Part shown: in pieces, positions 1 through 40,938 of the stretch
Layout: every line of letters starts with the position of its first letter
Position numbering within the stretch: position 1 is the stretch's first letter
Virus record (IMG/VR): IMGVR_UViG_3300048598_000523
Coordinates: 1-40,938 of that record
DNA length: 40,938 nt
Strand: one strand, 5' to 3'
Source: a virus
Taxonomy: Duplodnaviria; Caudoviricetes
Program-made: the position numbers and the translations under genes
Notes under the pieces: model-generated
The model's input: the letters and a program-made list of their open reading frames with translations, nothing else
What the model was told of the DNA's origin: nothing
The model's database searches: none

Positions 1-264
1 GTGACCCCCAAACAGCTCCACGCCGCGCGCGGCAAGCTCGGCAAGCTGGCTGGTCTTGATCGCCCTCTTTCCTATTCCGAGATGGGGCGCGCATTGCGCT
101 TGCAGGGCGACGAACCGGGGCAATCGGTCAGAAAGTGGGAGCAGCGCGACGGACCTAGCGGCCCGGCCTCTGTGGCCATCGAAATGATGCTCGCGGGCGC
201 TGAGCCGCCAGATGGATGGGAAAGCATCGTGCAGCCGGTTGGACGCCCAGAAAAGCGAACCTAA
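1..264 (+). CDS. Small XRE/Cro-type HTH DNA-binding protein
   Basis: MTPKQLHAAR...LSYSEMGRAL...SVRKWE...PSGPASVAI is an HTH_XRE-like pattern; GTG start at the window edge. Confidence 0.7.
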   Translation: MTPKQLHAARGKLGKLAGLDRPLSYSEMGRALRLQGDEPGQSVRKWEQRDGPSGPASVAIEMMLAGAEPPDGWESIVQPVGRPEKRT

Positions 265-292
265 ACCGGCGAATCCAGCGCATGGGACCAGT

Positions 293-475
293 TCATTGCT
301 GGTTGATCCAGATGCGGAGGGCGAGAAGCGCGAGCGCCACGAACGCTCCGCCACCCACGCCTCCGAGCAAAACGATTGCCACGATCTGAGCGCCGCGAAC
401 CACGAAGGCCCGCTCTGGGTTGTCCTCGCAGTCGCACTCGGGCCGATGCTCGTGGCAGATGCAGCGCCTATCCAT
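293..475 (-). CDS. Small membrane protein with Cys/His-rich N-terminus
   Basis: CICHEHRPECDC followed by a long hydrophobic segment; start overlaps the end of the upstream gene. Confidence 0.55.
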   Translation of the reverse strand: MDRRCICHEHRPECDCEDNPERAFVVRGAQIVAIVLLGGVGGGAFVALALLALRIWINQQ

Positions 476-1025
476 GCGGGTTCACCACCACGAAGCCAGC
501 GAGGGAGCGGACATGCAGGCGGGTTCGTCGGCCACCACTGTTCGCGTCGTAGGCCAGCACGTTGCCGCCTCCGAGCACCTGCTTGATTACGAAGACGTGG
601 CCTCGCCTCGCGGCGACCATGCCGGGCGCAGGATCAGCGCGCGGAAAGTCCAGCCACTTTGCCGCTAGCCAGAGCGATCGGATCGGCTTGCCGAACACCT
701 CCACTGCCGCACCGCAGCCACAGAACAGGACGCGCGGGCAGCCCTCTGGATGTGGCAAGACGCGCGGGGTCCCGGCGAGGAAGCTGGCCGCCGTCTCCGG
801 CGGATACATGGGCGAGCCGAACTCGACGTTGCGGAAGCGGTCGGCGCGGGCAATGCGGCGGGCCTCGCGAGATGATGTCGGCTTTACCGACACCACAGGT
901 GCGCATGGCATCGTGACGTTGCATTCGGGATGCAGCCCAGCCGTGAACCCCGGCACAGCGATGAACAACGAAACGACGAGCGCACAGGCAAGCGCCAGCG
1001 CGCCGAGAATGATGGCTCGGATCAT
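468..1025 (-). CDS. Secreted CHAP/NlpC-P60-like cysteine peptidase (putative cell-wall hydrolase)
   Basis: N-terminal signal or TM segment; candidate triad Cys (FCGCG), His (RRGHVF), Asn (DANSG); GGAG 6 nt before ATG 1025. Confidence 0.6.
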   Translation of the reverse strand: MIRAIILGALALACALVVSLFIAVPGFTAGLHPECNVTMPCAPVVSVKPTSSREARRIARADRFRNVEFGSPMYPPETAASFLAGTPRVLPHPEGCPRVLFCGCGAAVEVFGKPIRSLWLAAKWLDFPRADPAPGMVAARRGHVFVIKQVLGGGNVLAYDANSGGRRTRLHVRSLAGFVVVNPHG

Positions 1026-1051
1026 GGTCAACTCCGGTTATGTGGAAGGGG

Positions 1052-1273
1052 TTAGCGGCGTTCGAGCGCGTCGAGACGACGCCCGTAGTCCTTGACCCGC
1101 TCGTCAGTCCGAGCGGTCTCGATGATGACCGTCGAGAGCTTCTCGACGTTCTTTTCAACGGCAGACAGCCTGTAGTCGGTCAGATAGAGGCTGCCGATTA
1201 CAACGATGGTCACGCCGCCGAGAGAGATCAGGTGACCAAGGTTGATGGTGGGGTCGAAGCGCGGCGAGGTCAT
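1052..1273 (-). CDS. Small TM plus coiled-coil protein of the lysis region
   Basis: INLGHLISLGGVTIVVIG TM followed by a heptad-like tail (RLSAVEK...RRLDALE). Confidence 0.7.
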   Translation of the reverse strand: MTSPRFDPTINLGHLISLGGVTIVVIGSLYLTDYRLSAVEKNVEKLSTVIIETARTDERVKDYGRRLDALERR

Positions 1274-1286
1274 TCCAGCATTCCCA

Positions 1287-1724
1287 TTAACCGCCGCGAC
1301 GATTGAAAAACATCTGGCCTACCGCCATCACGGAACCCGTCCCGAATATCCCGGCGATGATGACGCCAGCCCATTCAGCGACCAGTCCCTTGATCGGCGG
1401 CGTGTAGCCAGTGACGCCGTAAATCGCCAGGCACAGCATGTTGTCCCAGATGACCACCTTCCATTCATAGGCGATCCAGGGGATCGCAAACCCGCCGACA
1501 AGCCCCATCAGGAACTTGCTCTGCGAGACGACCTTGAGGTATTCGACGCGCGTCTGGCCTTCGGCCACCACGCCGGTCACAAGCTGTTTGGCAACATTCA
1601 CGTCACCGCCGATGCGGGCCATCGTGATCTGGACCTTGGCATCGTAATATTTTGAAACGAAGTTGTTGATGCCGCCAGTGATTGCGGGGATGGCCTGAAC
1701 GAATGCGAGGATGGCTGTAAGCAT
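1287..1724 (-). CDS. Holin-like membrane protein
   Basis: Start reassigned to MLTAIL (1724); 2-3 hydrophobic segments, basic C-terminus, located in the lysis cassette. Confidence 0.6.
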   Translation of the reverse strand: MLTAILAFVQAIPAITGGINNFVSKYYDAKVQITMARIGGDVNVAKQLVTGVVAEGQTRVEYLKVVSQSKFLMGLVGGFAIPWIAYEWKVVIWDNMLCLAIYGVTGYTPPIKGLVAEWAGVIIAGIFGTGSVMAVGQMFFNRRGG

Positions 1725-1725
1725 G

Positions 1726-2202
1726 TCAGACCACCTTCTCTGCTTCGACCGCCGCAACAGCTTCGACCTTCGCGGCATCAGCAGCCACCATGGCGTCGGC
1801 GATTTCCGGCGTGATGTCCTTGTCGGCTACCGCCACCAGCGCGACCGGCTTGGTCGCGGTATAGCGCAGCTTCTCGTCGAAATAGCCCATCAGTGAGATC
1901 GCCAACGGGATGAGATTGATCCCGAAGTGGACAAAGGGCTGATACTTTTCCGGCACGAAAGGCATGAGCGGCGTGAGGTCGATCGAGCCGATTTGCGTCA
2001 GCAGCGTCAGCACGGCGCCGATAACGATCTTCAACCGCGCGAACAGAATCGTTTCCGACTTCTTGAACAGCAGGAGCTCGATCGGCTCGACCCACGCGAA
2101 GAAGCCCCGCGCCCACGGCTTTGCCTTCAGCCACTCGCGGCCCTGCAGGGCATACCAGAGCAACAGCCCGGCAAGGATGGCCAGAATAAGCAGGATCTTC
2201 AT
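1726..2202 (-). CDS. Multi-pass membrane protein (holin/antiholin-like)
   Basis: Start MKILLIL at 2202 overlaps the endolysin stop (ATGA); about 3 TM segments. Confidence 0.65.
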   Translation of the reverse strand: MKILLILAILAGLLLWYALQGREWLKAKPWARGFFAWVEPIELLLFKKSETILFARLKIVIGAVLTLLTQIGSIDLTPLMPFVPEKYQPFVHFGINLIPLAISLMGYFDEKLRYTATKPVALVAVADKDITPEIADAMVAADAAKVEAVAAVEAEKVV

Positions 2203-2822
2203 GACCGCACCTTCTTGATAAGGATTACGACGGCGACGGCGATGCCGCCCGCGATGAAGGCGACCAGGCCGATCTCGGACCAGGTCCAGCCCTGTTGCGC
2301 AGCGACGGCTGCCGTGCCGCCGCCGGCGCTCGCCGCCACCACAACCGTGGCAGCGGCATTCTTGACGGTGCTCGCCGTCGGCACACCGGAGAAAACCCGC
2401 CGGCGCGCCTCGACGAATTCCGCGTCGGTTGCTGGATAGGGCTTGCCTGCTTCGTGCCATGCCTGTGCCTTGAGGAATGCGATGCCTTTGCTCGACCGCC
2501 AGAACTCGTCATTCATGATGGTGTCGCGGGTCATGCCCGGCACTCGCTCGAGCACGAACCTGATATAGCTTTCGACGCTGTTGCCGCCGGACCAGATGAA
2601 GATCGCGTCGGAGAACTTCTTGTTGCGATAGTTCTTCGAGGTTCGCCACAAATCGAGTTGCGCGCAGATGCCCTGCACGAAGGTCGGGAACACAGCGATG
2701 TTGTTGCCCTGCCCCTTGCCATCGTTCAGCACAACGGCCTTCTTTTGCGCCCCCCATTTGATGGTGAGGGCGCTGCCCCACATAGCGCCGGGGTTTTTGT
2801 AACGAATAGACGCAGGCTCCAT
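2199..2822 (-). CDS. Putative endolysin (lysozyme-like, RxxNPG family) with C-terminal TM
   Basis: IRYKNPGAM...AVFPTFVQGI...AIFIWSGGNSVESY...QAWHEAG resembles RNNNPGN-type phage lysozyme-fold proteins; first gene of the lysis cassette; GGAG RBS. Confidence 0.65.
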   Translation of the reverse strand: MEPASIRYKNPGAMWGSALTIKWGAQKKAVVLNDGKGQGNNIAVFPTFVQGICAQLDLWRTSKNYRNKKFSDAIFIWSGGNSVESYIRFVLERVPGMTRDTIMNDEFWRSSKGIAFLKAQAWHEAGKPYPATDAEFVEARRRVFSGVPTASTVKNAAATVVVAASAGGGTAAVAAQQGWTWSEIGLVAFIAGGIAVAVVILIKKVRS

Positions 2823-2844
2823 TGTCGATTCTCCATAGGTTTGC

Positions 2845-2862
2845 AGCCCGCGAAGGCGGGCT
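2845..2862. other. GC-rich hairpin upstream of the endolysin gene
   Basis: AGCCCGC-GAAG-GCGGGCT, perfect 7-bp stem; only a weak T tract follows. Confidence 0.5.
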
Positions 2863-2890
2863 TTCGGGGGAACTTTTGGTGTGCTAGAAA
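2862..2890 (+). promoter_or_regulatory. Candidate sigma70 promoter for the structured RNA and ORF 3095-3340
   Basis: TTTCGG-17 nt-TAGAAA, with TG-C before the -10 box; the predicted start (~2897) coincides with the first hairpin. Confidence 0.3.
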
Positions 2891-2896
2891 CTTCAC

Positions 2897-3090
2897 TGTG
2901 AGAGCGGCTTGAATCCCTGCTCTCACATTCGACGGTGGCTTGGGAGGCACGGCCCTTATGCCGGGAGACTCACGGATAAACCCCTAGAACAGCGCGCCGG
3001 CTCGGTCGGCGCGTGGGCGAAGCAGTGGGGATCAGCTTCCCAAGTCGCTGATGATTCAATCTCCCGGCACCAGCCGGGCGACTTGGGAGC
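2897..3090 (+). ncRNA. Structured cis-regulatory RNA with two alternative folds (candidate translational switch)
   Basis: Pairings: 2897-2905/2919-2927; 2933-2948/3035-3050 (16 bp, 4 G-U); 2959-2968/3060-3069 (10 bp); 2909-2915/3053-3059; 2993-3013 hairpin; competing 3038-3048/3078-3088 (11 bp) covering the SD. Confidence 0.65.
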
Positions 3091-3094
3091 AACA

Positions 3095-3340
3095 ATGAAA
3101 AATTCAGAGCGCGCGACACGACTCCTCGCCCTTGTCAGCAAGGTAAGCGGAGAGCTTCCCGAGCGGGAACCGGTAGCGCCGGTTGAACTGCGCGAACAGA
3201 TGTTCGCTGCCGCCGGAAAATCCTACGCCCTGATCGAGCGGGAATTGTTCGAGCACCTGAACGCCCTGCTCCGCAGTGACGGCAGCGTAATGCGTCACGC
3301 CACCAACTCGGCGGAGCGGATCAGCAACTTATCCACCTGA
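3095..3340 (+). CDS. Hypothetical 81-aa protein (MKNSERATRLL...), antisense to the late operon
   Basis: GGGAG SD at 3085-3089 before ATG 3095, A-rich start codons, helical composition; 3' end overlaps the convergent gene at 3295. Confidence 0.5.
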   Translation: MKNSERATRLLALVSKVSGELPEREPVAPVELREQMFAAAGKSYALIERELFEHLNALLRSDGSVMRHATNSAERISNLST

Positions 3341-3681
3341 AGGCTTGAAAGCCCGAGGCTCGCGATCATCGCCTGAGTGAGCGGGTCCGTCCGCTTTACC
3401 TCCACCGCCAGATCCCATTCTTCCTGAATATCCGGATCAGCCGCGATCGCGGCCTTCGCCGCGCCCCACAGATCAATCTCTTTCAGGGCGCGCATCAATC
3501 CAAGCCTTGTTGCGGAAGCCGGTACAGGCTCAGGCAGCGGCGCGCATGGCAGAGGTTCACCGCCCGCAGCGAGCCACTCGTCATATTCCCGCCTGTCGCG
3601 ATTCAGGGGATCATTCGGGATCGTCACCATATCGGTCAGCCGAAGCACTTCGGATGCCGTCGTAAGCTGATATTCCGCCAT
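3295..3681 (-). CDS. Tail fibre assembly-like protein
   Basis: IPNDPLNRDRREYDEWLAAGGEP motif typical of phage tail assembly chaperones; coupled to the fibre gene (TGATG). Confidence 0.75.
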   Translation of the reverse strand: MAEYQLTTASEVLRLTDMVTIPNDPLNRDRREYDEWLAAGGEPLPCAPLPEPVPASATRLGLMRALKEIDLWGAAKAAIAADPDIQEEWDLAVEVKRTDPLTQAMIASLGLSSLQVDKLLIRSAELVA

Positions 3682-5741
3682 CACAGCCTCGCATCAAAAA
3701 GGAAACTCGTCCCGCTCGCATTCGTAATCACGAAATATCTCGTGTTCGCAGCGGTTACGACCCAGATTGCCTGCGAATAATCAGCAGAGCTTTGGAACCC
3801 GGGCGTTGCGCTGTTGAGGTTCGAAACAGTCGGCGTGCCGGAAGAACTGGCAGATGGCGTCGCCCTCATTGAAGGGCTTAGAGGCAGGTTGAGTGCAACA
3901 TTTGCCGAAACCGTATTTGTGTATCCGTCAATCGCAAGAGCGCTAGGGGCCAGCGCGATCTTTTGATAGTATCGCTTGCAGAGATACAATTCTTCCTGAT
4001 AGCTCCGCGCCTCAAACGCCGAAGCTACAAGCGAGCGCTTCAGATCGACATTGCCAATATCCAGCGTGACGTTCTGCGCCTGCGTCGAATCCGTCCAGAA
4101 GAATACAGCCAGATTTGTCATCGAGCCGCTGATGGTGCCGCTTAGCGCGACCGAAGCCAGCGTGTTGGCGGTAAGCGCGACCGAACCTGTCGCAACAATG
4201 GTCGTCGTTGTGGACGTAAAGAATTGACCGGCGGTGAATGTTGTATTCGTCCAGCTATTGACGATGTCTTTCGTGATCGTGTCGGCCGTTCCGGCCCATT
4301 CGACGATCGCATAGCGAAGTGTCATCGAGGCGGACATGCGCACGCGCGCCGTCAAAAAGACCGACTGCCCGCGCAGATCGATGCTGTTGACGCTTTCAAG
4401 CCACTGGATAAGCCCGAACCGCTGCACTGACGCATTTGCCTGCGTCAACCGCATCATGTACGGCGTGCCATTCTCGACATTGGTCAGCGCCGACGGCGTG
4501 ATCGGATTCGATTGTGTGAGCGCAATCCATTGATCGAACCCCGTATAGGCACCGTCTGCCGTCGAGGCAAGACCGGCCTGAGCGATCATCCCCGAGGGGT
4601 TGATGATGCGGCTACGTGATGGAGCTAGCGCCGACTTCAAATTCGACCACGGCAGTTTTTTCAAGGCATTTGATGCCGCCGAATCTACCAACGGAATCTC
4701 GTCGGCGTCGTCCGGCACCGCTTTGCTCGCCGCGGCATGGGTCGAGGCTGCGACGTCGCCCGTGACTTCCGAGAATACGATGGCCGTCGTACCCAGCGTG
4801 CCGCCCTTGTCGGACGTGCAGCGCCAGAGCGTATCGTGCTTCGCGGTGCCCTCCATGACGGAGAAGTAGCGGCCCGGATGATCGTTATAGGCCGCGAAGG
4901 CCGTGGCGCGGGACGCCGCGCCGGATGCGGCTACAACATAGACGCCGTTCTCGGCCGGCGCGGTCTGGCCCGTCAAAAGAACCAGGTCATTCGTCGCCAG
5001 CGTGACAGCATCAAGGCTATCGCCGTTCTCGAGCGCGGTCGCGATCGCGACGTTCGATGTGGCCACGATCCGAACAATGGAAAGCGCGGATGCGCCATCG
5101 ATGCCATGGGAACCGGCCGCGCCCTTGAAATTTTTTCCGGTGTCAGCCCATGCAAGCGGGCTGCCCTGAAGCCTGAAAATATCCTGATCTGTGCTGTCGC
5201 TATCAACCCAGATGGAATTCGCCGGATAATCTGTGTCCGGCTCGGCGTCCTGAAACAGGAAAGCTGCCGCATCCACGCCATTAGCAATGGGCTCAAGTAC
5301 GCCGTTGCGCCAGCGCTTGAGGCGCAGCGTGTCTTCGTCGACGAAGACCGAGTTGTTTTGCACCAGCGACATATCGACGTCGTCGGCGGTGGAATAGACA
5401 AGGCCGGCATTCTGCTCGAAATGCGAATTGAGCCGCGCATAGATCGCCGCCTGCGTTGCGCCGTTGGCGATGGCCGGGCCATCGATAACCACATAGCTTG
5501 CAGCTACCAGCGCGTCACCGTTGTACGGCGCGACCAGCGGCAGTTCGAGATCGTCATAGATTCCACGCGGATCGACCTCGGCGACAATTCCGACCAGGAA
5601 CGGCGCGGCATCAACCGGAATCGCGATGATCTGCGACCCGGCGCGATCCCGCCCGCCCCATGCGGTGCCGGTGCCGGTGACGGTGCTTGCGCCGTTGGCT
5701 ATACTGATCGTGCCGGTCGAATATACAAAGCGCTCAGCCAT
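3681..5741 (-). CDS. Tail fibre / receptor-binding protein
   Basis: N-terminal GTISIANGASTVTGTGTAW attachment motif, LVLLTGQTAPAENGVY module, beta-rich CBM-like segment, EELYLCKRYY motif. Confidence 0.8.
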   Translation of the reverse strand: MAERFVYSTGTISIANGASTVTGTGTAWGGRDRAGSQIIAIPVDAAPFLVGIVAEVDPRGIYDDLELPLVAPYNGDALVAASYVVIDGPAIANGATQAAIYARLNSHFEQNAGLVYSTADDVDMSLVQNNSVFVDEDTLRLKRWRNGVLEPIANGVDAAAFLFQDAEPDTDYPANSIWVDSDSTDQDIFRLQGSPLAWADTGKNFKGAAGSHGIDGASALSIVRIVATSNVAIATALENGDSLDAVTLATNDLVLLTGQTAPAENGVYVVAASGAASRATAFAAYNDHPGRYFSVMEGTAKHDTLWRCTSDKGGTLGTTAIVFSEVTGDVAASTHAAASKAVPDDADEIPLVDSAASNALKKLPWSNLKSALAPSRSRIINPSGMIAQAGLASTADGAYTGFDQWIALTQSNPITPSALTNVENGTPYMMRLTQANASVQRFGLIQWLESVNSIDLRGQSVFLTARVRMSASMTLRYAIVEWAGTADTITKDIVNSWTNTTFTAGQFFTSTTTTIVATGSVALTANTLASVALSGTISGSMTNLAVFFWTDSTQAQNVTLDIGNVDLKRSLVASAFEARSYQEELYLCKRYYQKIALAPSALAIDGYTNTVSANVALNLPLSPSMRATPSASSSGTPTVSNLNSATPGFQSSADYSQAIWVVTAANTRYFVITNASGTSFLFDARL

Positions 5742-5743
5742 CA

Positions 5744-6019
5744 CTACGCTCCTTGCGCGCTATGCGGATGGACAATCGTGAGATCGCACTCCGGAACCCA
5801 GATCGCGGTGGAGACGTTCCAGTCTTGCGGAAGCCGCATTGCCCACTGCCCTTCGTAATTTTCATCGTTGTTGATGATCCAGAGCGCCTCGAATGCACCT
5901 TCCTTGCCGATCCATGCACGCAATTCTGGTTTCAGATCGTCCGCGCGGGCCGGACTGAAAATGCACCTGACCTTGGTGCCGGCCGAAACCGGGATGATCT
6001 TCGAAAGAAGCGGCGTCAT
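5744..6019 (-). CDS. Hypothetical 91-aa protein between the tail tip and fibre genes
   Basis: Start MTPLLSK with AGGA RBS; fills the gap between tip and fibre genes; stop abuts the fibre start. Confidence 0.65.
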   Translation of the reverse strand: MTPLLSKIIPVSAGTKVRCIFSPARADDLKPELRAWIGKEGAFEALWIINNDENYEGQWAMRLPQDWNVSTAIWVPECDLTIVHPHSAQGA

Positions 6020-6027
6020 TGAATGTC

Positions 6028-9000
6028 CTATGTGATGTCCGGCCAGCGGCTGGATTGAGCGACGCGTGTGTAAAGCTGATCCAGTTCCGCCGCCGATAGG
6101 GCGCGGTCCCAGATTGCCGCGGCGGCGAGACGAACATCCGGCATCGTCGCGAGCGTGCCGGACTGAAACATGCGCGGCCGATTCAGCCATGAGATGTTGT
6201 TGTTAGTGACCGCATAACTCGCATTATAGATTTCGTTCGTGGCTTGCAGTCGCAAGATCAGACCGTTGGTCGGGCTGGCGGCGTTGACCGACATGGCGAC
6301 GAAAATAAATTTGTCGGTCAGCCCGCTCCGCAGCGTCGAACTCTGGTTGAATGCCATCGTCCCGGAATTGTCGTCTGTATTGAGAAGCGCGAGTTGCAAC
6401 TGCCCGCTCACGGTCCGACTGAGGGCCGCCCAGATCCCGCGCTTGAAGACATTCGATGACTGATCGACGGATGTATCAAATAGCGGCAGCCCCATCGCCG
6501 ACGCCACGAACGGCACGCGCATGATGTAAGCCAGCGTGAAACGAGCGCCGGCCTTGTGGAATGACTGCCACTCCGCGCTCGATACCCAATCAAAATAGTC
6601 GTTGGTATCGGTCGAAAAATATTCCGCAGAGGTCAACTGGCCGATGGTGCCGTTGAAGGTCGGCGCGTGCGGGCTTGCCCCGCGCTCGAGATGGCGTCCG
6701 TTGCCGGTCAGGTCGCGGAGATATGCAGTGCTGACCGCAGAATCCCATGAAGCGGAGGAGCCAGCATCGACGCTCGCCAGCAGATTCGTGTGTAATCCGA
6801 GCTCGACGATCATGTTCTGAAACACGAGCGCTGCCGGATTGGTGGTGCCGCCGCCCAGCGCTGTTAAGAGCGCGCGCGGTCCGACAGAGGTAGGGATAAT
6901 TTCACCTCTAATTGCCGTGGTGGTATTCGCTATTTGAGACACAATCGGGTACGGGGCCGTGATAAACGTGGGATCGAACGTAACCGCATGACCTCCCACC
7001 GAATCTTGTTCGATGGCATGTGTCCACCACACGCCTGTGTGCGCACCTGTCGGATATTTGATTTGCGCCGGGGCGGTTAGAAGTGTGTGATGAGAAACTT
7101 GCCGGTTGGATACATCTACGGTCAAGGTGCCGCCGATGATAGGAACCTCTGGCGGTTTGTCCGACATGGACATCAACATCGCATTCGATGTTTGACCGGT
7201 CGACGGATTCTCAAGCATCACCGCGTCGGCAGTCAGACGTATACGCGAGCCACCTCCGAGCGCTGTTACCCCTGCGTCGAGAGATAGGCCCGACACAGCG
7301 AAAGCATTCAGCGTGTCTGCGCGGACCTCGATCGAGAAACTCGCCGCGACCCCATCAGGCGCGGACGATGCGACGAAACGGATCAGCCCCTCGGCTTCGC
7401 CAGTCTCGGTGACGGCATAGACCTCGCCGAGGATCGCGGCCAAAGCCGAATTGGCTGTGGTCGCCGATGTCATCGCGAGTTCAGCGGCCGCCTTGTTCTC
7501 GCCGTAACGCGAGCCGACGCCGATGTTAATCCGGCCAAGCGCTTCCCGGATAGAAGTGATCTGATCGCCAAAAGCCGAAGCAAGTTGATTGATGTCTTGC
7601 TTCATTGTCAGAAGTTCGGGCGGGATCGAATCTTTGACGCGCTGGAACAGCGCCTGCAATTCCAGCTTCAACGAGTCTTGATCAACCGCTCCCGGCGCGA
7701 TGACTATGGTGGGCGGATCAACATCGACCGCCGTAAAGCCGCCGCTGCGCTGCGCTGTAATCGCCCTCACCCGAAGCCGCAGTTCGGCGCGGTCGACCAC
7801 AGCGTTGAACTTGTTGTCGCCGCCTTCATAAACCGCCCGCCAAAGAGCCGCATCGTTGCCGACCGTCCGCGCGTCATAGGAAATTTCGGCGAGATAGGTT
7901 TGCAAATCGCCGGATACTGGCTGCCATACGACGTCAATAACTGGCTCTGCGACGCCCTGCCGGAAATTCGCGGACAATCCCTGAATGAAGACAGTCAGAG
8001 GATCGAGAGGGATCGACACATTCGGCGTATAGGCCGGAATGTCGCCCTGGTCGGCTTCCGAGATTTCCGGCGCGTCATCGACCAGGATCAAATTGGCGAT
8101 GAGGTCTTTCTGATGCGCGATGCCGTAGACCCGATAGACAGCGGAATCCTGATCGGTTTCACCATAGCCCCAGAGCGTGCCGCGCTCGATGTCGGATAGG
8201 TCGCCGTTAAGTTCAAGCCGCGTGTAGGCGCCGGGAGGAAGCGGCGCATGCGTGTCGGGATCAAACAAATGGACTGCGCGCAAGATCGATCGGGCATCAC
8301 CGGGAATGCGAAAGCTGAACGCATAGGTCTTGCCGGCCTCGATCGTCACCGCCTCGTCGAACGAAATGACTTGGCCATTGACCGACTTGACCCGGCCGGA
8401 CGCCGTCCCGATCAGCAGCACATCGTGTGTCACCCGCACGCGGTCGCCGCGCGTGCAGACCAGATGCTCCCAGCCGGTGCTGATGGTGATCTTCTCGGGC
8501 CGCAGCCTGCTTTGGGCGATATGAAATCGGCCGTGCTTCCAGATCAGTTCCGGGTCGGTGACGCCCGGAAACTCGATGCCCTCAAACAGCGTCGCGTTGT
8601 CTTTGGTATAACCATCGTCATAGACGATACGCTCATCGTCCGAATAGCCGTTTTCCTCGTTGATGAATTTCGCGCGCCAGCCGTGCGGCTGTTGGGCATA
8701 AGCGCGCTCACCAGTCAGCCCCCAGGAGTTGCGCGGCGTAAAATGCTGAACGACAGGATCTGTGGGCCGATCCCAGATCACCCCCCACTTGCCATCAATG
8801 AAGGTCGGGACCGCGCGGCCAGCCGCCGCAATATCGCACAGCGTATCCCACACCGAAGAGACCGTCGCGCGCACCTGATTGAACTTGAAGCCATTGGCTT
8901 CGCAGTACACCCACCATTCTTCAAGGTTGGTGATATCGATTTCGGCATCGCTGCGCGGGCGGGCATTCGCCGCGCCTTGCAAAACATGCCGGTACAGATC

Positions 9001-10308
9001 GGCAGGCCATTGCGATTCCGTGTCATCCACCCATGACGCGCCGTTGAAAGCCTTCACGCGGCTTTCGCATACCGCATTGTAGGTATCGACCACGCCGGAA
9101 AGCTGCTCGGTCGCCCGGATGCGCATCGATACGAGCGCGAGCGGCTTGGAGAAAACGACAGGGCTGACGTTCTTCAGCGACCGCAGCGCGGTCCAGACGA
9201 TCTTTTCCTTGACGTCTTGATGCTCGCCGTAACCCGTCGGCTTGCGGACCTGAATCTCATATTGGCCGCGCGCCGGCAGAACGACACGCGCACCCATGCG
9301 CGCGGCCGACGTGCTGAACCATCGCCCGACGGTGCGTGTCTCAATCCAGTCATCGGAGCCGACCAGCCGCCAACGATAGGCGGCGGTGACGCTCCATGGC
9401 GCGGGACGGCCATTGTCGGCGATCACAAAGATGCCTTCGGGCATCGTGAAATCGAGCGAGAATTCGTCGGTCTCGGCGCTGGTGGTCCGGCTGAACCATT
9501 CGCCAAGCGGAGTCAGCTCGACGGAGAGTGACACCTCATCGACCTGCCCCGGATAAAGCGTCGGTGCAGCATCGCCGCCGTAACCTTCGTGGACTTCGGT
9601 TTCCAGATCGTCGAACGATGCAAGCGGCGTCTCACCGATCTTGTGCTCCGTCAGATTGAGCGGGCCGTAACCAAATGCGAACAGCAGGCGCAGATATTGA
9701 TCGTCGCCAACGATCTCGGTGTAGGGCTTCGCAGCATAGAACGGCGACTGTCGATGCTTGCCGAGCACCACCGGGATCGGACCGAATGGATTCGACTGGT
9801 TCTGCGCTCCCGAAACCGAATTGAGATTCCGCTGCGTGATGCTCTCTTGTGGACGGGTCGGGAACAAGGCGTTCAGCGCCACCGTGCCGGCCAGCAACAC
9901 TCCGGCGGAGATGGCGGCCGACCCGAGCGTGAAACCGATGCCCGTCAGCCCGAGCAGCCCTGCGGCTGGCCCAGCGACGACCAGCGCTGCGATAGCGACA
10001 GCGAGACCCAGGATTGTACGCAGCGGATTATCGCCCATCAGCAGCGGGCGAAAGGTCACAACCGATCCAGCCTTGACGCGCACGCGCGCCCGCCACTCAC
10101 GCGGCACCGGCTCGCCATCGACCTGAACGATAAGGGGCAGAGAGATTTCAGCCGCGACGGCGTCAAGAATTTCGGCGATCGATAGCCCCGCGGCTACCCG
10201 ACGGTCGATGCGGCCGCCCTTGAACGGATGCGAGACGCCGACCACGCGAACGAAATCGCATGGGGAGATGATTTCTCCCTTGATGCCGGCAACCTCCAGT
10301 GCGTTCAT
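6028..10308 (-). CDS. Tail tip/host specificity protein (TipJ-like) with N-terminal gpI-like ubiquitin-fold region and C-terminal LamG-like domain
   Basis: PFGPIPVVLGKHR, QYLRLLFAFGYGP and FTPRNSW motifs; C-terminal LRDLTGNGRH...AIWDRALSAAELDQLY is ConA/LamG-like. Confidence 0.88.
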   Translation of the reverse strand: MNALEVAGIKGEIISPCDFVRVVGVSHPFKGGRIDRRVAAGLSIAEILDAVAAEISLPLIVQVDGEPVPREWRARVRVKAGSVVTFRPLLMGDNPLRTILGLAVAIAALVVAGPAAGLLGLTGIGFTLGSAAISAGVLLAGTVALNALFPTRPQESITQRNLNSVSGAQNQSNPFGPIPVVLGKHRQSPFYAAKPYTEIVGDDQYLRLLFAFGYGPLNLTEHKIGETPLASFDDLETEVHEGYGGDAAPTLYPGQVDEVSLSVELTPLGEWFSRTTSAETDEFSLDFTMPEGIFVIADNGRPAPWSVTAAYRWRLVGSDDWIETRTVGRWFSTSAARMGARVVLPARGQYEIQVRKPTGYGEHQDVKEKIVWTALRSLKNVSPVVFSKPLALVSMRIRATEQLSGVVDTYNAVCESRVKAFNGASWVDDTESQWPADLYRHVLQGAANARPRSDAEIDITNLEEWWVYCEANGFKFNQVRATVSSVWDTLCDIAAAGRAVPTFIDGKWGVIWDRPTDPVVQHFTPRNSWGLTGERAYAQQPHGWRAKFINEENGYSDDERIVYDDGYTKDNATLFEGIEFPGVTDPELIWKHGRFHIAQSRLRPEKITISTGWEHLVCTRGDRVRVTHDVLLIGTASGRVKSVNGQVISFDEAVTIEAGKTYAFSFRIPGDARSILRAVHLFDPDTHAPLPPGAYTRLELNGDLSDIERGTLWGYGETDQDSAVYRVYGIAHQKDLIANLILVDDAPEISEADQGDIPAYTPNVSIPLDPLTVFIQGLSANFRQGVAEPVIDVVWQPVSGDLQTYLAEISYDARTVGNDAALWRAVYEGGDNKFNAVVDRAELRLRVRAITAQRSGGFTAVDVDPPTIVIAPGAVDQDSLKLELQALFQRVKDSIPPELLTMKQDINQLASAFGDQITSIREALGRINIGVGSRYGENKAAAELAMTSATTANSALAAILGEVYAVTETGEAEGLIRFVASSAPDGVAASFSIEVRADTLNAFAVSGLSLDAGVTALGGGSRIRLTADAVMLENPSTGQTSNAMLMSMSDKPPEVPIIGGTLTVDVSNRQVSHHTLLTAPAQIKYPTGAHTGVWWTHAIEQDSVGGHAVTFDPTFITAPYPIVSQIANTTTAIRGEIIPTSVGPRALLTALGGGTTNPAALVFQNMIVELGLHTNLLASVDAGSSASWDSAVSTAYLRDLTGNGRHLERGASPHAPTFNGTIGQLTSAEYFSTDTNDYFDWVSSAEWQSFHKAGARFTLAYIMRVPFVASAMGLPLFDTSVDQSSNVFKRGIWAALSRTVSGQLQLALLNTDDNSGTMAFNQSSTLRSGLTDKFIFVAMSVNAASPTNGLILRLQATNEIYNASYAVTNNNISWLNRPRMFQSGTLATMPDVRLAAAAIWDRALSAAELDQLYTRVAQSSRWPDIT

Positions 10309-10309
10309 T

Positions 10310-10702
10310 TCAGCCCTTGAAGCGATAAATTCCGGCGATACGGCCTTTGATCCGCCCGCCCCGATAGCTTTCGATCCGGCTGGTTTCGCCGCGCTCGATG
10401 TGAAGCAGCCGCCCCGCCCCTATGACCATGCCGACGTGGCAAAGCCTGCCGGCATCGCGCATCAGCACCTGATCGAAGGGTTGCTCGGCGCCCGGCGCGA
10501 TGTCGTCGAAAGCATCCAGCACGCCCGCGACGATGTTTCCGATCACCTTACGGTCGGCCGGCAGCGTGTAGCGATCATGGAACGACGGCAGGACAATCCC
10601 GCGCTCCTCGCGATGCGCCAGCCAGACCAGACCCCAGCAATCCACGCCGTCGAAATCCCGCCCGCCGTCGCGATACGGCAGGCCGACGAAGCGATCCCAC
10701 AT
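10310..10702 (-). CDS. NlpC/P60 tail assembly protein (gpK-like)
   Basis: GLPYRDGGRDFDGVDCWGLV and HVGMV...LLH motifs. Confidence 0.9.
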   Translation of the reverse strand: MWDRFVGLPYRDGGRDFDGVDCWGLVWLAHREERGIVLPSFHDRYTLPADRKVIGNIVAGVLDAFDDIAPGAEQPFDQVLMRDAGRLCHVGMVIGAGRLLHIERGETSRIESYRGGRIKGRIAGIYRFKG

Positions 10703-10704
10703 CG

Positions 10705-11208
10705 TCAATAGAACAGGCCGGGGAATCCCGATGGATCGAACGATCCGGCCGGATAAGGCTCTGTCGTCAGCGCATCGATCGACAGCGAGAATGTCAGTTC
10801 CGATGCGTTGTACTGCACGTTGACCATGTCCATCCGAGGGATGCTGAACTCGACATCGTTAACAGCCGAAGACAGCACCGCCTCGATGGTGATTTTCGCC
10901 GGCGTGCTGACCGATCGGGCCAGAGGAATCAGATCGCGCGTTGCGTTCGAAACGACCAGCTTGGATGCGGGCGGATTTTTATCCTCTTCATCGGGAATGG
11001 TGATGTCCATTCCGATGAACTTGTAGACATTGCCCCGGCTTTGCGTGCCGTACAGCAGCGGCGCGTCGCTCAATCGCTCGGTCGGGTCGCTCGACAGATA
11101 GATCGTCTCGGGCAAAAGCGGATGCGTGATGGCCGCGAGAAAGATCGGAACATCGTCGCTTTCCTGCGCGAAGAGCGCCTTGCGGAAGTTGAGGGAGAGG
11201 ATTCTCAC
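10705..11208 (-). CDS. Minor tail protein (DUF1833-like)
   Basis: ITHPLLPETIYL...EPYPAGSFDPSGFPGLF; position between distal tail and NlpC/P60 genes. Confidence 0.8.
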   Translation of the reverse strand: MRILSLNFRKALFAQESDDVPIFLAAITHPLLPETIYLSSDPTERLSDAPLLYGTQSRGNVYKFIGMDITIPDEEDKNPPASKLVVSNATRDLIPLARSVSTPAKITIEAVLSSAVNDVEFSIPRMDMVNVQYNASELTFSLSIDALTTEPYPAGSFDPSGFPGLFY

Positions 11209-11564
11209 GGCAGAACCATCAATTCAAACGACATCTGCCAATTCAGGCCGTCCGGTGACGACCACCTTGGCAGGCCGGATTTTGTAAACTTGACCAGCAA
11301 CGTTCCCTCCTCTGCCTGATCCGGCAGCATGAACGGCAATGCGCCGCGGCCAATGTCTGTCGCAAAGAAGTTGCGGAACGTTGCCCGCTGTTCGGCAGTC
11401 ATCAGCATCGCGCCGGCCAGCGGGCGTGGAGAGGCACTCGACCGCAGCCGTGTAATCGCTGGCCCGGTATCGGGCTGATATTCGAGCAGGCCGTCACCCT
11501 CGCCCTCGGAGTAACCGGCGATCAGCATGAACGGCGGCAATGTGTCAGGCCATGAAGCGACCAT
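11205..11564 (-). CDS. Distal tail protein (gpM/Dit-like)
   Basis: WPDTLP...DTGPAITR...FRNFF...GALPF; immediately downstream of the tape measure gene. Confidence 0.75.
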   Translation of the reverse strand: MVASWPDTLPPFMLIAGYSEGEGDGLLEYQPDTGPAITRLRSSASPRPLAGAMLMTAEQRATFRNFFATDIGRGALPFMLPDQAEEGTLLVKFTKSGLPRWSSPDGLNWQMSFELMVLP

Positions 11565-13894
11565 CAGCGCGACGCCAACCGGTTGCGCTGGTCAAGAGCG
11601 CGGCTGGTCTGACTGCCCGGCTTTGTCGCATTTCGCGCAGTAATGGAATCGACGAATGCATTCAGATCCGTCCCGCCGGACGCATTTTGCTTCTGCTCGA
11701 CCTGTCCCGCGCGGCTCGAATCCTCAATCAGATAGAGATTCACCGTCGATGATCGGTTGTCGTTGCCGGCGGCCATCGCCATGGAAACGTCATGCGGAAT
11801 GATCCGCGTTCCATTGGGAAGATCCATGATCTCGCCGCCGCGCTCATTGATCTCGGTAAGGCCGCCACGCCAATAGTCAGTGCCGGCGGCGTTTGCGCCG
11901 ATCGCCGTGCCGTAACCGGGGAACAGCGACGCATTGAATGCCGCATCCTGCCCGGTAAGCGCGCTACTGCCGACGCCGGGAAGACTGATGCCCAAGCCTC
12001 CCAGGCCGCCGTTCATCAGCGACTGCAGAGATTGCAACAGAGGCTGAACAATCATGATCTTGATGATCATCTGCTCGATGGCGCGCGCAAACGACGACGC
12101 CATATCGCCGAAGCCTTGCGAAACGGTCTTCGTGCCCATGGTCATATCGGTCAATCCCGACGTCAGATTGTTATCGATCGTCGACGATATCTCCCTGAAT
12201 GCATTGTTCGCCCGGATGCCCTGCGCCTCAACGCTTCCGAGCGCCATCGCGACGTCGGGGTAGATGCTCTTGAGTTGCGATGCGATCTGGACGTCCTCCT
12301 GCGACAGGAAGGCGGTATCGCGATTGAACTTGATGTCTGCGGCGATTTTGGCCTTTGCCAGCGCCTGGGCGGCCTGAGCAGCCTGCTCGGCAAGGCCGCT
12401 CATTTCGGCTTTTGCCTTCGCGGCGGCGGGCGTCAAACCATCCTTGATGCCGGCGGCAGTAAGCTGCGCGATGGCGCGCAACCGCTCCTGCTGTTCCGCC
12501 CCCTGCCCAGCACTCTCAGCGGCGGCCTTCGTCGTCTCGATGTACTTTAGAAGCGATTCCTCGGCGCGATCATAAGCATCCTTCGTCTCGGTAATCTTCT
12601 TGGCGTCTGGATTAAATGAGGTATCAGGATGGACATTGTTCAACACATTGTTGGCGTAATCCCGCGCACGCGAGATATTCGCCGGGTTCTTCATCAGATC
12701 GCCGGTCGGATTGGTTGGGTCGGGAGAACTGAGACCGGCGCCGGCCAATCGACCACCTACACCGATCACCGCGCCAACAGGGCCGGGCAACGCTGGGCCG
12801 ATCGCGGCGGCGGCTCCGGACAGATAGCGGAGCCCGGACGAAAACCACGCCGGAACAGCGGCCAACTTTTCGATCAGCTTGGCGACCCCATCGACTCCTT
12901 TCGCGATGATCTCAACGATGTCGACCCAGATACCCTTCATGGCGATGCCGCCTTGTGTCAGAAGGTCCTGAATTGGATGCCAACGCTGTGACAGAATTTT
13001 CTCGGCGGCATCGAGACGGTTCTGCAGGTCCGTGGCGCGTCCGATGTCGGCGGCCGAGACCAGTTCGGAAGCCTTTGTGCTTTCGATGGTCGCCTTCATC
13101 TTGTCGAGATAGTCGGAATCCTTCGCAAGATTGGCGGTCACCGCGTCACCTAGGAAGGTCTTGGATAAATCGAGCGCGGCGAGCCTCTGGCCGGCATCCA
13201 TCGCTTCCCTGATCGTTTTTGCAACAGCGTTGAATCGCTCTTCAGGGTCGTTAGCGGCCCTAATGTCGGCAACGCCTGAATTGCCCTTGAAATTTCCAGC
13301 CTTTACCAGCGCATCGAGCCGGTTCATCGCGTCGTTGCCGCCCAGCTTCGGCGCGAATGAATCGTTCAGCTTCTTCATCGCGGCCGTCAGTTCATCGATC
13401 GGCAATTTGGCGTCTTCCGCCGCCTTTTGAATGCGCTGAAAGAAATCTGTCGATAGGCTCGACTGGCCCGCCTTTTCGGCAAGAGCAACATGCTCGGCCA
13501 GCTTGGCGTTGCCGAGTGACCATGCCTCCGTCACCAGGCCGATGGCTGTGGTGATCAACTTGTAGATCGTATAGAGCGGGAATAGAACTCGCGCGAGCGT
13601 TCCAAGAAATGTCACTACGGTGACGCCGATTGCAACTTTCTTTGCCCAGGCTTCAGCGGCCTCGAGCGCGCTCTCCGCCAAGTGCTTCAGCCCGACCGTC
13701 AGATGACTGTGGGATTCAGCGGCGTCGCGTGCGTTGTCGTTCGCCGACCGCATGCTGTTGGAGAAATTGTCATTCGCAACCATAGCCGCCGCGGCGGCAA
13801 CCTGCGCCGCCGCCATGGCGCGCGCGTAGTCCACCGCGCCTTCGTTGTCCGACGTAACGACAAGCTCTGTGACGACTGGTGCAGCATCAGTCAT
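11564..13894 (-). CDS. Tail tape measure protein
   Basis: 776 aa, Ala-rich and helical; C-terminal NAAGT...INERGGEIMDLPNGTRIIP motif; follows the chaperone genes. Confidence 0.92.
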   Translation of the reverse strand: MTDAAPVVTELVVTSDNEGAVDYARAMAAAQVAAAAAMVANDNFSNSMRSANDNARDAAESHSHLTVGLKHLAESALEAAEAWAKKVAIGVTVVTFLGTLARVLFPLYTIYKLITTAIGLVTEAWSLGNAKLAEHVALAEKAGQSSLSTDFFQRIQKAAEDAKLPIDELTAAMKKLNDSFAPKLGGNDAMNRLDALVKAGNFKGNSGVADIRAANDPEERFNAVAKTIREAMDAGQRLAALDLSKTFLGDAVTANLAKDSDYLDKMKATIESTKASELVSAADIGRATDLQNRLDAAEKILSQRWHPIQDLLTQGGIAMKGIWVDIVEIIAKGVDGVAKLIEKLAAVPAWFSSGLRYLSGAAAAIGPALPGPVGAVIGVGGRLAGAGLSSPDPTNPTGDLMKNPANISRARDYANNVLNNVHPDTSFNPDAKKITETKDAYDRAEESLLKYIETTKAAAESAGQGAEQQERLRAIAQLTAAGIKDGLTPAAAKAKAEMSGLAEQAAQAAQALAKAKIAADIKFNRDTAFLSQEDVQIASQLKSIYPDVAMALGSVEAQGIRANNAFREISSTIDNNLTSGLTDMTMGTKTVSQGFGDMASSFARAIEQMIIKIMIVQPLLQSLQSLMNGGLGGLGISLPGVGSSALTGQDAAFNASLFPGYGTAIGANAAGTDYWRGGLTEINERGGEIMDLPNGTRIIPHDVSMAMAAGNDNRSSTVNLYLIEDSSRAGQVEQKQNASGGTDLNAFVDSITARNATKPGSQTSRALDQRNRLASR

Positions 13895-14285
13895 TTGGCG
13901 AAGGCTCCGTTCCGGTTCTGGATTGCTCGATCCGGTAAAGATTATCGAGCATTTCGATGGTCTCGACTTCCCACGGCGTAAGACTGACCCGCGTTAAGCG
14001 GGAGAATGCTTCAATTTCCAGCCAAGAGATCGGATTCGCGCCGAAACCATTGGAGCTGCGGCGGTTTGCAAGGCGCAGGAACGTCTTCCAGAGATAGAAA
14101 ATTGCCGCCGGGAGCGGCGGGCATTGCAGTTCGGCCCGGTACTCAGCAAGACGGTCTGGATTTCTGGTTCGACTGACAAGACCTTCAAGGGTCTCGCGAT
14201 AGGAGACCTTGTCACCGTCCAGTTTGTCGAGAGCAAAAGTCCGCTCCGCGAATGCCCTCAGATCCTCGCGGAGGCCGGCATAAAA
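13887..14285 (-). CDS. Tail assembly chaperone C-terminal frame (gpT-like), reached by -1 frameshift
   Basis: Open frame absent from the ORF track: FYAGLREDLRAFAERTF...YLWKTFLRLANRRSSNGFGANPISWLEIEAFSRLTRVSLTPWEVETIEMLD...PND*; stop overlaps the tape measure start. Confidence 0.85.
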   Translation of the reverse strand, partial: FYAGLREDLRAFAERTFALDKLDGDKVSYRETLEGLVSRTRNPDRLAEYRAELQCPPLPAAIFYLWKTFLRLANRRSSNGFGANPISWLEIEAFSRLTRVSLTPWEVETIEMLDNLYRIEQSRTGTEPSPND

Positions 14286-14704
14286 GCCCGATCAGCATTC
14301 AGATAGTCGATGATCTGCTGAAGGTAGGCCGCCATCGTAGGGCGCCGCAGAAGCTCCGTTGCCGCCGCGTCGGAGAATTCAATCATCTGTCCGCCGACCT
14401 TGACAGGCGACCATGTCACGATGCGGGAAACAACCCACTGCATCGTGTCAATCTCGGCCTCTTCGGGAGTGCGCTGATCGGCCTTGTATTTGCGGCCATT
14501 GACCTGGGCCTGCTCGATCGCAGCTTCCTTGTGCAGCCGCTCGCGCTGCTTCTTTTCGCGATAGGCCAGCGTCTTCGGATGAGACGGCCCGGCCATGGTC
14601 AGAATCCAGCCATTCAGCTCCGCCGTGCCCGGCTTCAACATCTTCAGGTCAGCGGTCTCGCTCGGAAGATCGCCATCGAGATCAGCAATAATTGCGTCAG
14701 TCAT
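14258..14704 (-). CDS. Tail assembly chaperone (gpG-like)
   Basis: Lies between tail tube and tape measure; ends in RAFMPASARI over a GGGCTTTT slippery run. Confidence 0.85.
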   Translation of the reverse strand: MTDAIIADLDGDLPSETADLKMLKPGTAELNGWILTMAGPSHPKTLAYREKKQRERLHKEAAIEQAQVNGRKYKADQRTPEEAEIDTMQWVVSRIVTWSPVKVGGQMIEFSDAAATELLRRPTMAAYLQQIIDYLNADRAFMPASARI

Positions 14705-14731
14705 GCAGTCAGTCCTTTCCAGTCCGTGCGC

Positions 14732-15958
14732 TTATGCGGCGGCCGACGTTTGGATCTTGATCATGGAGTTGTCGCCGGTCGCTGAGTTATCAACGCCGAC
14801 GAGAGCGGGAGGAATCGTAATGGTCTGGGTCCGGCCGCCGCCCTGCTTCGACAGCGCGGAAGGATCGACGCCGCCGATGGTGAAATTCGGCACCGTGAGG
14901 GCGATGAAGTCCTTCGGCTCCGCCGTGTTGTCGACGGCGAGAATGTGAAGGGAATATTGCGTCTCGTTCTTGAAGTCGGCAAGGATCTGCAGGCTCTTGC
15001 GCAGCATGGTCATGTTGAAGCCGACCTGAAGCGCCCCGGTGAAGACGTCAGGCGCATATTTGATCTGACCGGAACCGAACGTATCGGGAGCAGTCGCCTG
15101 AATGTCGAGCGACAAGTCCCATGAAGTCAGTTCGACGAGGTCTTCGCCGCCGAAACGGATAGTCGCGTCCACCACCGACATTGGCGCGCTCGTCGTCGCC
15201 ACCGGGCCGGAGAAGAATGGTGCGGCGCCGGTCTGCAGAACATCGACCTTGCCTGTGCCAATGCCGCCGGGATCAAACATGATGATCCCGTTTGGACTCA
15301 TCGAAAATTTGCCGTTACCCCAGACAAAGTCCGTCAGCACCGTCGAGCCGCCGATGTCACGCTCGTACTCTTCCAAAGTATCGTAATAGGGGGTCAGAAT
15401 CGCCGGGTTGATCAGACGCTTCCCCGGCCGAGTGATCGTGAATGCGGTATCTGCGACAGCGTTCACGACAAGGGTTTCAGCGACGGTAAGCGTGTCGTTG
15501 GTTACGCCAGTCAACCGGAGATTCTTACCGTTGTTTGCCGCATCTGGCAGGTTGGCCGCGCGAACCACGTCACCGGCGCGGAATCCTTTCGCAATCCAAT
15601 CGCCTCCGGTAGCGACGATGGCGTGAGCCCCCGTCGTGACCGAGGTCATTTCGACTTGTGAAACCGACAAGACGTCCGTGTCCCACGGACCGCGCATAAG
15701 CGCCTGGAAGATAGCATCGTGCGACCCCAGCGACAGCTCGGTATTGTAGTCGCTCGCGGTCTTCTGCGTGCCATGGCGGCCGCGCGTGCTCAAACCGTCG
15801 CGCCGGATTTCAGCCGACGCCGTGGACGCCTTGGTCAGCTTCGCGCCATTCCCGCCGATCGTGCGAATGATCGAGGCGCCGGCGCCGGACGCCTGAACGC
15901 CGAGACCGGACTGCCGCTTGCGTGCAACCAGCGCATTGAAGTTAGTTTGATAGCCCAT
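14732..15958 (-). CDS. Major tail tube protein
   Basis: 408 aa, beta-rich, SAEIRRDG...ELSLGSHDAIFQALMRGPW; canonical position. Confidence 0.85.
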   Translation of the reverse strand: MGYQTNFNALVARKRQSGLGVQASGAGASIIRTIGGNGAKLTKASTASAEIRRDGLSTRGRHGTQKTASDYNTELSLGSHDAIFQALMRGPWDTDVLSVSQVEMTSVTTGAHAIVATGGDWIAKGFRAGDVVRAANLPDAANNGKNLRLTGVTNDTLTVAETLVVNAVADTAFTITRPGKRLINPAILTPYYDTLEEYERDIGGSTVLTDFVWGNGKFSMSPNGIIMFDPGGIGTGKVDVLQTGAAPFFSGPVATTSAPMSVVDATIRFGGEDLVELTSWDLSLDIQATAPDTFGSGQIKYAPDVFTGALQVGFNMTMLRKSLQILADFKNETQYSLHILAVDNTAEPKDFIALTVPNFTIGGVDPSALSKQGGGRTQTITIPPALVGVDNSATGDNSMIKIQTSAAA

Positions 15959-15979
15959 AGCCGTGACTCCTTGTGCGGC

Positions 15980-16465
15980 TCAGCCGCGGTGGAAGTATTC
16001 AAAGGGAATGAAGCAGGTGACGCCGAACACGTTGCCGCGATCGGCATCAGATCCGCCGCCGCGGATCGAGGGCGACATGCAAACGACCTTCCTGCCCTGT
16101 CCGTCCGCATAGAGCGTGGTAGCGCGGAAAATCTCACCGGCTGCGATTGCCAGCGCATTCAGATCGTCGGTGCCGGAGCCTTCCGGGACAAACACATGAA
16201 TGAAGATGCCGCCGCGATACAGCCAGATATGATCACCCGGGCTTCCGGCACCGCGCAGATCGCTACCGTTCCCGATCACCTCGAAGTAAACCCACGGCAC
16301 CGGCGCGCCGTCCGGCCCCTTCGGCGGCATCTTGATCGGGTTTCCCTGACCATCCACCGCCGGCTCATTCGGAAATGTGATCAGCGTGCGTGCGGCTCCA
16401 TCGATCTTCCACTGATCGACGAAGCGCGCGCGGATCGCGTCAATCGCGCCGGCGTAATCGGCCAT
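15980..16465 (-). CDS. Tail terminator-like protein
   Basis: FPNE...PWVYFEV...GGIFIHVFVPEGSG; directly upstream of the tail tube gene. Confidence 0.75.
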   Translation of the reverse strand: MADYAGAIDAIRARFVDQWKIDGAARTLITFPNEPAVDGQGNPIKMPPKGPDGAPVPWVYFEVIGNGSDLRGAGSPGDHIWLYRGGIFIHVFVPEGSGTDDLNALAIAAGEIFRATTLYADGQGRKVVCMSPSIRGGGSDADRGNVFGVTCFIPFEYFHRG

Positions 16466-16482
16466 GACCTTGTTTCCGTGAG

Positions 16483-17184
16483 TTAGCGCGCCGTGATCTG
16501 TAGCGCTGGCTGCCGAACCAGCCAGTCAGCGCGTGCTTTAGGGCTGAGCTTGCGGCCCGCGCGCTGCATGGACGTGTTGTCTGCCCAGGACTGATTGCTT
16601 CCATGCGTGACAGGCATGAAAACGAACTTGATGCTGAACCGATTGCCAAACCGGGCCGTCACGATGGGCTCTGCCATTTCATAGACATGGCCGGGCACCT
16701 TCATTTTCATATCGCCGGATTCAATCTTGCGGCTGTACGGCTCCGGATTGCTGATATGAATGGTCTGGCCTGGTCGCCAGCTCTTGCCATCCGGCATCCG
16801 CCGACCATCGATGAAGACCATGTGACTGTCCCGATAGAGACCAGGATGGGGATCATTGCCGGAGCCGACGGGAGACCGCTCGCGCAGCGTCTGAAGCGCA
16901 AACTGCACCACATCGTCTGCATAGGAATATTGATAGGTGATCGTATTCCGTCGGCGCTGTGAAATCAGTTTTGCGAGCTTTGCCACCTGATAGGCACGAA
17001 CCGCTATATCTGCCGTGACAATGGCGCCATTGACCATCCGAACAACCGTACTCGGTTGATGCATCAGGACAATCTCCCGATTCTTGGCTTCCGCAATTGT
17101 CGCAACCTGCTGATCCAGCCGCGTCATCGCAATCGTCTGCGCAAGTTGAAACTGCCGCTCGAGATCGAGAATACTGGAAGACAA
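16483..17184 (-). CDS. Tail completion protein (HK97 gp10-like)
   Basis: SPVGSG...GLYRDSH...ISNPEPYSRKIESG motifs; TTG start uncertain. Confidence 0.7.
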   Translation of the reverse strand: MSSSILDLERQFQLAQTIAMTRLDQQVATIAEAKNREIVLMHQPSTVVRMVNGAIVTADIAVRAYQVAKLAKLISQRRRNTITYQYSYADDVVQFALQTLRERSPVGSGNDPHPGLYRDSHMVFIDGRRMPDGKSWRPGQTIHISNPEPYSRKIESGDMKMKVPGHVYEMAEPIVTARFGNRFSIKFVFMPVTHGSNQSWADNTSMQRAGRKLSPKARADWLVRQPALQITAR

Positions 17185-17186
17185 GA

Positions 17187-17561
17187 TCAGCCCTCTGCGT
17201 GGATATCGAGCGCGATCAACACGCCGGCGACGCGCCGTGTGTTGTCATTGACGCCCTTGATGGCCTTTTCCTCACCCCGGATCACGAGCTTGTCTGTCGT
17301 GAGCAGCGGAAGCAGAGAACTCAATGGAACCATCCCGGTCGGGATAACGGCATCAGGATCGTTCAAGGCGATGACGCTGATATCCCCCTGCGTGATGGCG
17401 CCCACGAGCTCGGTCGCCTGATATCCCTTCACGCGAGCGATGACTTGCGCTTCTGCCTTAGTCCGACCTGCGCCAGATCCCTGCCATCGACGCACAATGA
17501 CGTGCTCGCCGACCGCACCTATAAATGCGCGGTGCTGCGCAAGGGCATCCTCGGGTGACAT
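17187..17561 (-). CDS. Head closure/stopper protein
   Basis: Position after the connector; GYQATELVGAITQGD...DKLVIRG. Confidence 0.7.
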   Translation of the reverse strand: MSPEDALAQHRAFIGAVGEHVIVRRWQGSGAGRTKAEAQVIARVKGYQATELVGAITQGDISVIALNDPDAVIPTGMVPLSSLLPLLTTDKLVIRGEEKAIKGVNDNTRRVAGVLIALDIHAEG

Positions 17562-18269
17562 TTAGGACGTCACCAGATTTGCAAGAAGCGAGCTAACAGC
17601 GCGCGTAACAATCTCCGTGGCCTCCGCTGTCGCCTGATAGCGCTGCGATCCGATCCCCTCGACGCGATCTTCGGTGAGAAGCACGTCACGCGCGCCCGCA
17701 GACAGCAACGCACGGACGCCAAGGCAGATCGCCTGCAGCAAGTTCGGCGGCATTTTGTTCGTTTCACCGTCATATCCGCAGGTAAATTCGATGCGGACAG
17801 ATGCGTCATCAGCGCGAGCAACTGGCCACGCCTTTGCATACAGAGGCGCAATAGATTGCTTCGAGAGCGGCGCACCCATGCCGAGAACACGAAAGTCAGT
17901 CCCAAGCAACAAGGCGACGTCGTTTCCATCGCCGTCGATGTACTTAACGCCGTCGACCGATATCAGCGGCGGATACGGCAGCGGGATCGCCAATGGATTC
18001 GCGTAAGCCTGCGGCTTCGGACGGCGGTCGCTGAAGCTGCGCAACTGAAGCTGCCATTTTTGAGTGCCAATCCCCCGGCCGAGAAAGCCGCCAAAGGCAG
18101 GATCGAGCGTCCCAGTCACCGCGCCGATCGCCGCGGTGATGGCACTGTCCTTTTCGGTTCCGCTGATACCCAGCGCCGCCTTGCACTCCTCAAGGGTAAT
18201 GACCGGCGCTTCTGGTGGCACGAGCAACACAGCAAGACCGCCATCGCTGACATCGTTGTTTCGAAACAT
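17562..18269 (-). CDS. Head-tail connector (gp6-like)
   Basis: PVITLEECKAAL, LPYPPLISVDGVKY and VRIEFTCGY...PPNLLQAI motifs. Confidence 0.85.
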   Translation of the reverse strand: MFRNNDVSDGGLAVLLVPPEAPVITLEECKAALGISGTEKDSAITAAIGAVTGTLDPAFGGFLGRGIGTQKWQLQLRSFSDRRPKPQAYANPLAIPLPYPPLISVDGVKYIDGDGNDVALLLGTDFRVLGMGAPLSKQSIAPLYAKAWPVARADDASVRIEFTCGYDGETNKMPPNLLQAICLGVRALLSAGARDVLLTEDRVEGIGSQRYQATAEATEIVTRAVSSLLANLVTS

Positions 18270-18301
18270 ATGCTTTGATCCCAGCGATGGCGGTTTTCGG
18301 A

Positions 18302-18604
18302 TCAGGCCGCGGGCTTCTCAGCGGCGAGCTCGAGCGCAGCGATAATGTCGGCCTTGCGGGTCAGGCCTGCGATATCGACCTTGCGCTCCTCCGCCAGTGT
18401 CTTGAGTTCATCGACGGTCTTGGCCAGCAATTCACTCGCAGCATCCTGTGCCGCAGCGGATGCCGCCTCTTCGGCAGTTGGCAAGCGTGCGCCGCCGATC
18501 TTGATCTGGCGCTCAGCTTCTTCGTCATCGAAGTCATGCATATCGCCGGGCTTCAACTCCTGACCCTTGGCGGTCGTGTGGTACGCTTTCATGATAACGC
18601 GCAT
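18302..18604 (-). CDS. Small protein with C-terminal HeH/Rho-N-like domain
   Basis: KTVDELKTLAEERKVDIAGLTRKADIIAALE; follows the capsid gene. Confidence 0.75.
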   Translation of the reverse strand: MRVIMKAYHTTAKGQELKPGDMHDFDDEEAERQIKIGGARLPTAEEAASAAAQDAASELLAKTVDELKTLAEERKVDIAGLTRKADIIAALELAAEKPAA

Positions 18605-18632
18605 CCGCGCTTTCCTTTTCTGAAAGAGAGAT

Positions 18633-18657
18633 CGGCGTCGGAATTATCCCGACGCCG
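18633..18657 (-). terminator. Stem-loop after the capsid gene (partial terminator or mRNA stabiliser)
   Basis: CGGCGTCGG-7 nt-CCGACGCCG, followed on the minus strand by pyrimidine-rich ATCTCTCTTTC. Confidence 0.55.
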
Positions 18658-18687
18658 CACCATTCGGATTTTTGGGAATAGAGCCGA

Positions 18688-19935
18688 TCAGCTCGCCCCG
18701 TTGACGAACAGCTTCACGGCTCCGCCGACGTCGATCAGGTTCCCGCCCGAACGGAGCCAACCGAGGAAGCCGACCTGGCCGAGTTTGGTGTAAGCGGAGT
18801 CCGTGAAGCGGAACATGGTCACATCCATCACGTCGCGGATCGTGTACTCGTTGAGCTTGCCGTAGGCGATCGACTTGGCACTGGCAGCCATGACGGCCAT
18901 GTCCTGATTGACCTGAATGGCATCGCCCAACAGCGTGTCAGGAATCTTGCCAGCCTTGCCACCGGTCGGAATCGCAAAATCCCAGCCAGGCACGAAGATC
19001 GGCCGCGACTGTCCGTCCTTGATCTTGCGGATCACCTTGACGCTCGAGTCGTGCATCATCCACTTGCATTCGCCGGTCTCGCGATAAGCGGGATCAACCG
19101 AATGCTGTACGTCGATCAGACTGTCATACAGAACCGCAGTAACCTGCGAAGTGCCGTTCGCTGCGGTCACGCCAGTGGCGGCAGCAGTGATGATGCCGTT
19201 CGGCTCGCTGGAGCCGTCGCCGGCGCCGACCGTGAACTTCGTATTCGTGATACGGCCCAGACGCGTGGTGGCACGCTTGATCACGAAACCCTCGACATCG
19301 ACTTCAGAGTCCTGAAGCAATTCGAACGGGACCGCGATGATCTTCGACGAGAACTTGTAGACGTTCAGCGGAACCATACCGAACGAAGGGTCCGAAGCGG
19401 TTGCTGTCGTATTCTGGCCGATGATTTCTCCGGTTTCGGACGTGCCGTCCGAAGTCGGGTAATTGATGGGATTGCCCTGTCCTGTCTGGATCACAGTCGC
19501 AACCGCACGCATGCCGCCGAAAGCCTTCAGGGCATCGAGGATCGTCTTCTGGACTTCAGTCTGGACGGTGTAACCGCCCTGGCTGTTCGTGGTCGTGGAC
19601 ATGGTCGCACGGATCTTGGACCAGTCCTCGGCAGAGAGTTGATCGGGATTGCGGACCCAGCGAGCAAACAAAGTGGAGGCTTCGGACTTCTTGTCGTGCC
19701 CCACACGCAGCCCGGCGTCGACGACCAGATCGCGCTGAAGGTTGTCCGCAGCAGCCTGAATCAACCGCTCTTGACGCTTGATGTTGGCCTGAATATCGAC
19801 AAGCTGCTGATCGAGCTTATCCCATTCCGGGCCATCGACGTCCTTCTTCCACTTATCGGCGGGCTTATCCGCCATTGCCTGCATCGCGGCCACGATGGTC
19901 GCGCCCTGCGCTCTCAATTCCTGAAGTGAAGCCAT
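18688..19935 (-). CDS. Major capsid protein, HK97 fold
   Basis: Start MASLQELR (19935) with AAAGGA RBS; coiled-coil delta domain, GGYTV, ELLQDS, IRKIKDGQSRPIF. Confidence 0.95.
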   Translation of the reverse strand: MASLQELRAQGATIVAAMQAMADKPADKWKKDVDGPEWDKLDQQLVDIQANIKRQERLIQAAADNLQRDLVVDAGLRVGHDKKSEASTLFARWVRNPDQLSAEDWSKIRATMSTTTNSQGGYTVQTEVQKTILDALKAFGGMRAVATVIQTGQGNPINYPTSDGTSETGEIIGQNTTATASDPSFGMVPLNVYKFSSKIIAVPFELLQDSEVDVEGFVIKRATTRLGRITNTKFTVGAGDGSSEPNGIITAAATGVTAANGTSQVTAVLYDSLIDVQHSVDPAYRETGECKWMMHDSSVKVIRKIKDGQSRPIFVPGWDFAIPTGGKAGKIPDTLLGDAIQVNQDMAVMAASAKSIAYGKLNEYTIRDVMDVTMFRFTDSAYTKLGQVGFLGWLRSGGNLIDVGGAVKLFVNGAS

Positions 19936-20014
19936 CTTCTGTCCTTTCATGACATGGCTAGAGACCGCCTTGACCGGGATGGCCTTGGCGCTTGTCCTGC
20001 TCGGCGCGGCGCGC

Positions 20015-20785
20015 TTAGGCAGTTCGGCTGAGGAGGTGCGCCCGACGAAGACGCTGATCCCGCTCGAATTCGGCGGTCGCCTTTGCGGCCGCATTGTCGT
20101 TGTATGGGGTCTCGATCAATGACGCAGGCGCTGGAGCCTTAGCATATGCCGACACATCCCAACGGGCGCGTGCCTGCTTCGCGGACTTCTCCTTCTCGGC
20201 CGCGACCTCGTCAGCGAGACCGGCGTCGATGGCCTCCTGCGGCGTGAACCAAGTCTCGGCCCTCAGCATCTCCGCAAACTCGGCATCGGTCTTCTTGCCG
20301 GCGGAGCGGGACGTGTAAGCCTCGACCATCTGCCCATCGATCTTTTCCAGCACGGAAGCCATGGCGAGCAGATCGTCAGCGTTCCCCACTCCGAACGTCC
20401 ATGACTTGTGGATCATCATCATGGAGCCGGGCGACATAATCACCCGATCACCTGCAATCGCGACAATCGAGGCAATCGATGCAGCGTAGCCGTCGACCTG
20501 GACAACGATCTCCCCGTCGTATTCCCGCATGTGCTGCGCGAGCGCTACACCCGCGAACACATCACCGCCCGGTGAATTGATCCGCATCAGCACCGGCCCG
20601 GACATCGCTTTCAGGGCTCTCACCACAGCGGTCACCGAAACGCCGCCAAACCACTCAGCATCGATCTCGCTTGAGACGATGACATCGTAAATCTCGATCA
20701 CATTGCCTGCCGCGGTCGACTCGGCGCGAAAAGAGCCCTTCTTCCGATTGGCCGCAAACAGGTTGAGCAGACGGCGGTCCATCAT
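20015..20785 (-). CDS. ClpP-like head maturation protease
   Basis: RINSPGGDVF, VDGYAASIAS, MMIH and AETWFTPQEAIDAGLADE motifs. Confidence 0.95.
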   Translation of the reverse strand: MMDRRLLNLFAANRKKGSFRAESTAAGNVIEIYDVIVSSEIDAEWFGGVSVTAVVRALKAMSGPVLMRINSPGGDVFAGVALAQHMREYDGEIVVQVDGYAASIASIVAIAGDRVIMSPGSMMMIHKSWTFGVGNADDLLAMASVLEKIDGQMVEAYTSRSAGKKTDAEFAEMLRAETWFTPQEAIDAGLADEVAAEKEKSAKQARARWDVSAYAKAPAPASLIETPYNDNAAAKATAEFERDQRLRRAHLLSRTA

Positions 20786-22119
20786 GATGCAGATTCCTCT
20801 TTGGCCGGATCGGTTGACGCGGCAGGTTTCGCGGGCGCGGCGCCGACGTTGACGCCGAGTTCATCGGCCGCGCCGCCCTTCTTCGGGTAACGCAGTCGCG
20901 CACGCGCTTCGTCGGGAGTGATGATCCGCGGCTCGCCGGCGCGGCCGACCGCTACGCGCAGGCTTTCGTAGAGCGTCTTCATGTCGGCCTGTTCGAGGTC
21001 CGACGTATCGAAGCACGTCACACGCGCGCGCGTGCGGAACAGCTTACGGTCCAGCTCCCGCTCAAACTTGTTGAGATATGGGCGCAACGTGTAACGCACG
21101 AAGCCGATTGACATGGCCTCAACGCCCGAGCCCCAGCTCGTCGTCTTTTCGTTATGGCCGATCATGAACGGCGGGACGCCGTAGGCTCGCGCGATTTCTT
21201 CGACCTGAAACTGCCGCTGCCCCAGCAACTGCATATCGCTTGCTGATATCTGCAGGCTGGTCATCTTCAGACCTGAATGCAGCAGCATCGGCCGATGCGC
21301 GTTCTCGACCGAGCGATGACGCTCGTCAATCAGAGTTTGAAGTTCGTTGATCTTCGGCAGGCCGAGGTTCTGATCCGTTGAAAGCGCGTAATCCGGGCGC
21401 GCCCCGTTCGTGAAGAATCGGCCCGCATACTCCTGCGACGCCAAAGCAACACCGCCGGCATTACGAAGTGCGTAGCGCAGCGGCGTCTGCCCGCGCAGGC
21501 CATCGAAGCCGAAACCAGGAATGTGCAAGATATCGTCCTGGTCATAAACTCGGGTTTCGCCGATCGTCTGACCGTTCGATAACATCTCCGGCGCGACTGA
21601 ATAAAACAGCCTTCCGGTCTGCCGCACCACGCCATTCAGCACACGTCGGGGATGCACTGGCTCAAGGCCGATCGGCTTATAGCTCGGATCGCGCTTGATG
21701 ACGGCGAGCGCGTCCCCTTCCGCCAAAATCGACCGGGCCAGATATTCCCAGCCGATCGGCGCAGGCCATCTCGGCGACATTTCCTCGTTCAGGACCCAGA
21801 GCAGTTGATCATCGTAGATCCTCGTTCGCTCACCCGTCGCCAGCGCGACATTCATCATGTGGACTGGCAGCGTCTGAATAGCACCCGCAATCAACGCCCA
21901 GCACGCATGAATCGCAGTGACCGTCGCGGCCGATTGTTCGGTAAGCGGCGGCAGGCCGTTGGCCGGACCAAACAGGTCGGACCACGCCTGCGACCCGCGA
22001 ACGTATTCCGTGATTGGCACTTGACCGGAGTTTTTCGGCGGTTCGAAGTTCTCCGGCACAACAACTGCGCGCGAAGCCGAGCCGCTGAACAGACTGCCGA
22101 TATCGGAAAGCAGGCTCAT
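20782..22119 (-). CDS. Portal protein (HK97 family)
   Basis: DILHIPGFGFDGLRG, FFTNGARP and EEIARAYGVPPFMIG motifs. Confidence 0.96.
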   Translation of the reverse strand: MSLLSDIGSLFSGSASRAVVVPENFEPPKNSGQVPITEYVRGSQAWSDLFGPANGLPPLTEQSAATVTAIHACWALIAGAIQTLPVHMMNVALATGERTRIYDDQLLWVLNEEMSPRWPAPIGWEYLARSILAEGDALAVIKRDPSYKPIGLEPVHPRRVLNGVVRQTGRLFYSVAPEMLSNGQTIGETRVYDQDDILHIPGFGFDGLRGQTPLRYALRNAGGVALASQEYAGRFFTNGARPDYALSTDQNLGLPKINELQTLIDERHRSVENAHRPMLLHSGLKMTSLQISASDMQLLGQRQFQVEEIARAYGVPPFMIGHNEKTTSWGSGVEAMSIGFVRYTLRPYLNKFERELDRKLFRTRARVTCFDTSDLEQADMKTLYESLRVAVGRAGEPRIITPDEARARLRYPKKGGAADELGVNVGAAPAKPAASTDPAKEESAS

Positions 22120-23879
22120 AAAAGCACGAGTCCCGGTTGTGGTGCCTCGGGAGCCATCGCAAGAGCTTCCGTCATAACGGCTGCAACGATGCCGTCGATG
22201 GAATCTTCCGATCGCTTTTTCGCGGGCACGTAATTCATGTTTTCATCAAACCGGACGTTGCAGTGCCCGATCATCCAACGCGTAACCGGATGGCCGCCGT
22301 GGTCCATTTCGCCGCCGAACACCTTCCGCTCGAATTCCTTGGTGCCCTGCCCGAGCGACTTTGTGCCGAAGCGCATTTCGACGAACATGTCTTCAGGCAA
22401 GTTCGCCTTGACCAGGCGATTATAGAATTCGAGGGCGTTCCAACTGTCCCAACCAATCTTCGTCACGCGGAAGTCAGAACAATTCTGAAGCGCAGCCTCA
22501 ACTGCATAATCGATTTCGAAGACGCCACCCGGTATCTGTGTCAGCGCGCCGGCTGCTTCCCATGCATCGAATGGCGTTTGCTCGGCCGCAACGCGCTTCT
22601 CAATGGTTTCGCTCGGCAGCCAGAAGTCCCACAAAAATTTTGTGCGCTCTCCCGGCGACACCGGCGGAAATCGCAGGCACATGCTCGCAAGGTCGAAACT
22701 CTTGGTAGAGTCGAAACTGAGGATGCATTCACGCCCCTTCAATTCCTCGCGCATCCGCTTCCACGCCTCGGCGTCAGGTGTCGCAGCGTCCCACTTCTTC
22801 AGCGATATCCAGCGCGACAGGCTCTCAACCCACTGGTTGAGATGGTAGCGACGAAACGCTGCTTCACCTGCTGGCGTCACAGCCTTCGCGACTTCACCCT
22901 GCAGGAACGCCATCGTCGGCGACAAGCCGATCGACGGGTTCGCCGCACGCCACGATTTCGGGTCGCGCCAGTCCGCGTCTTCGTCGGCAGCAAAGATCAC
23001 AACTAGCGTGGTCGGATCATCGATCCGACCATCGAGGATCTTCTGGCTTTCCTCCCAGAGCTTCCAACCGGTCTTCTGCGACTTCAGACCGGCTGTCGAC
23101 GCATACAGCCTGATCGGCTGAAGCGACGTGCCCTCACCCTGCCGAAGGGTGTCGGCCAGTTCGGTCGACACCCATTCGTGCATTTCGTCGCCGACCGTAA
23201 CAAACGGCGCGCGACCGTGCTTGCCTTTGGCCTTGCCAGGCATCAGCCGGAAGGGAGAGCGCAGCTCAGGATTCCAGAGCTGCTTCGCGAAGACCTTGAT
23301 CGCCTCGCCGGTCGACGGTGTTCTGAACACCGAAGGCGCATAGGCGATCATATCGCCCATCTTGTCGAAGACTTCGCGCGCCTGATTCTCATCGTGAGCG
23401 AAGCAAAAGCCCGCACCGCGACGCTGTCCCTCAATCGCCCAGAACAACAGCGCGAGCGCCGCTAGGAATTCCGATTTGCCGTTTTTGCGCGGCACCCACA
23501 GCCGCAGCTCGCGGAAGAGCCGAACGTGAACCTGTGTCGGCTTATGCGTTTCAGGATCGATGACTTCGATCGGAGCTTTCCAGCCGACCAAAAGCCGAAC
23601 GATAATTTCCTGCCAGACCGAAAGCCGGAACGGAATGCCCGCGAAGCGGCCAACCGTCAGCTTGAACCACTTCGGCCAACGCTCAATGACCGCATCAGCC
23701 TTTGCAGCATCGAACCAAGCACCGGGGACACGGGCCGCGCGCTGCCAGGCTGTCCGCGCCCACGCATAGCCCAGTTCGTCGGCCGCGTGGGTGATCCACT
23801 CCGGCTCAGGATAGAGTTGTTCGCCAGCAACGGCCGCAATGGCGATGGCCGACGTATCCGTCTGCGGAGGCGACTGCAT
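22116..23879 (-). CDS. terL: Terminase large subunit
   Basis: Walker A VPRKNGKS, Walker B VGDEMH, coupling motif STAG, WRAANPSIG, IDGIVA. Confidence 0.97.
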   Translation of the reverse strand: MQSPPQTDTSAIAIAAVAGEQLYPEPEWITHAADELGYAWARTAWQRAARVPGAWFDAAKADAVIERWPKWFKLTVGRFAGIPFRLSVWQEIIVRLLVGWKAPIEVIDPETHKPTQVHVRLFRELRLWVPRKNGKSEFLAALALLFWAIEGQRRGAGFCFAHDENQAREVFDKMGDMIAYAPSVFRTPSTGEAIKVFAKQLWNPELRSPFRLMPGKAKGKHGRAPFVTVGDEMHEWVSTELADTLRQGEGTSLQPIRLYASTAGLKSQKTGWKLWEESQKILDGRIDDPTTLVVIFAADEDADWRDPKSWRAANPSIGLSPTMAFLQGEVAKAVTPAGEAAFRRYHLNQWVESLSRWISLKKWDAATPDAEAWKRMREELKGRECILSFDSTKSFDLASMCLRFPPVSPGERTKFLWDFWLPSETIEKRVAAEQTPFDAWEAAGALTQIPGGVFEIDYAVEAALQNCSDFRVTKIGWDSWNALEFYNRLVKANLPEDMFVEMRFGTKSLGQGTKEFERKVFGGEMDHGGHPVTRWMIGHCNVRFDENMNYVPAKKRSEDSIDGIVAAVMTEALAMAPEAPQPGLVLL

Positions 23880-23885
23880 ACACCA

Positions 23886-24542
23886 TCAGTTCGGTTTCGC
23901 GCCCGGCGGCAGGGAGTCGAAATTCGATAACGAACCGATTGCTGATGATCCCTCTGCCGGCGCTGCTGGCGGCACATCGACCGCCGGCGCGTCGGTTTGA
24001 CCGGCGGCTGGCGACTCGGCGCGCACGCGCCCGAACAACGTCTCGTCATCAAACCGCATTGCGCCGTCGCGCAGCAGCTTGTTTCGATCGGCAGGGGTGA
24101 GGCCGAACTTGCTGGAAAGTTCGAGGATCATCTTGGACGCAAAGTCACGCCGCGCAACCGATGGATTCTCTCGCGGCATCCGATCGCCGGACACGGTTTT
24201 GACCATCACGGAATAGCCCTTTGCGAGCACATCTTCGTTCGCAATGACGAATTCCGCCGCATAGATGCAAAACAACGCGAATGTGTGCCGATCCAGCTTG
24301 GCCAGCAGGTGGAGTTGGTCCAGCCGCGGCGCGTACTCAGACCAGACGGCCAGCGCGGCAGCCATGCGCGGATCAGAGAGATATGCCGGCGGTGACCCGG
24401 ACGTCTCACTGCTATCGCGCGGCAAAGCCAGCAACTGAGCGTACCGCTCCGCCTCTGCGATCGCCTTCTCGGTTTTTGTCTTCCGCTTGTTCGGGTAGCC
24501 CATGGCCGCCTGATCGAGCGGATCGCTTCGCTTTCGACCCAT
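23886..24542 (-). CDS. terS: Terminase small subunit (P27 family)
   Basis: PPAYL...W...ENP...FGLTPADR; directly upstream of terL. Confidence 0.92.
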   Translation of the reverse strand: MGRKRSDPLDQAAMGYPNKRKTKTEKAIAEAERYAQLLALPRDSSETSGSPPAYLSDPRMAAALAVWSEYAPRLDQLHLLAKLDRHTFALFCIYAAEFVIANEDVLAKGYSVMVKTVSGDRMPRENPSVARRDFASKMILELSSKFGLTPADRNKLLRDGAMRFDDETLFGRVRAESPAAGQTDAPAVDVPPAAPAEGSSAIGSLSNFDSLPPGAKPN

Positions 24543-24544
24543 GC

Positions 24545-24640
24545 AGCCTCAAAAAAAATATTTTCCGGAATTTTGCGGCAAAAAACGCTGTTCTAACCTG
24601 CCGGTCCGGACCCTTCGGTTTCAAACTTTCGACCACCCCC
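24545..24640. other. Probable cos packaging region
   Basis: Between HNH and terS; minus-strand GGGGGTGGTCGAAAGT...CCGGACCGG followed by A/T tracts, as in HK97-like cos phages; cut site not determined. Confidence 0.55.
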
Positions 24641-25042
24641 CTACTGTGGGAGTAGCGACAGACTGAGACGGACAGCGACCGCACTGTTCAGCCACAGATC
24701 AGCGACAGAGAGCTTGCCCTGTGCGAACATCGCTTCGAGCTGTTGCTTCACGACGCTGTGGTGCCAAGTGCATGCAGGCTGCCATAGCGCGCTGTTCCAG
24801 AACTTCGCCATGTCGCCCTTGTGAGGTTCCACATGGTCAGTGACATCCGTGGCAGCAACCCTACCGATGGCCTCGCATCCAAGACAAACCGGATGGCTCA
24901 GCTTGAACCCTGCCGATGCCCGGTCCCAGCGGTGACCGTAGCCACGTTGCCGAGCAGTCCCACGCCGTAAGTCAAATGCCTTATCCCGCTCAGCGGTGCT
25001 TTGCGATCGACGCGGACTAAACACCTTCGGCTTGGATGGCAT
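24641..25042 (-). CDS. Terminase-associated HNH endonuclease (gp74-like)
   Basis: Start MPSKPK; RGYGHRW, HPVCLGC, VTDHVEPHKGD and WQPACTWHHS motifs. Confidence 0.9.
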   Translation of the reverse strand: MPSKPKVFSPRRSQSTAERDKAFDLRRGTARQRGYGHRWDRASAGFKLSHPVCLGCEAIGRVAATDVTDHVEPHKGDMAKFWNSALWQPACTWHHSVVKQQLEAMFAQGKLSVADLWLNSAVAVRLSLSLLPQ

Positions 25043-25135
25043 TGTGACCCCAACGCAGGTGGCGGGTTTGCATCGCCACCTGCGCATCGGAGGCTCACCC
25101 TGTGAGGCGACGAAGGCTAATTCTACACCTCACAA

Positions 25136-25168
25136 TAAGGAAACGCCGCGCTCTTTCGAACGCGGCGT
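25136..25168 (-). terminator. Intrinsic terminator 2 of the late leader
   Basis: Minus strand ACGCCGCG-TTC-GAAA-GAG-CGCGGCGT (GNRA loop, one U-G pair) followed by TTCCTTATT. Confidence 0.7.
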
Positions 25169-25237
25169 GTTGCCCTCCTAAGCAGATGAGATGGCTTACA
25201 TCGCTATCACTCCAGCAGGTTTGATGAACCTGTACCC

Positions 25238-25270
25238 AAAACAAGAAAGCCCCGCACAACGGCGGGGCTT
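25238..25270 (-). terminator. Intrinsic terminator 1 of the late leader
   Basis: AAGCCCCGC-6 nt-GCGGGGCTT followed by TCTTGTTTT. Confidence 0.75.
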
Positions 25271-25324
25271 GTGTCCTATGCAGCAGCAGCCCAGGTGGTC
25301 ATGGGGTGGCTGCAGGGGTGGCTG

Positions 25325-25930
25325 TTAGAGCTTTTCGATTTGCGAGAGAGCCAAAGCAACCGGCGTTGGCCTTCCGAAGATGTCGACGAGTATTTCCAGA
25401 CGTACTGATTCGTCAATATCGTCGAGCGTCGCATTTTCCCAATCCACACCATCGAGGCGAGGGATCATCGAGACCATCCCGGGAAACGACGCAAACGGGC
25501 CATCGTTAACACGCACACGCGAACCTATCGGAAATGGAAACTCAGTGAGCTTAATCGACGCCGGCACAGCACCGTCGACCTCGCGTCTCTGCAGTCGGTC
25601 GATCAGGTCCCATGAAACTGATGCCGGCAGCCCGTTTGCACAAACTAGCCCGCGGATATGTGCAATCTTGAAGACCTCGCGCCAGCGCTCTCCCGCCTCC
25701 GCGAATGTCACAAACGCGTAGCCGGGAAACAACGGTGCAATCTTTTCCCGGACAGGACGAAGCGCCGAGGTCCGCTGTTTCCGCGACAGCTTCTTTCGCG
25801 GCACGAGTTGCATGCTGCGCATCAGCGGCCGATAGAGCAGAACACCAACCCTCTTCAGGAAATCGACCGTCACGCTGTCGAGCCCGTCGCTGACCTGCAC
25901 AAGGTGCCAATCCCGAAACCGATCTTCCAT
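25325..25930 (-). CDS. NusG/RfaH-family transcription antiterminator
   Basis: NGN domain (WHLVQV...PLFPGYAFV) and KOW domain (GSRVRVNDGPFASFPG...VDIFGRPTPV); at the lambda Q position. Confidence 0.92.
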   Translation of the reverse strand: MEDRFRDWHLVQVSDGLDSVTVDFLKRVGVLLYRPLMRSMQLVPRKKLSRKQRTSALRPVREKIAPLFPGYAFVTFAEAGERWREVFKIAHIRGLVCANGLPASVSWDLIDRLQRREVDGAVPASIKLTEFPFPIGSRVRVNDGPFASFPGMVSMIPRLDGVDWENATLDDIDESVRLEILVDIFGRPTPVALALSQIEKL

Positions 25931-26004
25931 CTTGCATCTCCAACAATCGATATCCCCTCGACATGTTGGTCAGTCTCAAATGTTCCGATCCGGAACATTT
26001 AACC

Positions 26005-26263
26005 GGGAGGATCGACGGGAGGTTGTCTCAAACCTCATATCCATCCACCCAGCCTAGAAACCCTTATGGAAAGGGCATTACTTAAATCACTTGGGAAATT
26101 GGGAGGATTGGGAGCTTATTTCTAAGGTTGTCCCGTGTGCGCGCGCACGCGCACGTGATGCATATAGAAAAAAGCTCCCGAATCGCCCACATCCTCCCAA
26201 ACGCAGAAACATCAAACAGTTACGTCACCCGCCAATCGTCCCGAAATGGGAGGATGGGAGGAT
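26005..26263. repeat. Putative replication origin with GGGAGGAT-type iterons
   Basis: About 11 GGGAGGAT-like copies in both orientations around a central alternating purine-pyrimidine tract, directly downstream of the helicase gene. Confidence 0.65.
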
Positions 26264-28386
26264 CAGAACGGCGTATCGCCTACATCACCACCATGTCCGC
26301 CTTCATCCTTGTCGCTGATTTTGATCGGATGACCCTCGCGATCGACGAAATCGCTCACGGTTCGGATCAGTTTAATATCCTGCCACCACATCACGTCGGA
26401 TTGTTTCTTTATGAAGCCGCGCTCTTCCATCGCCATGGAAAGACCCTTGTTGGTCCACACCTTCTCGCCCGATGATTTGCACCACGCCTCAAACACCTGA
26501 TGCAGCACGCTCGATTGCACGCGCGAATCCACCGAGGCCTCGACACACGTCGCAAGGAAGCGCCCGAGCGGATCGCTCGATGATCGATAGTCCGCGGTTG
26601 CCTTGGTCACCTCTTCCGGCTCGATGAGGCCTTTGTCGCACCAGTGGCGCAGGCCATCGAGCAGGCGGTTGAGAATGCCGCTGGCTTCCGAGCGCAGCTT
26701 TTCCGGCAAATGCGGGTCGCGCTCATCTTTCGGGATGGTCACATTGAACGGGACCAGGCGCACGCGACGCCAGATGCCTTCGTCGGTACCGGAGATCGTC
26801 GGCCGATAGTTGCCGGACATCGTGAGGTTGAACTGCGGATAGAACTTGAAGAAGTCCTTGTTCAGATGCCGCGCCAGAATAGGCTCGCCGCCGGTCACCA
26901 GTTTAATCATGGCTTCGGCGAGTTTCGAATTCTTCTCCGGCTCAGATGTGCGCAGCATGCGGACACCGGGCAGCATCGCCAAATCCGGCGTTGCCTGCCC
27001 CGCGCTGCGCGACTTGCCCTGATCGATAAAGGTTTCGATCGGCACCGTGTCGCCATAGTCGCCGGCGACGAAGCTCCAGACGTCGACCAGCACCGATTTG
27101 CCGTTGCCGCCCTTGCCATAGAGAAACGCCAGCTTCTGCTCGCTGACATCACCGGTGAGCGACAGCCCGCCCCATTGATGCAGGAACGCCCGCATCTCGA
27201 GCCGGGGCTGCACGCGCGCGAGGAACTTGTCGTATTCGTCACAGATCGCATCCGGGTCGAAATCGACCGGCGAGATTTTTGTGATCAGGTCATCAGGGTC
27301 ATGCGGCTTGAAGGTAACGTAATCGCCTTCGGACCTGCGCGCGATGATCAGCGTCCCGTTATTGACATTGATCTTGAACTTGTCGGCATCGAGCCTATCG
27401 ATCCCGATCGCGAAGTATGGCTCGCCGCGCTTGCTCAGTGCGCCGAGCTTGTTCACGGCCTCGGAGGCGCGGCCCCACTTGGCGATTTTGTCGGAATACA
27501 GAACCGGCTCGTCTTCGTCCGGCTCAACGACGAAGTCGCGGCCGTCGTCCTCGATGTCGTCTCGGCCGCTGTCGCGCACGGCATCGGCCTCGAACTGGAT
27601 CGCCCGAACCGTGTCATGCTCGGCAATCTTGACCAGGCTGTCGGCGTTGTCGCGGCTCCAGCGTTTGCCGTCCCATGCCAGCCAGCCCAGCGCCTTGCAC
27701 CATTTCAGGCGGTTCTTGTAACGCTCGCGAAAGCGTTCGGCGTTGCCGAGATCGGTCAGCGGAAAGAACGCCAGCCGCATGTTCAATTCGTCATCGCTTT
27801 CGGTCACGCGCGGCGGCTTGCCCGCGCCCTCTACACTCGCAGCAGAGGCTTTCGCCGACGATGCTCCCGTTTGGGAGCATTCCGATTTGCCCTCCCGGCT
27901 GGGAGGGACGGCAGCGGCGGCGGCCGAAGCGGGAGGCGAAGGCGACGGCGAGGAAGAAAGGGAAGGTTTAATGACGGCCGCTGGTCGCGGCCGACTTTGC
28001 GCCGCTGAGCGGCGCACCGGTGCCAGATCGCGCGGTTTCTTTATCCCGGCCTTCAACCCGGCAGTGATCGCGGACTTTACCGCGCGCGCCCTGAGATCGC
28101 GGATCAGCCCGCATGTCGCCGCAGCTTCCTCGAGCGCGGCCCGCGCGAAGCCCTCGTGAAGGGCGCCGGCGGCCGCCAGTTCGCCGATCGCCACGGCCGC
28201 GGCCGAGAGCTTCTCGGAACGAGCTTCGCCCTCGGCAGATCGCACCGCCACGAGCGCCGCATCGAGTTCAGCCAGGCCGAACGCGCGCACCGCTTCGTCG
28301 ATGGCCTTCTGGTCAATCGCATCAGGCTCGGCGAATGCCGGCGCGGCATCGATCAGCTTCAGGACTTCTATCGCGCCAGAGTTCAT
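26263..28386 (-). CDS. P4-family primase-associated SF3 helicase (D5 N and C regions)
   Basis: TDLGNAERF, Walker A YGKGGNGKS, IKLVTGGEPILARHLNKDFF and DEGIWRR motifs. Confidence 0.93.
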   Translation of the reverse strand: MNSGAIEVLKLIDAAPAFAEPDAIDQKAIDEAVRAFGLAELDAALVAVRSAEGEARSEKLSAAAVAIGELAAAGALHEGFARAALEEAAATCGLIRDLRARAVKSAITAGLKAGIKKPRDLAPVRRSAAQSRPRPAAVIKPSLSSSPSPSPPASAAAAAVPPSREGKSECSQTGASSAKASAASVEGAGKPPRVTESDDELNMRLAFFPLTDLGNAERFRERYKNRLKWCKALGWLAWDGKRWSRDNADSLVKIAEHDTVRAIQFEADAVRDSGRDDIEDDGRDFVVEPDEDEPVLYSDKIAKWGRASEAVNKLGALSKRGEPYFAIGIDRLDADKFKINVNNGTLIIARRSEGDYVTFKPHDPDDLITKISPVDFDPDAICDEYDKFLARVQPRLEMRAFLHQWGGLSLTGDVSEQKLAFLYGKGGNGKSVLVDVWSFVAGDYGDTVPIETFIDQGKSRSAGQATPDLAMLPGVRMLRTSEPEKNSKLAEAMIKLVTGGEPILARHLNKDFFKFYPQFNLTMSGNYRPTISGTDEGIWRRVRLVPFNVTIPKDERDPHLPEKLRSEASGILNRLLDGLRHWCDKGLIEPEEVTKATADYRSSSDPLGRFLATCVEASVDSRVQSSVLHQVFEAWCKSSGEKVWTNKGLSMAMEERGFIKKQSDVMWWQDIKLIRTVSDFVDREGHPIKISDKDEGGHGGDVGDTPF

Positions 28387-29555
28387 GCGGCAGCTTTCAG
28401 CACATCGTTAAAGTCGAGGCCTGCCGGCGCGAACACAATGCGGATCGTGCGACCGGGTTTCGCGTAACGGCGCGCGGCGCGATCCATCGCGCACTGCGTC
28501 AGAACAGGCTCGCTGTCGCCATCACCGAGCAGGATCAGCTCGTCGACAGAATCGGGGATCGACAAGCCACTGTCGTCAGGATCAGGGAACGGGCCCGGAA
28601 GCGATTGCGCGCGACCGTTCGGCCGCTTCAACGTAGGATGAGAAATGGTTTCTGTCGCGCGCCCGGCGAGATTGCCGAGGTCACCGGCCGCCCAGAACGC
28701 CATGTCGGAGACATCACGGCCGCACAAAGCGAACGCCGTATAGACCGCAAGCACGGTTTCGATGCCCTCGCCGATCACCAGCCGCTTTGGTGATGCCGGC
28801 GTCGGTGCGACACAGATGTGTGCGCCGATCTTGGAGCCGCGCATTTTCTTCGCGTTGAGGACTTCGCCGCTGTCGGGATCTGTGAGTTCGATCTTCACCG
28901 GCGCGGCATCGGCGGTCAGCCAGGTCATATGCAGCCCGCCGAAATGTCCGTCCGGCCGGATGAATGCTGCGAGCATCGCAGGCCCGCTGTGGATCTGACA
29001 CGCCGATTTGCGGCCGCGCTCGTTGATCTCTTCACCGTGGAAATAAGGTGCCTTGGGAAGATAGCGCAGGCCCGGACATCGCGGCGGCAAGTGCAGCGCG
29101 CGGCCGCCGAGATAGGCCGCAGCATGGGTGCCCTGAATGTCGAGCGCAGAGGTCCACGTCTTCCAGAGGCGCTTGCGTTCGGCCTCGCGATACTGTTCCG
29201 CCACAAGCTCGCGCGCCAGGCGCTTGCTTTCGCGCTCGTTGATCAGCCGCTGCATCTGGGCCGGATCGGCGACCTCGCGCCCGCCCAGCCGCTCGACGGC
29301 ATGGAGGAACGAACAACCTTCGACCTTCTCGACCAGCCGGATGACGTCACCGCCGTCCTGGCACACCGCGCAGACCCAGCTCTCGGTCTTTTCGATCACC
29401 TCGAAGCGCTGCGACGTAACGCGGCCGCCGCAGATCGGACACGGGCCGACCAGCCTGCCGGCGGCGCGCCGCAACTGGACATATCCGCCGGCGACGCTCG
29501 CGAGCGGATTGCGTGCCCGCACATCGTCAAGGTCGTGTTTCTTGCGGCCGCTCAT
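28383..29555 (-). CDS. DNA primase (zinc finger plus Toprim)
   Basis: GPCPICGG...WVCAVC...GGDVI, IGEGIET and LLGDGD motifs. Confidence 0.9.
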   Translation of the reverse strand: MSGRKKHDLDDVRARNPLASVAGGYVQLRRAAGRLVGPCPICGGRVTSQRFEVIEKTESWVCAVCQDGGDVIRLVEKVEGCSFLHAVERLGGREVADPAQMQRLINERESKRLARELVAEQYREAERKRLWKTWTSALDIQGTHAAAYLGGRALHLPPRCPGLRYLPKAPYFHGEEINERGRKSACQIHSGPAMLAAFIRPDGHFGGLHMTWLTADAAPVKIELTDPDSGEVLNAKKMRGSKIGAHICVAPTPASPKRLVIGEGIETVLAVYTAFALCGRDVSDMAFWAAGDLGNLAGRATETISHPTLKRPNGRAQSLPGPFPDPDDSGLSIPDSVDELILLGDGDSEPVLTQCAMDRAARRYAKPGRTIRIVFAPAGLDFNDVLKAAA

Positions 29556-29767
29556 TTCCGGGTCAGGCGCTCCAGAACCAATGTGTCGTTCTTGATAAGT
29601 TCGATCAGCCGCACGATGCCGTCGAAGTCATCGCGCAGCGCGAGCTGCCCCCTGTCCGGCTCAGTCCGAATGCCGGCTTCGACGAGCGCGGCCTGCACGA
29701 TCTCGATGTGGCCCGCTTCGGCGGCCGCCGCCGCGCTCATGCGATCGAAGGTTGTCGAGCCGGTCAT
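29552..29767 (-). CDS. Hypothetical protein
   Basis: ATGA-coupled on both sides within the early operon. Confidence 0.7.
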   Translation of the reverse strand: MTGSTTFDRMSAAAAAEAGHIEIVQAALVEAGIRTEPDRGQLALRDDFDGIVRLIELIKNDTLVLERLTRK

Positions 29768-30105
29768 GCGCGACCCTCAGGCTGAATGATGTCAATCAGT
29801 CCGTCCGGGAGAACATTGTCACGGGTCTTCTGCTCGACTTCATCGGCGAGAGAGCGTAGTTCCGGTGCAACCCATTCAAGGCCGGTAATCGTGCCGGCAT
29901 ACTCGCGGCTGCGATGCTGCTTGTCGTAAGTATCCGCCAACCCTCGCGCCTCACCCGGTGCGAGATGCAGCATCGCGGTATGGACATTCATCGCAATGCG
30001 CCAACCTTTCTTCTGAATCCAGACGAGGCCGACCACGAGCTGCGCGCCTTCCGGCGCCCGCGCGACAGCCAAGCCGAATTTTCGAAATGCCTTATTAGGT
30101 TTCAT
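29764..30105 (-). CDS. Hypothetical protein
   Basis: Start MKPNKAF (30105), ATGA-coupled. Confidence 0.7.
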   Translation of the reverse strand: MKPNKAFRKFGLAVARAPEGAQLVVGLVWIQKKGWRIAMNVHTAMLHLAPGEARGLADTYDKQHRSREYAGTITGLEWVAPELRSLADEVEQKTRDNVLPDGLIDIIQPEGRA

Positions 30106-30557
30106 GCGAAGCCATCCTTTTTGGCCTCGGCAATCCAGTCGATCGCGGTGCCGCGTATCCACGACGCGAGGTATTCGTCAGCGCAGGTAAATTCCCACTC
30201 GTCGTATTCGTAGCTGGTGTTTTCCCACACGCCGCGCGTGCCGACAGGAACGATCGGATCGAAATTCTCGTCGTGCCGCCCGCAATAGCAGCTCCATTCC
30301 GTTGTCTCGGTCTGCACCGATATCTCAGCGCGAGAAAGTGCGACGATTTCCTCAAAGGTGTAAGCATCCCAGCGTTTGCCATCCTTGTCGTGGACCGTGC
30401 AGGTGTGGCCGTAGGAAATTTCATGAACGCGCGGGCATCCACATGCCTGCAGCGGGACGAGAACGGCCGCCGCTGCGGGCGATACTGCCTCGCAGATGAT
30501 GAGGCTGGCGGTCGCACCGGCACCCTTGAGCAACTGTCGTCGGCTAGTCTTCTGCAT
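30102..30557 (-). CDS. Cys/His-rich protein with twin-arginine-like signal peptide
   Basis: Start MQKTSRRQLLKGAGATASLII...PAAAA; CGC, CYCGRH. Confidence 0.65.
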   Translation of the reverse strand: MQKTSRRQLLKGAGATASLIICEAVSPAAAAVLVPLQACGCPRVHEISYGHTCTVHDKDGKRWDAYTFEEIVALSRAEISVQTETTEWSCYCGRHDENFDPIVPVGTRGVWENTSYEYDEWEFTCADEYLASWIRGTAIDWIAEAKKDGFA

Positions 30558-30837
30558 CCGCCGTCTCCGCATTTGGCCGCAAGTCCGCGGCGTTGAGCCA
30601 GTCATTGATGAGGGATCGAATCTTGCGATGTGCTTCGTCGCGATCGCGCGCGGGATGCCATCGCCCAATGGTTGCGATCAGCGGCAGATAGAGCTGAAAG
30701 CAGATCGGGTAGAGACTGCGAGGATCGTGCACAGGCCCGATCTCGCCGACCTGGACGCGGCCGAGCGAGACAGACTCGCGCCCTGCCGGCAGTGCTGTGA
30801 ACACCACCGGCCCGTCAGTATGCAGTTCCGTTCCCAT
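30544..30837 (-). CDS. Hypothetical protein
   Basis: Tiles the early operon downstream of the ParB-like gene. Confidence 0.65.
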   Translation of the reverse strand: MGTELHTDGPVVFTALPAGRESVSLGRVQVGEIGPVHDPRSLYPICFQLYLPLIATIGRWHPARDRDEAHRKIRSLINDWLNAADLRPNAETADAED

Positions 30838-30860
30838 GATCCGCTTTCAGCAGTTGGCGT

Positions 30861-32750
30861 TCAGCGCTTGCTCTTCTTCTTTGCCGTTTTCTTCACGGTC
30901 TTCTTTTTCGCCGCCCTGGCTGTCTTCTTTGCGGGTACCTTCGCGGCGGTCTTCTTCGCGGGCGGTCCGTCATAGCCCTTGGCCCGCAGTTGCGCCGGCA
31001 GCCAGCCGGTGTCCGGGACGTTCTCGATGGCGAACGCGGCGATCTCCAGTTTCGAGTTGTTGGCCTGCTGCCGCGCGGCGTCAGGGCCGAGGGCTTCCCC
31101 GATCGCCGTCAGACACAGCGCCTTGTTCACGCCGCCGAAATAGTCCTTGGCATCGAAGGCTCCGCGGAGCGCCGCGTTCAGGGCCTTGGGATCGATCTCA
31201 TTGCAGATCGCGCGGACGTCGTCCGCTTCGCCGTACTCATCCCCATCGAGCGAGACATTCTCGAAGCTCAGCGCACCGGCGGTCACGGCCGCGACCATCT
31301 CGAGTCGCTCCGCAGGTTTCATCTTCTTGAAGAGTTCGATGTTGATCGGCAGTTCTTCCTGTCCCGTCAGATCCAGTGTCGACGATCCGAGCCCGAGTGC
31401 ATTGACCCGCACCGAGTTGCCATGCGAGGCGAACGCCGCCAGCATCAGGATCAGCGCCAGTTCAGGGTCCTGCAGCAGCGCGGTTGCCGTTCCGCGCGTC
31501 AGTTGCACCGAAAGCCGATGCTTCAGCGCGTTGGAAATCTCTGGCTCTTCCGGAGCTTCAGTCGCTTTGGCGGATGGTTTCTTAACCTCCGGAGCCGCGC
31601 CGGCAGTGGGTGCGGCCGCAGCAGCGGCCTTGGTCGACGTCACCACCGGCCGCGAGATGCCATATTCGATGGTCAGAGCACCGTCGTGATCGACGTCGAC
31701 CACGCAACCGAGCTTCGCCATCTGCTTCGCGGTGAAGCCGCGGGGACGAACGCGAGCTTCCAGCGCAGTCAGTTGATCCTGCAATTCGTCGTCATCGCCG
31801 TAGTCAGCGTCAGCGTCATTCTCGATGTCGCCGATCTTGCGTTGCAGATCCTCTGCAAGTGCACGTTCTTCGTCGGTGAAATAGTCCTGCACCTTCACTT
31901 TGGTAACCGGCCAAGTGTAATACGACGCTGGCAGATCATCCTTCTTCGACGCCCACATCCAGCCCACATCGACCAGCTTTTGGCATTCCGCCTGCAGCCG
32001 CTCCGCGACCATCGCATTCAACAAACCCGCATCCGAAACAATGTGGTTGTTCTTGAACAGATCGACGATGACTGAGCCGCCACGCGCCTCATAGGCCTCG
32101 CGGCCGACAAACTCGACCGCCGCGCCGGCATCCGTTCCGTTGCCGGCGAGTTCTTCGCGAACCGTCGACACACTGAGATGACTTTCCTTCCGCAGCTTGG
32201 CGTAGACCTTTTCTTGGGTCTTGCGGTCGCCGGTGAGCGTGAACGCCTGGGCGACTTCGGTGCGGATGTTGCCGGCGCGCCAGTCATCACGGATCTTCGG
32301 AGAGAGTTTGCCGAGCGCCAGCGCCTGCAGCACTTCCTTTTCGGTCATGCCGTATTGCCGCGCGATCTCTTCATGCGTCTTGCCGATATCGTCGAGCCGC
32401 GCGAACGCCTCGTACTGGTCGACCGGATGAAGCTGCCGCGCGGTGACCGCGGTCGTCAGCGAATCCTCGAACGCGGCCGCGTCGTCGCCCTCGCGCAGCG
32501 TGCACGGGATCGGCCGATCGCTGTCCTTGCCGTAAATCTGATGAAACGCCGCGAGGCGGCGATTGCCGTTGCTGACATAATAATGACTATCCTTGCCAGC
32601 CTTGACGATGAGGTTTTCGATCTGGCCGCGCGCAAACAGATTTGCCGCCAGTTCTTCGATGCCCTCCAGACGGCCAGCCACGCGGGCATTGATGCCGGCG
32701 GCGGCGTCGTGTCCGAACTTCAGCTTATTGAGAGGCACTTGGATATCCAT
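30861..32750 (-). CDS. ParB/RepB/Spo0J-family protein with histone-like basic tail
   Basis: INAR...GQIENLIV...NGNRRLAA, LHPVDQYEAF...EEIARQYG HTH; C-terminal PAKKTAAK repeats. Confidence 0.9.
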   Translation of the reverse strand: MDIQVPLNKLKFGHDAAAGINARVAGRLEGIEELAANLFARGQIENLIVKAGKDSHYYVSNGNRRLAAFHQIYGKDSDRPIPCTLREGDDAAAFEDSLTTAVTARQLHPVDQYEAFARLDDIGKTHEEIARQYGMTEKEVLQALALGKLSPKIRDDWRAGNIRTEVAQAFTLTGDRKTQEKVYAKLRKESHLSVSTVREELAGNGTDAGAAVEFVGREAYEARGGSVIVDLFKNNHIVSDAGLLNAMVAERLQAECQKLVDVGWMWASKKDDLPASYYTWPVTKVKVQDYFTDEERALAEDLQRKIGDIENDADADYGDDDELQDQLTALEARVRPRGFTAKQMAKLGCVVDVDHDGALTIEYGISRPVVTSTKAAAAAAPTAGAAPEVKKPSAKATEAPEEPEISNALKHRLSVQLTRGTATALLQDPELALILMLAAFASHGNSVRVNALGLGSSTLDLTGQEELPINIELFKKMKPAERLEMVAAVTAGALSFENVSLDGDEYGEADDVRAICNEIDPKALNAALRGAFDAKDYFGGVNKALCLTAIGEALGPDAARQQANNSKLEIAAFAIENVPDTGWLPAQLRAKGYDGPPAKKTAAKVPAKKTARAAKKKTVKKTAKKKSKR

Positions 32751-32763
32751 AACTTTCTCTCCG

Positions 32764-33075
32764 TCAGGTTTTTGCAGATTGGGATTTTTTCAGGTGTTGC
32801 ATGGCGACCTCTGCTAGATCGCCGTCGCTTCGCCCGTCGCTGATGGCAGTCAACAGCGCAATACCAAGATCGACAGGATCGAATTTCTCCCCGCAGTAGA
32901 TCGACAGACACGCGGTGCCGATCGCGAGGCCACGCATGACGGATTCTATCGAGATCATCAGTTGATCGAGAGGATGGTCGACGAGTGCCATCTTCCGGTA
33001 AATTTCTGCGCAGGTCCGGTCGGCACATTCATGCGCGAGGTCCTTCACGATCGCGAGCGGCAATTGTTCCTTCAT
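32764..33075 (-). CDS. Hypothetical protein
   Basis: Start MKEQLPL with GGAGGA RBS, ATGA-coupled. Confidence 0.7.
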   Translation of the reverse strand: MKEQLPLAIVKDLAHECADRTCAEIYRKMALVDHPLDQLMISIESVMRGLAIGTACLSIYCGEKFDPVDLGIALLTAISDGRSDGDLAEVAMQHLKKSQSAKT

Positions 33076-33419
33076 GAATCTTCCTCCAGAAGATCGGCAG
33101 CAAAGCCCATCGGCGACGCCGGCGAGCCATCCGGGTTGCGCTTGAGCGCGCGGCGAACGACATCGGGCGGACAACCGAACTGGAGCGCGAGCGACATCAG
33201 GATCGCGGCATCGCTGCACATCATGTCGAGAATGGAATTTGGCTTCTGCGCGTTGATGAAGACTTCCGCGATCGGCCCGAGCCGGGCAATGCGATGATCT
33301 GAATGCTCTTCAATATTCACGAGATCGCGCCCGAATCCGATCTTGAAGCGCTGATCGAACATTTCTGTCGCAACAGTTTCGTGCAAACGGCGATTCGCGA
33401 GGCGAAGGCGTTCAGACAT
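33072..33419 (-). CDS. Stand-alone TSCPD-like domain (resembles the C-terminal region of class II ribonucleotide reductase)
   Basis: RLRLANRR...IAEVFINAQKPNS...DAAILMSLALQFGCP; GGAGGC RBS. Confidence 0.7.
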   Translation of the reverse strand: MSERLRLANRRLHETVATEMFDQRFKIGFGRDLVNIEEHSDHRIARLGPIAEVFINAQKPNSILDMMCSDAAILMSLALQFGCPPDVVRRALKRNPDGSPASPMGFAADLLEEDS

Positions 33420-33525
33420 TCTCGCCTCCGGCAAGAATTCGCGCGCGACGCCGTGCCCGATTGGCACGTCGCTTCGCAACCTTCTTGCGACGGCGTTTCT
33501 CTTTGCCGGTTTTGTGTCGGCTCAT
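33412..33525 (-). CDS. 37-aa Arg/Lys-rich peptide
   Basis: MSRHKTGKEKRRRKKVAKRRANRARRRARILAGGENV; ATG overlaps the upstream stop (ATGA), stop overlaps the downstream start. Confidence 0.65.
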   Translation of the reverse strand: MSRHKTGKEKRRRKKVAKRRANRARRRARILAGGENV

Positions 33526-33734
33526 CGGCGCACCGCATCCAACGCAGCCCGGAGTTGCCGCAGGTTTTCGTCGGTGAGACTGTGAATTTGCTCGCCTTCG
33601 TCCCTCTGAGAAACGGGATGCGATTTGATCCGCCACATGACCTTGCCATCATAATTTTTGTAGTAAGTCGCCTCGACAAGGCGACCATATGCATCGACGC
33701 CGATCTTCACTTTTTGCTCGACGAGATCCGGCAT
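33522..33734 (-). CDS. Hypothetical protein
   Basis: TAATG coupling to the methyltransferase gene; GAGGA RBS. Confidence 0.7.
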   Translation of the reverse strand: MPDLVEQKVKIGVDAYGRLVEATYYKNYDGKVMWRIKSHPVSQRDEGEQIHSLTDENLRQLRAALDAVRR

Positions 33735-34786
33735 TACGCAGTCCTCCCCGTGAATTCGAGTTCATCGCCCCAACTCATCCAGCCCTTGCGTAGCCGGCGT
33801 GCATTGAGTTCGAGATATTCGCCCTTGGTTAGCCGCTCGATGCGATCGAGCCATTCGTCGGGCTTGCGGGAATGCTCCATCACCGGCGCGACGATGAGCT
33901 GGTGCACGTCGGCATAGAGCCGCTTCGGTGCCCCCTTCGTCGCGAGCCAGCATTGTTCGGGATTGGCACGGGTCCAGTAGCCCTGTCCCATGTGCCAGCC
34001 CTCACCGGATTGATTCATCTTGACCCAGGTGAACGCTGTGGTGACGTGGCGCAGACCCCAATGCGCGAGCAGATCGAGCGCATCCTGCGGACACCAGTCA
34101 ACCATCCACATGTAGAATGCACCGTCATCGGCCAGCAGCTCGTTGACCGGCAGGTTTTTGATCTTCTCGACTTCCTCGGTTTTGTAATGGGCGTTTGCCG
34201 ATCGGCCGTCGCCTTCGGCCGAGCGCGTCAGAAACTTCCATTGCGGATCGGCGCCGATTGAGCCCGCGCGGTAACCCGACTGAGCCAGCCTTCCCAGATC
34301 CGCGACGCAGCCGCCGGTCAGCGCGCGCGCAGCATGCGCGGCGCGCCGCGCCGCGAGCTCGCCGTCCTTCCGCGCCTGGTCGATCGGATCGACCATGATG
34401 GCCTTGCCAGATGCCATCCGCTCGCGCATGCCGGTGATAATGGTTTCAAATTCCGGCTCCGGCAGCGCCGCTGCCCGCTGCGCCTTGGCCGCCAGCTTGC
34501 GATCGACGCCGATCTCCGCCAGCGTCGCGACGCCGTCACCATCGCTCTTTCGACGGCCCCGCTCGGCGAGTTCACCCTGTTCCTTTGCCGCCTGCAGCAG
34601 CACACCCAGCCGCCGCTCGATCCGCATCTGGAATGCCGAGGCCTCGGCCATCAAAACACGATCGCGGATCTGGCGCGCATGCAGCTTGATGTGTTCAATC
34701 TCATCGCGCAGCGGAAGCACCTGCTCCACGCGCGTGGCATCCGCGAGCGCGGCCCGTGCCCGTTCGTATTGCGCAAGCATTGTCAT
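33734..34786 (-). CDS. MT-A70-family N6-adenine methyltransferase with N-terminal helical extension
   Basis: ADPQW, AHYKT, AFTWVK, GQGYWTRANPEQC, HSRKPDE and YLELNAR...GWMSWGDE motifs. Confidence 0.92.
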   Translation of the reverse strand: MTMLAQYERARAALADATRVEQVLPLRDEIEHIKLHARQIRDRVLMAEASAFQMRIERRLGVLLQAAKEQGELAERGRRKSDGDGVATLAEIGVDRKLAAKAQRAAALPEPEFETIITGMRERMASGKAIMVDPIDQARKDGELAARRAAHAARALTGGCVADLGRLAQSGYRAGSIGADPQWKFLTRSAEGDGRSANAHYKTEEVEKIKNLPVNELLADDGAFYMWMVDWCPQDALDLLAHWGLRHVTTAFTWVKMNQSGEGWHMGQGYWTRANPEQCWLATKGAPKRLYADVHQLIVAPVMEHSRKPDEWLDRIERLTKGEYLELNARRLRKGWMSWGDELEFTGRTA

Positions 34787-35628
34787 GGAGACACCGGCAA
34801 CGTGGACTCGAGATGTGATCCGATCTTGTCGACCAGGGCATTCCCGATGGAGCAGCCCTCGCTGATCGCGGCCGACCGCGCCTCATTGAACGCGACGGCA
34901 AAATCGAAGGTCTGCATCGCGAAGATCAAGCGCTTCAGGTCATCAGCCCAGGACGGCTCCGCTTCGAGGACCGCACACAGAGCCTCCACGATCTGGGCCC
35001 GGATCATGCCGGGATTGCCCTTGCGGGTTTTCGTGATGCAGCTCAATGCCGCCACAAAGACGTCGCGGCCGTACTTCGTCAGCAAGCCTTGCAGGACGCC
35101 GCAGGCCAGCGTCTCGCCGGGCTTCATTTTGTTTCCCGGCACCGGATAACGACAGATCGTGACATCGGCCATTGCGCAGGCCTCGGCCAAGGCCAGCGCC
35201 TTCGGCTCACCGGAGGCAATCCGCGCAGCGTGCAACTGCAGGCTGCTCATCGCCGTGACGTTGCCGTTCACCGCTGCGAACGCCTCCGCCTGTTTTCGCC
35301 GATCGGCATCTACGATCTGGCAGGGCACCTGCTTGTGTCCGCACAGCGCCGCCGCGGTCGCGCGGTGCTGGCCGTCGATGATGGCAAATAGCCCACCGGC
35401 GATCGGCGAGACGATCACGGGCGCAAATTTCGCCCACTCGAAAGCCCGCGCGATGGCAATGATATTCTTTTCACCGGCGCGCAGAACATGGCGCTGATAA
35501 CTCGGGTCAATCCGAAGTAGCGTGATCGACACCCATTGCAGCGTCGGTCTCGGACCGTTGTCGGGCTGCAATGAACCGCCGAATCGACCGCTAAATGGTT
35601 TCAGATCGATGCGTCGGAGTTCGGTCAT
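34783..35628 (-). CDS. ParB N-terminal-like domain protein (DUF6551-like)
   Basis: Start MTELRRI; LRIDPSYQR, FEWAKFAPVIVS and IIDGQHRATAA motifs. Confidence 0.85.
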   Translation of the reverse strand: MTELRRIDLKPFSGRFGGSLQPDNGPRPTLQWVSITLLRIDPSYQRHVLRAGEKNIIAIARAFEWAKFAPVIVSPIAGGLFAIIDGQHRATAAALCGHKQVPCQIVDADRRKQAEAFAAVNGNVTAMSSLQLHAARIASGEPKALALAEACAMADVTICRYPVPGNKMKPGETLACGVLQGLLTKYGRDVFVAALSCITKTRKGNPGMIRAQIVEALCAVLEAEPSWADDLKRLIFAMQTFDFAVAFNEARSAAISEGCSIGNALVDKIGSHLESTLPVSP

Positions 35629-35762
35629 GGCCGCACCGTCGGCATGCCGTTGTGTTCGACGCCGTCGAGACGGTAGGCATGGCGCATCGCGAAACAGTTG
35701 AGTGAACAGCCTTTGGTCGGATTCCAGGTGAAGCCAGTCCATTCGATGTCTGACTTCGCCAT
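35625..35762 (-). pseudogene. Internally deleted Gp37Gp68/DUF5131 gene (45-aa open remnant)
   Basis: Manual translation MAKSDIEWTGFTWNPTKGCSLNCFAMRHAYRLDGVEHNGMPTVRP*: the family N-terminal motif joined directly to its C-terminal motif. Confidence 0.8.
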
Positions 35763-35959
35763 CAGCAGGCCCTCCCCGCGCGGACAGGATCAATCGGATA
35801 TGGATCAGCGCGAAGGGATCGCAATTCCCGGACAACGCGCTCTTCTCGTTCCTGAAGCTCCTGAATGTCCGGGTTATCCGAACAACGATAAGCATCCAGA
35901 ACCTGCTGATGGATTCCGGCGTAGATCGATTGCAATTCGGTGATGCGGTCGCCGCTCAT
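35762..35959 (-). CDS. Hypothetical protein
   Basis: Start MSGDRITEL, coupled on both sides. Confidence 0.65.
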   Translation of the reverse strand: MSGDRITELQSIYAGIHQQVLDAYRCSDNPDIQELQEREERVVRELRSLRADPYPIDPVRAGRAC

Positions 35960-36288
35960 GATGAAGCCCTCGCGGTTCGCTCGTTGGTGATGGCCTTGAA
36001 TGTTTCGGTCCGCAGCAGCGGAAGCAGCGCGCCGGCGACGATCAGCCACATGCCGCGCAGCGGCTCATCGGCCTGCAGGTATTGCTCCAGCGCAGACACC
36101 ATCACCATGCCAGCCGCCGTGGTCGGGCCGCCCTCTTGGAGCCGGGCATCGGCCGCGCGCACGTCCTCGCCGATCGACATCAGCCGCTGATGCAGGGCGG
36201 CTGAACCGAGCACGATCCGCGGCTTCACCACGAACTCTTCGGCAAGGACAATCAGATTTGACAGGATGGCGGAGACTGGCTTGTTCAT
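35956..36288 (-). CDS. Hypothetical protein
   Basis: Start MNKPVSAI, ATGA-coupled. Confidence 0.7.
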   Translation of the reverse strand: MNKPVSAILSNLIVLAEEFVVKPRIVLGSAALHQRLMSIGEDVRAADARLQEGGPTTAAGMVMVSALEQYLQADEPLRGMWLIVAGALLPLLRTETFKAITNERTARASS

Positions 36289-36668
36289 TTTATCACCACG
36301 GCTTCGTGGCGCACGAGCTTGCAGAGCGCCGCCATGACCTCGGACCATCGCGCCTGCTGAGCACCGAGAGCCACCGACGTCCGGCGCATCGCGACGACCA
36401 GCAGCCGCAGTGCATCCGGTACGTCCGCGGATGCACTGCTGACCACCAGCACGCGACAGGCAATGCGATCGGCTTCCTCACCGAGCGCATACGCATTCGA
36501 GAGTGCATCCGGTACGTCCGCGGATGCTCTGCTGACCACCAGCACGCGACAGGCAATGCGATCGGCTTCCTCACCGAGCGCATACGCATTCGAGCGGCCG
36601 CCGAGATACGCTTCGGCGGCCGCCACCGCGAGGGACGCAAGAAACTGAGCCTCGCGATCAGGAGCCAT
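36285..36668 (-). CDS. Hypothetical protein with an internal 31-aa tandem duplication
   Basis: Start MAPDREAQ with AGGAG RBS. Confidence 0.7.
   Translation of the reverse strand: MAPDREAQFLASLAVAAAEAYLGGRSNAYALGEEADRIACRVLVVSRASADVPDALSNAYALGEEADRIACRVLVVSSASADVPDALRLLVVAMRRTSVALGAQQARWSEVMAALCKLVRHEAVVIK
36409..36594. repeat. 93-bp tandem duplication (2 copies, 1 mismatch)
   Basis: 36409-36501 versus 36502-36594. Confidence 0.97.
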
Positions 36669-37023
36669 GACGCGCTCCTGATGTGGAAACGCCGGCACCG
36701 CCCGAGGGGATGTGAAAGACGGTGCCGGCGCGCTTCGACCGGAGGGTAACCTCTGGCGAAGTGTGGTGAATGGTGAAAGCGCGCGGGTCCTGGTCGACCG
36801 GCGGCAATGGCATGCGCGCAATCCGCTCGAGCTGGTCGCGGGAAAAACCCGGCAGATTGGAGAAGTCGAATTCGGTCGGTTCGATCCGGAGCCGGTCCCG
36901 ATCGGCGACATAGACCAGCGCGAAGAACACGATGATCAGCGCGATGCACGCCGCCGCGATCAGGACGGTGACGGCGGGCTTCATCGCCGGATCGGCGGAG
37001 AATTGCGCGAGCTGCTCCATCAT
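36658..37023 (-). CDS. Hypothetical single-pass membrane protein
   Basis: Start MMEQLAQ with GAGG RBS; TM segment AVTVLIAAACIALIIVFFALVYVA. Confidence 0.65.
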   Translation of the reverse strand: MMEQLAQFSADPAMKPAVTVLIAAACIALIIVFFALVYVADRDRLRIEPTEFDFSNLPGFSRDQLERIARMPLPPVDQDPRAFTIHHTSPEVTLRSKRAGTVFHIPSGGAGVSTSGARHGS

Positions 37024-37421
37024 CGGAACACCTCGGCGTTGATCTTCGCGACCTTGGCTTCGGCTTCCTTCAGCGCGCGGTTCGCATCGATGACGTCGAG
37101 CTGCTGCCGATACTTGCTGAACCACTCCGGCCGGGCGTCGCCCATCAGGGCAAACAGCACGTCGCGGCCGTGCTTGCTGCGCAGGAGTCCGGTGATTGCC
37201 TGCAGATTTTCAGGGGTTTGCCCCGTGAGCATCTTTTGGCAGGTCGAGACCGGCACATCGGTCAAAAGATGCAATTCAATCGAGGGCTTATGCTGCGGAA
37301 GAATGTCCCGCACTTTTTGCATGGTCGGAGAAATCGGATTCTGGATTTGGCGCTTTTGATTCCGAATCCGGAAATGCCCCTTTTTGGCGTTTTTGGCGCG
37401 TGAGGATACGTTGCCCTTCAT
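37020..37421 (-). CDS. Putative transcriptional regulator at the CII position
   Basis: Coupled to cro; HTH-like SIELHLLTDVPVSTCQKMLTGQTPEN. Confidence 0.6.
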   Translation of the reverse strand: MKGNVSSRAKNAKKGHFRIRNQKRQIQNPISPTMQKVRDILPQHKPSIELHLLTDVPVSTCQKMLTGQTPENLQAITGLLRSKHGRDVLFALMGDARPEWFSKYRQQLDVIDANRALKEAEAKVAKINAEVFR

Positions 37422-37651
37422 TGAACGGCCTCGGTTTCTGAGGGTGGATAAAGGTCAGGACGAATGCGCGAGCGTGAAATGCCGAACTCAGTCTCGATCT
37501 TGAGAGCGACGTGGCCGGGTGGTCCCTTCTTCGAGCGATTGGTCCAGTACCACCACTGCGACTGAGACTCGCCGAGCCGTTCGGCGGCCTTTGTTTGGCC
37601 ACCCGCGATCGTCTCGACCTCTTTCAGTGCATCACGCTGCGAATCATTCAT
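37418..37651 (-). CDS. cro: Cro-like repressor (YdaS type)
   Basis: AGGQTKAAERLGESQSQWWYW...IRPDLY; divergent from cI. Confidence 0.9.
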   Translation of the reverse strand: MNDSQRDALKEVETIAGGQTKAAERLGESQSQWWYWTNRSKKGPPGHVALKIETEFGISRSRIRPDLYPPSETEAVQ

Positions 37652-37661
37652 GCAGCGAGCG

Positions 37662-37737
37662 TTACCGATTTTTCGGTGATTCGAGAAGTGGAATTACCGA
37701 TTTTTCTGTTGGCGAGCGGCTACCAAATTTTCTGTAG
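37662..37737. promoter_or_regulatory. OR-like operator triplet
   Basis: TTACCGATTTTTCGGTGA (37662-37679), TTACCGATTTTTCTGTTG (37694-37711), CTACCAAATTTTCTGTAG (37720-37737). Confidence 0.85.
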
Positions 37738-37747
37738 CGTCTGATTC

Positions 37748-38464
37748 ATGAAGAAAATCAAACACGCAATCGGACCCCGGATCGCCGCCCGTCGTGTCGA
37801 AATCGGCGTGAGCCAGGATCAGCTTGCGATGGCCATCGGCATGAAGCAGCAGGGCGTCGCCAGTATCGAGGCGGGCGAAGTCGAGCGGCCGCGTAAGCTG
37901 AAAGAAATTGCAGCGGCGTTACGAACGACCCAAGACTACCTGCTGACCGGCAAGGGCCCGAAGGAAGCCGATGGTGACTTCGAGCGGCACGACATCGACA
38001 CGCCAGCTCGGCCTACGTCGGGAATTTTCGAGATTGATGTGCGGGCCGGGCTGGGTGGCGGCGGCCAGATCGAAGGCCGGGAAGTCAGGCATGACGGTGA
38101 TTATGCTGATCCGGTGAAGCCGGAGGCTTGGAAATTTCCGCAGCGGTTCATGCGCGAAGAAATCCGCGCGAGGGACTCGGAGATCATCATCCTAGAGACG
38201 GACGGCGACAGCATGCGGCCGACGATCGAGTCCGGCGAACGCGTCATTGTTCACACGGGGATGAAGATACCCTCCCCTGATGGCGTTTTCGCACTCCGCG
38301 ATACCTTCGGCAATATCATCTGCAAACGCCTGCAGGTGCTGCGGCGTGGCGATCCACCCCGCATTCTGGTGATCTCCGACAATCCCTCTCACAAAACCGA
38401 GGAAGTCGCCGCCGACGAAATCGCGATCGTCGGTCGAGTGCTCTATGGCCTGAAGCGGCTGTAA
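37748..38464 (+). CDS. cI: CI-like repressor (HTH_XRE plus S24 peptidase)
   Basis: SQDQLAMAIGMKQQGVASIE HTH; AG cleavage site (RAGLG), catalytic Ser (GDSM) and Lys (ICKRL). Confidence 0.95.
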   Translation: MKKIKHAIGPRIAARRVEIGVSQDQLAMAIGMKQQGVASIEAGEVERPRKLKEIAAALRTTQDYLLTGKGPKEADGDFERHDIDTPARPTSGIFEIDVRAGLGGGGQIEGREVRHDGDYADPVKPEAWKFPQRFMREEIRARDSEIIILETDGDSMRPTIESGERVIVHTGMKIPSPDGVFALRDTFGNIICKRLQVLRRGDPPRILVISDNPSHKTEEVAADEIAIVGRVLYGLKRL

Positions 38465-38465
38465 G

Positions 38466-38510
38466 AGAACAAACCGAGAAATCAGTTGCCATTTACCGAT
38501 TTTTCGGTAA
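38466..38510. promoter_or_regulatory. OL-like operators, PL-like promoter and possible LexA box
   Basis: AAACCGAGAAATCAGTTG (38471-38488), TTACCGATTTTTCGGTAA (38493-38510), -35 TTGCCA at 38486, GAAC-N7-GAAA at 38467-38481. Confidence 0.75.
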
Positions 38511-38540
38511 TTGTCCCCTTCTCAACGAAGGGAGACTTCC

Positions 38541-38831
38541 ATGGCACGCAGTTCGACTATCCGCCGTTACGCCCAGCCCTCGGCCCCCAGCGTCCTTCGC
38601 CCCCAGCCGCAAGTCCCTAAATTCATCGCCACCAGCTTCGTGCAGCCACGCGCGGCGATGCCCGACAGCGTTGCGATCGGCCAGATGGCTGAGGACATGC
38701 GCGAAGGCGCGTATCGCGAAGGCGGCGTGACTGAAGCCGATCTGTTGGTACGGGGCTGGACCCCAGCGCAGATCACGCGCCTCGCCGCCCCTGCCCGCCA
38801 GCTCGCGCAGCGCCGCGCCGGCTTCTGCTGA
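38541..38831 (+). CDS. Hypothetical early protein
   Basis: AAGGGAG RBS before ATG 38541. Confidence 0.7.
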   Translation: MARSSTIRRYAQPSAPSVLRPQPQVPKFIATSFVQPRAAMPDSVAIGQMAEDMREGAYREGGVTEADLLVRGWTPAQITRLAAPARQLAQRRAGFC

Positions 38832-38839
38832 GGTGCACC

Positions 38840-39166
38840 ATGTTAGCACCCACCGCAGAAGCCAAGCAGGCGGCAAGCATCTCGCCTGCAACACATCCTC
38901 ATCTGTATCATCACCGCCCGAATGAATTCGTCGGCATCACCACGCCGACCCTGATCTATATCGGCGTTGAAGATCGCGCCGAGTTCGACCGGATTGCACT
39001 GCCCCTACAGGACAACGGGCCAAATGAGACCGGGCACGTTCTGGTCAAGTCGCTCGGTAAGTACAACGGCAAGAAGCCCACCATCATCTTTCAGCATTGG
39101 CTGCTTTCGCCGACGATGGAGGGATATCGCGCCATCGATGCCGCAAAGACGGGCGGCGCGAAATGA
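38840..39166 (+). CDS. Hypothetical early protein
   Basis: GAGG RBS; tiles the operon. Confidence 0.7.
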   Translation: MLAPTAEAKQAASISPATHPHLYHHRPNEFVGITTPTLIYIGVEDRAEFDRIALPLQDNGPNETGHVLVKSLGKYNGKKPTIIFQHWLLSPTMEGYRAIDAAKTGGAK

Positions 39167-39399
39167 ACGCTCCCTTTCGTCATCGCGTCGAGCCCCGGGC
39201 GACCCGCAAGCCGACGCGGCTTTGCACCGATCCCGCCATCAAGCGCTGCATGCGGTTCCTGCGGCTAGGACCGATCGTCAGGGCCGGTAACGCCTGGAAA
39301 TTCGGCCTCGCCTCGGTCGGCGATAACGTGGTCGCCCAGGTCCTCGCCGACGGCCGCGCCATCCGAGACGGCAACACCATCCGCCTGGTCAGGGACTAA
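39163..39399 (+). CDS. Hypothetical basic protein
   Basis: Start MNAPFRH, ATGA-coupled. Confidence 0.65.
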   Translation: MNAPFRHRVEPRATRKPTRLCTDPAIKRCMRFLRLGPIVRAGNAWKFGLASVGDNVVAQVLADGRAIRDGNTIRLVRD

Positions 39400-39401
39400 C
39401 C

Positions 39402-39620
39402 ATGGCCCACGAGCAGACCGAGTTCACGGAAGAATGGCTACTCAACGCCATCGACCTTGTCTCGTTCTGCATCGTGGAAGACGGCGCGGTCTATGCGCCG
39501 GTGCTGGAACGGCTCGAAGCCGAGCTGCAGATCATTCGAAATCGGGAAGACGTCGTAGCCCGCGCCAGGCGCAACATCGAGCGCCGGCGCAATGCATCGT
39601 TCCTCAGCTCGCCCGCTTGA
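39402..39620 (+). CDS. Hypothetical protein
   Basis: AGGGA RBS; convergent 17-bp overlap with the integrase gene. Confidence 0.65.
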   Translation: MAHEQTEFTEEWLLNAIDLVSFCIVEDGAVYAPVLERLEAELQIIRNREDVVARARRNIERRRNASFLSSPA

Positions 39621-40938
39621 TAGCAGCCGCGATCAACATCCCCGGCTCCAGCGCAACCATCTGCAGATATTTCAGTTTCAACCGCAGACCGTGACCGTCG
39701 CCATACTTCGGCTTGCCGCTCGCGTGTCCGAGGATCTCGTCCCGAAGCTCGTCCGGGCATTCCACATCGCGCAGACGATCTTTCATGCCGTGCCGCATTG
39801 AATAGACCGAATGCAGCTTCGACAGCTTCATGCCGTTCTCGGAAAAATACTTGTTCACCGTCGCGGAGAAGCTGCTCTCGTTATCGAAGTAACGCGCGAA
39901 GCCGTTCGGGAAGCTCTTCATTGCCTCAAGGGCGATACCAACCAGTGGCACGTCGCGTTCTGACGAATCCGATTTCAGGATGCGGCCCACCGGCAGAATA
40001 CGAACGTGCGGAATCTCAGCACCGAGGATGATCCGCTCCGGCCGGAGGTTGACGATTTCTGACGGCCGCGCGCCGCTGTTGATCAGAACGTGCACCACCG
40101 CGCGCGCTTCGGCATTGAGACCGTCGAGCGCGCCATCGCGCAGGATCGTCTTGACGATGAAGTCCGGCGTGAAGGGCTTGCGCTGGCCGTCGCGGCCGCC
40201 CTCGAGGCGCAAGCCGGAGAACACGGTTTCGACGTTGAGACGGTGCAACTGACTGACGGCCTTCACCATGCGGCCGACATGGCTGATGTTCTTGTTCGCC
40301 GTGTTGACATGCATGCCCTTGGTCGTGACGCAGGCCTGCCAGTGATCGCGGAATTTCAAACCGTCCGCGCGCGTCAAATCCTTGATTGCCTTGTCACCGA
40401 CGATCTCGACGAGCTGGTCGGCCGCGCGCTTCTTCGCAGCCTGCCACTTCCGAAGCTGGCCCGGCGAGTAGTTCAACCGCTGAGTTGCCGTCGCCGTTTC
40501 GAATTCGGAGAAAAGCCGCGAGAGCTTGATCTTCGGCGGCTCGATGCCACCGAGCACAGCAGCGCGCGTATTCGCATCATGGACGCGATCGCCTTCAGCC
40601 AGAACTTCAATGCGGTGAATGAGGTTCGCCGGCGTCTCTTGGGCCACGGTCGCTGCCGGAACATAATCGAGATCGAGAACGCGCGCGCGCTTTACAGCGG
40701 CATCGTATTCGATCTGCGCCTCACGACGGTTGCCATCGGCACACTTCGACCAGAACGCCTCAAGGTCGAGATTCATCTGATCGGCGCGCCGCGTCGCCTT
40801 ACGTCCGTGACGATCACTCGCAATCGAGACGCCGGTCGAGAGCTTGACGATGCCGCGCTTGTCATGCGCTGCGAATTCCGCCGGCACGCGCCGCACGAAT
40901 TGCCAGAAACCGTTCCGCTTTGTCAGATACTCGCTCAC
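39604..40938 (-). CDS. int: Tyrosine recombinase/integrase with DUF6538-like N-terminus
   Basis: SGARPSEI (R), LK..S.RDVPL (K), YSMRH, ILGH, KYG (Y); N-terminal YLTKRNGFWQFVRRVP. Confidence 0.95.
   Translation of the reverse strand: MSEYLTKRNGFWQFVRRVPAEFAAHDKRGIVKLSTGVSIASDRHGRKATRRADQMNLDLEAFWSKCADGNRREAQIEYDAAVKRARVLDLDYVPAATVAQETPANLIHRIEVLAEGDRVHDANTRAAVLGGIEPPKIKLSRLFSEFETATATQRLNYSPGQLRKWQAAKKRAADQLVEIVGDKAIKDLTRADGLKFRDHWQACVTTKGMHVNTANKNISHVGRMVKAVSQLHRLNVETVFSGLRLEGGRDGQRKPFTPDFIVKTILRDGALDGLNAEARAVVHVLINSGARPSEIVNLRPERIILGAEIPHVRILPVGRILKSDSSERDVPLVGIALEAMKSFPNGFARYFDNESSFSATVNKYFSENGMKLSKLHSVYSMRHGMKDRLRDVECPDELRDEILGHASGKPKYGDGHGLRLKLKYLQMVALEPGMLIAAAIKRAS

Follow-up and report, generated by a model that had tools for sequence, protein, structure and literature searches.

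We follow the C4 antisense RNA of P1 in the order of its sites, in the a2/b2 layout and in the naming: two target sites, a1 and b1, are followed by an RNA carrying the antisense sites b' and then a', and by a further target where the next gene begins. Besides C4 of phages P1 and P7 (RF01695, with the c4-a1b1 motif), the closest described systems are the CI RNA of P4, with seqA/seqC, the IsrK RNA of Gifsy-1 (RF01394) and sRNA-Xcc1 (RF02221). PMC5499578 lists C4 and CI among the substrates of RNase P, and P4 CI is stated to act via sites upstream and downstream of itself (PMC4825925). sRNA-Xcc1 is reported as a discrete 88-nt RNA on the basis of Northern and RACE (PMC2996969), and is placed upstream of symE in an orientation opposed to the cassette promoter (bioRxiv 2025.06.18.660453). 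In the sections covered of PMC2996969, bioRxiv 2025.06.18.660453, bioRxiv 2020.03.17.996009 and PMC12189769 it is described as a free trans-acting sRNA and not as a regulator of its own gene.

Here we analyse a stretch of viral DNA of 40,938 nucleotides, referred to as the window, whose record type is provirus. Judged from its sequence, the region 2897-3097 is a conserved RNA cassette, the central 113 bases of which show complementarity both to the leader of the same RNA and to the downstream gene's ribosome-binding site (Table 1). The anatomy is that of C4: a' and b' are complementary to an upstream a1, presented in a hairpin loop, and to b1, and b2 lies over the ribosome-binding site. By analogy, the cassette probably acts as a C4-type antisense repressor, in which an excised RNA would repress later transcripts in trans, giving a burst of expression on entry and feedback thereafter.

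Table 1. Positions in the window of the RNA cassette, its sites and the adjoining genes.
Feature	Position	Strand	Remarks
Likely -10 promoter element, TAGAAA (2885-2890) with TGTG upstream	2880..2890	+	putative start near 2897
5' leader hairpin, a1 in its loop	2897..2927	+	a1 unpaired in local fold in 27/31 copies
a1 target site	2909..2915	+	7 bp with a' (3053-3059)
b1 target site	2933..2948	+	16 bp with 3035-3050
Predicted mature small RNA, 113 nt	2960..3072	+	from fold and covariation
Closing stem P1	2960-2968/3060-3068	+	within predicted small RNA
Long P2 arm	2969-3029	+	within predicted small RNA
P3 hairpin	3031-3052 (stem 3031-3036/3047-3052)	+	loop 3037-3046 exposes b'
b' antisense site, P3 loop 3037-3046 plus stem	3035..3050	+	partners b1 or b2
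a' antisense site	3053..3059	+	partners a1
3' ACCA	3069-3072	+	end of predicted small RNA
Small hairpin 3064-3068/3073-3077	3064..3077	+	loops out ACCA, competes with P1
b2 target, overlaps SD GGGAG (3085-3089)	3078..3089	+	11-13 bp in window
Cargo ORF, 81 aa, soluble, predicted helical	3095..3340	+	homologues P0003, P0007, P0008
Flanking late gene adjoining tail-fibre gene	3295..3684	-	3' end shares 46 nt with cargo ORF
Back-to-back neighbour of module, probable endolysin	2199..2822	-	assigned from position

The helices of both folds proposed in a preliminary description, which had used the letters alone, are present in the window. The hairpin closing the SD (OFF fold) consists of 11 Watson-Crick base pairs (3038-3048/3078-3088) together with the small hairpin at 3064-3077, which is seen in most copies, although the search patterns partly selected for it. 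The ON fold contains the long b1:b' helix with exactly four G-U pairs, the a1:a' pairing within the loop of the leader hairpin and a helix of 10 bp between 2959-2968 and 3060-3069; the SD and the ATG at 3095 are likewise where they had been placed. These pairings are real and beyond chance. Among 500 dinucleotide shuffles of 2897-3097 a helix of at least 16 bp including G-U occurred in one, and two Watson-Crick helices of at least 10 bp in none. The choice of the plus strand as the RNA strand is further supported by a folding z of -4.43 (0 of 200 shuffles as good), compared with -1.77 for the minus strand. The SD had been regarded as free in the ON fold. In the nested version of this fold it opens only partly, with an unpaired probability of 0.05-0.8 per base; complete release would require the pseudoknot helices, which are beyond ViennaRNA scoring.

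PHROG matches in the window comprise integrase, CI-like repressor, primase, terminase, portal, capsid and tail genes; almost all of these genes lie on the minus strand. The RNA cassette lies on the plus strand, between gene 3295-3684 on the tail-fibre side and gene 2199-2822. Its description as an antisense insertion between tail and lysis genes thus holds for the plus-strand placement, while the lysis gene is deduced from its slot: gene 2199-2822 has no Pfam or PHROG family match and is a probable endolysin, and PHROG-labelled endolysins occupy the same slot in 7 other loci. Such a setting could mean that the RNA mainly targets the late transcript of the opposite strand, immediately upstream of the lysis genes, and would serve to damp leaky or early lysis expression. 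The late transcript would be complementary throughout, and in 13 of the 31 copies of the RNA collected below the back-to-back neighbour is an endolysin or homologous to 2199-2822. However, 3 of these 13 were found from the lysin side and 18 copies lie elsewhere, the gap between tail and lysis genes is a usual place of accessory-gene insertion, and the matched a and b sites would be left unexplained. We therefore consider this target highly improbable.

The promoter proposed at 2880-2890 was not called by a consensus scan of the window. At the promoter position a -35/-10 match is found in 12/31 family leaders, against 0.6 expected, the window not being among the 12. A short GC-rich hairpin is located at 2847-2865, just 5' of the proposed promoter, where no terminator was called; the hairpin is also present in L057.

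Scans with patterns and BLAST raised the number of distinct RNA copies to 31; their sources are viral contigs, metagenomes and the genomes of Bradyrhizobium, Tardiphaga and Pseudolabrys. With 2 further, held-out copies, the set comes from alphaproteobacterial prophages, genomes and metagenomes. Excluded from the 31 are exact or near duplicates (e.g. L124, L136, L139, L150, L161, L164-169, L172, L175, L180, L182, L183, L186-188, L191, L192, L194, L195, L197-199, L205 and L217), fragments (L015, L163, L176, L181), the diverged L204 and L206, and non-homologous pattern hits. One early pattern scan had returned 65 loci with 0 homologues of the RNA, and BLAST of phage and plasmid collections gave nothing useful. 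A distant copy was present in 2 of the 56 viral loci obtained via gene 2199-2822. Positions 2904-3082 (2905-3039 in run X1) recur at high identity in contigs from four sequencing runs, with different upstream sequence in three and a different downstream reading frame in two. A model of the core (R2), with the leader and SD regions outside it, recovered the RNA from 1 of 151 order-level genomes (the centre only) and from 6 of 151 family-level genomes, 24 candidates being scored per genome.

In contigs of runs X1, X4 and X8 (2 studies) position 3039 is joined to 3097. The 57 nt missing in between (3040-3096) comprise the larger part of b', a', the P1 3' strand, the SD and the first two letters of the ATG; either the cassette of a close relative is broken, or the contigs share an artefact of assembly at the hairpin. 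L204 (1498-1629) and L206 (1471-1582) carry the long P2 arm in a diverged setting, with the partner of the 5' stem strand much further downstream, and are possibly an expanded variant.

Both helix sets of the preliminary description covary across the collected homologues, which supports a plus-strand translation switch, but the two-state reading missed a third, cloverleaf-like state. In an alignment of 30 core sequences 94.6% of cells are paired and 21 of the 32 pairs change on both sides, counts in which the aligned sequences are related and the changes hence not independent events; none of 500 shuffles scored as high, and slid controls gave 34-53% paired. The closing stem P1, of 9 bp, is paired in 30/30 sequences. 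The 3' ACCA is found in 29/31 copies and, by a count made by hand, in 19 of the 21 copies found by patterns lacking its last two letters. Together, P1, P3 and the 3' ACCA have the shape of the C4 / sRNA-Xcc1 small RNA. Formation of P3 excludes both of the long helices described earlier. Sequence and covariation show three competing pairings of b': with b1, with b2 and the SD, and inside P3. A reading as tRNA or tmRNA was rejected, ARAGORN reporting 0 genes. Among the kinds of control suggested previously, antisense or processing control fits, whereas riboswitch-like control fits poorly, and the known riboswitch classes were rejected, as Rfam scans gave no aptamer-model match.

The a and b sites form matched codes. 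All 31 copies have an a1:a' pairing of 5-7 Watson-Crick bp and a b1:b' helix of 8-16 bp, the latter with p<=0.01 against shuffles in 28/31. The b2:b' pairing reaches p<=0.01 in 18/31 copies and is weak or absent in 13/31. When sites are compared across codes, the own partner is the best one for b1 in 10/10 b-codes, for b2 in 7/10 b-codes and for a1 in 6/7 a-codes. The two held-out copies, which were outside model building and one of which was found via protein alone, show new compensatory codes with a1, b1 and b2. A downstream a2 with at least 6 Watson-Crick bp was found in 0/31 copies. No other target of b' in the window is better than b1; the best ones outside the module score -26.9 (minus strand, near 12018) and -24.7. 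In L189 two tandem cassettes (816-931 and 1926-2039) lie between tail-fibre and endolysin genes; their a and b codes differ, as do their cargoes (an outer-membrane barrel and a 73-aa ORF), an arrangement consistent with orthogonal use.

These data also bear on a purely cis-acting switch, in which the P2 arm binds a ligand or protein and biases b1:b' versus b':b2 with no RNA acting in trans. The P2 arm is indeed conserved and covaries, it contains a conserved A-rich internal loop and a 7-nt bulge and is ~23 nt longer than in RF02221, and the family lacks a2, which in C4 serves as the trans docking site at the SD. On the other hand, the a and b sites have diverged in matched pairs, each code private, as would suit the recognition of one molecule by another. 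P3 and P1 with the ACCA have the make-up of a free-standing RNA, and the relative sRNA-Xcc1 is one; the cargo genes have no common function. We thus judge a switch acting only in cis unlikely.

In nested folding of the window transcript b1:b' (-101.1 kcal/mol) is ~5 kcal/mol more stable than b':b2 (-95.9 kcal/mol), and the cloverleaf is the least stable fold (-88.6 kcal/mol), with a probability of 0 in the full transcript. Processing of the RNA is therefore unexplained without a pseudoknot. Blocking b1 in the window yields P(b':b2)=1.0 with the SD closed, and removal of the leader at 2960 is likewise predicted to close the SD completely. Across the family the default fold contains the b1 pairing in 23/31 copies and b':b2 in 4/31. 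According to these models the OFF hairpin is not universal, since b2 is weak or absent in the 13 copies noted above and blocking b1 leads to b':b2 in only 14/31.

For the C4-type repressor that we favour, the folding predictions suggest that in a new transcript b' would pair with b1, which is made first, leaving b2 free (ON), and that with b1 occupied b' would close on b2 and bury the SD (OFF). If C4 and P4 CI are a guide, the 113-nt RNA would be released from some transcripts by RNase P and 3' trimming; being stable, it would bind a1 and b1 of transcripts made later and force them OFF. As docking on a1 and b1 would throw transcripts OFF, no a2 would be needed. One transcript would supply both message and repressor. 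The expected outcome is a brief burst of cargo expression on entry into a cell that does not contain this RNA, followed by low, feedback-limited expression in the lysogen, and different a and b sequences would let several cassettes operate in parallel. The logic could also be inverted as for IsrK, which activates instead of repressing (PMC4825925): transcripts would be OFF by default in vivo and opened by the RNA in trans. The 4 copies with b':b2 as the default would suit this arrangement, but b1 is made first and wins in the 23 others mentioned, and a copy supplied in trans has its complements in b1 and b2 and not in b', so that it can only remove b1 or cover the SD. Inverted control is accordingly very hard to credit.

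The ORF behind the cassette had been called an orphan. An exhaustive search of protein collections, however, gave three remote homologues that match approximately residues 1-66, i.e. the part of the cargo ORF outside the overlap of its last 46 nt with the 3' end of minus-strand gene 3295-3684. First searches with the 81-aa ORF, including Pfam and PHROG, were blank, as was a viral scan with the cargo alignment. Structure prediction gives two helices (pLDDT 74) with no fold match. Atlas hits are all <0.8, and PDB sequence and Foldseek searches returned no credible match. Of the 5 changes listed for a close relative, 3 are synonymous (by hand), and a 12-nt deletion keeps the frame; we take the ORF to be a real small soluble protein. 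Cargo homologues occur in 2/401 family genomes at three places, with the same RNA directly upstream in one (L256) and absent in two; these two (L257, L258) are short, lack a clear start and are possibly decayed copies.

Cargo start codons are mostly located 20-33 nt after the ACCA. Cargo ORFs could be assigned for 29 copies, with L177 and L193 having no assignable ORF; the 28 besides that of the window comprise 4 HTH proteins, 1 GDSL hydrolase, 1 outer-membrane barrel and 22 without a Pfam match. One subgroup (L131, L140, L196 and also L132) precedes a 122-aa winged-HTH gene. Three of these four copies lack b2, as do the two copies with no clear ORF, and the output in the subgroup may differ from SD occlusion. 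Elsewhere cassettes head or adjoin surface-modification genes, namely a 621-aa membrane protein (L004, 2200-2530), a GDSL hydrolase with a GtrB-like glycosyltransferase (L010, 724-2495) and an O-acetyltransferase (L174, 599-1777).

We found no evidence for the role in toxicity, defence or lysis timing that had been suggested for the 81-aa protein, which has no match in PADLOC, Pfam or PHROG. The same blank results weigh against a type I-like toxin-antitoxin or abortive-infection system, with the RNA as antitoxin and a cargo that would kill or stall the cell once the RNA disappears or is titrated. Such a role is hinted at by a hydrophobic segment in 11/29 cargo ORFs, mostly short ones, and by the location of sRNA-Xcc1 upstream of symE in Xanthomonas integron cassettes, as given in bioRxiv 2025.06.18.660453. 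But the cargo in the window is not hydrophobic (peak hydropathy 0.52), and HTH proteins, a GDSL hydrolase and an outer-membrane barrel are among the other cargoes. It would moreover rely on the same RNA mechanism and differ in purpose only. We regard a toxin-antitoxin function as distinctly improbable.

A broader reading is conceivable, albeit doubtful: prophage accessory genes may bear portable, orthogonal RNA 'addresses', each cassette sensing by RNA alone the presence in the cell of an earlier cassette of the same code and firing its cargo only in naive cells or when the CCA-ended RNA is destroyed or titrated. This would amount to a gene-by-gene self/non-self system apart from the phage repressor, and sRNA-Xcc1, a widespread RNA known as a 'virulence sRNA', would be the short-arm form of the same device. 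The C4-type repressor that we favour would by itself extend the logic of C4/CI-type RNA immunity from lysis-lysogeny control to swappable accessory genes. The family defines an RNA subfamily missed by Rfam 15. With at least 10 natural b-codes and 7 a-codes and little predicted cross-talk, a mechanism in trans is easily testable, and the codes could serve as orthogonal translation switches. The role of sRNA-Xcc1 can be tested directly as code-specific repression of its own downstream gene.

The RNA had not been recognised as belonging to any family. The window indeed has no match to any Rfam model, including RF01695, RF02221 and IsrK (RF01394), but its family is a distant relative of RF02221. 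With RF02221 a short-arm homologue scores 38.5 bits and a long-arm homologue 33.8 bits, below the gathering cut-off of 53, which none of the homologues reached; both matches span the full model length, and the weaker one has 23 nt inserted where P2 ends in its tip. In the reverse search R2 matches 11 of 30 RF02221 loci, with coordinates and strand agreeing, 5 of them at E<1e-3, where E-values are rough; these loci (L219-L248) are the best match each in 30 of the 39 positive genomes among 151 Pseudomonadota genomes. A leader match to a' of at least 6 bp is present in 27/30 of them and a downstream a2 in 18/30; b1 helices of at least 7 bp occur in 29/30 but are individually weak. The matches of the leader and SD region to its own a' suggest that sRNA-Xcc1 regulates its downstream gene. 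We found no text linking sRNA-Xcc1 to C4 antisense and no description of an alphaproteobacterial variant in the literature searched, outside of which lie Chen et al. 2011 and file S1.DOC of PMC2864571, which may bear on this.

The family resembles sRNA-Xcc1 in its 9-bp closing stem, three-stem junction, A-rich P2 internal loop and P3, in the unpaired a' joiner just before the 3' strand of the closing stem, and in its placement before accessory genes and against the surrounding transcription (for sRNA-Xcc1, as given in bioRxiv 2025.06.18.660453). It differs in the ~23 nt longer P2 arm, in having a2 in none of 31 copies compared with 18 of 30 RF02221 loci, in a b1 helix of 8-16 instead of 5-10 bp, and in the 3' ACCA, which only 2/30 RF02221 loci possess. 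The likeness to C4 and c4-a1b1 extends from the site order to a1 in a hairpin loop, the three-stem junction and similar ends of the closing stem, as drawn in the consensus diagrams of PMC2864571. In contrast to C4, the family has no RF01695 score, has the long P2 arm and is without a2; C4 controls icd-ant, whereas the family precedes a variable accessory gene, with no icd or antirepressor family among the 28 cargo ORFs or the window ORF, and in the window the cassette is located in the late region of a lambdoid prophage that encodes a CI-like repressor of its own. P4 CI with seqA/seqC and Gifsy-1 IsrK are like the cassette in being processed RNAs within their own leader that pair with upstream and downstream sites, and in having alternative leader conformations (PMC4825925, PMC3632133). 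CI, however, causes transcription termination and IsrK activates translation (PMC4825925), whereas the cassette is proposed to repress translation via the SD. While the family is by score not a member of RF01695 or RF02221 and its C4-like working is inferred by analogy, it is a variant of the C4 / sRNA-Xcc1 antisense cassette that has a long arm and no a2 and stands in front of variable accessory genes.
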